This document shows, in pieces, positions 1 through 64,000 of a DNA stretch of 64,000 nucleotides. How positions within the stretch are numbered: position 1 is the first letter of the stretch; the number at the start of each line of letters is the position of its first letter. The DNA is from Eledone cirrhosa. Taxonomy: Eukaryota. Both the position numbers and the translations under genes were made by a program. The DNA lies in NCBI GenBank assembly GCA_964016885.1, contig OZ024742.1, forward strand, positions 213,528,001 through 213,592,000, written 5' to 3'. Under the pieces are notes generated by a model. That model saw nothing but the letters and a program-made list of their open reading frames with translations, did no database searches and was not told the origin of the DNA.

Positions 1-167
1 AACTACCTAGTAAGATTATTTTAATAGCTAATAGCTTTTGTAGAAATTCATGAAAACAACCCAACTGTGTTTCCTTAACAGGCTGGCTTCTGGGCGGTAA
101 GACACAGTTCAGATTTTAACTCTTCAATATTTGAGTTAATGCCAAGTAAGGAAAGAAGTAACTCAAG

Positions 168-369
168 CTGCTGCTGCTGCTGGTGCTGCTGCTGCTTCTT
201 CTTCTTCTTCTTCTTCTTCTTCTTCTTCTTCTTCTTCTTCTTCTTCTTCTTCTTCTTCTTCTTCTTCTTCTTCTTCTTCTTCTTCTTCTTCTTCTTCTTC
301 TTCTTCTTCTTCTTCTTCTTCTTCTTCTTCTTCTTCTTCTTCTTCTTCTTCTTCTTCTTCTTCTTCTTC
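168..369. repeat. (CTG)n followed by long (CTT)n microsatellite
   Basis: Direct reading; explains the poly-F/L/E ORFs. Confidence 0.97.
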
Positions 370-689
370 AGAGCTTCCTAAACTGGTGTGGGAGATGGAG
401 ATGGGAGTAAATTGGAAATATAGCTCGAACGCGTGCAACTGAGCAGGGGCAGGTGGAAGTGTTACAATGTACGACGGATTAAGTCTACAAATCAAAACGC
501 AAAGAGACCGAATAAATAACGCTAAGCATCAGTTCCAACGCCCTAACGATTCCGTCCATTAAGCCCCCCCGACTAATGCTATATTTATCCAAACTGGGAC
601 GATGAAAGAAAAAGATGACCTCAGCAGTTAATAACTAGGATACATATACAGCGAGATTACACATTAAAAAAACGTAACGGAGTTGATAT

Positions 690-3585
690 TCTGAATTTAG
701 TGGTAGATGAAATGAATAATGATAGTGGAAAGCCTATGAACCTAAGATTTGTAGACAGGAAAAAGTTAAAAGAAACAACAGCTAAGGTAAACAAGGTCAT
801 CCCATACCTTGAGGCGAGGAACCTACACCAATGCAACTATATCCTCAAAGCAACCTCAAATGTGGTGAAAACATTACTTGGTATAAAAACGAGAGGAAAC
901 AACAAACAAGAAAGATCAGAACCTTGGTGGAAGAAACGACTGAATGGTCAAATCAAGGAAATGAGAAAAGACATTGGAAAGCTTGAGTCTTTACTGAATG
1001 GGACATATAAAACATAGACACTAAAGATAGATTGAAAAATAAAATACGAAACTAGGGGAAAAGAGCTAAATGTTATCATAGAGGAACTGAAGCAACGCAT
1101 TGTAGCAAAAAGTGCAAAGATTAGGTGGTATGAGAACAGAGTTAGTCAGTATAGACAGAACCGCATGTTTGACAACAACCAGAAGATGTTGTTTGAACAG
1201 CTTGAAGGGGAAGAAAGAGGCAACGACGTGATCCCTGACGCTGAACAGACTAACACATTCTGGAGAGGAATATGGAAGCAGGATGTTGAAGTTAATAGTC
1301 ATGCAGTGTGGATTGAGACAGTTCAAAGGAGATAGGTGAACAAGCACACCAACAACCTGATTTGAGTATCACAGTTGAAACTCTTAAAGAGCAGGCAACA
1401 AAACTAACAAACTGGAAATCACCAGGCCCAGATGGTGTGCAAGGGATTAAAAATATAACATCGCTCCACCAAAAACTGACAACCATGTTCAATGACTGCT
1501 TGATGTCGGGTGAGGTACCAGAGTGGTTGACAAAAGGTACCACAGTTCTGGTAATGAAAGACCGAATCAAGGGTAATGATGTTACCAGCTATAGACCTAT
1601 CACATGTCTGTCCGTAATGTGGAAACTGTTAACAAGCATTGTGTCTGAGGAAATCTACTATAACCTCCACATAAACAACTTTTTATCGGACGAACAGAAA
1701 GGATGCCGAAAGAAGTCCCGTGGTACAAAAGACCAGAGGAATTGCATGGGATGGATAGATTACAAAAAGGCATTCGACATGGTATCTCATTCTTGGATAA
1801 CCAAAAGCCTAGAGATCTTCAAGGTGGCAGACAACATCAGACAGCTATTAAGTAAAAGTATGAAGTCCTGGGAAGCAGAGTTAACATCAGGTGGAGAATT
1901 CTTGGGAGGTGTGAAGATCAAGAGAGGTATTTCCAGGGAGATAGTTAGTCCCCTTTGTTGTTTGTTCTTGCCCTTATACCCCTGTCCGTCATATTGCAAA
2001 AACTGAGAGCAGGATACAAGCTGGGAAGAGGAGGGCTTACCATCAACCACCTCCTCTTCATGGACGATCTTAAACTCTTTGGGAAGAGTGAGAAGGAGTT
2101 GGATGTACTTGTTGACACTGTCCGTATTTTCAGCAATGATATATGTATGGAATTTGGTGTTAATAAGTTTGGAGTTCTAGTGATGAAGAGGGGTAAATTG
2201 AGCAGAAGCAACGGAATCCAGGTACCAACAGGTGAGATGATAAAGGAAATTGACACTGAAGAGGGATACAAATATTTAGGTGTTCTGGAGGCAGATGACA
2301 TCAAGAACAGAAAAATGAAGGAATTGATAAGATCTGAATACATAAGGAGAGTAAGGAACATACTAAAATCACATCTAAATAGTAGGAATGTCATAAGTGC
2401 AGTAAATTCCCGAGCTGTGTCTATTATTAGGTACAGTGCGGGAATTCTGAAATGGAATGTTGCTGAACAAAAAGAAATGGATAGGAAGACTAGGAAACTA
2501 ATGACAATCTACAACATGTTCCACAAGAGGAGTGATGTTGATATACTCTACTTAAAGAGATCTGAAGGTGGAAGAGGTCTTATCAGCATAGAGGACTGTG
2601 TTCAGATGGAGAAAAACAGCCTGCACAAATATGTGTCTGACAGTAGGGAGCCAATGCTCAAAATTGTACTGAAGGAGAAGACAATAGACCAGGGGATGTC
2701 CAAGGAGGAAATAACAACAAGGAGGAAGAGCAACCTTCATGAAAAATCCCTTCATAGTACCTTCTTTAAGAAAACGGAATTTAGATATCCACAGACATGG
2801 AACTGGTTAAAAAGAGGAGACCTTTAAAAAGCTACAGAAGCAATGCTAATGGCTGCGCAAGAGCAAGCCCTCAGAACAAAGCAGGTGAAACACCATATTT
2901 ACAAGGAGGAGGCTAGCCCACTGTGTAGGATCTGTGGAGAGAGAGAGGAGACTGTGACACACATTGTATCCGAGTGTAAACACCTAGCCCAGACTCACTA
3001 TAAGGGCTGGAGACATGATGTGATGGGCTGGGTGATCCACTGGAATCTATGCAAAGTAAACAATTTACCACATTCTGAGAAGTGGTATGAGCAGAAGCCA
3101 GAGTCGGTGATAGAAAACGATCAGGTGAAGGTGCTATAGGATTTTAGGATACAGACGGACAAGAAATTAGAACACAATAGACCTGACCTGGTGGTTTTGG
3201 ACAAGGAAAAAAGATCGTGCCTGATTGTAGATGTAGCCTGCCTATTTGACACGAGAGTGCAAGAAAAGGAGAGGGAGAAAATTAACCGATACCAGGATTT
3301 AAAGTGGGAGTTAAAAAGGATTTGGAACTGCCATGAGATCAAGGTCGTCCCGATTGTCATAGGCGCACTAGGTACTACCACAAAGGATGGTTAAAGAAGA
3401 TTAGTTCAGCCCCGTTTTTTGGAACACTTCAAAAGGCATGCTTGCTCGGAACAGCAAGAACCCTTCGATACGTCCTGAATGTCTGAGGCTGCAGGTAGCG
3501 GCTTGATATTCATTTCAACAAACTTTCCAGTTAAATAACATCAATGACTGAGACTCAAAGAACAACAATAATAATAATAATAATA
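690..3585 (+). mobile_element. R4/Dong-like non-LTR retrotransposon (RT + CCHC + restriction-like endonuclease), 5'-truncated and frameshifted
   Basis: ORF pieces carry RT motifs (KSPGPDG, YRPITCL, WIDYKKAFDMV, HLLFMDDLKLF, YKYLG), the zinc knuckle CRICGEREETVTHIVSEC and RLE motifs (RPDLVV, EKINRYQDL, VPIVIGALG). Stop near 3486, short 3' UTR, (AAC/AAT)n tail near 3561-3585. Confidence 0.9.
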
Positions 3586-3590
3586 CAACA

Positions 3591-3766
3591 AAGACGAATG
3601 GTCACTCCTTCATTACGTTTATTGGTTGGTGACGCGTGTTTCGCTATTGATCAGCTCAAGGTTCGATCTAGCCCGACTCTGTAATCAATGGTTCGTCGGA
3701 CCTCTGTGGTAGTAATGACAGCGTCACCAACCAATAAACGTAATGAAGGAGTAACCATTCGTCCTT
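3591..3766. repeat. Inverted repeat with ~46-bp arms containing a partial hammerhead on the minus strand
   Basis: 3591-3636 is the reverse complement of 3721-3766. The minus strand reads TGA-GCT-gatcaat-AGC-GAAAC-ACGC-GTC. Confidence 0.7.
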
Positions 3767-3767
3767 G

Positions 3768-3946
3768 GCAGTATTGGTAGAGGGTTGGACGCCATGCTTT
3801 GACGCATAGAGTTACGGCCCTTGCCATTATGAGTTCAAATCCCGCCGAGGTTAACTTTGCCTTTCATCCTTACGGGGTCGATAAAATAAAGTACCAGTAA
3901 TACACTGGATAATTGGTGGCCTTGTGCCTAACATAGAAACAATTAT
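3768..3946 (+). mobile_element. tRNA-derived SINE, family A
   Basis: B-box GAGTTCAAATCCC, then central GCCTTTCATCCTTACGGGGTCGATAAAATAAAGTACCAG; multiple copies in the window. Confidence 0.85.
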
Positions 3947-3997
3947 TATACTAAACGACGTGAACCTACAATAACTCCGCGTTACACTCCCTGGATA

Positions 3998-4100
<103 letters not shown>

Positions 4101-4102
4101 AA

Positions 4103-4334
4103 GATTTTACATTCATTTAATTTATTAATTTATTAATTTATTATTTGTTTGACCCGAATTTTCCTGGTCGTTTTTTCGGCTGTGCGAATGATTTTAAGCA
4201 TTGTCTCTATGTGTTGGTATTTTAACGATAGTTATAGCTGTGGTTTACCCAAACTATTGAGCCCTCTGCCACACATTTCGAAGATTGTGTTTCGTGATTT
4301 CGTGGGCTGAGATTTCGATTCTCGATTATTTATT

Positions 4335-4397
<63 letters not shown>

Positions 4398-4626
4398 GAA
4401 TAATCGAGAATCGGAATATCAGACCACGAAATCACGATAAACAATATCCGACAAATGCGGCAGAGGGCTCAATAATTTGGATAAATCAGAGCTATAACTA
4501 TCGTTAAAATACCAACACATAGAGATCATGCCTAAAATCACCCGTGCAGCCGAAAAAGAACGACCAGGAAGATTCGGGTCACTCAAATAAAATATCAATA
4601 AATTAATAAATTAAATGAATGTAAAA
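4103..4626. repeat. Diverged ~230-bp inverted repeat centred on (TA)n
   Basis: About 4103-4335 is an imperfect reverse complement of about 4396-4626. Confidence 0.85.
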
Positions 4627-5979
4627 AAACTCACCCGGACCCGCTAGAAAGATGTTAAATCTAGCTTCTTGGGTTTCTGCAATTCCTTAATCCAATCACT
4701 ATCAGCCCACATAAAAAATATATAAGACTTCTAGAGAAGGCATGAACGCGGAACAGCTTTATCAACGAGTTTTCGTCCAATAATACAGAGGGGACCTATA
4801 GCCAAAAACGCACATGGTATTCAGCAAGGGAGGGAACCTCTGTATTAGCGAAAGAATTCGGTGATGTGTAAATTATGTAAGAATACAAATTATCACATAT
4901 CGAATCAGAGTGCTCAACAGACGTGTTAAAATAAACATAAACATATATTTATATATATATATATATAATTGGTGTTGGATGCTTAAAGCGTCCGTATGCG
5001 GTAGGCCGTTTGAGCATTCGATGCTCTCACAGAGCAGAGTATGATATCACAAAAAAAAAGAGAATCAGTGTTGCGACGAATGGAATTTATTGGCGACCAG
5101 CTCTAGGCACGATCGATGTGATGATCGAACTTGACTCTGAAAATCGCAAGGTCCTCAGATACGTCTTGATTCTACGAAGCAGATTTTACAAATGTCCTTT
5201 TACATCGATATCCTTCGCCTGTCGGCTTAGATCCTGTTGTTGTCATTCCATGAGTGGTCAAGAATTGTACACGTCCTCGATATTTCTAGCCACTCATGGT
5301 TGTCCACTATTTGGTTCTTTAGGCGCCCTCGCCCACACCGATCACGTACGCACCCGCAACTGAATTATATGCGACAATCACCGTAAATAATGCTTGGAGG
5401 GAATTTTTAGCATAACGTTTCAAGAACACAGCCTTAGAATACCTTAAAACATACATATTTCAAAAAGAAAAAAACTCTGTACAAAGAACGTTTTTAAACG
5501 AATGCTTGGAACAGCCTTTCAAAAAAAAAAAAAGGCTATTTCGAAGGATTTTTGATAAATATACTCATATCTGCACTCACACACTGTACTCAGGGAAACG
5601 TGTATAGTTAAGACGCTGCACATATATACATAGATGAAAAAAAAAGGAAGATCTACACATAGGCATTCATATCCTCACACAGACATGTTGATGCAAATAC
5701 ATCCACCCAGACATGTGTACACACGTGCGCATGCATATTTGCATGGACACACATACATACATGTACCCGCATATGTTCATGCTTGTACATTACCGAAGGC
5801 ACATACTTGATAAATACCCTCCCATCTGTACACACACGCGCAGCTGTGCACATGGTGCATACAGTATTACATGAGATAACATTCTTGAGGCTTGGACCCA
5901 ACTCAATCATGTGGCGATATAAGCCCCAAAGTACATGCACAATATGCATAAATGCTATAGCCGCGTAGTTATATTTCGA

Positions 5980-6037
5980 ATACCTGATGATGTCACCGGA
6001 TTCATACTGAACCCGGTCATTGAAATGATCATAGTAT
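5980..6037 (+). ncRNA. Minimal type-I hammerhead ribozyme at a PLE 3' end
   Basis: ATAC-CTGATGA-tgtcACCGG..CCGGTcatt-GAAAT-GATC-ATA^GTAT; palindromic stem III; ~50-nt tail, then (TA)n. Confidence 0.8.
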
Positions 6038-6082
6038 AATAAACCTTTTAGGGAATTACACCAGTCCAGCCTCCTGTTATTT

Positions 6083-6181
<99 letters not shown>

Positions 6182-6643
6182 TAAACGGAATAGAAAATGC
6201 TGACAAATTGTTCACAGTTGAAAAATGGTTTAATTAGGAATAAAAGAGTATTAGTAATTGTATGGGTTAGTATTCAGTTGTGGTTTTAAGTTTTTAAGTT
6301 TTTACCGGTTGCGCATTTCTAAATGCTTTTCAAAAATAAGTTTGAGATAGAGTGTCCGTGCTGTTTGCTCTGATCTGATTAGTTTTGGGAATTCTACCTG
6401 TTTTTATGTTAAAAAAGTGGCTCCAGCGTTATTTTTGTGTTGCAAAAATGCTTGTGGTCAAAACAATTTTGATTGGTCGGTAGAGGTCATGTGGATAAAA
6501 AATTGGTTTTGCGCCAAGATTGAGAAATGACTCTTTCACAACAAATATATGTGTGTGTGTGTGTGTGTGTGTAGTAGTAGTAGTAAGGTGTTCGATGCTG
6601 CGACAATGGCCAGCAGCGATGTGTGTCAAATGGCTATTAAGAT

Positions 6644-6722
<79 letters not shown>

Positions 6723-6759
6723 GCAGAGTAATTCGATGGTCAGTAAGAATGTGTCTGAA

Positions 6760-7471
6760 AGCAATGGGGGGTATTTTAGCATGTCAAAAGATATTTGCCC
6801 TAAAACTCAGTACCCAGGACCTTAGACACCCTAAAGTAAATCAACCAAAACTAAAAGCTCTTCCATACATCTCCACACACAACCCCCTCAACAATGAGGC
6901 CTTTGACACCATCCTCCAGAACATCCCTGTATTGAAAAAGGACCATAGAATGAACCAAATTCTAAGAACACACGATATCATAAAGAGCAAAAGACAATCC
7001 AAGTCAATGAAAAACATCTTAACACATGCCAAAGTACTGCCAACCACAACAACGAAACCCACAGTAAAAAAATGCGATAGACCCAACTGTGGCATTTGCA
7101 TCAACCTAATAGAGGGTTCGGAATTCTATTTCAAAGATGGACAACGTTTTATAGTAAAACACAATTTCACATGTGCATCGGAAAATCTAATATATGTATT
7201 AACTTGTTCAGGTTGTCGAGAACAATACATAGGCCAGACCAAAAACAGCCCCCGCCAACGCATGACTGTCCATAGATCCCAAATTAAAATACGGGAATAC
7301 AGGAAAATACCACTGAGTGAACACATTGATACCTGTGCCGCCCAAAATCATCCCAGCTTCAGAATCTTTCCCCTCTACAAATTTAAAGATAATGCCACCC
7401 ACACCCAGCGCATCAGCAAGGAATCTTACTTCATTAACAAATACGGACCCCGTCTAAACACTTCTCCCTAA
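6760..7471 (+). CDS. PLE linker + GIY-YIG endonuclease (C-terminal part; RT absent)
   Basis: LPYISTHNP; Cys linker CDRPNCGIC; NLIYVLTCSGCREQYIGQT; RMTVH, EH, R...E..FI..P.LN. The 5' end is fused to (TG)n, so probably not expressed. Confidence 0.85.
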
Positions 7472-7865
7472 GACGAACCCACAACATACACACGTCAACA
7501 TACATACCTACATCAGCACACATCTCTACCCACATATAAACACAATGACACACGTAAACACACATGCTCTATGGTGCAATACAAAAAAATATATGTGCAT
7601 ATATATGTATGTATATATGTATATATATATATATATGTAGTGAATATATGTATGTGTATATATATATAGTGAATATCATTTCACACCTTTTATTGTTAAG
7701 ATTTTTGATGTTCTATTAAGAGAACCGATTTTACTGAAAAAATCGAATAATGTACACCATTTTACCAGGGGAAAAAAAATACTGGTCCACCCACCCACAC
7801 ACACACACACACACATATATATACACAAACACATACACACGCGTGCATCAACATACAAAGAGACT

Positions 7866-7938
<73 letters not shown>

Positions 7939-8013
7939 ACTTATCTTAATAGCCATTTGACACACATCGCTGCTGGCCATTGTCGCAGCATCGAACACCT
8001 TACTACTACTACT

Positions 8014-8076
<63 letters not shown>

Positions 8077-8393
8077 TATTTGTTGTGAAAGAGTCATTTC
8101 TCAATCTTAGCGCAAAACCAATTTTTTATCCACATGACCTCTACCGACCAATCAAAATTGTTTTGACCAAGAATTTTTGCTGGAGCCACTTTTTTAACAT
8201 AAAAACAGTCTTGGCGCAAAATCAACTTTTTACATTCACATGACCTCTACCGACCAATCAAAATTGTTTTGACCACAAGCATTTTTGCAACACAAAAATA
8301 ACGCTGGAGCCACTTTTTTAACATAAAAACAGGTAGAATTCCCAAAACTAATCAGATCAGAGCAAACAGCACGGACACTCTATCTCAAAATTA

Positions 8394-8430
8394 TTTTTGA
8401 AAAGCATTTAGAAATGCGCAACCGGTAAAA
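8394..8430 (+). ncRNA. Variant hammerhead in the Neptune-like pLTR (other copies 6301-6336 -, 38506-38542 -, 38686-38722 +)
   Basis: TTT-TTGAAAA-GCATTT-ag-AAATGC-GCAAC-CG-GTA^AAA; U3/A8 core, GAAA changed to GCAA, weak stem I. Confidence 0.55.
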
Positions 8431-8587
8431 ACTTAAAAACTTAAAACCACAACTGAATACTAACCCATACAATTACTAATACTCTTTTATTCCTAATTAA
8501 ACCATTTTTCAACTGTGAACAATTTGTCAGCATTTTCTATTCCGTTTACCAATATATAATAACTTGTGTGTTACACCTCTATTCTTT

Positions 8588-8653
<66 letters not shown>

Positions 8654-8914
8654 TGTGCGTGTGTATGCGTAAATGGAACCTATTTTTGTGAGGTCTCAAT
8701 ATTATTTATAGCCATATTTAGTGTCATATGACTGTTACTATAGTAACTGTAGAACAAAATGTTGATCGACCATCAATGCGTTTTACACAACAATGCATCC
8801 TTGTCTAATGGCAATTTTCCAAAGTTTTCGACCTTTAAATGCTAAAAGCTCAAGTAGCAAATCACAATCACATGAACACAAACTCGTACACACAAACACT
8901 CATACACATATATA

Positions 8915-8966
<52 letters not shown>

Positions 8967-9100
8967 CGTGTGTGTGTGTGCATGTGTGTGTGTGCATGCG
9001 TGAGTGTGTGTGTGCATGCGTGAGTGTGTGTGTGCATGCGTGAGTGTGTGTATGTTCATTTACACATCTATATTAATATACGTACGCACATAGGCACACA

Positions 9101-9203
<103 letters not shown>

Positions 9204-9535
9204 GGGTGTGGGTGTTTGTGACTGTGTTTATGTTTATGAATTTGACAAAATACCAGTGGTTAATAAATAAAAAAAAACAGGCGTTCGTTCAAAAAGTTAT
9301 ACTGTACATCGTTGAATTAATAAATAACACTGTGGAACAAGTATCGAGCTCGATATGGTCGACTAAACCAGTAAAATAATATATATATATATATATAAGT
9401 AGAAGTGGTATTTAATTTGTTGGAAGTCCGACAAATATAAATGTTTATAACTGATTTAGAGCACTAAACAGTTTACTGGAGTAAATATTCAATGATATTA
9501 AATAAATGGAAACTATATTTATAAAACCATATTTA

Positions 9536-9596
9536 TTTTATTATATATATTTCAAGGGCAACCAAGACAACATTGGTACGCTTTCATCAGATAAAA
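9536..9596 (-). ncRNA. Hammerhead ribozyme (mirror of 12211-12271)
   Basis: Reverse complement of the 12211 motif. Confidence 0.8.
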
Positions 9597-10634
9597 TACA
9601 AAGTTTGTTTTATAAATAGAGATATACCCATGAAAATCATACCTTATCAGTTGGAAATTCACTGGATAGTGGAAATATATTAGGAATTATTCAAACTTAT
9701 GTGTGAATATGCAAATGAATATGTAAATAATTGAAAAACAACCGTTTATTTAAATGACACTGGAAAAACAGAGAGAAAAGAGAGAGAGAGTAAAAATATT
9801 ACGAGAGAGATAGAGAGAAGAAATTAACAAGAGGATGAATAAAACTCATATAACGTTAATTTGGGTGAATATATTCAATGGTACGTGTATTTACGATTAA
9901 TTAGTTGTTAAAATTCTTTACTAATATAATATTTACTGTTCTAAGTAGATAGAAAAATAAATAAATAAATAAATACATAAATAAATAAATAAATAAATAG
10001 ATGGATAAGTGGATAAATAGATAAATAAATGAATAGATGGGTATTTCGTGTTATAGATAATTGCTTTATTGAGTTATGAGGGTTATTGGTTTTGTATTTA
10101 ATGTAAGTAAATATTAAGTTAAATTAAATTAAGTTAACTGAGTTAATAAGAATATTTATATTTATACATTTTAAAATGAGAAGATACGGAAAAAACTCCA
10201 GTTTTGTTTATTTATTCGTTAGTATGAGACTATTTTGTCAAAATAATTATAAATGTTAAAGATATATTTAGCAAGATTTAGTTAGTGTTTATAAATCTAA
10301 TAAAAGATATTGAAAAAATATTAAAAATTCGGGAAAATTAAAAAAAAAAAATTTATAAGAGATAAGTAATTTAAAAAAAAAGTAATTTTTAAAAATAGAT
10401 AAAAAATTAAAGAAATAAAAAATAAAGAATTAAAAATTATTAAGATTAAAATTACAATTAAAATTAAAAAATTAGAATTATATATGTATATATTTTAAGA
10501 AACTTTAATAAGTGAAATTATAGCAAATGTTATAGATATGATTTAGAGATATCAATATATTAAAACCAAGTGGATAAGATTGTTATGGAAATAAGTAGAA
10601 ATATTATAAGTGTAATTATAATTTATATATAGTT

Positions 10635-10990
10635 CTAAACGTTGAATTCAGGCGATGTCATACAAGAACTAAATAAATTCGTCCTTATATTAATAGAGTT
10701 CTTACATTTAAGTATGAAAAACATTTCCTCAAAACACAATTTGCAAAATCTAGATAAAGCTGTATTTCCGTATGCGGGTGCTCTCGAAACTATTCCCCAA
10801 GTTAAAGAATAGTCCATATTCTTGCATTTTAAGTTCCATATCAGGTTTGAAAGAGAAGTTTAAAATGTTTTATCAAATCTTTGGAAAGAGCATTTGTGAT
10901 TATTCCAGCGACTTTTAAATTCTGTAGAAGTTGCACCTACATAGTTAAATATATTATCACTGGTTTTGACTGTACATTTATGGGAAATAA
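10635..10990 (-). pseudogene. PLE GIY-YIG endonuclease fragment (CxxC...CRH type, Naiad/Nematis-like)
   Basis: YVGATSTEFKSRWNNHKCSF ... LTWGIVSRAPAY ... CKLCFEE ... NIRTNLFSSC; the mirror arm on + at 11000-11150 reads SSCRH. Confidence 0.8.
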
Positions 10991-12210
10991 TTTCATAAGC
11001 ACCTGCATACCAAAACACAGCTTTATCTAGATTTTGCAAATTGTGTGTTGAGGAAATTTTTTTCATACTTAAATGTACGAACTCTATTAATATAAGGACG
11101 AATTTATTTAGTTCTTGTAGACATCGCCTGAATTCAACGTTTAGACCTATATATAAATTATAATTACACTTATAATATTTCTACATATTTCCATAACAAT
11201 ATTATCCACTTAGTTTTAATATATATTGATATCTCTAAATCATATCTATAACATTTGCTATAATTTCAATTCTTAAAGTTTCTTAAAATATATACATATA
11301 TAATTCTAATTTTTTGATTTTAATTTTAATTTTAATTTTAATTTTAATTTTAATCTTAATAATTTTTAATTCTTTATTTTTCATTTCTTTAATTATTTAT
11401 CTATTTTTAAAAATTACCTTTTTTTTAATAATTACTTATCTCTTATAAAAAATTTTTTTTAATTTTCCCGAATTTTTAATATTTTTTAAATATCTTTTAT
11501 TAGATTTATAAATACTAAATAATTCTGGCTAAATATATGTTTAACATTTATAATTATTTTGAAAAATAGTCTCATACTAACGAATAAATAAACAAAACTG
11601 GAGTTTTTTCCGTATCTTCCCATTTTAAAATATATAAATATAAATATTCTTATTAACTCAGTTAACTTAATTTAATTTAACTTAATATTTACTCCCATTA
11701 AATACAAAACCAATATCCCTCATAACTCATTAAAACAATTATCTATAACACGATATACCCATCTATTCATTTATTTATCTATTTATCCATTTATCCATTT
11801 ATTTATTTATCTATTTATTTATGTTTTTATTTATTTATTTATTTTTCTATCTGCTCTTCTATCTATTTATTTTTCTATCTACTTATAACAGTTATATTAG
11901 TAAAGAAATTTAACAACTAATTAATCGTAAATACACGTACCATTGAATATATTCACCCAAATTAACGTTATATGAGTTTTATTCATCCTCTTGTTAATTT
12001 CTTCTCTCTATCTCTCTCGTAATATTTTTCTCTCTCTCTTTCTCCAGTGTCATTTAAATAAACGGTTGTTTTTCAATAATTTACATATTCATTTGCATAT
12101 TCACACATAAGTTTGAATAATCCCTAGTATATTTCCACTATCCAGTGAATTACCAACCGATAAGGTATGATTTTCATGGGCATGTCTCTATTTATAAAAC
12201 AAACTTTGTA

Positions 12211-12271
12211 TTTTATCTGATGAAAGCGTACCAATGTTGTCTTGGTTGCCCTTGAAATATATATAATAAAA
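12211..12271 (+). ncRNA. Minimal type-I hammerhead ribozyme
   Basis: TTTTAT-CTGATGA-AAGcGtACCAA..TTGGTtgCcCTT-GAAAT-ATAT-ATA^ATAAAA. Confidence 0.82.
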
Positions 12272-12316
12272 TAAATATGGTTTTATAAATATAGTTTCCA
12301 TTTATTTAATATCATC

Positions 12317-12373
<57 letters not shown>

Positions 12374-12846
12374 TATATAATAAAAATAACATTTATACTT
12401 ACATATATAATCGATCGTTATTTGATTGTTCTCTATGTTGTGTATATATATAGATAAAGAATTCGAAGTTTGAAAGCCACTTACAATGAGTGTTTGAACG
12501 GAAAATATTTAATTCGTAAGAAACAGGGATAATATTTTACCGTTATTTATTCATATGTCCAGTCACATAGAAGCTATTAGTAGAGAAGGATGGATAGAGA
12601 AATTAACTCTCTTCTCTGAATGAACATGTATGTGAAAATTAATTTCTCTTCACCTTTCTATTCTTCTTATTATTATTATCACTATTTGTACAAATATGCA
12701 ACTTAACAATATTCTGCATATCCGCAATTATCAATGCATATAATGCTGAAACCGGTATTGTAAATAAATTAATGTTTTGATATTTCACTGAAAAACTCTC
12801 TTCAATATTTTCTACTGAAAAAACCTTTTTCCTTTCTACTAGTGGT

Positions 12847-12997
<151 letters not shown>

Positions 12998-13068
12998 GTA
13001 TACATCCCGTATTAAGCCGCAGTGTCTAGCAACCACCGTTGCTCGTTTGTTCAACACTGACAAAGGAA

Positions 13069-13109
13069 CGCTGTACTAGTTTCAAGCTTGTTAGCTATCG
13101 TCAGCAACG
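13069..13109 (-). ncRNA. Hammerhead ribozyme
   Basis: Minus strand: CGTTG-CTGACGA-tAGCT-aaca-AGCTt-GAAAC-TA-GTA^CAGCG. Confidence 0.85.
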
Positions 13110-13539
13110 CATACCTTCCTGCCAGATTGTTGAACGTCCGAAAGTATATACTTTCCTTATGCATATTAACGGTGCATATTAACGGTGGTTGCTAGACACT
13201 GCGGCTTAATACGGGATGTTTGTTTACAAACACACCGAGCATTATAATAAATGTTTGGTGAATCCATACGTACATTATATATATGTGTGCATGTATGTAT
13301 ATATATATACATACTACTGCACGTCTGTATACATATATATACGTACGTATACATACTTATATTTAAGTAACAGCCGTACTAAGAGTGGGAAATGAAATTT
13401 CGTTTCAATTTTTCCGTTTATCGTTTTCGGTACACCCGGCCGATTAACCACTCGATATGCAAATTGGGCTACTCAGCCGTTAATATGCATAAGGAAAGTA
13501 TATACTTTCGGACGTTCAACAATCTGGCAGGAAGGTATA

Positions 13540-13578
13540 CGTTGCTGACGATCTAACAAGCTTGAAACTAGTACAGCG
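13540..13578 (+). ncRNA. Hammerhead ribozyme with a 2-nt deletion in stem II
   Basis: CGTTG-CTGACGA-tct-aaca-agctt-GAAAC-TA-GTA^CAGCG. Confidence 0.75.
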
Positions 13579-13786
13579 TTCCTTTGTCAGTGTTGAACAA
13601 ACGAGCAACGGTGGTTGCTAGACACTGCGGCTGAATACGGGATGTTTGTTTACAAACACACCAAGCATTATAATAAATGTTTGGTGAATCCATACGTACA
13701 TATATATATATGTGTGCATGTATGTATATATATATATATACATACTACTGTACGTCTGTATATATATATGTATGTACGTATACATA

Positions 13787-13831
<45 letters not shown>

Positions 13832-14283
13832 GCACATATATGGCAACTTTCTTTCCGTCTTTAAGGGTCTCCACCCTATTTTATAAGCTTTTTGTAGCAT
13901 CCCCATGCATGCGTGCACTACTATTTATATTAGTGCTGTCCTCTCAGTGCTTCATAATATTCCAAGAGATCGCTTACGTATACACCATGTTTTGTTTATA
14001 TATATATATATATTCGTATGTGGTTGAGGGATGGGAGAAAAGAGTACTCAATACTGAAGTATTGTTTAAATATATTTATTTTATTAAGTCTAAATACAGA
14101 CCTGTCAACTCTCCCTGTCCGACGGGGCGATCTCCCACACACTTTAGGAAGGTGAGAGGTGTCTTTTCTTGTGAAAATGGGTATAGCTTTCATTTTTGCT
14201 TCATTTCTCCCCGTTTGGGACACTTTTTTCATGGTACTTCCCATTTAGGATTTTAGAGGTTGGCAGGCCTGTAAATAGTGAGT

Positions 14284-14446
14284 CTTGTTATTCTGGAGTT
14301 TCACCTGTTAATCACTGGTTCATCAAACAAGATCACGTGTAGAAATTCTTTGGGGGTATTGCAATATTATTCAATGAATGTGTGATTGAGTGAGTGTCTC
14401 TCCATTGATGAGCCTGCAATAAACAGACGAAACTCCAGAGTAACAC
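14284..14446. ncRNA. Pair of diverged hammerhead motifs in opposite orientations (14284-14331 -, 14394-14446 +)
   Basis: Minus: CTTGT-TTGATGA-ACCaG..CaGGT-GAAAC-TCCAGA-ATA-ACAAG. Plus: TTGATGA-GcCTG..CAGAC-GAAAC-TCCAGA-GTA-ACAC. Confidence 0.6.
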
Positions 14447-14559
14447 GCGTCAGTATTTAGCCTTAATAAAATGAATATATATATTACGATGTACCGAGGC
14501 ATTTGGATAATTTGAAATTCGAAAATGTTGATACCCAAACACATAGTAGCTACAATGAT

Positions 14560-14700
14560 AGTACTTATTTTGTCGACCCCGTAAGGATGAAAGGCAAAGT
14601 TAATCTCCGCGGGATTTGAACTCAGACCGAAAATGTACGTAACTCTATGCTGCATAGCATGACGTGTGACTCTCTATCGATACTGCCAATCCACCACCAT
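14560..14700 (-). mobile_element. SINE family A, partial
   Basis: Reverse complement of the 3768 SINE core. Confidence 0.75.
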
Positions 14701-15314
14701 GAATGAATAATAATAATATTATAATATTATTAATATTCGGTTTGTTTGCAAGTAAATAGCCTCATGACACAATATGTGTTTTCTAGCTGATTGATGTCAT
14801 CCTTTGGTTCCAGTGGTAGCAGAGAGAAAATACTCGACACTTGTTTTGGAGTTATTACCCCTTATCAACACTTTATATTCTTCCATCAATGCTACCCGCT
14901 GGAGCTGTTGAGAATACATTGTATTCTCGTAGGTATACATCGGCTGATTAACCCCATTTTCATACCGAATGATTTTACGGTCGTCTTTGTCGAAATTTAA
15001 AAACAAATTTGTTTTCGCTCTAATATGGTGGATACCTAAATGTATACATGAGTGAATATTTATAATATTATTGATATTCGGTTCGTTTACAAGCAATCAG
15101 CTTCATAAGTCCATGAGTGTTTTCTAGATGACTGACGTCATCCTTTGGTTCTAGTATTAATTGTATAAAGTCCTTACTTATCCTCGCGTGTTTCTATTAA
15201 TTACTCTTATCCCTACCTACACGATTTGAAAGACCTATGTTTTAACGTTTATTGTATGCAAGTAAGTGCCGCTAAGACTAATAAATAGTAAATATTATTT
15301 TGCTTTTGTGAATT

Positions 15315-15495
15315 GGCAGTATCGGTGGAGGGTCGGACGCCATGCTTTGACGCATAGAGTTACGGCCCTTGCCATTCTGAGTTCAAATCCCGCCGAGGTT
15401 AACTTTGCCTGTCATCCTTACGGGGTCGATAAAATAAAGTACCAGTAATGTACTGAATAATTGCTGGCCTTGTGCCAATAGTAGAAACAATTATT
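15315..15495 (+). mobile_element. SINE family A
   Basis: Close match to 3768-3946. Confidence 0.85.
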
Positions 15496-15754
15496 TTGCT
15501 TTTGTTTTTTATGAATAACCACCGGAAGTTAGTTATCTTTTTTTTCTAGATGCGCTCTTTCTCTCCCTCCCTCCCTTTTTCTACTGTCAGCCTTCATGAT
15601 GACGGTCTCCGCGCTCTCAGACTTTTTTTAGACTTACGCCCTACTCCTTATCCCAGCATTACTACTCTTACCGTCTAGCTGAGCTTGTTTTGACCCTCAA
15701 TGCGTTTTCTTTTTCCTGTGAATTCTATGAGCAGGTCTCTGTGGTAGCCATGGT

Positions 15755-16172
15755 AACACACACTAGTAAACAAAGATAGAATACAAAAACAAAAACACAT
15801 ACACTCAAACGCGAACACACACCAAACATTATACACACGCGCAAACGCATGCGCAGAGATGGCGACAAGAAGAAATAAATAAATAAATAAATAAATAAAT
15901 AAAATAAAAATGGCGTAGACATACAATACAACAGGAGGAAACATAATAGTACCACTGATGAGGTTGCAGATGTGCAACTTTGATAGACTATATATATATT
16001 TCTATCTGTATTTTTAACCGTTGGTCAATAAATGATAAACGTTGATTGCCAAATAAATAAACTATGGAGATATAAAAGATACAGAAGCGAAAACCAACCA
16101 AACAGTGAGTGTGTTCTTTTATTATTTCTGGCAATATTATTACAACAATATGACCCTCCCCAAGTATAACTA
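15755..16172 (+). mobile_element. PLE pLTR-like segment with a partly deleted HHR
   Basis: Homologous to 29600-30040 and 30920-31200; CTGATGA-gGTTGCA-gatg-TGCAAC at ~15955 with the GAAA segment deleted; ends in GACCCTCCCCAAGTATAAC. Confidence 0.7.
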
Positions 16173-16246
<74 letters not shown>

Positions 16247-16281
16247 TTATATGAATCAAAGTTCTGTTCAAATCATTTATA

Positions 16282-16328
16282 TGCTTACAATTGTTTCCTC
16301 CAAACCGAGGTTTGGATTCTTCGGAGCA
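16282..16328 (-). ncRNA. Hammerhead ribozyme, U4C core variant
   Basis: Minus strand: TGCT-CCGAAGA-aTCCAAACC-tc-GGTTTGGAg-GAAAC-AATT-GTA^AGCA. Confidence 0.72.
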
Positions 16329-17094
16329 ATTTATTAATGAATGATCACATATATGACCTCCTTTTCAACCCAAGAGACATACAGAAACATATGCATATAT
16401 TGTTGCTTGGTGGATCGACATCCATTATAACATTTAACGTGGCAGTATACATTTAAAGATTACAGTCATATCAAAAGAGGATAAAATAAAAATTAAAGTT
16501 CAAATACAACATGAAATTAATGCGATAGGATAGTCAGAAGCAGTTAGTGTGTGCAATAGTTACACGTGTGGCAAGCACGTGAGTCTTATTTATATAATAT
16601 TATAGCGCGGCAGGGTGTTACATGTAATACAAGCACTTCAAGCGGGTAATCAAGAGTATTAAGGGGGTTGTACTGGTAATGTATCTTCTATATGAATGTT
16701 ATAGAAGCTTGTGTGTAGAGAAATATTATAAATATTAAAAATATTAAAAATATTAGAAATGTGTAGCAAAGCGATGATATGGTTTTCGTGTACAACACCA
16801 TTTTCACAATCCGGAGAGCGTAATATCTAAATTATATGCCCCTCACATAATCCACGACGATTCAATATTGGACGTTTGATGATTCTGTTAGAGTATCATA
16901 GTTTGTTGGTCTTTAGTCCAATTTATATAGCAGGTTGTTTTAGTTGCGAGAATTAACATCGTATTATTTTCCGGAAGTAATAAGGTAGTAATAAGGTAGT
17001 AATATATTACTGCCTATCACTATTTAGGGTTTGAAAAAATATATATAACTACAAAAGGTTTTTGTATATGCATAACCATAAATAGTATCCTTAA

Positions 17095-17178
<84 letters not shown>

Positions 17179-17509
17179 CCTTTTTTTCTTTCCCCGCAAA
17201 ATATTTCTCTAACCAAGTTTTGATCCCATCACACTTACAATAAGACACGCACACACACATACGCGCACATGCACACTCATACTCTCTAAAACCATATTCC
17301 AAAAGTAGAATTTCTTTACAACCCTACCTTTGCCAATCCCATTTAGCTTTCTCCCCTATAGCAATTTCCTGTAGCTTACATTTCCCCTCTTCGCCACCCC
17401 CATCTGAACTCTTGACCAGTCCTTTAACACAATTGAGATACACACACATATATACAGAACATTTCCCTCTCCCTACAAATAATTTTGTTCTGTTAAAAGA
17501 CATATCTAA

Positions 17510-17547
<38 letters not shown>

Positions 17548-18059
17548 TAACTACCTCTCTCTCTATATAAGGTTCCATTTTAGACTCTGTCTTCTCAACA
17601 AGAAAGATGAACAAACTTGCTTCAACACTTAATTTTAAATCTTTAATTTTTAATTATTTTTAATTCTTTTTAATTGTAATATTCAACATTTGATAAGATG
17701 GATTACACTGATACCTCAAAACCTGTTATATTTCATATAATCGTGAAAGGCCTGAATCGTGAAACATCTGGATGCATGTGTAAAATCTGAAGAAAATCAG
17801 TTGGATAATCTTTAAGCTTACTAAATCTTAGAGTATGATTTTTCTTCCATTTGGAGAAAATCGGTTAGGTACTTTTTGAGTTTTAAAGATTCGCACCCAG
17901 TCATCCGGACAGACATCATCAGTTATGTCTATTGCACCTGCATGCATACTGTACAGAGTAAAGCCTACAATGCTTGAGTAAGACATGTCATGCAACCGCA
18001 TATCATGTTGGGCCTTCCCCACAGGAGACCATAGCCTCAACGTAAATCTACCCAATCTG

Positions 18060-19167
18060 ATATAGACAGAACTGTTGTATCGGATGCCGAACGCTTCGGA
18101 GTTACTATTGGGGTCACCATCAACAATTTCAAATGGGGGCTCTAAAAAGGGCCTTGTGTGCGTTCACATGTAGCCCTTAAAAGGACTTTTATGCGTTCAC
18201 TGGTAGCCCTTAAAAGGAATTTGGTTGCTTTCCCTGGCAGCCCATAGAATGACTCTGTATGCGTGCAGGATTTGTTCATACGCCTCAAATTGTCAACCAA
18301 CGGAGGGTTTCTTCTCTGGGGGTGTTCACTTTAAACCAAAGGAAACAGACGTTTTTGTTAAGAAACAAAAGTAAAAGTAAACCAGACTTGTTAAAGAAAT
18401 GGTGATAACGTACCTACTTCTTCGCTGTTGCGCTTATAACACTGTTATATCGGATGCTAAACGCTTTGGAGTTAACATTGGGGGTCAACAATTTCAAGTG
18501 GAGGCCCTAAAAAGAGCCGTGAGTGCGTTCACTTGTAACCCTTAAAAGGACTTTGTGTGCATTCACTGACAGCCCTTAAAGTGACTTTGTTTGCGTTCTC
18601 TGGCAGCCCTAAAAAGGAGGGGTCACCATCAACAATTTCATGTGGGGGCCCTAAAAAGGCCGTGTGAGTGTTCACTTGTAGCCCTTAAAAGGACTGTGTA
18701 TGCGTTCACTGACAGCACTTAAAAGGACTTTGCGTTCACTGGCAGCCCTTAGAATGACTCTGTATGCGTTCACGATTTGTTCAAACGCCTTAAATTGTCG
18801 CGCCGATTGTCAAGGGCGGGGGTAAATTTCCTAGAAACCATTAATGGAATCAGAATGCGAGGGGACTAACTAATGTGTGCTGCAAATTTCGAGGAAATCG
18901 GCTGGATTATCTTTAAGTTACGTCTCAAAACAGCTTAGAAATGCCACAAAAATGTGGTTTTTCGCCTAATGCGGGCCCTAGGGGAGAAAAAGTTTCTAAA
19001 ATGTTTAACCCATTGCACTTCAAGAAATATGAGTAACACATATGTAAAGTTTGAAAAAAATTGGTCGCATACTTCTCGAGTTTTAGGGATTTACACAGAC
19101 AGACAGACAGCCAGCCAGCCAGACAGACAGACAGCCAGACTGACATCCTCTGTTTTATATATATAGA
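18060..19167 (-). mobile_element. Non-autonomous Helitron/Helentron-like element with an internal ~32-bp minisatellite
   Basis: Minus strand begins TCTATATATATAAAA followed by (GTCT/GGCT)n; tandem GCGTTCACTGGCAGCCCTTAAAAGGACTTT-like units at ~18130-18780. Confidence 0.6.
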
Positions 19168-19170
19168 GAA

Positions 19171-19210
<40 letters not shown>

Positions 19211-20012
19211 TCCCCAAAAATGTGTACACATTTTGATTACATGAATAAGCAATATTTATTAGAATGCTGTTGTTGAAGTGTGTATACATTTTTGGGGGTT
19301 ACCCTGTATATATATGTGTTGGTGTATGTGTGTGTATGTTTGTGTGTATGTATGTGTGTCTGTATGCGTGTGTGTGTGGGGGGGGGGGGGGGGGGGTCCG
19401 AAATACATGCAATATTAAGGTGTTTGTGTGTATATTACGACACAGTATCACGAAAGATTTCTTAATGCCTTTTCCACAAATGTCAAACAATTTTTACCTG
19501 TTAGCACAACATTACAAGGACATTTAATTGAGTATTAATTAAATGCTTATTTTAAGTGGTTTGTTCATCAATTTATCCATTAGAGATGGTTCGCAGGTTT
19601 AGCCGACACATTAAAATGTTATGTTGCGTATTGTGTAGGTGTTAGCGTTTGGCACTTATAATTACCTCAACACCAAGCCGATAATTGCTAGGTTGAAGTT
19701 ACTCTGGCGCATTTTCTTATATATTTTACTGCTTTCTGATATTTCATTGCTGTCCGATTATGCTATTCTAAGTATTAAATCTTCATTGAAGTTCTTATTA
19801 CATACCTTTGAAGAGGTTTTCTGTTTAACTTTTTTATGTTTTCCTGATATATTAACTTGTTTGCTTCATTTAATTTTTGTTGTGTATATATGTGTATATA
19901 TATGTGTGTATATATATATACACACACATATATATATATATATATATATGAATATATATAAATTAAATGCTAGAGAAAACAATACCAAATACTTGAACAA
20001 ATATATTTAATG

Positions 20013-20130
20013 GCTTACAATTGTTTGAAAAATCATATCAGAATCCAGCACATACAGATGAAAATGATCGATTATATAATCGATAAGAACAAATGATAAT
20101 ATAATGAAACAATGATCTCATCTTCGGAGC
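20013..20130 (-). ncRNA. Degenerate hammerhead with a ~94-nt stem II insert
   Basis: Minus strand: GCT-CCGAAGA-[~94 nt]-cAAAC-AATT-GTA^AGC; same core and flanks as 16282, with G12 altered. Confidence 0.5.
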
Positions 20131-20756
20131 TGAAAATGAAATATATATGAAATTCAAAAATACATGTCACTGACGAATAGGGACTGCAATAAATGTAAAA
20201 CGCGAAGCATACCAGTCAACGTATGTGGGATGGAAGCAGAATTAGAATAGATTTTAAATTCGAAGAAGTTAACCGTTTAAAAAGATGGTGGAAATATGAA
20301 ATAGTAAACAATATGGTGTATATAGCAACGGGCATAAATATGATAAAGAGATAAAGAAAGAGAGAGAAAAGGAGGGATTGATACAAGAAGATATAACGCA
20401 GAGGGAAAAACATCACATCTAAAGGAAAGAAAAGTGATGTATAAGACAAGTCTACACACACACACACGTCTTCACCATCATCAGCTCTCAAACCAACAAA
20501 ATGGTTTCGCATCGCCTTCTTTGTTTCCTTCTTCCGGTCACTTCTGTGCGCCGGCATGCTTCTTGTTGTCTTCCTGTGCTTTCAATCTTTTCTATATTTC
20601 ATTTGCCTGTCATCCACTTTGTGGATTGTCTCTGTCTTGACCATTGGCCGCAAGTCTCCATCTTCTGAGGTATTTTTGCCCATCGCTCTCTTTGACAGTA
20701 TTTAGCTGTTTTAGCGGCTGTTCTAGCGATGTGTTTTCTCATTTTTCGATGTGTGC

Positions 20757-20792
<36 letters not shown>

Positions 20793-20793
<1 letters not shown>

Positions 20794-21645
20794 TTATCAT
20801 AAATTATGTCCATAGAATCATTTGATAAAATATATACACTATTTCCTCTCCCAACTAGCATAATTAACCACATAAAAAATCAATTAGACCAGGCTATAAG
20901 TATAAAGGCTCCTATGAAGAAATATTTGATAAATAATCGAAAGCGGCCTCTTCGCGGCTGACCGCAATAGAATATTTACCCAACATTTCAACAGCATGTA
21001 GAAATTGACTAAATATACCGTCAACCATACTCAATTAGGTGTAAATTTAAAGTTAGAAGAAATGCGTACATTCTTACCGTGAATACATCCCTACCATGGT
21101 TCCGTTCGTATTTTGAGATATCCTATTAAGGATAAATTTCGAGTATCGAACTCTTCTGGAGACAAACTCATTAGGGCAGTTAATTTTCCAAAGCGATTCC
21201 CGCCAGAAATAGATTTAAAAAATGGCTAAGAATCGTGACGTGGCAGTGGTCAAGTTAGAAAGAATGTGATTAGTTGCTTACGGCGAGTAGGTTGCTAGAA
21301 AGCGCAGCCCAATATCGCCCAAATTGCATATCAACCGAATGAGGGATTATTAAATATAAAGATTAACATATACACAAAGTCACAGATATGTGGCAACCGT
21401 TCACGATGTGGCTCAATGAAGAATTAATAAATTAAATAATCAGAGCAATATATCATAAATTATGTCCATATAATCATTTGATAACATATATTCACTATTT
21501 CCTCTCCCAACTAGCATAATTAACCACATAAAAAAATCAATTAGACCAGGCTATAAGAATAAAGGCTCCTATGAAGAAATATTTTATAAATAAACTAAAG
21601 TGGCCTCTTCTTCTTCATTGGGCCACATCGTGAACGGTTTCCACA
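20793..21645 (+). mobile_element. Internally deleted PLE-like element with direct pLTR-like repeats
   Basis: 20793-20950 repeats at ~21450-21610; short inversion 21613-21645; remnants resembling the PLE linker/endonuclease (PYHGSVRIL, LLESA); minus-strand copy at ~30415-30915. Confidence 0.55.
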
Positions 21646-21661
21646 TATATATATATATTCT

Positions 21662-22156
<495 letters not shown>

Positions 22157-22435
22157 CATATATTATGTATAGTTAAATTAAATCTAGACCTAAATTTAAG
22201 TCCCATGAGTGCAGTGGATCTGTATGTAGGTTCATCTTACAATAGCATAACTATGTTCAATAGCTTTTTGTTTAAAACATTTTTGCAAAACTCGAAAATA
22301 TGGCTTTTAACCATATATCAGCTCCCGGCGATCTCCATATTCGAGTAATACCAAGAATATCTTTGTTGATCTGATAATGATAATGACAATAATAATACAT
22401 TATCTACAGATTAACAGTAACTAATATCTATCACG

Positions 22436-22515
22436 TGAAGGCGCGAGACATAGTCGTTTGAGAATTGGATTAGCAATCGTGAGGTTGCGAGTTCGATTCC
22501 GGGACCGGGTGATGT
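22436..22515 (+). mobile_element. tRNA-like SINE head
   Basis: A-box-like start and B-box GAGTTCGATTCC. Confidence 0.5.
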
Positions 22516-22702
22516 CTTTCTGCCAGGAGTTGCAACTTGTAATTAGTATCAGCAATGGAACGACCAAAGGAAATGTTGTTTCCTTTGGTCTGATTTGACG
22601 AGTTCCACTCCACTCGATAAGCGAATGACGTTGGATTTTGTCGATCGGGTATCTATCTAGCACACACTTAAACTTGTTTTTTACTTTCCAACTACGGAAA
22701 TT

Positions 22703-22790
<88 letters not shown>

Positions 22791-23543
22791 GGGTGGAAGC
22801 ACTTTAACAGTTTCACATGTTAATCTGTTGATACAATAATTACACGGTTGTCCTAGCTTGGGCTTCTGGATAGGAATGTTGTCTTACAGTCGATCCTATG
22901 CGCGTGCTCCAAATGAATTTGTTAAGCAAATTGTAAACAAAATCGAAATCACTGGATATCGATCTAAACACATTTTATTATAATTAACTCCCCAAATGTT
23001 TTGTGAAGCCATATTGCTATATTAAACATTACCCCCAGCCCCATTTAATCTATCACTGCTGCTGTCAGTTGATGACCGACTCGCAGTTAATGGATACCGT
23101 GGGATTCCGGTACCGACTTAAAAATTTAGCAGTTAGGTTGCTTTTCGAAAACCCCTCAAGGGATTGCTGGTTTATGAGAGTCACTTTGTCTAGAATTTGC
23201 TGGTTATGAATTTATTATTAATCAATAACCTGTGGATTCTCCGCGGAATTTGAAACAGTACTGTACCAGCTTAGACGTGGAGTTTTTTTAATTCCGATGG
23301 ATCTTTGTGTGATAAACTAGGAGTGTACTGGCTTTTTCATTTGATGAAATTGTGAGTACATTAACCTGTTCATATTTTAATCTGTCGATACAATAATTAC
23401 ACTGTTTTCATAGCTTAGGCTTCGGACTGGAAATGTCTTACAATTGATCCTATGTGTGTGCTCCAATGTTGTGGAAATTGTAAACAACGAGATCGAAATC
23501 ATTGGTATTGATCTAAACCCATATATATATATATATATATATA

Positions 23544-23730
23544 ATTGTTTCTACTCTTGGCACAAGGCCAGCAATTATCCCAGTGTATCACCGGTACTTT
23601 ATTTTATCGACCCCGTAAGGATGAAAGGCAAAGTTAACCTTGGCGGGATTTGAACTCAGACTATAAAGGGCTGTAACTCTTTGCTAAGCATGGCGTCCGA
23701 CCCTTTACCGATACCGCCAATCCACCGCCG
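23544..23730 (-). mobile_element. SINE family A
   Basis: Reverse complement of 3768-3946. Confidence 0.85.
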
Positions 23731-23819
23731 TATTATAAATAATAATAATACTCCGGATAAATAGATACCGTTGAATGCTTGGCATCTATTACAAATCAAC
23801 TAATTCTTTTTTCCTTGAT

Positions 23820-23855
<36 letters not shown>

Positions 23856-23858
23856 GGA

Positions 23859-23967
<109 letters not shown>

Positions 23968-24379
23968 CGCACGCGTGTGTGTGTATTTACATGAACGAGC
24001 GCTCACATGTGTGAGTGTGTACTTTGTGAGTAAGCATGGAAATTAGCATTAAGCAGGGATCAGTATCTTCAACTTCTTGGGAATCGCTACACGTTATGGT
24101 CATGGACAACCTGTGACGTAGATCTAACATGGATCTTTAAAGAATTGAAACCGTGGCTTGGCTTTAAATTCCTGCTTGATGTCAAGTTGTCTTCTCATAC
24201 ACTTAACGCTCTTCAGACAGTCCTGAACGTCGCAATGCCCTTTGTCATCTAAATATAAAAGCGCTGTGCCTTTTGAAAATGCACACGTATACATATATAT
24301 TATGGTTATATGTAGACAGGTGACTAAATTATCATCATACTAGTCTCACAATTATTGTCATCGTCCGTATCTGCTTCTA

Positions 24380-24599
24380 GATTATCATCATCATAGTCAT
24401 GATCATGATCATCATCATAACTACCACCATCATTAAAACCACTATCATTCTCATTACCACCACCACCACCACCACCACCACCACCACCACCGATATCGTC
24501 ATCAGCATCACCATAACTGCCTTTATCATTACATCCACTATGATTCTCATTATCCCCATCATCATCATCACCACCACCACCACCACCAGCAAATCAAAA

Positions 24600-24660
<61 letters not shown>

Positions 24661-24662
24661 CT
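24380..24662. repeat. (CAT)n/(CAC)n low-complexity tract
   Basis: Direct reading. Confidence 0.9.
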
Positions 24663-25121
24663 GCTGAGTACATTAAAGGTTAACAGAATACTAACTAGAC
24701 TTTCATTGCCTTATTCTATCCAATCCAGTTTCAACATCTACTCAGTATTGTCTTTCACCACTGCGGGGGGTAGATTACACCGCGTACCAGCATTTTTCTA
24801 AAGGTTGATTTAATCGACCATTACCATTCAGTGTACAGAAATTTGACCTCGCATCTAGTAAAAATAAATCAATACATTATCAACGAAGAAGCAGCAAACG
24901 ACCAATAACATCAAAGCAGGCTTGACACAGTTCTGTATGTTTGGCCGTTCTAATCTCCATTTATTTGTTTGTCAATAGATTTTCATTCTGGCAGATTGCC
25001 ACAACCAATGTGTTCGAATTGCTTCTCGTGAGCTATTGCATTTTCAATGGCCTATGCCTCACTGGTTTATGGTGGATCAAGAATTTACTGAAAACTGTCT
25101 ATTTGATGATCCACTGAGAAT

Positions 25122-25221
<100 letters not shown>

Positions 25222-25227
25222 TTATCA

Positions 25228-25830
25228 AACAACTGATTCTTGTTTTCAAAAATCACTTTGGAAGAAGAATCAGGATGGAGAGAGAGCTGCTGTACCCCAG
25301 CAAGTTTTATGAAAGGTGGGTTATCAGCCTGTAGGTTGAGGAAAAAGAGGAAGAGAGGAAAGCGGTACAAACTCTTCGTACTCCTGGAGATGAGGGCTGC
25401 ACATTTTTTTTCGGGGTATGTGCTACCCATATGAACTGTCTCCCCCTATTGGAGAAAAACGATTAACTTTTAATTTGCATTTGTGATATTTTACACGTTT
25501 TTATTGTATGTAAACTCCCCCCTTTGTAATTGCCCCCCTTTTTTGTGCCCCTGTGGCTAATAAAGAAACATATCTATCTATCTATATATCTATCTATCTA
25601 TCTATTTATTTATCTATCTATCTGTCTGTTTATCTGTCTGTCTATGAGGGTTGTTCTATCGACGGGGTATTAAACAACTCATTTGTGGCGCCTCCTCTCT
25701 ATTGGGGATTTCGATTGTTATAATTGTTTGTTTCAATATTTTTACACGACTGTATGTAAAATCCCCGGCATGTGTCTTTGTATTGTCCCCTTTTCTTGTG
25801 CGCTCTTGTGGCAAATAAAGAAATCTATTT
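25228..25830 (+). mobile_element. Two 5'-truncated Tx1-family 3' ends, each flanked by (TCTA)n
   Basis: About 25236-25570 is homologous to 55320-55675 (CACTTTGGAAGAAGAATCAGGATGGAGAGAGAG...TGTAAACTCCCCC...AATAAAGAAA); ~25645-25826 is a related 3' UTR. Confidence 0.8.
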
Positions 25831-25842
25831 ATCTATCTCTCT

Positions 25843-25900
<58 letters not shown>

Positions 25901-25965
25901 CGTAAAATAAGAAAAAATTTTTTTTAAATTTTAAAAAAAAATTAACTTGCTTACTTAAATTTTCA

Positions 25966-26045
25966 CTCCAACTAATTAGTTTCTGCAATGGGATAAAGAC
26001 AGTTACGTAATGAACCGTTGAGAATTTCATTGCGTCATCAGGGAG
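25966..26045 (-). ncRNA. Hammerhead ribozyme
   Basis: Reverse complement of 26969-27048. Confidence 0.85.
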
Positions 26046-26523
26046 GTCATTCTCAGCCGAGTTTCCAGGCGATGCGCGGACACTGGCGACTCATATAAAA
26101 ATAATAATAATTCGGTAAATGGAACAGCTATCGAGGACTGGATTCCAGCTACTGAAAATTCTCACTGCCACTGATCATATGGCCGATTCTAAAGAATCAA
26201 TCACGTGACACAGAGGCTAGTCAGTAGGAATGGGGTGGTAAGATGACAAGCGCCTACTAACACCCCCCAAAAAATTTTTTAGAAGTGGTTTTGGCAGGTT
26301 TGCTCGACAAATCAGTGATTTGGAGATAAATATAGATAATTTAATATATCTACTAACATAAGCGCACAGATGTACGCCAATGCCAGCAAATACACAGGTT
26401 ATGTCATAGTACCTAGGTGGTTCGATGCAGGAGAATGCAGAACAATAATATAAAAGACGTAAAATAAGAAAAATTTTTTTTTAAATTTAAAAAAAAAAAT
26501 TAACTTGCTTACTTAAATTTTCA

Positions 26524-26603
26524 CTCCAACTAATTAGTTTCTGCAATGGGATAAAGACAGTTACGTAATGAACCGTTGAGAATTTCATTGCGTCATCAGG
26601 GAG
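26524..26603 (-). ncRNA. Hammerhead ribozyme
   Basis: Second tandem copy of the same motif. Confidence 0.85.
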
Positions 26604-26968
26604 GTCATTCTCAGCCGAGTCTATTTGCTGGCATTGGCGTACATCTGTGCGCTTATGTTAGTAGATATATTAAATTATCTATATTTATCTCCAAATCACT
26701 GATTTGTCGAGCAAACCTGCCAAAACCACTTCTAAAAATTTTTTTTGGGGGTGTTAGTAGGCGCTTGTCATCTTACCACCCCATTCCTACTGACTAGCCT
26801 CTGTGTCACGTGATTGATTCTTTAGAATCGGCCATATGATCAGTGGCAGTGAGAATTTTCAGTAGCTGGAATCCAGTCCTCGATAGCTGTTCCATTTACC
26901 GAATTATTATTATTTTTATATGAGTCGCCAGTGTCCGCGCATCGCCTGGAGACTCGGCTGAGAATGAC

Positions 26969-27048
26969 CTCCCTGATGACGCAATGAAATTCTCAACGGT
27001 TCATTACCTAACTGTCTTTATCCCATTGCAGAAACTAATTAGTTGGAG
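26969..27048 (+). ncRNA. Hammerhead ribozyme with a 51-nt stem II region
   Basis: CTCC-CTGATGA-cGCAATG..CATTGCa-GAAAC-TAATTA-GTT^GGAG. Confidence 0.85.
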
Positions 27049-27234
27049 TGAAAATTTAAGTAAGCAAGTTAATTTTTTTTTTTAAATTTAAAAAAAATTT
27101 TTCTTATTTTACGTCTTTTATATTATTGTTCTGCATTCTCCTGCATCGAACCACCTAGGTACTATGACATAACCTGTGTATTTGCTGGCATTGGCGTACA
27201 TCTGTGCGCTTATGTTAGTAGATATATTAAATTA

Positions 27235-27267
<33 letters not shown>

Positions 27268-27271
<4 letters not shown>

Positions 27272-27480
27272 AAGGCGGGTAAAATTCCCGAGATCCATGG
27301 ACGAGTTCTCTCCAGCGGTCTCTGTCCCTCATTATCGCTGCCATATCCTGCATCTCCAACAGACCAGTGTCTGTCCTTAGGGCATCAACATATGTTAACC
27401 TTGGTCTTCCTCTTCTAGTGTGTCCATGTAGGGGCTCCCAAAGGAGCACTGAGTGCAATGTCAACTCTGGATGTCGGTGA

Positions 27481-27483
<3 letters not shown>
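27268..27483 (-). mobile_element. RTE-type LINE 3' fragment
   Basis: Near-identical to 21665-21880. Confidence 0.8.
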
Positions 27484-27520
<37 letters not shown>

Positions 27521-27858
27521 AATGTGAAATGGGCAAAAATTGTCTGATACAGGCAAAAGGGTAGTACTAATGCTCTGATTGTTATGAAAATTTACACATT
27601 AATGTAAAAGGTGCCGAGGAAGCGACAGGTCTACTTGGTCTCTAGGGCAAAAAAACTGTCTTTTTCTATCGATTTTACCTCTCTATAGTTTCTTAGCTTT
27701 ACTCTCTCCGTCGCTCTTCCCTCTCTCTATAATAGATAATTCCCCCTCTCTATAATTTAACTGCTTTACTCTCTCTGTCGCTCTTCACTCCCTATATGAC
27801 AACACTGCAGAGAGAGATAGGCCGTTAGACAGAGAGAGATACAATTAAAGTGTTGGAT

Positions 27859-27921
<63 letters not shown>

Positions 27922-28274
27922 GACCATCAAACTTTAGTTAACTTTCAGTAACGTGTTATATATCTTTGATCTGTATTCGCTCGCATAGCACACACACATA
28001 CACACGATAGTTATATAAAGCTGAGCGTCGCGTGTGTGTGTGTATGTATGTATGTATGTATCCTACACACCACCCTATACTATTTAACCTAAAATACTTT
28101 TATATCCATCTCTTAGTGAAGCATTTCCAATACATTATACGTAAACAATGACATTAATTATTCGCTTTTAGCTCAGCATTTTACATTCAATGCCTCCCTT
28201 TTTTAATGCAACTTTTTATTGAAACGACTACGTGCTCTCAATTGTTCAGTATTTAACCTAAAATACTTTTACAC

Positions 28275-29250
28275 TGCTTCTATAGTATGCCTCCAGTGGT
28301 ATTGCGGCGACACTGTTACATGGCGGTCGTACGGCACACTCCGCATTCAAATTGCCTTTGGACATTGCAAACAAGGAGAATCCTACATGTAGAATAGATC
28401 GTGGCGACCCTAAAGCACATCTTCTTTCTGAGTGCTGCCTGATCATATGGGACGAGGCTACCATGTGTTACAAGGCGGCCTTTGAGGCTCTGGATCGAAC
28501 TCTCAAGGACTTGCGTCGGAACTCACGCGTCATGGGTGGAGCGACAGTACTGCTGGCTGGCGATTTCCGACAGACTCTTCATGTTATCACTAGAGGCACT
28601 AGAGCTGACGAAGTGAACGCATGCATCAAGTCGTTCTACGTATGGCAGTATCTCCACAAACTACATCTGACTACCAACATGAGAGTACATCTGCATGGTG
28701 ATGCAGACTCCATCGATTTCTCAAAACATCTACTGAAAGCTGGTAATGGAACTACACCTGGAGTGGATGAAGAGCATATCCGTTTGCCTTTTGGGAACTT
28801 TGTGTCAAACATTGATGAATTAATGTCATCTGTATTTCCAGATCTTGAATCACCATTCCATGATCACACCTGGCTGAAAGGGAGAGCTATTTTGGCACCA
28901 CACAATGCCACTGTTGACGTGATGAACCAAAAACTACTCGATCAGATTCCCGAAAATGAATCTCCTTCAAGTCGATTGACACCAATAAAATGTGACGACG
29001 CCGTCACCTACCCAACTGAAATCCTCAACAGTCAACTACCTCCATGACTTCCTCCTCATGATCTGAAACTGAATGTTGGTGTGCCAGTTATGCTGCTGAG
29101 AAACCTGGATGCACCAGAACTATGCAACGGAACGCGTTTAATCATCAAAAAAATAAGGAGCCAAATTCTGGACACAACCATTTTGAGCGGACCCGCTGCT
29201 GGCGTGACCAGGTTAATTACCCTTATGAGACTTAGTCCCTCTGATATCCC
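28275..29250 (+). pseudogene. Helitron PIF1-family helicase fragment
   Basis: ASSGIAATLLHGGRTAHSAFKLP, IIWDEATM, LLAGDFRQ, LTTNMR, RAILAP, PP*LPPH (in-frame stop at 29045), PVMLLRNLDAPELCNGTRL. Confidence 0.9.
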
Positions 29251-30042
29251 CTATGTTTATATGTGTTTGTTGTTATTGTGCTTGTGTATGTATTTATTTA
29301 TCTATTTATTTATTTCAGTACTATACGAACATGCCAGACAACAACACGACGGTAACATAGACAACATAGAAATTAGAATAATATCTAAACATAGAAATGA
29401 CCCAGCAGATAGGCAAATCAGAGAGGCCAGTGAAATAGAACACAGAAGGCCAAGGCTAAACAGAAAAAATGAATGGAATAACAACAACACCCAAACAAAC
29501 AACACTGACCTAAGAGAAGTATAAATAAATAAATAAATAAATAAATAAATAGATAAATAAATAAATACATACACAAGCACTATATCAACAAACACATATA
29601 AACACACACTAGTAAAGATAGAATACATTAACCAATACACAGTCACCCAAACACGAACACACATCAAACAAAACACTATACACACGCGCAAACGCATGCG
29701 CAAAGAAGACAAAAAAATAAACAAATAAATAAATATATAAACAGACTAAATAAAGATGGCGTAGACATACGATGCAACGGGAGGAAACAATAGCACCACT
29801 GACGATGTTGCAGATGTGCAACGAAAGAAGTTTGATTGACTATATATATATGTGTTTGTGTCATTATTATATCTGTATTGTTGACCGTTGGTCAGTCAAT
29901 GGTAACATTGAGGACCGAATAAATTAAATTAACCGATATAAAAGACACAGAAGCGAAAAGCGAAAACCAACCAAACAGTGAGTGTGTTCTGTTATTAATT
30001 CTGGCAATATTATACAAATATGACCCTCCCCAAGTATAACAA
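29251..30042 (+). mobile_element. PLE 3' end: GIY-YIG C-terminus + pLTR + HHR, with a short 5' inversion
   Basis: LYEHARQQH...DRQIREASEI...PRLNRKNEW at ~29320-29478; ~29255-29315 is inverted relative to ~29540-29600; HHR CTGACGA-tGTTGCA-gatg-TGCAAC-GAAAG at 29799. Confidence 0.75.
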
Positions 30043-30142
30043 TATTTGTTTCGACACACGATTTCATGTAAAATACCTCGCAAAACTATATATATATACG
30101 TATATATATATATGTATGTAGATATATAGATATATATGTATA

Positions 30143-30402
<260 letters not shown>

Positions 30403-30962
30403 TATAGATATATGTTTTTGGCAACGATTCACGATGTGTATATGCATTTTTTCTTCTAACTTTAATTTTATACCTAATTGTGTATGGTTGACGATATATT
30501 TAATCGATTTCCACGTGCTATTGAAATGCTGGGTAAATATTCTATACTTGTTGATCGCGAATAGATGGCTGTCGTTTATTTATATATTATTTCTTCATAG
30601 GTGCCTTTTAATCTTATAGCCTGTTTTAATTGGTTTTTTGTGTGGTTGATTATGCTAATTGGGAGAGGAAATGGTGTATATATCTTATAAAATGATTCTA
30701 TGGACATAATTTATAGTATATTGCTCTGATTATTTAATTTATTAATTCATCATTGAGCCACATCGTGAATAGTTGCCCAAAACATATATATCTATGACTT
30801 TGTCTAGTTTGTGTATATGTAAATCTTTATATTTGATAATCTCCCATAAGGTTGAGATACAATTTAGGCAATATTAGGCTGCGCTTTCTAGCAACCAGCC
30901 CATTCGCCGTAAGGCACCAGATGGCATAGGTATACAATACAACGGGAGGAAACATAATAGCA

Positions 30963-31002
30963 CCACTGCCGATGTTGCAGATGTACAACGAAAGATCTTT
31001 GT
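30963..31002 (+). ncRNA. Degenerate hammerhead, same family as 29799
   Basis: CA-CTGcCGA-tGTTGcA-gatg-TACAAC-GAAAG-AT-CTT^TG; palindromic AAGATCTT. Confidence 0.55.
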
Positions 31003-31202
31003 TAGACTATATATATGTGTTTGTGTCTATATTATATTTGTATTTTGGACCGTTGGTCAGTCAATGGTAACATTGAGAACCGAATAAATTAAATTAACCG
31101 ACATAAAAGACAAAGCAACGAAAACCAACCAAATAGTGAGTGTGTTCTGTTATTAATTCTGGCAATATTATTACACAAATATGACCCTCCCCAGGTATAA
31201 CA

Positions 31203-31270
<68 letters not shown>

Positions 31271-31278
31271 ATATATAC

Positions 31279-31366
<88 letters not shown>

Positions 31367-31372
31367 ATATAC

Positions 31373-31409
<37 letters not shown>

Positions 31410-31480
31410 TATATACATATATATATATACATATATATATATACACACATATATATATATATATATATACACATATATAT

Positions 31481-31539
<59 letters not shown>

Positions 31540-31745
31540 TATACATATATATATATAAAAGTATATATATATATATATATATAACGAAGGAAATGTGGTA
31601 AGGAACCAGGTGGACCATAACGCACCAAAGTACTCAATACTTGAGGTAGTAGAGTGGGTAATAGGAACCAGTAAGACCCCGACAGCTGAGCTCAAGCAGT
31701 TTCGGTCAACTGCCACTGCCAGGGTGACTAGCAGTAAACTATTGT

Positions 31746-34429
31746 ACAAAATATAATTTAGAGATATATCAGATGAAAGAGTGGTATTTAACTAATGTAT
31801 TGGTACGCGATGGGGCCCACCCACAGCCCCGGCGGATAGAATGGAGAAGGCGTCTCCCCGCGGGACGGCATGGGAGACGCGCTGGAAAAGCCACTCCAAC
31901 TCGCGGGGATCACACCTGCGGCTGGCCAGCTCAGTGCCTATGGTGGTGAGTACGGAGGTAGCCCTGGGGCTGAGGACACCAGAAGTCTCCACTGCCAGGG
32001 GAACGACCGCAAACCTGTCGGAGAGTGACCGGTATTTGAGGAGTTTGGCCCCCTCAGCCCCACGTGCAGCAGAACCTGGGTCAGTCGCAGACTGCACTAG
32101 GTTGCGGCTGCAGAAAGTGTCGGTGCAAGTGGCATCCCAGACGAGGGGTTTACCACCGCGGAACGGGAAGATGGTCATTCCATCTGGCCTTTTGCCGTAC
32201 CCTCGATCCAGCCCCACCGGTTCGAGCTGGGAAGGGAAGCCTGCAGCGTCCAAGCCATGCTTAATGACCTCGTTGAGGGCAGCATGACGTGGAATGCGGC
32301 CAGCACTGTGGAGACAGGAAAGCGGGTGGAGGCCGAAAGAATCCACGGTGGAACCGCAGCGACATTGGTGTGGCTGGCAGATCCGGAAGCCGAGCCTCAG
32401 GGAAACGCCGATTCGCAGGCTATGGTTGTCTAGCTACGTGCTATTTCGCCCCACTCCCCCTCGGCCTCCCCAGCTCTGGCGCTGACCGGGGCGGCCGGTC
32501 AGCAGCAGCCTTCGTCAAGGCCAATGTCTCGTCATCTGGACGAGCGCCCATTCCAAGCGTGCCCAGGACGTCACGCACCCCACCCTCAGGCACCCCCTAT
32601 CCTCCACCCACGTGGCAAGCGCCAATCGTTTGCGTGACCAGGTAAACGCAAAACTTATCATGGGTGATGTCTCGGCCGCACTCAAAGTTGTTGCCTCAGA
32701 GGACACTGTTCTCCAACCGACCGAGGAGGTCCTGGCTGCTCTGCGGCTCAAACACCCTGAGCCACCCACTGATCTCAGACCTATACCCCCACCCTACACC
32801 CACTTGCTCCTTCTGGCTACTGATGCAGATATCAAGTCCGCCATCAGGTCCTTCCCAGCTAGCAGCTGCGGAGGTGTTGATGGTCTCCGACCAGGCCACC
32901 TCAAGGAGTTGACATCCCCCCTCTCCGCTGAGGCCGGGCGCCGCCTTCTGATTGCAATTGTGGAGCTCACCAATAGGCTAATTCATGGTGTCCTCGGCCC
33001 TTACGCCCGAGACCTCTTTTTTTCGGCCAGCCTCACCGCTCTCAGGAAGAAATAGGGTGGCATACGCCCCATTGCTGTGGGCAATATCTTTCGGAGGCTG
33101 GCTGCCAAGGTCACCTGCAAGTTCGTCACACACGAACTGGGTGAGGAGTTTAGTCCGGTACAACAGGGTGTCGACGTGACCGGTGGCTGTGAGGGAGCCG
33201 CTCATGCAATCAGGCAGTTCTTCAGCAGCTGCCCATCGGTAGCAGCATTCAGGGAATCCAGGCACCTCAAAGTCAAGCTTGACATGAGGAATGCCTTTAA
33301 CTCTTTACGCCGAGATCATCTGCTCGAGGCCTGCCTCAGCCGAGCCACCTCTGCCTACCCGCTGGCCTACCTGTCATATGGAGCCCCGAGCATGCTGCTA
33401 TCCGCTGATACGGTCATACCCTCGGCTACTGGGGTCCAACAGGATGACCCTTTGGGACCCCCTCCTGTTCGCCCTTGGTATTGACCACATCGCCCGGAGT
33501 ATCACAGCCCCTCTCAACGTTTGTTATCTGGATGATGCTACGTTGGGCGGGCCCGTACGGACGGTCTGCCATGACCTTCAATCAGTGATTCCTGCACTGG
33601 CGGGAATCGGCCTCCAGGTCAACTCGGCCAAGTCGGTGGTGGTGAACGTCAGCCTCGATGCTGCTAGCTTTGCAGCCTCCGTCTTGGACGTGCGGTCCAT
33701 TCTCCGCCAAGTTCAGCTGACCCCCAAAGAGGATGTCCTCTTCCTCGGGTCACCGATCCACCCGCCGGCCATCCGGTCCACCATCAGGTCCAGGCTTCAA
33801 CAGCTCCAGACTCTCACGAGCCGACTGGGCTTGATTGACGTCACCCAGCTCTCTTTCTGCTGAGGAACTGTTTGGCCATACCGAAGCTCCTCTATACACT
33901 CCGCAGCGCTCCATGCTACATCCAGACATCTCTCCTCGCTGACTTCGATACTTGTATCCGAGCAGCAGCCGAGCGGATATGAAACGTCATGTTTGACGAC
34001 ATAGAGTGGCAACAGGCCACTTTACCGGTCAGGTATGGCGGCCTTGGCGTCTGGTCCCCGATCTCACTAGCTTTGCCGGCGTATCTTTCGTCGGTAACAT
34101 CGTGCCGCGTCCTCGTCAGCAGGGTTCTTCAAAACACAACAGAACCCTCTGTGTTCAGAGAACGTGATGCCGCCTGTGAGACGGGGGATCGGCTGGGACT
34201 TAGCCCAGTAAACCTCCCTCCTTCTTCTCCCCCTGTTGACGTCAAGTCCGCCCAACGCACTTGGGATGCCATCCAGTGCAGCCTGGCCTCATACAGGTTC
34301 ACGCTCCAGCTCGACCAGCACCGCCGTGCTTGTTTTCGTGCGGCCTCCAAACCCCACAGTGGTGCCTGGCTCCGTGCCCTGCCCTCCTTCTTCACTGGCA
34401 CGCAACTAGACAACCATAGCTTGCGAATA
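31746..34429. mobile_element. CRE-clade non-LTR retrotransposon with an internal inversion and 13-bp TSD
   Basis: RT on + (GVDGLRPGHLK, RPIAVGNIFRRLAAK, LDMRNAFNS, GVQQDDPLGP, YLDD); RLE on - (CRCG..HPLSC..RH..RPDG..WDATC..PLAVETSG); AGTAAACTATTGT at 31733-31745 and 34430-34442. Confidence 0.9.
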
Positions 34430-34692
34430 AGTAAACTATTGTCGTCTCATATTACAGACCTAGATGGGGGTAATTGTTTCGTTAGGGTATGAGGGAACCT
34501 GCCTAGGCGGGTTTCGTAGAGTTTTGGGGGTATTAGATGGTCAAATTACCCCGGACTTGCGCCTGCGCAAACCGGTGGGGGTGAATTGGGACTCACAAGG
34601 AAACGGATAAAGGATTCAAGAACACCCGCTTTGTCCGTTCCCTTGTCATTCAATTTGGATTGCCTCGGGAACATAACCTTATTATGTAAGAA

Positions 34693-34767
34693 GCTGTCTG
34701 ATGATCTCACGGCACTGCCTACACCGAAGAGTGTGGCCATTGTCGTCATTGAAATACGTATCACAGC
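34693..34767 (+). ncRNA. Hammerhead ribozyme
   Basis: GCTGT-CTGATGA-..ACGGCA..TGTCGT..-GAAAT-ACGT-ATC^ACAGC; palindromic ATACGTAT. Confidence 0.8.
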
Positions 34768-34819
34768 ATTATCATTAAAGGACTTTAACATCTGGAACTA
34801 CCGAAAACGATAAATGGAA

Positions 34820-35137
34820 AAGCCGTACTAAGAGTGAGAAATGAAATTTTCCATTTATCGTTTTCGGTACGCCCGGCCGACTAACTCACTCGATATGCAA
34901 ATTAGGCTGCTCAGCCGTTAATATGCATAAGGAAAGTATATACTTTCAAACGTTCAATCATCTGACAGGAAGGTATACGATGCTGACGATAGCTAATAAG
35001 CTTGAAACTAGTACATCGTTCCTGTATCAGTGTTGAACAAAAAGGCAACGATGGTTGCTAAACACTGTACGGCGTAATTCGGGCTGTTTGTTTACAAACA
35101 AACCGAACATTATAATAAATGTTCGGTAAAGCCATAC

Positions 35138-35182
<45 letters not shown>

Positions 35183-35253
35183 TGCATGTATGTATATATA
35201 TACATACTACTGTACGTCTGTATACATATATGTATGTACGTATACATACTTAC

Positions 35254-35255
<2 letters not shown>
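34820..35255 (+). mobile_element. Second copy of the ~426-nt HHR element
   Basis: Homologous to 13372-13790. Confidence 0.8.
34978..35018 (+). ncRNA. Hammerhead ribozyme
   Basis: CGATG-CTGACGA-tAGCT-aata-AGCTt-GAAAC-TA-GTA^CATCG. Confidence 0.87.
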
Positions 35256-35312
<57 letters not shown>

Positions 35313-35354
35313 GTGTGCGTGTATTATATTTGTGTGTATGTGTATGCCCCCCCC

Positions 35355-35396
<42 letters not shown>

Positions 35397-37171
35397 TGTG
35401 GTACTGCTATAATACTACTACCCTCATTATTATAATCATCACCATCGCCCCGACCATCACCACCGCCACCCCCCACCTCTTTCATCATCATCATCCTCTT
35501 GAACAACAACATGATTATCGTTATTTCTTTATACAGGCAGTCGAATTGAAGAAACGATATGACGCCACCCGAAAAACAAGCTCCCTTCCGTACATATTTG
35601 TCTTCTTAAATTAGGAGTTCAAACTATTCTGCGGTGTACTTAGTCTTTCATTATTCTGGAATCAATAAAAACGATTACTTGTGAAATAATGGAGTCTATT
35701 AATTTGATTTTACATCTTCTTGAAGTGTGGGGTCAAATGCCCAAAATTAGAAACCATTATAATTTGTTTCTGTTATCATAAATAAAATTCGTTATATTAA
35801 GTTATATGTTAGATATCATTATTAATTTCATTATTGCCTTTCTTTTCTTCTGGGTTCAATAAAATATATTATCAGTCAATTATTGGCGTTGGTTTAATAA
35901 TTTGCCTTGTGTCTGTGTTACAAAGCGCTATTCAACTGCTGAGATCTATTGAATTGTCTTTTCAAAAATGGGAAAGGATTTCATATGTTCCTAACAACAA
36001 AATAAGCTGAAAAATACTCTAGCCAATGTATATAGAATGATATCATTTCCATCGGTCGGGGTAGAACATATGGAGATGTGTAGCCAATGACAAGGCGAAG
36101 TAACATGCTAAGTTTGTAATATTTGATGAAACTGAATATAAGGATATTGTCAGTGGCCTTGATACTTGGCTCTTTCTCATCTTAACAAAACAGTTCCGAC
36201 ATGTGGTCATGTGATGTTTGCATAGACATGCACGTCTTGACGATTCCTGGAAACTACATAGCTATTCCGAGAGGTCTTTCTCTTTTGGACTAATACGTAT
36301 CATTGAATGAGAATTTTGAAACTTTTGGATTTTTTTTTATAGCAAAAGCAACAACAACAACAACAAAAACAAGTGTAGACCTAAAATTATTACCAACAGC
36401 CAGAGCAACAACAACCAAAAGAAAACTGAATGCAGAAATAATTATAACGACGATAACAACTGCTAGAATAGCAACAGAACTACCTAAAAATAATAACAAC
36501 TCAGAAAGACAATTTCGGCACCACGCCCAAAGTAGGCCACACCAAACAAGTTTGCCAGAATATAAATGCACACATGCTCACACACGCATACACACTACGT
36601 ACACATAACCTTTTCTGTTTTGCAACGAGATCGAAACGACCTCGTTGGAAGATGTCATTGTTATTGGTAAAGAGGAAAATTGAATCCTTCAAAAATAGAC
36701 ATCAGTCTGTCTGTCTATGCGTTTGTTTGTTTGTCTGTCTATGTGCCTGTTTGTCTGTCTGTATGTATGTATCTAACAAAGATAGAAGAACTCATAAGAG
36801 TCAACGGCCATCCGAAAATGTGTAAATATGTATATACACATGTACATATGTGTGTATATGTATATGTGTATATGCATGGGTGCATTCTTCTAGGAGAAGG
36901 CAACTCAGGGAACTGGGATAACTCCGACATAAAACGTGCGGCTCAGTAGTTACCGATGATGTTGATCTTTTCTTCTTTTCGGGTTATAGCAACCGTCGCT
37001 CAGAGAGTGGGATTGGCTCAGTGCACAGTCTTTCCTCACTTTAAAAATATCTTCACGCACAGGCATTGCACGATGGAATTAATTGATAATTATTAATAAT
37101 GGTATATCGTGCAATGGCCATACTCGATAACGAGGGGCAGCCATCATCATCATGTATGTATGTGTATGTAT

Positions 37172-37208
<37 letters not shown>

Positions 37209-38072
37209 TGTGTCTGTGTGTGTGTATGTGTGTGTGTGTGCGCGCGCGCGCGCGTGTGTGTGTGCACGTGTGTGTCTGTGTGTGCGTGTGTGTTCGACAC
37301 GCGGCTCTTCCGTCTGCCAGATAGATTATTATAGAACTTTAAATATGAGAATCTACCTAATCCAGCCATTATATTTTTTCACATAAGAAACAAAAATACA
37401 TCATTTGTATGTAGATAATCACAAAAGTATAGAGTTATAGATTTGAAGGTTTTAACTGTCTCGCTTACGGACTGAGAGTTCAGAATATGTTTTGGGTGGT
37501 CATTTTCATTGCCTGATCAAATATAATAAAGCGAATCAACTTTTATTGATAAAGATATATATGTACCATCTTGGTTGAGAAGTTGTGGATTTTTCAGCAG
37601 TTGGCCAACAATATTCTATTTATCATTAATTTTGGATGAATGGTTCACATCTGCTGGGCAACTGATCTCCATAACAGCGCATAGTTTTTGTTTTCTGCTC
37701 CAAATAACTATTACTTTTTATTTCTTTGTTTGTCTGCTTTTTGTTGTTGTTGTTGTTTTGTTTGTTTGTTTTTTGTTGAATGTTTCACCAATATTGAAGC
37801 GTATGAATATACTTAGCATCAGAAATGTCTTTATATCTGTATTTTTGTTCCTGGATAGTTTCTATTAATATATACCAATATATTGCTTTAGCAACAACAG
37901 CATGCTTCATAGGTAATAGCATCATAACGACTTAAGGATATTTTTTAGCAACACATGGGGCATGTCGTCCACAGATATGTGACATAATTGACATTTTTTA
38001 TCGCAACTTTGAGATTTTGAGATTTAAAGGATTTACCGTCTCTTTTGATCATTCGATATATATATATATATA

Positions 38073-38104
<32 letters not shown>

Positions 38105-38184
38105 GTAATAAAAATAAATGTGAAGACTAAAATCCAAAGAGGGCTCGATAAGGATAAATATATAAGAACCCTAGAGCAAGTATT

Positions 38185-38311
38185 TATTAAAATAACAGAT
38201 TAAAGTTTAAGTAAAGAATCGCTGCTTTCAACCTTAACGGGATCTTCTGAAACTCAGAAGATCCCATTAAGGGTAAAAGCACCGATTCGTTGCTTAAACT
38301 TTAATCTGTTA

Positions 38312-38320
<9 letters not shown>
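38185..38320. repeat. Imperfect ~62-bp-arm hairpin next to (TA)n
   Basis: TATTAAAATAACAGATTAAAGTTTAAG... pairs with ...CTTAAACTTTAATCTGTTATTTTAATA. Confidence 0.75.
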
Positions 38321-38391
<71 letters not shown>

Positions 38392-38395
<4 letters not shown>

Positions 38396-38871
38396 TAAAC
38401 GGAATAGAAAATGCTGACAAATTGTTCACAGTTGAAAAATGGTTTAATTAGGAATAAAAGAGTATTAGTGATTGTATGGGTTAGTATTCAGTTGTGGTTT
38501 TAAGTTTTTACCGGTTGCGCATTTCTAAATGCTTTTCAAAAATAATTTTGAGATAGAGTGTCCGTGCTGTTTGCTCTGATCTAATTAGTTTTGGGAATTT
38601 TACCTGTTTTTATGTTAAAAACAGGTAGAATTCCCAAAACTAATTAGATCAGAGCAAACAGCACGGACACTCTATCTCAAAATTATTTTTGAAAAGCATT
38701 TAGAAATGCGCAACCGGTAAAAACTTAAAACCACAACTGAATACTAACCCATACAATCACTAATACTCTTTTATTCCTAATTAAACCATTTTTCAACTGT
38801 GAACAATTTGTCAGTATTTTCTATTCCGTTTACCAATATATAATAACTTGTGTGTTACACCTCTATTCTTT

Positions 38872-38875
<4 letters not shown>
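38392..38875. mobile_element. Solo fold-back of the Neptune-like pLTR end
   Basis: 38392-38610 is the reverse complement of ~38617-38835; same sequence and ~38-nt tail as 8325-8592. Confidence 0.88.
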
Positions 38876-38947
<72 letters not shown>

Positions 38948-39175
38948 GAAACACACAGATACATGCGGACACACACATATACATGAATGCATCCGCACCC
39001 AACCGTGAGTTAAGGGTGCCAACTTCACCGATGTTGCTCAATGAATGACTGGGACAGACCAATCCGGTTGAACTAGACTGAACCAGTATCAGAGTTAAAA
39101 ATACATTATGAAGAGAGAAGAAACATTTAGATATAATTAGTAATAAAATGTATCATACCTAAACTGCTCCTAGAT

Positions 39176-39265
39176 TCCTCGACTACGTAGTTTCGTGGCA
39201 TAAACAAAAACAATACATCATAAAGATATAGAGTCCTTGCGAGGTCTGCCGACTTATCAAGAGGA
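39176..39265 (-). ncRNA. Hammerhead ribozyme with U3-A8 core
   Basis: Mirror of 39914-40003. Confidence 0.8.
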
Positions 39266-39913
39266 TACCTCATTTTACTAGTCTCAAGAACGCGTCTACA
39301 CGACGTGAGAAAGAATCCCAAAAGGCGGAGGGGGAGATAGTCACGCGATATAACGGTCGAGAAACAGAGCTAAGCCTCTTATAACCCCGAAGAAAATACC
39401 ACGGAGGCGGAGGGGGTATTTATATCGAAGCCGTAGAAGAGGTGGTGAAGGAGGAGAGAAGTATGAGTAATGGAAGCTTTCCAGCAGTCCCCACACCTCA
39501 AAGATTGCTCGACCAGAGGGAGTTATTAACAATATATTTAGAAACACACAGATACATGCGGACACACACATATACATGAATGCATCTGCACCCAAACGTG
39601 AGTTAAGGGTGCCACGTCCGCATGTATCTGTGTGTTTCTAAATATATTGTTAATAACTCCCTCTGGTCAAGCAATCTTTGAGGTGTGGGGACTGCTGGAA
39701 AGCTTCCATTACTCATACTTCTCGCCTCCTTCACCACCTCTTCTACGGCTTCGATATAAATACCCCCTCCGCCTCCGTGGTATTTTCTTCGGGGTTATAA
39801 GAGGCTTAGCTCTGTTTCTCGACCGTTATATCGCGTGACTATCTCCCCCTCCGCCTTTTGGGATTCTTTCACACGTCGTGTAGACGCGTTCTTGAGACTA
39901 GTAAAATGAGGTA

Positions 39914-40003
39914 TCCTCTTGATAAGTCGGCAGACCTCGCAAGGACTCTATATCTTTATGATGTATTGTTTTTGTTTATGCCACGAAACTACGTAGTCGA
40001 GGA
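39914..40003 (+). ncRNA. Hammerhead ribozyme with U3-A8 core
   Basis: TCCTC-TTGATAA-GTcGGCA..TGCCAC-GAAAC-TACGTA-GTC^GAGGA. Confidence 0.8.
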
Positions 40004-40091
40004 ATCTAGGAGCAGTTTAGGTATGATACATTTTATTACTAATTATATCTAAATGTTTCTTCTCTCTTCATAATATATATATATATATATA

Positions 40092-40282
40092 TAACGAAGG
40101 AAATGTGATAAGGAACCAGGTGGGCCATAACGCACCAAAGTACCCAATACTTATGGTAGTAGAGTGGGTAATAGGAACAAGTAAGACCCCGACGGCTGAG
40201 CTCAAGCCGTTTCGACCGCTAATTCTGGATGAGAATTAGCCGTCGAAACGGCTTGAGCTCAGCCGTCGGGGTCTTACTTGTT

Positions 40283-40288
<6 letters not shown>
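40092..40288. mobile_element. Short HHR-family element folded back at stem II (related copies 31581-31730, 48150-48450, 55755-55946)
   Basis: Each arm carries only the 3' half: GAAAC-GGCT-TGAGCTC-AGCC-GTC^GGGGTC; shared tail GGACCATAACGCACCAAAGTAC. Confidence 0.75.
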
Positions 40289-40345
<57 letters not shown>

Positions 40346-41877
40346 ATACTTGGGGAGGGTCATATATATATATATATATATATATACAGTAGTTATTCTT
40401 TGTTGTTGGATAGTAAAAGCATAACCTACGAAAATGAGGTGATGTGATGCTCCCAATTCCAACAGTGGCTACTCTTCCTATCAATGTTGGCCCCATTCTA
40501 AAGTCTTCAGGAAACATACTCAGTCTTAATCTATGCAGAAGGTTTATACTTTAGGTCTTTATTGAAGTACGTTCATCTAACAGTTTGAGGGTGGCATGGA
40601 ATATAATCTGCAACCGGGGGCTTTGAGAAGTTATTGTTATATTCTGCCAGGATATTACTATATGACAGTCAAAAGCTATCTGAACTGATTAAAGCTCTCT
40701 TCCGCTGTTTTTTCTTCCTATATCACTATTTCTGTGAAAGTTACCAGTTGATGCCAGAATCATGTACGCTTTCATATTAATAGAAATAATTTTCTATATT
40801 GTTAAGTAAAGTATCCCAAAGGCTGGTATCAGGAATGGTACTGTAAATGTGTTGTTTATATTGCCTAGTTGTAAACAGAAACTTCCTATAGACTTTTGGG
40901 CCGTTTTATCTTTTTAATCAGAATCTAAATATTTGTCGCACTCATTGCGTGAAGGAAAGGAGACAGACGGATCAGTAATATTAATGCTTTATATTTTCCG
41001 TTTGTAAAATGATTTTCTCACGTTCAGTGGTAAAATATTACATTCCCTTTAGCCGGTTTACACCCCTATATCAGCTGAAAATCTATGTTGTTATTATATC
41101 CAGCTGTTTCTAAACAGGGTATTGTTGGTGGGTAGGTGTATGTCTTAAGATAGTTTGCAAACAAATTGAGTTACATTCGTATTTCCTGTTGTAGACCCTA
41201 TCATACATCCAATGGATTTCTGTAAAAGAAAGGCCAATGGCTTCAATGTCAAAATAAATGAAAGCACAGAGAAACTCTATCCTTAGAAAATATCTTTCGA
41301 AGGATATGTAACATCAGAAATCGTTGTTATGACTTCAGTTGCAAACTTAAGGAGGGTTGACCAGGTCTTTGTTAGAATTTCAAACCTGTACGTTTGCAGT
41401 GATTCCAGCAAATATGGGTGCAGAACAGAGTCAAACGCCTTTCTTATATTAAGCTATCGAGTCACGAGAAGTTTCTATGGTGTATGTGTATGGTGGTGGG
41501 TGGTATTTCTGACAGCAAACCTTTATTAATCAAAAGTTGTTCCGTATATCCCCCACACCTCTTTCTTTCCACATCCACGTTTATCATTCACTGCCTTGTT
41601 GGACTTGAAATGCTCTTGTGAAAAGTGGTTTAACTAGCTAGTGTTGAGTTTATACATAATATTTAGACACGCAGTAATAGCTTTCTGCTCAGTTAATGTT
41701 TTCACTTTTTACTACAAGATATTTCCAGTTTGGTGTGTAGGGTTAGTCTCCCATAGTTATTTTAAACACATGTGAATAGTATTCTGTAGGATACACAAAT
41801 TTATATCAGTAGTTAACAATTAAGTTTTATTCAGATACTTTCACGATTGTGTATATTTTACTATTATTATTGGTTCA

Positions 41878-41982
41878 TAATTGTTTCTACTTTTGGCACA
41901 AGGCCAGCAATTACCCAATGCATTACTGGTACTTTATTCTATCGACCCCGGAAGGATGAAAGGCAAAGTTAACCTCGGTGGA
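41878..41982 (-). mobile_element. SINE family A, partial
   Basis: Reverse complement of the SINE 3' half. Confidence 0.75.
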
Positions 41983-42798
41983 TTGAATACAATCAGATGG
42001 TATTGGTTCATAATACCATCTAATTGTATTCAACTATGAAGCGCTGTGATTGAATTCCCTCATTTCATTCCCGATTCTAGATTAAAGTAATTGAAGATAT
42101 TCCTCGGATAAAAGGAATTTTAGAGAGGTTTTGTTGTTTTCATTATGGCTTCTGGGTTAAAATTAAATATATGGTTCATCATATTTCACTATCATTTTCT
42201 CACTCAAGTTCACCCGCAAGATCTCCAGTACATTTTAGTTTTTTGTGTTTTTTTTCAACACATGTGTGTGGTAAACGTATTATTTTATTCAACTACGACA
42301 GTGTTAACATGTCCGATTCTGTGGCGCCGCTTATTGATGTTGAGTTATCCTCATGGGTGTCATCCAAATTCTAATCCAAAAGCCAGGCCCTTCTCACTCC
42401 TGTTGGAGGAACCCCTCAGTGGTTGACCTCCACCGTTTCCTATCTCTGACCATACTGGGCCATGCGCGCCGAGGTATCGGGTCAGATGGGTGTCATATGT
42501 TGGGTTATTTCCCCTTTCTATTGGGTGTCACATATAAGTCTTATATGGTATTTCAAAGAGATATTAACGGTATAGAAAGTGTTATATCCATTAATTTCTT
42601 CTCTGGTGATATTATGAAAAACTTTTAACGTGGGAATGGTTGGGGTTTTTCCCAACTCACGTCAAACTATGGATTATTGTCCAAAGGCAATTTCAAGAAA
42701 AATGTATGTATGGATATATGTATATATGTATGTATGTATGTGTGTGTATATATGTATGCATGTATGATGCCTATATATATGTGTGTATCTAGGTGTTG

Positions 42799-42907
<109 letters not shown>

Positions 42908-44184
42908 CTGTGTGTGTGTGTTTGTGCGTGTGTGTAGCTATGTTTTTGTGTGTATATATACATAAAATGCTGTCATTTTTAGTTTCTTGTAAAGAAGACA
43001 TTGTATAGAATTTGTATGAAATGAAGATTTCTATTTGAATAGTTCCAAGTTACCAATCGACCTTTTAATTCCATCAACAATTCAACATGCACCATATTAA
43101 TCCTTTACTCCATTAGACCAGCATTTCGTTGCTTTGGTTTCACAGCAATTGTTTAGTTCTTTCCACGGAATATTTGACCTTCAGGACAATAGTTCTTGAC
43201 CTTTAAAGTTACATCATCCTACCGAATACAGACTTTTCGTAAATAATAGAGAGAAATGTTTACGCTTTATCATTATCATTATGATTATTGGTTTTGTTGT
43301 TGATGTTGTTATTGTTATTATTTATTTATTCATCACCAACATGATTATCCTTATTGCTGTTGCTGTTGTTGCTGTTCTTGTCGTTGTCGTCGTTGTGGTT
43401 CTTGTTATTAATAATAATGAAGTGTAATTATTATTTTGTTTTGTTATTGTTATTGTTGTTTAATGTATATGTCAAGATAAGTTAACATGACTATTGAAAG
43501 AAAAAGAGGAAAGAAATAGATAGCAGAATCAAAAGCAATAATAGAATTAGTAATGAAAGGTGAACTAGGACAATAAGGAGGAGGTGTGGGTTGAGGAGGA
43601 ACGAGGAAGAAATACGAAGAACAAAGAACGGAGAAGAACGAAGAAGAAGGAAGAAAAATGAAGAAGAACAAAGAAGAACGAGGAAATATAATAAGGAAGA
43701 ACGAAGAAAATATGGATAAAAAGTTTACAAATAAACCCCCCCCCCCCCCCCCCCCCCAAAAAAAAACGATGAGATCTTTTCTTCTTAGTGTGAAGAGGAA
43801 CACACAGTAAACAAAACAGAGAGAACGAATGAAAGAATTACAAAAGACAATAGACAACGGTCTCTAAGTGGGGGGTCGACCTCCACCCGTTTCAATGATG
43901 AATGTTCCAGTGGTTTGGAGAACAGCTTGCTCGTGAAATTAATGTGCAAAAGCAAAAAGCAAGGACACACTATATAATGTATTCTGGGATATGCGAATTT
44001 GCAGTAGAATTGACACGGCTGGAATGTTTCTTGTCATAACAGGCCTGTTAACTTAATTACATCCGACCACAAAAGAAAATGCTCTAATAAATTCAATTAT
44101 ACAAAATCTAATGTCAAAGCCAATGATGTTATCTTTGAAATGTGTTTGTACTCGTGTGTGTTTGTACGCAAATCATTATGTGTG

Positions 44185-44370
44185 TGGTGGATTGGCAGCA
44201 TCGATGGAGGGTAGGACGCCATGCTTTCCAGCATAGTTACGTCCCTTTACGATCTGAGTTCAAATCCCACCGAGGTTGACTTTGCCTTTCATCCTTACGG
44301 GGTCGATGAAATAAAGTACTAGTAATGCACTGTTTAATTGCTGGCCTTGTGCCTAACGTAGAAACAATTA
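44185..44370 (+). mobile_element. SINE family A
   Basis: Match to 3768-3946. Confidence 0.85.
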
Positions 44371-44380
44371 TGTGTGTGTG

Positions 44381-44427
<47 letters not shown>

Positions 44428-44430
<3 letters not shown>

Positions 44431-45413
44431 CACCTCCGAGATATTTGTCTTAGCGGGAGTTTCCCCATCGCACGCCACTGGTTCCCCTGGACATTCTGCC
44501 CACCACCTCACCGTCTGTGGCCTGATCCATTGCCGTAGCACCCCGCCACCCGCCTCACGGTCGAGCAACACACCATCTTCACCCTACAGACCCACACACC
44601 TCCCGGCCTTAAATCCTCACCCTTCTTCCTATAACTTTGGATCCCCTCCCCCCACTCACACACATCCCCTACTAACACCACTAACACACACACTAGTTTC
44701 ACCGTCCCCTCCACTCCTTTGGCCCACCCCACAACTAATAATACTAACAACCCCACCCCTATCACACGCGCACCCACCGATACACCCCCGACTCCACACC
44801 CACACTCACTACCACCACTAACCCCCACTCACACACCCTCATTCAACCCCCCCCCCACCAGCCATACTAACACCCACACTACCACACACACACACACACT
44901 CATATCCAAACACGCACACACACACACCAGTACATTACACTCCCTCCGACTCTCCCCAGCACCTTCTCTCTCCCTCTCTCGCTCCCCGCACTACCAACAC
45001 CCCTCCCGCACACTCATCCCACAAACACATCCACTAATATACCCCTCCCCCTCAACCTTTCTCACATACCCCCCCCCATCCCCTGTCCACCGCACCTCCG
45101 CGCACACACACACACACATTCCCCACCACATACAGACCATCTCTATACCTGTCACCTTCCTACTGCTATCTCCTTCCTCTCACCTCCTTCACCCTGCCTT
45201 GACCGTCTGACCACTTCCTGTTGCGCGCGCACCCAACAAATCTCCACTTCCTCACTACCATACCACGATTTTACACCACCGGTCCACCGCTCCAGCCATC
45301 GACCCTGCTACACTCGGAATCTTCAACATCTGGTCTTATAGTCCGTGGAAAAACATCCAGGAACACACACAAACACTTACATTATTTTCGCACCACGCAA
45401 CCATACACCCACA

Positions 45414-45468
<55 letters not shown>

Positions 45469-46195
45469 TATCCTCACATACACACACTCAGCCTCCGGAC
45501 CCCAAACGCCCCCTCTCCTCCACCCCCTCTGAACCCTCTCCATCCACACACACACACACACACACACACTGCGTATCCTCACATACACACACTCAGCCTC
45601 TGAACCCCAAACGCTCCCTCTCCTCCACCCCCTCTGAGCCCTCTCCATCCACACGCACACACACACACGTGCGTATCCTCACATACACACACTCAGCCTC
45701 CACCCCCTCTGAGCCCTCTCCATCCACACGCACACACACACAAACCGACTTTCACCCCGCCCCATGTACACACCGGTTTCCCTATTACCCGAACATGGAA
45801 CCTCGTTCTTCCCCCAATTGTCACATTCACATCCACACACGCACACACACGTACACCTACACACATACACACACACCAAGTTCAGCCCTCCCCGCTCAGA
45901 CCCCCCCCCGTCCCATCCCCACACCCATCACACCCTTTTACCACTTATTTCATTTTTATTTTTTTTACAGTCTAAACTTTTTACCCTCTAAACTTTTAAT
46001 GTCTTTCCACCACTCCCCCTCACACCATCGGAACTCTTTTCCTGTCCACTTTTCTCCTGATGAAGGGCTAATGCCCGAACCGTCGTCCCCCACCCCTCAC
46101 TCTCAAGCGTGAAACTAATATTAACATTTTGTACTGCCTCTTCTCTTCCACGTTGTTTTTTCTTTGATTTTTGTTTAGTCTCAACTATAAAATAT
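44428..46195 (+). mobile_element. 5'-truncated Neptune-like PLE: endonuclease C-terminus, long C/A-rich 3' region and decayed HHR
   Basis: Frameshifted EHLRDI..FPIARH / GHSAHHLTVCGL / RLTVEQHTIFTLQTHTPPGL at 44428-44615; CTGATGA-aGGGC-taat-GCCC-GAAcC-GTC at ~46057-46084. Confidence 0.7.
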
Positions 46196-46213
46196 ATATA
46201 TAATTGTATACAT

Positions 46214-46285
<72 letters not shown>

Positions 46286-46498
46286 CGTTTCTGAATTTGT
46301 TTAGCAAGATTCTTTATCTGAAATCGTGTGTTGAAACCGATATTGTTATACTTTGGGACGGTCATGTTGCCAATAAGAAACACACGCACCAGTTGCTTTC
46401 ACTTCAATTTAATTTATTATATATTTATAAATTTACAAATTTATAAATTTCTGGTTGGTTGGTTGGTTCCACAACCAGATAGTTGTTTATATATATAT

Positions 46499-46543
46499 AG
46501 TCATAGTTCTTTCGTCACACACTCTGTGACCTCTTCAGTGACT
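46499..46543 (-). ncRNA. Hammerhead ribozyme
   Basis: Mirror of 46675-46719. Confidence 0.82.
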
Positions 46544-46674
46544 GGGGATTTCTTTCTTCGTTTCTGTGCCTTTCCTTTCTTCTATCCTACGCCATTTTGT
46601 TTGTGTGTGACACACAAACAAAATGGCGTAGGATAAAAGAAAGGAAAGGCACAGAAACGAAGAAAGAAATCCCC

Positions 46675-46719
46675 AGTCACTGAAGAGGTCACAGAGTGTG
46701 TGACGAAAGAACTATGACT
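46675..46719 (+). ncRNA. Hammerhead ribozyme
   Basis: AGTCA-CTGAAGA-gGTCACA-gagtg-TGTGAC-GAAAG-AA-CTA^TGACT. Confidence 0.82.
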
Positions 46720-46870
46720 ATATATATATAAACAACTATCTGGTTGTGGAACCAACCAACCAACCAGAAATTTATAAATTTGTAAATTTATAAATATATA
46801 ATAAATTAAATTGAAGTGAAAGCAATTGGTGCGTGTGTTTCTTATTGGCAACATGACCCTCCTAAAGTAT

Positions 46871-46915
<45 letters not shown>

Positions 46916-46962
46916 TAGAAGAGGTATTTAATTCGTTGAAGTCCGACAAATATATATATATA

Positions 46963-48130
46963 TATATTTTAACTTTAATTATATCGCATACAATAATACA
47001 ACTGGCTTTCCACAAAATACATATAGTTAGCACCCCAAACACTTAAATTGGGTTATACTAACATATAACCTAATGTTTGTTGAGTGAGATGGTTACCAGT
47101 CGGAGTTTAGCGTTAAGCTATCTCTGTTATTGTATTAAATATGTTACTCTTGATTTGGCCGGAAGTACTTATTTCCAGGTGCCTTATAAACACGACTTTC
47201 CGCATTTGTTACTGTTGTGAGATATGGAGGTTTTTTTGGTTGTCACTTCTCTGTTTTTAGCCTAAGAAAATATATATATGCGTGTGTAAATAATTACATG
47301 CATACATTTATTTTTTTTAATTAATTGAATTCTTAACACGTGGAATTGATAATAGTTTTAAATAACTAATTAACCCGCGTGTATTAAATATTTTACTCTT
47401 AATTTGGCCAGAGATTTACATTCCCAATCGCCTTTAAAGCGTAACCTTCAGCATTTGCTGCGGTGATGTGATGCGGTTTGTTATTTTGGTATCACCTCTG
47501 TTTTTAGCCTAAGAAAATATCTATATGCGTGTGTAATTAATACACGCATACATTTATTTTTTTATTTTCAATTGAGTTCTTAACACGTTGGATTGATAAT
47601 GTTTTTGAAAAAACTAATTAACCCGAGTGTATATTATTTTTTCTTTTCTCGTGTATCGTGGTTGTCTCCCTTTCCCGCTTCGTGACGCTATGAAACTTCC
47701 TCAGTCTAAAGACTGCTGGAATTTCAAATTTGGCGGTCATTCGATGCGTGAGGGAGCAGCTTAGCAGACACGATTTTTAACTGCGGTAAGAATTTTTTCT
47801 TATATCAAAGTTTAATGGGCTTCCACTGAAGATTTATAAGTGCCCACCTAAATATATTCTTACATGAATATATGTTAGGCTTCTACATAAACTGGAATCA
47901 TTCTCCCAACTTGTAGAAAACTTATAATGAAACAATTGTTTGGAAGGAGACATATATTTTAACTTTAATTGTATCTCATACAATAATACAACTGGCTTTC
48001 CACAAAATACATATAGTTAGCACCCCAAACACTTAAATTGGGTTATACTAACATATAACCTAATGTTTGTTGAGTGAGATGGTTACCAGTCGGAGTTTAG
48101 CGTTAAGCTATCTCTGTTATTGTATTAAAT
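46963..48130 (+). mobile_element. Non-coding HHR element with ~175-bp direct terminal repeats (period 990)
   Basis: 46963-47140 matches 47953-48130; internal diverged ~245-bp duplication; HHR lies just before the second repeat. Confidence 0.78.
47820..47946 (+). ncRNA. Hammerhead ribozyme with a 96-nt branched stem II
   Basis: CTTCCA-CTGAAGA-tTTATAAGT..two hairpins..ACTTATAAt-GAAAC-AATT-GTT^TGGAAG. Confidence 0.82.
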
Positions 48131-48739
48131 ATATATATATATATATGTATATAGGAACGAGTAGGACCCCGACGGCTGAGCTCAAGCCGTTTCGACGGCT
48201 AATTCTCAGAGAATTAGCCGTCGAAACGGCTTGAGCTCAGCCGTCGGGGTCATACTCGTTCCTATATACATATATATATATATATATTTAATACAATAAC
48301 AGAGATAGCTTAACGCTAAACTCCGACTGGTAACCATCTCACTCAACAAACATTAGGTTCTACTCGTTCCTATTACCCACTCTACTACCCTACGTATTGA
48401 GTACTTTGGTGCGTTATGGTCCACCTGGTTTCTTACCACATTTCCTTCGTTATATATATGTATATATATATACGCAGTCACACACAAACACTCGTGCTCG
48501 CGCGTGTGTGTGTCTGATGTACAGTGGAAAAAATGAAACTTTTTCAAGAGGAAGCATAATTATCTTTTTTTTAAATATGCTGTTCACGTTGAATTAAAGA
48601 TATGAAGATTAGAACTATAAAAAAATATGTTGTTATCGTGATCATAATAGTTCAGGAAATCATCGACATTTCTTTTGTATTATAGTATTATAATCCTGTA
48701 TTACATGAACTATATTATTACTAGTGGACCACACAATCA

Positions 48740-49110
48740 ATAATTGTTTCTACTTTAGGCACAAGGCCAGCAATTACCCAGTACATAACTGGTACTTTAT
48801 TTTATCGACCCCGTAAGGATGAAAGACAAAGTTAACCTCGGCGGGATTTGAACTCAGATCATAAAGGGACATAACTATGCTAGAAAGCATGGCGTCTGAC
48901 CCTCTACCGATACTGCCAATTCACCACCACACAATCAATAATGATTTATAATTTAGGCACAAGGTAAGCAATTTGTACGGAAGAGAAAGTTGATCATATC
49001 GACCCCATTACTTTACTATTACTTTATTTTATCTTCCTTGAAGATAAAATAAAGTAATAGCATAATGAAAGGCAAAGTTAACCACGTCTGGATTTAAACT
49101 CGACACATAA
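48740..49110 (-). mobile_element. SINE family A (48740-48930) plus an adjacent older copy
   Basis: Reverse complement of the SINE consensus. Confidence 0.8.
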
Positions 49111-49781
49111 AGCTCTGAACGTTGAATGTGTTTTTGTAGTCCAGAATTGCTATATCATATATGTCAAGATCACTGGATTTATGAACAATCATACACACTG
49201 GGAAATTTGTGTTTTGATAAATTAAAGTTTTGTATCAGAGAAACCCTAGAATTTATGTTGATTACTGATACGTGGAAGTGATTAAAGGTAGGAATGATAT
49301 ATAGGAACGATTTTATTATAGCAACATGAGTGGGATCGAAAGTACAGTATGTCTGTGTGTGTAAGTCTGAAATATTTGCCGAGATACATATAAATAATTA
49401 TACAAACACACATGGTGTATTATTACGTTGATTTTTAAAATTTTATATTGACTTATTAACTTAATTTTGTAGCTTGACATCAAAGGAAATAAATGTTATA
49501 TATATCGTTTTTTTTTAAACTAAACTATTTCTTGGAATAGACGTCGTAATTGTAGATACTACGAATAACTATAACTAAGTTAATTCAGTTGTAAAATAGC
49601 TAACTACATTTTATATTCTGTTCAAGGCATAGTAGCTGAGTCGGTCACATGAATACCACACGGTATTTCTGCGAATATATATCTCTTTTTTTTAATTTTA
49701 TTGAAAATTGATTTAAACACGCACGTACACACACACACACACACACAAACACAAATCTCTTTCTCTATCTCTCTCTCTCCC

Positions 49782-49854
<73 letters not shown>

Positions 49855-50087
49855 ATTAATCTAGCTGTCGTCTGTTGTACAGTGTGGATGTCATTCACTT
49901 CGCACAGAAGTTTTGTTCAAATATATTGAGGAAATTTTGTGAGTTCAAACTTAATTTTGATACAGTTGTGTAGCTTGACCCTCCGTCTGAACTGTCAGGC
50001 GGTGGGTCAGCTCATCTTTACCCCTCCTAGAGGTGAAAAACCTGTTTTAAAAAATTTTGTGTAAAAAATTTCAATCGTCTAACAGAA

Positions 50088-52034
50088 ATGTTAAACGCAG
50101 CGAACGAAAATAGTGGTGGGGGGACAGCGGTAAGAGTTGTAAGCTCGCACGCTTTAGTCCCCCCTTCCTTCCCAACTAACGTCATAGAGAAGGAAGGAAA
50201 AATTAAAATAAAAACAGATGAATCTGCGGAAAAAAAAAAAAAATGACGAAAACACAAATCTGGACTTGGATTCCAACAACGAAAAAAAAAATTTGAAAAA
50301 TTGCATGACAATACTAATAACACAAACAAAGACACAACAAACACAAAAATAACATTTGAAAATAACACCATATCAGAAAACAAAGCAGACGACAAGATTT
50401 CATTTGCACAGAAAACAAAGAAATCTTTGACTTATATAGCGGAAAACATTTCAGATGTGGTACGAAGGATCACGGACGCCAAACAATACATAAGTGAAGG
50501 AGAGAATGGTATTTTATCGGTAAAAATGCCTCAAGAATTCACGAAAGACATTGAAAGCCGAACGGTCAAGTTTCGGACCATCAACAACAGTACAAAAAAA
50601 CCTGAACAGCCTTCTCAAGCAGATATCAAAACAGTACTCACAGAAGTACTTAATGAAACCACTTTCATAAGAAAAGACAGACTGTATGGAAGCCTAGCAA
50701 TTATCATGAAGAACGAATCGGCGGCAAAAAAATGTGCTTTGTCACCGATTCGTTCGAAAAATTTCACCTTTTATCCATCTTATATGGGGAAAAGAACTCA
50801 ACGCATATGGCTGGATGCAATGATGCCAGATGTGGACTACTGCTGGCTCATAGCTGGCTTCATCGATCCAGTGAATGACAACGTGATTTCCATTGGGAAA
50901 ACCACAGGCAATGCGTTCAGTGGAACAGGTATAGAGCTGGTAGTACAAATGAAGCCTGAACGCATCGCCCAAATACCCGACAGAATCCTATTAGAGGACC
51001 ACGGATATATAAACATTAGCGTGGAGGGGAGAAGGCCGTCTTGCCATATCTGTGCAGGCAGAGGGCACCTGAAGGCCGCTTGTCCCCAACTCAACAAAAA
51101 GAAAACCCTGCTACCAACACCAGCTCCACCACCACCACCACAACAGATAAACAAACAACAAAACTCAGTCCCACCCAACCCGTCCCTCAGTAAAACCACA
51201 ACACCACCACAACACAAACAGTCACAACACATTACCCCAAAACAAAATACAGGCCCACCCAACCTCTCACTCAATAAAACAACACAACCACCGCAGACAC
51301 AACACACAACACAGTCTAACATAGTGACATCCATCTCTCCCACAAAGAAAACCAACACGGAAACATTACCAGCAAACATACCTCTTCCCTCCAACACTGA
51401 AGATAACCCAACGAATTCGGAGGAAGAAACGGAGTCCTTCAGACAGATTAAAAGGAAAAAAAGAAAACATGTGCAAAACACACAAGGACAAACAACCCCC
51501 ACCCAAATCTCAACACAATCCAACAAAACAGAAAACACCCCTCCAGCAACAAACAAAACCAAACCTGCCCCTCCCCTCTTCGAAACACTCACACCATCGG
51601 AAAAAAAGACATTACACTATACTTACATCAACAGAAACAATAATAAATTAAATGAGCTCATATACAATAATCCTTCGGTACAAACCGAAGGTGTAAACTT
51701 TGTTTCGTCAGAAAACTACCCACATTTAAAACTAATAAAGATCCCAATGAACCTCTACCAAAAACTAAAAAAGGATTTTAAGGAGGACGTAGGACCACCC
51801 TCTGTCAAACCCATAAACCGCGTCCTACTAAAAAGCTTTCCCCCTCCCCTTCCCCTCCCCAACACAACTCCAAACACCCCAACCCCACCACACACTGACG
51901 ACCCCACACCACCACAAGACACCCTTCACCCAACACCCCCGACCCCATGGAAGTCGTGCAACCCGAACCCCGGGAAGCGGAAAGGTAGGTCTCTACACTC
52001 TCCTTTGGCTCTGCCGCCCACATGGATGTGTTAA
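50088..52034 (+). CDS. Tx1 ORF1 (gag-like; CCHC knuckle; Pro/Thr/Gln-rich tail), frameshifted in the poly-A at ~50230-50243
   Basis: CHICAGRGHLKAAC knuckle; upstream ATG at 50088 (MLNAANENSG...) is out of frame with the 577-aa ORF at the A-run. Confidence 0.8.
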
Positions 52035-55000
52035 GAGTAGGATGTTTGAATGCACGTGGCCTGGGCTCAACTTGGAAGCAAGCAAAGCTTCTAAATGACC
52101 TCAGGTCATGTAGTATAAATGTAATGGTTATCTGTGAGACTCGAATCAGCGTCGTGCGGCAGCTGGCCCCCACCTTCGATGACTTTGAGGTGCATGCATC
52201 TCTCTGTCAACCTGGAGGTGGGGGTGGGGTTGTCGTACTGCTGCAAAAACACCTGGGTCTTGCCGTACAGGTTGTGCACTCGGACCCGGAGGGTCGTTTG
52301 TTGGTGCTAGACGTTGGCAGTAGTGAAAGTGCGGCCTTGAGACTGGTCGCCGTCTACTCCCCTTTCGGAGCTGAACGGCCCGACTTCTTCCAGCGTTTGG
52401 AGACTTTTCTGGGAACGTCGCGTTCCCTGCTTCTAGCGGGGGATTGGAATGACATCCTGGATGCACGTTGGGACTATGCAGGAGCATGTCCTAATAGAGG
52501 GGGGTGTAACAGCCTCAAGGGGTTACACGACCGTTTTAACTTGGTCGATAGATATCGACTAGATTTTCCAACTGTGCCTACCTGGACTTGGAGAAACCAC
52601 AGTGGTCAATCTAGATCGTACTTAGATAGATTCTTAGTTAGAAGTAAGGATAGGAACATATTAAGCTGTCCAGAAATGCGCACGGTTGGCTACACGGATC
52701 ACAAATTAGTGACCTGCGTGGTCAATCTCGAGAAAACACATAGACAGGGTCCCGGTTACTGGAAACTTAATTTGTCTTTACCGGCAAAAGAGACTTACAG
52801 AAACCGGATTAGCAGATTAGTTAAGGAGAGGTTGACGGGTGCAATCGTCAACAACCGATGGTGGGCATCTCTCAAAAGAGAGATTAGAACAGAATCAATA
52901 AGTTATAGCAAGATGTTAGCTGCCGATAGGAATAGGAACGAGAAAGAATTAACAGGTAAATTAGAAGAGGCAATCAAGAGCGAAGATGTGGCCAGAGTGC
53001 TGGCATCGAGGACGGCCTTGAACCAGTTTTTCGATGCAAAGCACGAAGGCTGCGTCATTCGAAGTAAAATACGTGCTCTAGGTAATGAGGGGGCCAAAGC
53101 CGTTGGATGGGCCCGCGTGACAGAAGCTAAGAGTGGAAATCGATCCACCATCCGGTCGTTGCAAGACGAAGATGGACGGGTGATCCGGGAGCCTAAGCAG
53201 ATGTGCGAGGCCTTTCAAAGGCACTTTGCCCGATTGTTCGGGGGAGGCGAGGGTCCGGGCGGGGACGTGAATTTCGGTCCATACCTCGACGGCCTGCCGC
53301 GTCTCTCGAACGAAGAGGCAGAGTCCTGCGAGGGACCAATCTCGGCTGATGAGATCGGAGATGCGCTGAGCCAATGCAGCAGACGCAAATCTCCAGGTCT
53401 CGATGGTATACCTTACGAACTTTATTTAGCAATGCCGGTCTTCTTCTCCGAACTCCTCGAAGCGGTCTACTGCAATTGGCAGCAGAACGGGAGAATTCCT
53501 TGTTCTGTAGCCAAGGGCGTAGTCACGCTGGTGAGGAAGGACGAGAACAAGGGGGATAGTATAAATAATGTTCGGCCCATAACCCTGCTAAACACAGAGT
53601 TAAAGATTTTGGCCAAGGTATTAGCAAAGAGGTTGGCGCTTGTCGGGGGTGGCCTGGTGGGAGATGCGCAGACATGTGCTATCCCATCCAGGTCCATTCA
53701 CGATAACCTCCACCTCATGCGATACATCATAGAGAGGGTTGGCAACAAACCCGGCTTCGGTGGGGCCCTGATCAACTTGGATCAGTCTAAGGCCTTCGAT
53801 AGGGTCGACCATGGTTACCTGGATGCGGTGCTAGCGGCGGCTGGGTTCGGTCCTGTTTTCAGAGGCTGGATCACTGCCCTACATAGCAACCACATCTGTT
53901 CTAGTATCAAGGTGAACGGCTACCTTTCGAAGCCGTTCGAAATCACACGATCCATTCGACAGGGGTGCCCTCTCTCCTCCCTTCTGTACGTATTGACTCT
54001 CGAGCCTTTACTGAGGAAGTTGGAGTTGTTGCAGGGTATCCCCCTGGAACCAGGATTGAGCAAAACGGTGTCGGCCTACGCCGATGACGTAACAGTAATG
54101 GTATCAACCGACTCGGAGATCGAGGCGATCGGTACCTTACTGGAGGAGTACGAAAGGTTGTCAGGAGCGAAACTGAACCGGGAAAAATCCATCGGGCTGC
54201 AACTCGGAACGTGGAGAGGCAGACCGATGCCTCCTGACGGTGTCGTCGGACACTGGACGGAGGGCCCGGTAAAGTTGCTTGGGGTCTGGTTTGGACCGGA
54301 CCTCCAGGTGGAAAAGAACTGGAACGAGGTTACGAACAAGGTGTTTGCACTAACCCAGAAATGGGCCAAGTGTAAGCTGTCCCTAAAAGGCCGGGCGGAG
54401 GTGGCGAACATTTACATAGCGTCCGTCACTTACTACCGCCTGACTGTCGTGCCTTGCCCTAAGGAAACACTCACCACCACGGAACGCATGCTCTTCCAAT
54501 TTCTTTGGAAGAAGCGTCCTCCTATGGTGAGAAGATCCATCTGCTGCCAACAACCTTCGAAAGGAGGGCTGGGGATGCCGTGGTTGATGATGCGTAGGCA
54601 CGCATTAAGGCTACGGCACCTACAGGTATTCCTCACTGGTCAACCGGTGTGGGCTCCGTTCGTGAAACGAGCCTTTCAGAGACTCGTCTCGCTCACCGAG
54701 CTACAGTCCTGGGTCAAGCAAAGATCCGGAAAACTGGGAGACTGGCACACTGAGTGTGCTCAGGCGCTCAGGGCTCTCTGGCAAGCGGGCCAGGCCATCG
54801 GTGGAGAATCCACCTCATCATTCTATAGAGGGCTGGTGGCTAGCAGGGGCGATGACACCCTTGGAGAGTCGCTGGACATGGAAGAAGACGAACTGGCCAG
54901 CCTGTTCGGTAGGACTTTCGGCCCAGGACCAATGGACAACTTCCAGAAGTCACTGGCCTGGCAGTGCTACCGGGGGGCTCTACGCGTTTGAGAGAGGCTC

Positions 55001-55458
55001 TACAGACACGGGCGCCCGGGCAGGGATCCCTCAAAAAAGATTCGCCCTAGATGCGTGCGTCACGAAGAAACCGTTGCGCACGCATTGGTGCAATGTCCGG
55101 GCGTGGCTGATCTGTGGGGCTACGCCGAACGACTGCTGTCGCGGGTGGCGCCGATTAAATTGACCGCCGAGTCCGTGATGACAATCAAACCGCCTCCCCT
55201 CTTCACAAAGGAAGCAAAGGCGGTTTTTCTGTGCGTAATAGCCATGTTGAAAGAGGTTGTTTGGTGGACACGATTGAAAGGTCTGAGGTCAGGCAACTTT
55301 CTCTCTGGCCATAGTCTGGTCTACTTCTTCCGATATCACTTCGGAAGAAGGATAAGAATGGAGAGAGAGGTGCTTGGCCACAGGCAGTTTTATGAAAGGT
55401 GGGTGATAGTGGCGAGAATGGCTCGTGTAAATGGGCCTTCTCTGTATACCATCCTGTA
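52022..55458 (+). CDS. Tx1 ORF2: APE endonuclease - RT - C-terminal Cys motif, with one in-frame TGA at 54989-54991
   Basis: CLNARGL, GDWN, SYLDRFL, TDH, GPGYWKLN, SPGLDG, RPITLLN, LDQSKAFDRVDH, RQGCPLS, AYADD; continues in frame after the stop to EETVAHALVQCP. Confidence 0.93.
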
Positions 55459-55673
55459 GGTAAAGAAGTAAAGGAGAGGGGAGCACCTTCTCCATCTGCT
55501 CCCCGGGCAAAGGATTGCACACTTTTTCGGGGGTGTGTGCAACCCCCATCACGTCCCCTCCCTTTTGAGGTTATTTTCGATTATTTTCATGTTACACCCT
55601 TTTTACTCGATTATATGTAAACTCCCCCTTTGTATTTGTCCCTTCTTTTTATGCCTTTATGGTAAATAAAGAA

Positions 55674-55727
<54 letters not shown>

Positions 55728-55964
55728 ATAATACATACATATATATATATATATAACAAAGAGGGTGGACCATAACGCACCAGAGTACTCGATACTTGGA
55801 GTTGTAGAGTGGATAATATGAAATGATTCAGGACATGGCGGCTGAGCTCCGCCCGTTTCGAGAGCTAGATCCGAACGCGTATGAGTTCAGATCTAGCTGT
55901 TGAAACGACCGGAGTTCACCCGTCGCGGTCCTGGATCATTTCATATATATATTTATATATACGA

Positions 55965-56112
55965 CTGATTTCTGCACAGTATCCTCCTATCAAATTTAAG
56001 TCGTAAAGTATTGGCTCGCCCGAAACTATGGAAAAATCCATCGCGCCTCTCTGGGATTGAATCCAGAACTGCGTGGTTGTAAAGCAAATCGTTTAACTAC
56101 ACAACCATGCCT
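55965..56112 (-). mobile_element. tRNA-derived SINE
   Basis: Minus strand: GGCATGGTTGTGTAGTTAAA...GGATTCAATCCC. Confidence 0.6.
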
Positions 56113-56339
56113 AACTATACATTTCCGAAATGTAAGTGCGTTTTTGCAATCAGCTGAAACATCATGATATGGCCGCGAGTGTATTAATGTGTAATAATAT
56201 ATTTTTAAACCTTGGGTATCTCTTTGATAATTTTATTATCAATTATTATAAGATAATCTTCGTTAAACGTTTCTGTGTATCGTTGTCAAAATTAATGAAT
56301 AAACCATATTCTTATTTTTCTTCGTCAAAATGTTGAATT

Positions 56340-56900
56340 TTCCCAGCATACCAGCATTAATAACAGTATCATATGTGAGTTGTGATCATTCTTCTATCAA
56401 TTTTAATCATACTTTCATCATTACATTTTCTGCATAGATGTTAAACAAAGACAGAGAAAGTACATCCTTGTCGTACCCTCTGCTCAAATTGAAAACTCTA
56501 TTTAAATCCTACATTACTTTTGACAGTTACTGAGAATAAAGTGATTTTAATAATTGTATGGAATACAGAGGAATTCCCATTTCAACCATCCTTGAACATA
56601 ATTTGATGTGAATAACCACGTAAAAGGTTCTTTGATAGTCCAATAAATGCAATAAATAACAATTCATCATTCTCTTTAGTTTTCTCAATAGATTAAGTAT
56701 AGCATCTCGTTCCATTTCCTGTTCTAAAATCAACTTGTTGCTCTACTATTTCCATTTCATATTTGACTTTAACTCTCCCAGCAATGATCTGAAATAAAAC
56801 GTTAAAAGCAGTATTTATCAGCGCCAGTGTTCTGTTGATTTTTTATTGGAGAAGGTAGGAAATTCTTCATATTTTTAATTTGTGTATTTTACTAGTGAAC
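56340..56900 (-). pseudogene. Old, degraded RTE-like RT fragment
   Basis: Remnants such as LLDYQRTF..V.H.KL..MVEMGIP. Confidence 0.55.
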
Positions 56901-56917
56901 ATTCATTTCCCATAAAA

Positions 56918-59900
56918 TATCTTCTTGGTTGTCCATCGTAAACGATGATGACATCTTTATTTTAGTTCCCGTCTGCCGTGCGCACGAAGGTGGCTGTGGC
57001 GGCCGATCCTGTCCTGAGCATGGGACTCGAGTTGTTTTGGGACGATTCCAGTGTTGTTGATACTGGACTTCACGCAGTCTTTGAAACTCTTGAGAGGCCT
57101 GCCCTGCTTTCGTTTCCTCGAACAGAGTTCCCCATACATCAGTTGCTTCGGAAGCCTGTGATCGTCCATCCGGATATCTCTCACCCATCGAAGTCGGCTC
57201 TTCAGTATCATAGCTTCGACACTGGTTGTCTCAGCCATGTCAAGAACTTCGAGGTTGCAGACCTTGTCCTGCCATTTGATGTTCATGATTGACCGCAGGC
57301 TGCGCATGTGGAACCGCTCCAGCTGCTTCAGGTGCCTTCTGTACAGGGTCCATGTCTCACATCCGTAGAGGAGGCTGGTGAGAACAACGGTCCTGTACAC
57401 ATTCAGCTTGATGGACTGCCTGATGTTGCGCTGGTTCAGGACGCGTGTCCTCAGGCGGCCAAGGGCTTGGCTGGCCTTGCAGATCCTGGCATTTATCTCC
57501 TTGTCGACGCTTCCATCGCTGCTGATGACACTGCCGAGATACTTGAAGTCGTGCACCGTCTTTAGTTGTGTGCCTCCGATGGAGATGGTAGGAGGGTGGG
57601 CGACGGAGGCAGGTGCAGGCTGGAACAGGACCTCAGTCTTGCCAAGGCTAATTGTGAAACCGAAGAGACAGGAGGCCTCCGCTAACTTGTTGACGATGAC
57701 TTGGAGGTCAGACTCCCTGTGGGCCATGAGGGCACAGTCGTCAGCAAAAAGTGCCTCCAGGACGATCCTCTGCACGGTCCTTGTCTTGGCCGTCAGGCGC
57801 CGCAGGTCAAACAGGGAGCCGTCCAGTCTGTATCGCAGATACACTCCGTGCTCGAGGTCCCTGACGGCATGATTGAGCACGCAGGGGAAGAACAGGTTGA
57901 AGAGGACGGGAGCCAGCACGCATCCTTGCTTGACGCCGTTGGTGATTCCGAACGGCCCCGATGCCTCTCCGCCCGAGCGCACCTGCCCGGTCATGTCGTC
58001 ATGGAATTGCCGTATCAGGTTCACGAACTTTGTCGGGCATCCAAACTTCGACAGGATCGACCAGAGGGCCTCCCTGTTGACACTATCGAAGGCCTTCGTC
58101 AAGTCTATAAAGACGGCAAAGAGGTCCATGTTCTGCTCGACACACTTCTCCTGCACCTGGCGTACAGAGAAGTTCATGTAGATCGTGCTGCGGTTTGGGC
58201 GGAACCTACATCGAGCCTCAGGCAGGTTGTCCTCCGAGATGTTGGCATGACCCGAGCCAGGTCCTTCCCAGCGATGGATAGGGGAGAAATGCCCCGATAG
58301 TTGCCACAGTCAGTTTTTCTGCCTTTGTTCATAAAAGCGAGACAACTGTGGCATCCCTGAAGTCTTTGGGCACCTCTTTTTCCTCCCTTATGCTGACGAG
58401 GAGGGTGTAGAAGGCCCCCGGGGCAGCTGGACCGGCCGACTTGTAGATCTCGGCAGGAATCCCATCCTTCCCAGGGGCCTTTCTTGAGCTGGTCTGGTTG
58501 ATTGCCTTCGTGACTTCATCCAACGTTGATGGGGGGTCGACTCTGCTTACTACGGGCTTCTGTGGGACCTGGTCGAGGGCGGCAGGGTCGACAGTGGAGG
58601 GCCTGTTGAGCAGGTTGCCTGTTGAGCATCGAGTTGATGCTGCTCTTCTCCTTCAGCAGGGTCGAGCCGTCAGCAGACAGCAGCGGTGTGGTGACAGGCT
58701 TGGGGGATCCGTAGACGTCTCCGATGGCGCTGAAGAACATCTTGGAGTTCTTTGTGTCAGCGTATCTCTCGATTTCTTTGTCCTACATTCTTTGTCCAGC
58801 ATTCTGCCTAGCGCTGCTTGGGTCTGCCTCTGGAGGTGCTTGAACTGGTCGCACTTCGAGGTGGAGGAGCTGTCATTCTGCCACTCGTCCAGGAGTTGTC
58901 TGATGCGCTCATCGTTTTCATCCAACCAGTCCTGGTGGATTCTCTTCCTCAGCCTGATGGTTCCCTTGGCTGACTCTGTCACCAGCGACCTGAACTGGTC
59001 CCATTGTTGACTTGGGTCCGGTCAGTGGTCCATGGGCATTCAGCCGGCCGTCCAAGTCTTCCACGAACTCATCACGATGCTCTGGCTGCTTGAGTTGTGT
59101 GACGTCGAAAGCTGGCCTACAGACTTTCGGAATCTTGCGATGCGTCGGGGTGATGTGCGGTGACTGGATGGTCCTGACAAGGCGATGGTCGGTCCAACAC
59201 TCTGCACCACACATGGCCCTGGTGATTCTGACGTCACGGATGTCCCTCCTGCGGCATATGGCAACGTCAATCAGATGACACTGTTTGGATCTGCGGTGCA
59301 TCCATGTCGTCTTGAACTTGTCTGCTTGGTGGAACAGTGTGCTGGTGATGGTGAGGTCGTTCTCGGCGCAGAAACCCAACAGTACGAGGCCGTTAGAGTT
59401 CAGCTTCCCTGTGCCGTGAGGTCCCAGCACGCCTCTCCAGTTTCTGCTGTCAGACCCGACTCTTGCGTTGAAGTCCCCCAGTAGGATAAGTTTATCGCTT
59501 GGGAGACGCCCTTCACGAGTGCGTTGAGTTCCCCGTAGAAAGCGTCTTTTTCTTAATCGTTGCTGGTGAGAGTGGGGGCTTACGCGCTGATGACTGTGAC
59601 ATGCCGAGATGGGTCGAGAGGGAAGCGGAGCTTCATCAGCCACTCACTCACAGGAGTTGGGAGGTCTCGTAGCTGCTTGCAGAGCGAAGTCCTGATGGCC
59701 AGGCCTACCCCGTGGGTTCTGTCCTTGTCCTTTGCATTGCCCTTCCAGAAGAAGGTGTAGCCTCCTTTCGGTTCTGCTACTGATCCTTCTTCGGTGAGTC
59801 TGGTCTCGCTGAGGACGGCTATGTTGATCCGGTAGCGAGCTAATTCCCTTGCTATGAGAGCATTTCTCCTCTCTGGCCTCAAGGAGGTTTACCTAACCAC

Positions 59901-60721
59901 GAGGGAGCGCATATTCCATGCGCCGAGAATCAAGTTCTTCTTTCTATTATCTTGGTTTCGACCGCTTAGAAGGGTAAAACCGCCAACCGCGGTAGACTGG
60001 TCGGCTTTGTGTGGGACGAGCATTTGGTTAGGGCTCCTTTTATCGCTCCTCCTCTCGTGCGAGGGTGAGCAGTGCTCCTCTGAAAAGGGCTGCTCAGTCG
60101 TCCTGTCATCCCAGAGTCAGGAGGAAAACGACTTGCATATCCAGGCCGCCCACATGTTACCTGCACCTGTTACCTCCGCCTCTCTCCCATCGCCGCAGGG
60201 CTTTGGGAGTGCACGCTAAAGAAGAAACCTGTGCGGGAAAAGTTTATAGTGGGAGGGCCAGTGCACAGTGACGGTCCCACTCACTCGGCCGCAGAAGCCA
60301 GAACCCGGTGGTATGGAGGACCGTAACGACCAGGGACTTCCTTAGCAGCAGTGGATGGCCACGACGTCTGTAGTGCCTTGTCGTGCCCTAGCGCTCCACA
60401 CCGCTTGCTGTCACCGCCTTCGTGACCGTTGGGAAGATGTTGTCCTCCTCCACTCACTCCGCGTGTCCAGTCTTCGCATGCAGGGGCAGGCATCCCCTAT
60501 CTAACTCACCGGGGTGTTTCAGACCCGTCCGGCTACCCTCAACCTGCTTTAGCCCGCCAGCCAACGCGGTTTACCAGGGTGTGGCCGCTGTCGCATGCTA
60601 CAGCTTCTTGGGGTCACAGGTGAGAGCTGAGTGTAAGGTGGGACCCAATGCAGGACGAGCTGTCCTGAAAAGGGCACAGCTAGCCGCCCCTACAGAGGTA
60701 CATGCCCGTATCTGACACCCC
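56918..60721 (-). mobile_element. Full-length but frameshifted RTE (BovB-like) LINE
   Basis: APE ([30 protein letters not shown]) and RT (APGKDGIPAE, FIDLTKAFDSV, GVKQGCVLAP, LFADD, FKYLGS, LLYGCETW); GC-rich 5' UTR ending at 60721. Confidence 0.92.
60538..60721 (-). ncRNA. Candidate HDV-like ribozyme at the RTE 5' end
   Basis: P1 GGGGTGT/ACACCCT (G1-U), GG for P1.1, P4 CCGC/GCGG, J4/2 GCTAA, P2 CTCA-CCTG/CAGG-t-TGAG. Confidence 0.5.
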
Positions 60722-61039
60722 AGGCATATACACACGCATATGCATACACATACATATGTAGATGTGTATATACATATTTATACATTTTTGGATGGCCGCG
60801 TGACCCTTATCAGTTCTTCAGCCCTTTGTCAGGTTTTGTTTTTTGTCCTGCAGGGTGTCCAAAATCACCCTCCTCACCAAGTAAACTTGGTGGGCATGCC
60901 AGTTTAGTCGCCGACGACCCGACCATGTGACAGGTGGTACTGGTTTACATGTTACCAGTAGCACTCAAGAGTGACAATAGAATATAGTTAGTTGATAAAG
61001 TTTATGTACAAATAAATTGGTTATACTTCTACATTTCAT

Positions 61040-61375
61040 TGGCCCCACTCGGTCACGAATGACCATGCTTTTGCACCTAGAAAGTTTCCCTCCGAGGCAC
61101 AAGCCTGGACAAGGTTTGTTTTGTGGAAGACCGGCAGTCACCCATGTATACAAGCCTCCCATCTCCATGCCACTGATGTTATCCAAGAGTAAGGCAATGG
61201 CCGATACAGCTTGGCACCAGCGACGTTGCAACTCATTTCTACAGCTGAGTAAACTGGAGCAACGTGAAATAAAGTGTCTTGCTCAACGACACAACGCATC
61301 ACTCTGTCCGAGAATCGAACTCACAACCTCTCAATTGCAAGACCAATGCTCTAACCACTACGCCATGCGCCTTCA
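61040..61375 (-). mobile_element. tRNA-derived SINE, second family
   Basis: Minus strand: GGCGCATGGCGTAGTGGTTAGAGC...GAGTTCGATTCTC...TTGAGCAAGACACTT. Confidence 0.75.
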
Positions 61376-61559
61376 TACTTCTACAATACACAAGATATTT
61401 GAAACATTTTTTTATACAATTCCTAATAATAATTAATTATAAAAAAACAATCGAATTTTTTAAACATCGAATGGCGGTGGAGCTCTAATAGAGTAAAATA
61501 GGAATGAAAGATAAACGATAAGTAAAACAAGACTGAGAACCACTGGTTTAACTGGTCAC

Positions 61560-63330
61560 CTCTGGGACTAAATGATAGGACCCTGATCTGTTTGTCATGC
61601 TTTATTGATCCATCTGAACATCAATCACTGACTCCAAGATAGGTGCTCCTATACTCACACTATACACGGTATTATTGTTTCCGATATCTTGCGCATGGTT
61701 GAATGCATACTTCCACATCTAAGAATTGGGTATGCTAGAGATACGACCGGTTTTCTCTGTCACGCTAATGTAAATAAAGAAATCATAATATTTCTTTTTC
61801 TTGGGAAAGGGATTTAAGTTGATTTGCTCAAATCATTGACCATAAATTTCCATCGCACATTTTTTTGTACAGACACATATAGTGAAGCAATTTCCGCGAG
61901 GATTCCTTTCCAAGGTCTGCTACTATTTCCAAGGTCTGCTACTATGTCGTCTATTTGAGAACTTTTTTAGTTTTTCAAACTTTTTATAGCTTTTTATTTA
62001 TTATTTCTTTTTTTACTTCAAGCATTTATACTTTGATCATTTGATTACTTTCTGTTTGAATAACATCTGTTTTCTTCATGTATAAGCTGTAGTTTTTTTG
62101 TATCCACCTTTCAGTTATATATTCCCATTCATATTTGACATTACCATCTTTGTCTTTGATAATATCATTTCTTTGTTGAATCTTGTTAACTTCATTGCTT
62201 CGAAAAGATATTTAATAGTGTTTATTATTATCATATTTGATGTTTCCCAGCTTGTCTTTTTTCATCAAGTTTGAATTTCTTGGCTTAGCTGTTGATATCA
62301 TTCTTTAGATTCGAATGATGCCATGCTGGTTTTTGCAAATCATTTTTCAGTTTTATTCAATGAGTGGTCTGTTATCCACTTCAATGTTTTTTTTTTCTTT
62401 TTGTTTCCTTTGGTAATATTTTCTATGCTACTTCCAAAATCACATATTTAGCTTAATGCCAGTTTCTTTTAGGTTTTTATTTTAGTAGCGTTTTTTCATA
62501 TCACCAAAATTGTTCAAAACTTTTTAAAACTTCAACATTATTTTCATTTAGAAAGTTTTCAAGACAATACCATCTTGGTGTAGTAATCTTTTTATTGCTA
62601 TTAAGATGCAATTTAATAATTGAAACAATAAGCTGCTGGCAGACTTGGATATGTTCTAACATTCTCTTTTTATTTTTCCATTGCTGTTGAACATTTAAAT
62701 GAGTGAAATTGGTTACAAATCTTGTGATCAGGATAAATCAAAGTGCAATATTGTCTATGATGTCGGTTAAACCATGCATTAAAAACTCAGAGTTTGTTTG
62801 ATTCAAAAATTCAATTAAACTGTCTCCTTGATAATTCCGTATGCCTAAACTGAAATTACCCACAGCTGCTGATTTTGTTGTTAATTTTCCTACCTTAACA
62901 TTTGCATCTCGGATCAAAAGTAAAGCATCTTTAGAGGGTGATTGATCGATTTCTTCTTGAAGTGCATCATAGAATCGATCTAATTCATCTTAATGCGCGA
63001 CTGTTGTTGGAACATAAAACCGTTTGACAGTAACGATAAACGGTTTACCTGTAAATCTGATCTTTATAATTCGATCATTAACTTGTTTTTATCCAAACAA
63101 GGGCTTAGTGGCAGTTATATTCAACACTAACCTTATAGCTATAACACTTCTCACTTTCTGGGAAGATTAACATTATATCATTGTCTGTTGTAAAATAGCC
63201 ATTTACAGTCTATTTAATTACTGAAAGTTATTCTGTGTTCATTTCATTGCATACTAGTTGTAGTTTTTCAACTTGACATAAACATTTTTCATTCAATGTG
63301 CCAATTTTCATGTTTGACGAACATTAGTAC
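61560..63330 (-). pseudogene. Old, degraded RTE-like APE/linker region
   Basis: Minus-strand remnants YVPTT, RFYDALQEEIDQLPSKD, DANVKVG, GNFSLGIRN. Confidence 0.6.
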
Positions 63331-63826
63331 TGAAATCTTAATCGACATCAGCAACAAAATTATCAATGCTTTTTGTTTTTTATGTATTTTATTTTTCTAG
63401 CTTCACTATAAGCAACAACTTCATTCTGTATTTCTCGATTTCTAGTGCATCCACTTTAGTAGTTTAATAGGAGCTGGGGCACAGCCAGTGTTTCTAATCT
63501 TACAATACCGCATGGTATTTTTCAAAGATATTTTATCATTCAAGTTTTCTATAAAACACAACGGTGGTTAGTGCCCGCTGTTATCTTATAAATCTAGGAT
63601 TTATGCTGTTTGACATTTAGAGAATTATTGCTACTGCCCTGTAGTGTTTACACTGTGGTAATTATATTTTCAATTGCCATTCTGTTAGATGACTTGTTAT
63701 ATAAGTCTAATGAGAATACTCTTCACTGAAATGGATTTCGGACATGAATCCCATGCCTAGATATATTTGTCTATTGTTAGTTGGTAATCTTGTGATATTC
63801 CGAGTCTATCCAAATTCTTGAGGGTC

Positions 63827-63929
<103 letters not shown>

Positions 63930-64000
63930 CCGTGGTGGTGTGGCGAGCTGATCTCTACACGTCTGAAGCCCTCAGGCAGCTCTGTAACCACCTCTTCTAC

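Follow-up and report, generated by a model that had tools for sequence, protein, structure and literature searches.

A young two-armed insertion of a 558-nt hammerhead-motif repeat in Eledone cirrhosa, probably primed at both ends of a (TA)n tract by borrowed Penelope-like machinery

How can a short repeat that encodes no protein come to lie within one insertion in more than one unit length on each of the two strands? The question is raised by a locus of Eledone cirrhosa in a window of 64,000 nucleotides (the whole stretch of DNA that was analysed; contig OZ024742.1), where, by alignment, a 558-nt unit occupies the locus twice over, as two opposed arms between (TA)n tracts. A first-pass annotation of this DNA had answered it with rolling reverse transcription of a circular RNA, giving circularly permuted copies, and a snap-back. 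The answer that we favour, with modest confidence, is a young insertion of a hammerhead-motif repeat, for which the borrowed reverse transcriptase (RT)-endonuclease of a Penelope-like element (PLE) primed both (TA)n ends on one RNA, probably a ligated circle. The features of the locus are listed below in window coordinates. Monomer positions are counted from the first base after the predicted cleavage, which is position 1.

25845-25895: left (TA)n target tract (sequence)
25891-26622, minus strand: arm A, 5'-truncated and tail-less, 1.31 units, from monomer position ~464/466 to site A (TATA at 76-79)
25966-26045, minus strand: type I hammerhead motif, downstream copy, predicted cleavage after 25970 (scan start -26041)
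25970-26527, minus strand: 558-nt monomer, predicted product of double cleavage (unit spacing and motif scan; fold z = -5.5)
26524-26603, minus strand: type I hammerhead motif, upstream copy, predicted cleavage after 26528 (scan start -26599)
26620-26622: head-to-head junction of both 5'-truncated arms, 1-2 nt overlap (sequence and alignment)
26622-27241, plus strand: arm B, 5'-truncated and tail-bearing, 1.13 units, from monomer position 136 to site B (TATA at 194-197)
26969-27048, plus strand: type I hammerhead motif, the single copy of arm B, predicted cleavage after 27044 (scan start +26973)
27119-27241, plus strand: 'tail' of 118 nt between site A and site B (TATA words at monomer positions 76 and 194; census of 3' ends)
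27176-27227, plus strand: long hairpin just 5' of site B, a candidate RT-binding or template-boundary element (fold against shuffles)
27237-27269: right (TA)n target tract (sequence)

In monomer coordinates, the minus arm (26620 to 25891) runs from 466 to 558, from 1 to 558 and from 1 to 80, and the plus arm (26622 to 27241) from 136 to 558 and from 1 to 197; the ~1.3 and ~1.1 units of non-coding monomer first reported for the two strands are confirmed as 1.31 and 1.13. The unit has a GC content of 37.5% and folds below its shuffles (40 dinucleotide shuffles). As had also been claimed, (TA)n flanks both ends and there is no ORF: on either strand of the unit, no ATG-started frame exceeds 33 aa and no stop-free frame exceeds 87 aa. 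The unit lacks an RT and GIY-YIG ORF and hence is no autonomous PLE. That the insertion is young follows from the near identity of its arms, with only 2 differences at 429 compared non-homopolymer positions. The central junction contains no (TA)n and is known from the assembly alone; among the contigs listed (4 records, all from one study), the unit itself is covered and none spans the locus. Dozens of independent loci are built alike, so an assembly chimera is unlikely.

The hammerhead motif lies in the sense strand of each arm only, and the motif scan found none in the opposite polarity. The same scan bears out the earlier observation that the two motifs of the minus arm lie exactly 558 nt apart, with predicted cleavage at GUU^GGAG. 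The motif consists of CUGAUGA...GAAA, a helix I of 4-5 bp, a 6-bp helix II and a palindromic helix III; helix II has a long insert (38 nt), and an extra A before G12 gives a C.A mismatch at its base. Rfam returned no match at gathering thresholds and six weak ones at E<=10, none of them a ribozyme and all regarded as chance matches; the hammerhead is therefore called from the motif scan and covariation; other ribozyme classes were checked by Rfam alone. Common variants occur at 0 of 43 core and stem positions, compared with 60 of 386 elsewhere (p = 0.002). Among 10 representatives of related families, picked for diversity, the core columns are invariant except U7, and 5 of 14 helix pairs have changed on both sides, giving a covariation score reached by 0 of 500 shuffles, a control that is inflated by relatedness. 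As judged from these comparisons, the ribozyme is under selection, over ~30% divergence.

Two or more complete motifs are present in 36 of 216 sampled arms, the minus arm of this locus among them. Its transcript, which the first-pass annotation expected to excise one monomer, is predicted to contain two complete hammerheads and could indeed release 558 nt. Folding energies place the active fold of the 730-nt arm 5-10 kcal/mol above the arm's minimum. Minimal PLE hammerheads cleave poorly in vitro, as described in PMC4209133, and for Xenopus retrozyme dimers cleavage is described in one of nine cases and none in the other eight (10.64898/2026.07.22.740005). A second structured element, the hairpin before site B (monomer positions 133-184), is more stable than all of 200 shuffles (z = -4.4); across 9 variants 96% of its cells are paired, with two-sided change in only 2 of 22 pairs. 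For the poly(U)/poly(A) hairpin that precedes site A, stability does not exceed that of shuffled sequences (z = +0.7).

The family to which the unit belongs is large. A 28-nt word of the ribozyme has 4,256 exact matches in the 3.0-Gb assembly, and the junctions of site B and site A with (TA)n have 227 and 1,021, respectively; all reversed controls gave 0. With thousands of copies and a ribozyme motif under selection, the earlier identification as a retrozyme is supported in so far as the family is retrozyme-like. A similarity search with the unit gave 1,625 candidates, of which 40 were scored. In total, 165 loci were analysed, 33 found by overall similarity and the rest by two end-anchored pattern searches: the first 100 of the 227 site-B matches yielded 96 loci, and the first 53 of the 1,021 site-A matches yielded 48. 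Because the match lists are ordered by genome position, the end-anchored loci come from contigs C1-C4 only. Duplicate loci were removed by hand, and 129 homopolymer and end positions were masked for variant counts. Alignments below 83% identity were dropped before counting, by which related families are lost and some pairs with short diverged arms become singles.

Nearly all copies of the family adjoin (TA)n at both ends, and the median arm length is 424-461 nt. Related families with ~70% identity and slightly shorter units share both end sites and the layout (L098, L099, L105, L108, L195, L200, L215-L222). Longer arrays also occur. One array holds at least 5.4 units (L158), and another on contig C28 (G000:C28:45835402-45855924; L008-L030, L050) consists of at least 10 whole insertions ~3 kb apart, which have an identical 5' end and range from 1.5 to 5.5 units. 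Copies with the same 5' end and differing unit counts indicate that unit number changes by DNA recombination after insertion.

The 3' ends of the arms were counted in the 33 loci that had not been selected by their ends. Of 53 arms, 51 end at two TATA sites 118 nt apart, site B at 194 (30 arms) and site A at 76 (21 arms, one of which, in L039, has no (TA)n after its end), and two end elsewhere. Practically no arm ends at the other two TATA words, at 180 and 431; one possible stub at 180 is seen in L004. It is the 5' ends that vary: they are spread round the unit, with an excess at positions 1-60 (51 vs 28 expected) and a mild excess in bin 121-140 (15 vs 9.6 expected). In the loci analysed first, 5' ends seemed to pile up at 131-146, an effect attributed largely to the start of the query. 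The claim of free circular permutation therefore fails, since only the 5' ends vary; the alignment proposed at first pass as a check for random start points gave 3' ends fixed at two sites, which is half of what the first-pass annotation itself had named as refuting its reading.

Arms are also combined in a regular way. The 144 anchored loci contain 83 head-to-head pairs: 67 of type A+B, 2 of type B+B, none of type A+A, and 14 that are cut-off or complex. One-of-each pairing is thus found in 67 of 69 clean pairs (66 A+B pairs after dropping one duplicate), and many apparent single arms carry a short site-A stub opposite. Among junction types, overlaps of 1-9 nt between arms are the most frequent. 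In 23 of the 66 A+B pairs, this locus included, the arms are not nested either way; each arm here accordingly needed its own priming. The apparent 'permutations' are two fixed RT starts combined with random 5' truncation, and we consider two independent primings at fixed sites to be likely with good confidence. Classical twin priming without overlap, in which the B arm stops at site A, was rejected, as the 5' ends of B arms are spread round the unit. At three loci (L081 at 1501-2130, L155 and L159), a B arm stands head to head with a short foreign piece ending in (TA)n, which in L081 contains what is apparently the 3' half of another hammerhead; these may be rare two-RNA insertions.

Which machinery might have written such ends? 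That a PLE RT mobilised the unit, as proposed at first pass, fits the insertion footprint, and we hold it to be very probable that this retrozyme is mobilised by PLE machinery. The window itself contains a GIY-YIG fragment that belongs to a very young PLE family (18,350 candidates, the best 150 of them at 97-100%). The coding PLE has an ORF of 784 codons with RT, a CX4CxxC linker and GIY-YIG, and is Neptune/Nematis-like as judged by the description in PMC8557442. It was followed at 21 distinct loci; in all 11 where both ends are visible, a tail of ~40 nt is present at one end only. PLEs with a C-terminal endonuclease usually carry a hammerhead; a scan of the full-length copies of this coding PLE found none. 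An element without a detected hammerhead thus has the same one-tailed inverted layout, so this layout does not itself imply a circle.

A coding PLE carrying the unit as its pLTR, for which a search had been suggested, was looked for and not found. Compared with the DNA of the 784-codon PLE at 4 loci, the unit shows no match. RT matches occur in 10 of the 165 family loci, none found to be continuous with a unit, and a variant-motif pattern gave 9 matches, 8 of them in related non-coding units and none with an RT match. The search thus covered the 784-codon PLE, the 165 family loci and the 9 variant-motif loci, and was not exhaustive. At L107 (1505-2330), no (TA)n separates an A arm from the 3' end of a relative of the 784-codon PLE, to which it is joined in tandem; this single case is possibly a template switch pointing to the partner enzyme, and a deletion is also possible.

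The two arms of an insertion resemble copies of a shared template. Divergence is 1.27% within arms (339/26,691) and 1.28% across arms (199/15,529), compared with 4.65% between random loci (41,823/899,005). Common variants are concordant in 438 of 457 comparisons within arms (96%) and 294 of 306 across arms (96%), compared with 4,429 of 31,416 between loci (14%). As subfamilies may be active one at a time, such haplotype concordance alone is no proof of a single molecule. Young insertions contain identical units (e.g., 0/568, 0/510 and 0/492 differences). There are also 26 rare variants, in 23 loci, that are present in every covering copy, several of them in 3-4 copies spanning both arms; 333 rare variants are discordant, and 11 cases of partial sharing show later conversion or duplication, processes by which shared variants can arise as well. 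In 8 of 66 pairs both arms stop at the same position (within 5 nt), where 1.8 were expected (p = 0.0004), as would fit two RTs on one molecule; later loss of a spacer could do likewise.

Several ways of making such an insertion can be weighed against these observations. The snap-back, in which one rolling cDNA starts from a random point of a circle and is folded back into the inverted arm, could account for pairs in which one arm is contained in the other (43/66), and 8 junctions are symmetric, so a minority fold-back route may exist in the family. However, it does not predict 3' ends fixed at two sites and cannot explain 67 A+B pairs among 69 clean ones, and the non-nested arms in the remaining 23 pairs rule it out at this locus, where separate priming was needed; as the general explanation it is most improbable. 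Little more credible is an origin from two insertion events in one (TA)n tract, from recombination of a satellite at the DNA level, or from misassembly into a chimera. It is true that (TA)n tracts gather several independent elements (L082, L136), that whole insertions amplify in tandem, as in the C28 array, and that this locus has no spanning contig among those listed. But separate insertions would not account for a central junction without (TA)n, nor for arms that share a haplotype when neighbours in one tract do not, and strict A+B pairing recurs at dozens of dispersed loci, contrary to a chimera or rearrangement. A viroid-like RNA that replicates autonomously and is now and then reverse-transcribed into the genome would agree with the strong self-pairing (z = -5.5) and the ribozyme motif; yet the motif scan found the hammerhead in one polarity only, and the thousands of dispersed copies with PLE-type ends, like the gradual structure of the subfamilies, are in keeping with a genomic retroelement. 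We give this account hardly any credence.

The remaining choice is between a circular and a linear multimeric template, and here the comparison of copies inclines us, without great assurance, towards the circle. Rolling reverse transcription of a circle, as first proposed, fits slightly better, and linear multimers also fit. The predicted cleavage site is crossed by 159 of 218 arms, twice or more by 48 of them, and all 243 spans of the junction are without an indel there, so template jumping at this site is not favoured. A monomer could be regenerated from the 36 of 216 arms with two or more motifs, which also speaks for a circle. Run-off from cleaved linear monomers was rejected as the main route, as the 5' ends at the cleavage site (5, with 2.4 expected) are not in significant excess (p = 0.10). 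A linear RNA with non-overlapping priming would have to be longer than 2 units in 38 of 66 pairs, a length reached by 9 of 218 arms; with strand displacement, more than 2 units would be needed in only 6 of the 66. Every argument for a circle has a linear alternative. A two-ended PLE insertion from a linear, uncleaved or partly cleaved multimeric transcript of tandem donors, in which circles, if any, are no template, is possible but doubtful. It would agree with the identical layout of the coding PLE without a detected hammerhead, and donor arrays of at least 5 units exist: those of L158 (at least 5.4 units) and C28 (up to 5.5) could act as linear donors. Four arms (L106, L201, L028, L034) end at position 1-2 after 1.36-1.37 units, as a partly cleaved linear dimer would. 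The stopping rate doubles beyond one unit length (position-matched ratio 2.0), which speaks for a circle, but the change-point is broad, at ~425-750 nt, and finite templates or later unit loss could also explain this rise. Two of the 26 fully shared variants hit the ribozyme core (L045 at position 547, L120 at position 492), which counts against a circle, since one made by cleavage should not carry core changes. In L045, A is replaced by G in three copies distributed over both arms, which could reflect editing of the template RNA, or conversion. In vitro, an Anolis PLE used uncleaved RNA (PMC11167929). Against the linear template stand a ribozyme selected over ~30% divergence, identical units in young insertions and the lack of significant run-off at the cleavage site; moreover, truncation shortens every daughter, so a linear-only cycle would need long donors in each subfamily.

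With the circle as the preferred template, the insertion may be pictured as follows. A transcript through an arm with two motifs would cleave itself twice, probably as a double hammerhead formed through the palindromic helix III, and a host ligase would close the released monomer into a circle. The PLE protein, probably a dimer, would bind this RNA and cut both strands of the (TA)n tract. Of the two target 3' ends, one would then prime at site A and its partner 118 nt further downstream, at site B, both through 4-5 nt of TATA pairing; the two-site pattern itself is observed. Each cDNA extends variably, often beyond the cleavage site and beyond one unit, as seen in the arms, and the two cDNA 3' ends would finally be joined by a microhomology of a few nt and filled in, giving the order (TA)n, arm A reading outwards, arm B reading outwards, (TA)n. 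The most specific form of this proposal, with a dimeric Penelope-type RT on one ribozyme-made circle, always one A and one B start, and both cDNAs rolling past the unit with strand displacement, is put forward tentatively, and as a whole we lean slightly against it.

By its sequence features, the locus is an animal non-LTR retrozyme that bears the known Penelope footprint; class and layout are each already known. The retrozyme features found are a hammerhead in every unit, tandem units, two or more consecutive motifs, lack of coding capacity, GC below 50% and self-pairing. Animal non-LTR retrozymes, as described in PMC7229834 and 10.64898/2026.07.22.740005, are likewise non-coding, low-GC and self-paired, with a unit of a few hundred nt and one type I hammerhead, and occur as tandem copies with thousands of motifs per genome and PLEs alongside. 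Other traits of this class are self-cleaving transcripts, expression as linear and circular monomer RNA, and the lack of a PBS and PPT, with target-site duplications, when present, longer than 4 bp; inside (TA)n such duplications are unreadable. The unit of 558 nt lies above the 150-450 bp given in PMC7229834 and inside the 51-972 bp given in 10.64898/2026.07.22.740005. Most copies here differ in being short, two-armed and inverted, with fixed 3' ends, and none such appear in the descriptions of these two sources. The motif also differs: the canonical retrozyme motif has a 6-bp helix I and loop 1-loop 2 contacts, whereas the 4-5 bp helix I found here is nearer the minimal PLE type. Mussel and axolotl retrozymes are described as departing from the canonical motif as well (PMC7229834), and 24 of 57 Xenopus retrozyme families as having TE homology (10.64898/2026.07.22.740005). 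With the minimal PLE hammerheads described in PMC4209133, the motif shares a short helix I, a long helix II, an extra base after A9 and a palindromic helix III suited to double-hammerhead cleavage; it differs from them in the extra A before G12, the C.A at the base of helix II and the 38-nt insert. Opposite-strand pairs of hammerheads 100-700 bp apart were noted in PLEs in the same source.

The footprint has its closest parallels among PLEs. The EN+ PLEs Neptune and Naiad, as described in PMC8557442, share 5' truncation, partial tandems, an inverted 5'-truncated copy, a one-ended tail and a (TA)n target; in contrast to them, the unit has no RT/endonuclease ORF and its tail is 118 nt instead of 30-40 bp. 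In vitro, Anolis Poseidon PAc cut and extended both target strands, and two internal RT starts bounded its tail; according to PMC11167929 it also has a predicted dimer and an AT-rich target, both in common with the scheme proposed here, and its starts have no target homology and are used alike by both strands. The starts at our loci, in contrast, match TATA and are used one of each in 67 of 69 pairs. In LINE-1 twin priming, both target strands prime on one RNA, and a 5' inversion joined by microhomology results. Two-strand priming and the microhomology-joined inversion are thus common to both systems. The present family differs in that its second priming site is fixed and that, in unit coordinates, its arms overlap, at this locus by more than one whole unit.

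A search of mostly open-access literature, older Penelope reviews aside, yielded no account of retrozymes that insert by priming at two fixed sites, one of each, and no published work on twin priming in the PLE mechanism was found, as judged by title and start of abstract. Circle-templated reverse transcription by PLEs is the proposed retrozyme cycle (PMC7229834, PMC4209133, 10.64898/2026.07.22.740005), and PMC8557442 counts among the open questions how tandem and inverted PLE copies arise with a tail on one side. Both questions could readily be tested on this unit: it is short, encodes no protein and has a high copy number with young copies, and its two priming sites are mapped and follow a one-of-each rule. 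If the proposal is correct, a circular RNA could be copied at the two ends of a DNA break into stretches longer than its unit; such rolling would directly support the proposed circle-templated cycle of retrozymes; and the one-sided tail of PLEs would be explained as asymmetric two-site priming.

The window contains further elements. At 6178-8592 lies a 5'-truncated copy of the coding PLE (GIY-YIG at 6641-7471) with an inverted arm, (TA)n on both sides and one tail of ~40 nt. An AT-rich PLE-like insertion at 9398-12318 has an inverted pair of hammerheads (-9590 and +12217), GIY-YIG-like remnants and a one-ended tail of ~95 nt as judged by eye. Minimal type I hammerhead motifs of other families are present at +5984, -13104, +34983 and +47826, of which those at -13104 and +34983 look mutually related. 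Two long ORFs at 50247-54991 (595 and 1000 codons; endonuclease and RT) form an apparently intact LINE, other RT fragments lie at 1317-2827 and 56957-59643, and PIF1 helicase fragments of Helitron-like type are found at 28286-29524.
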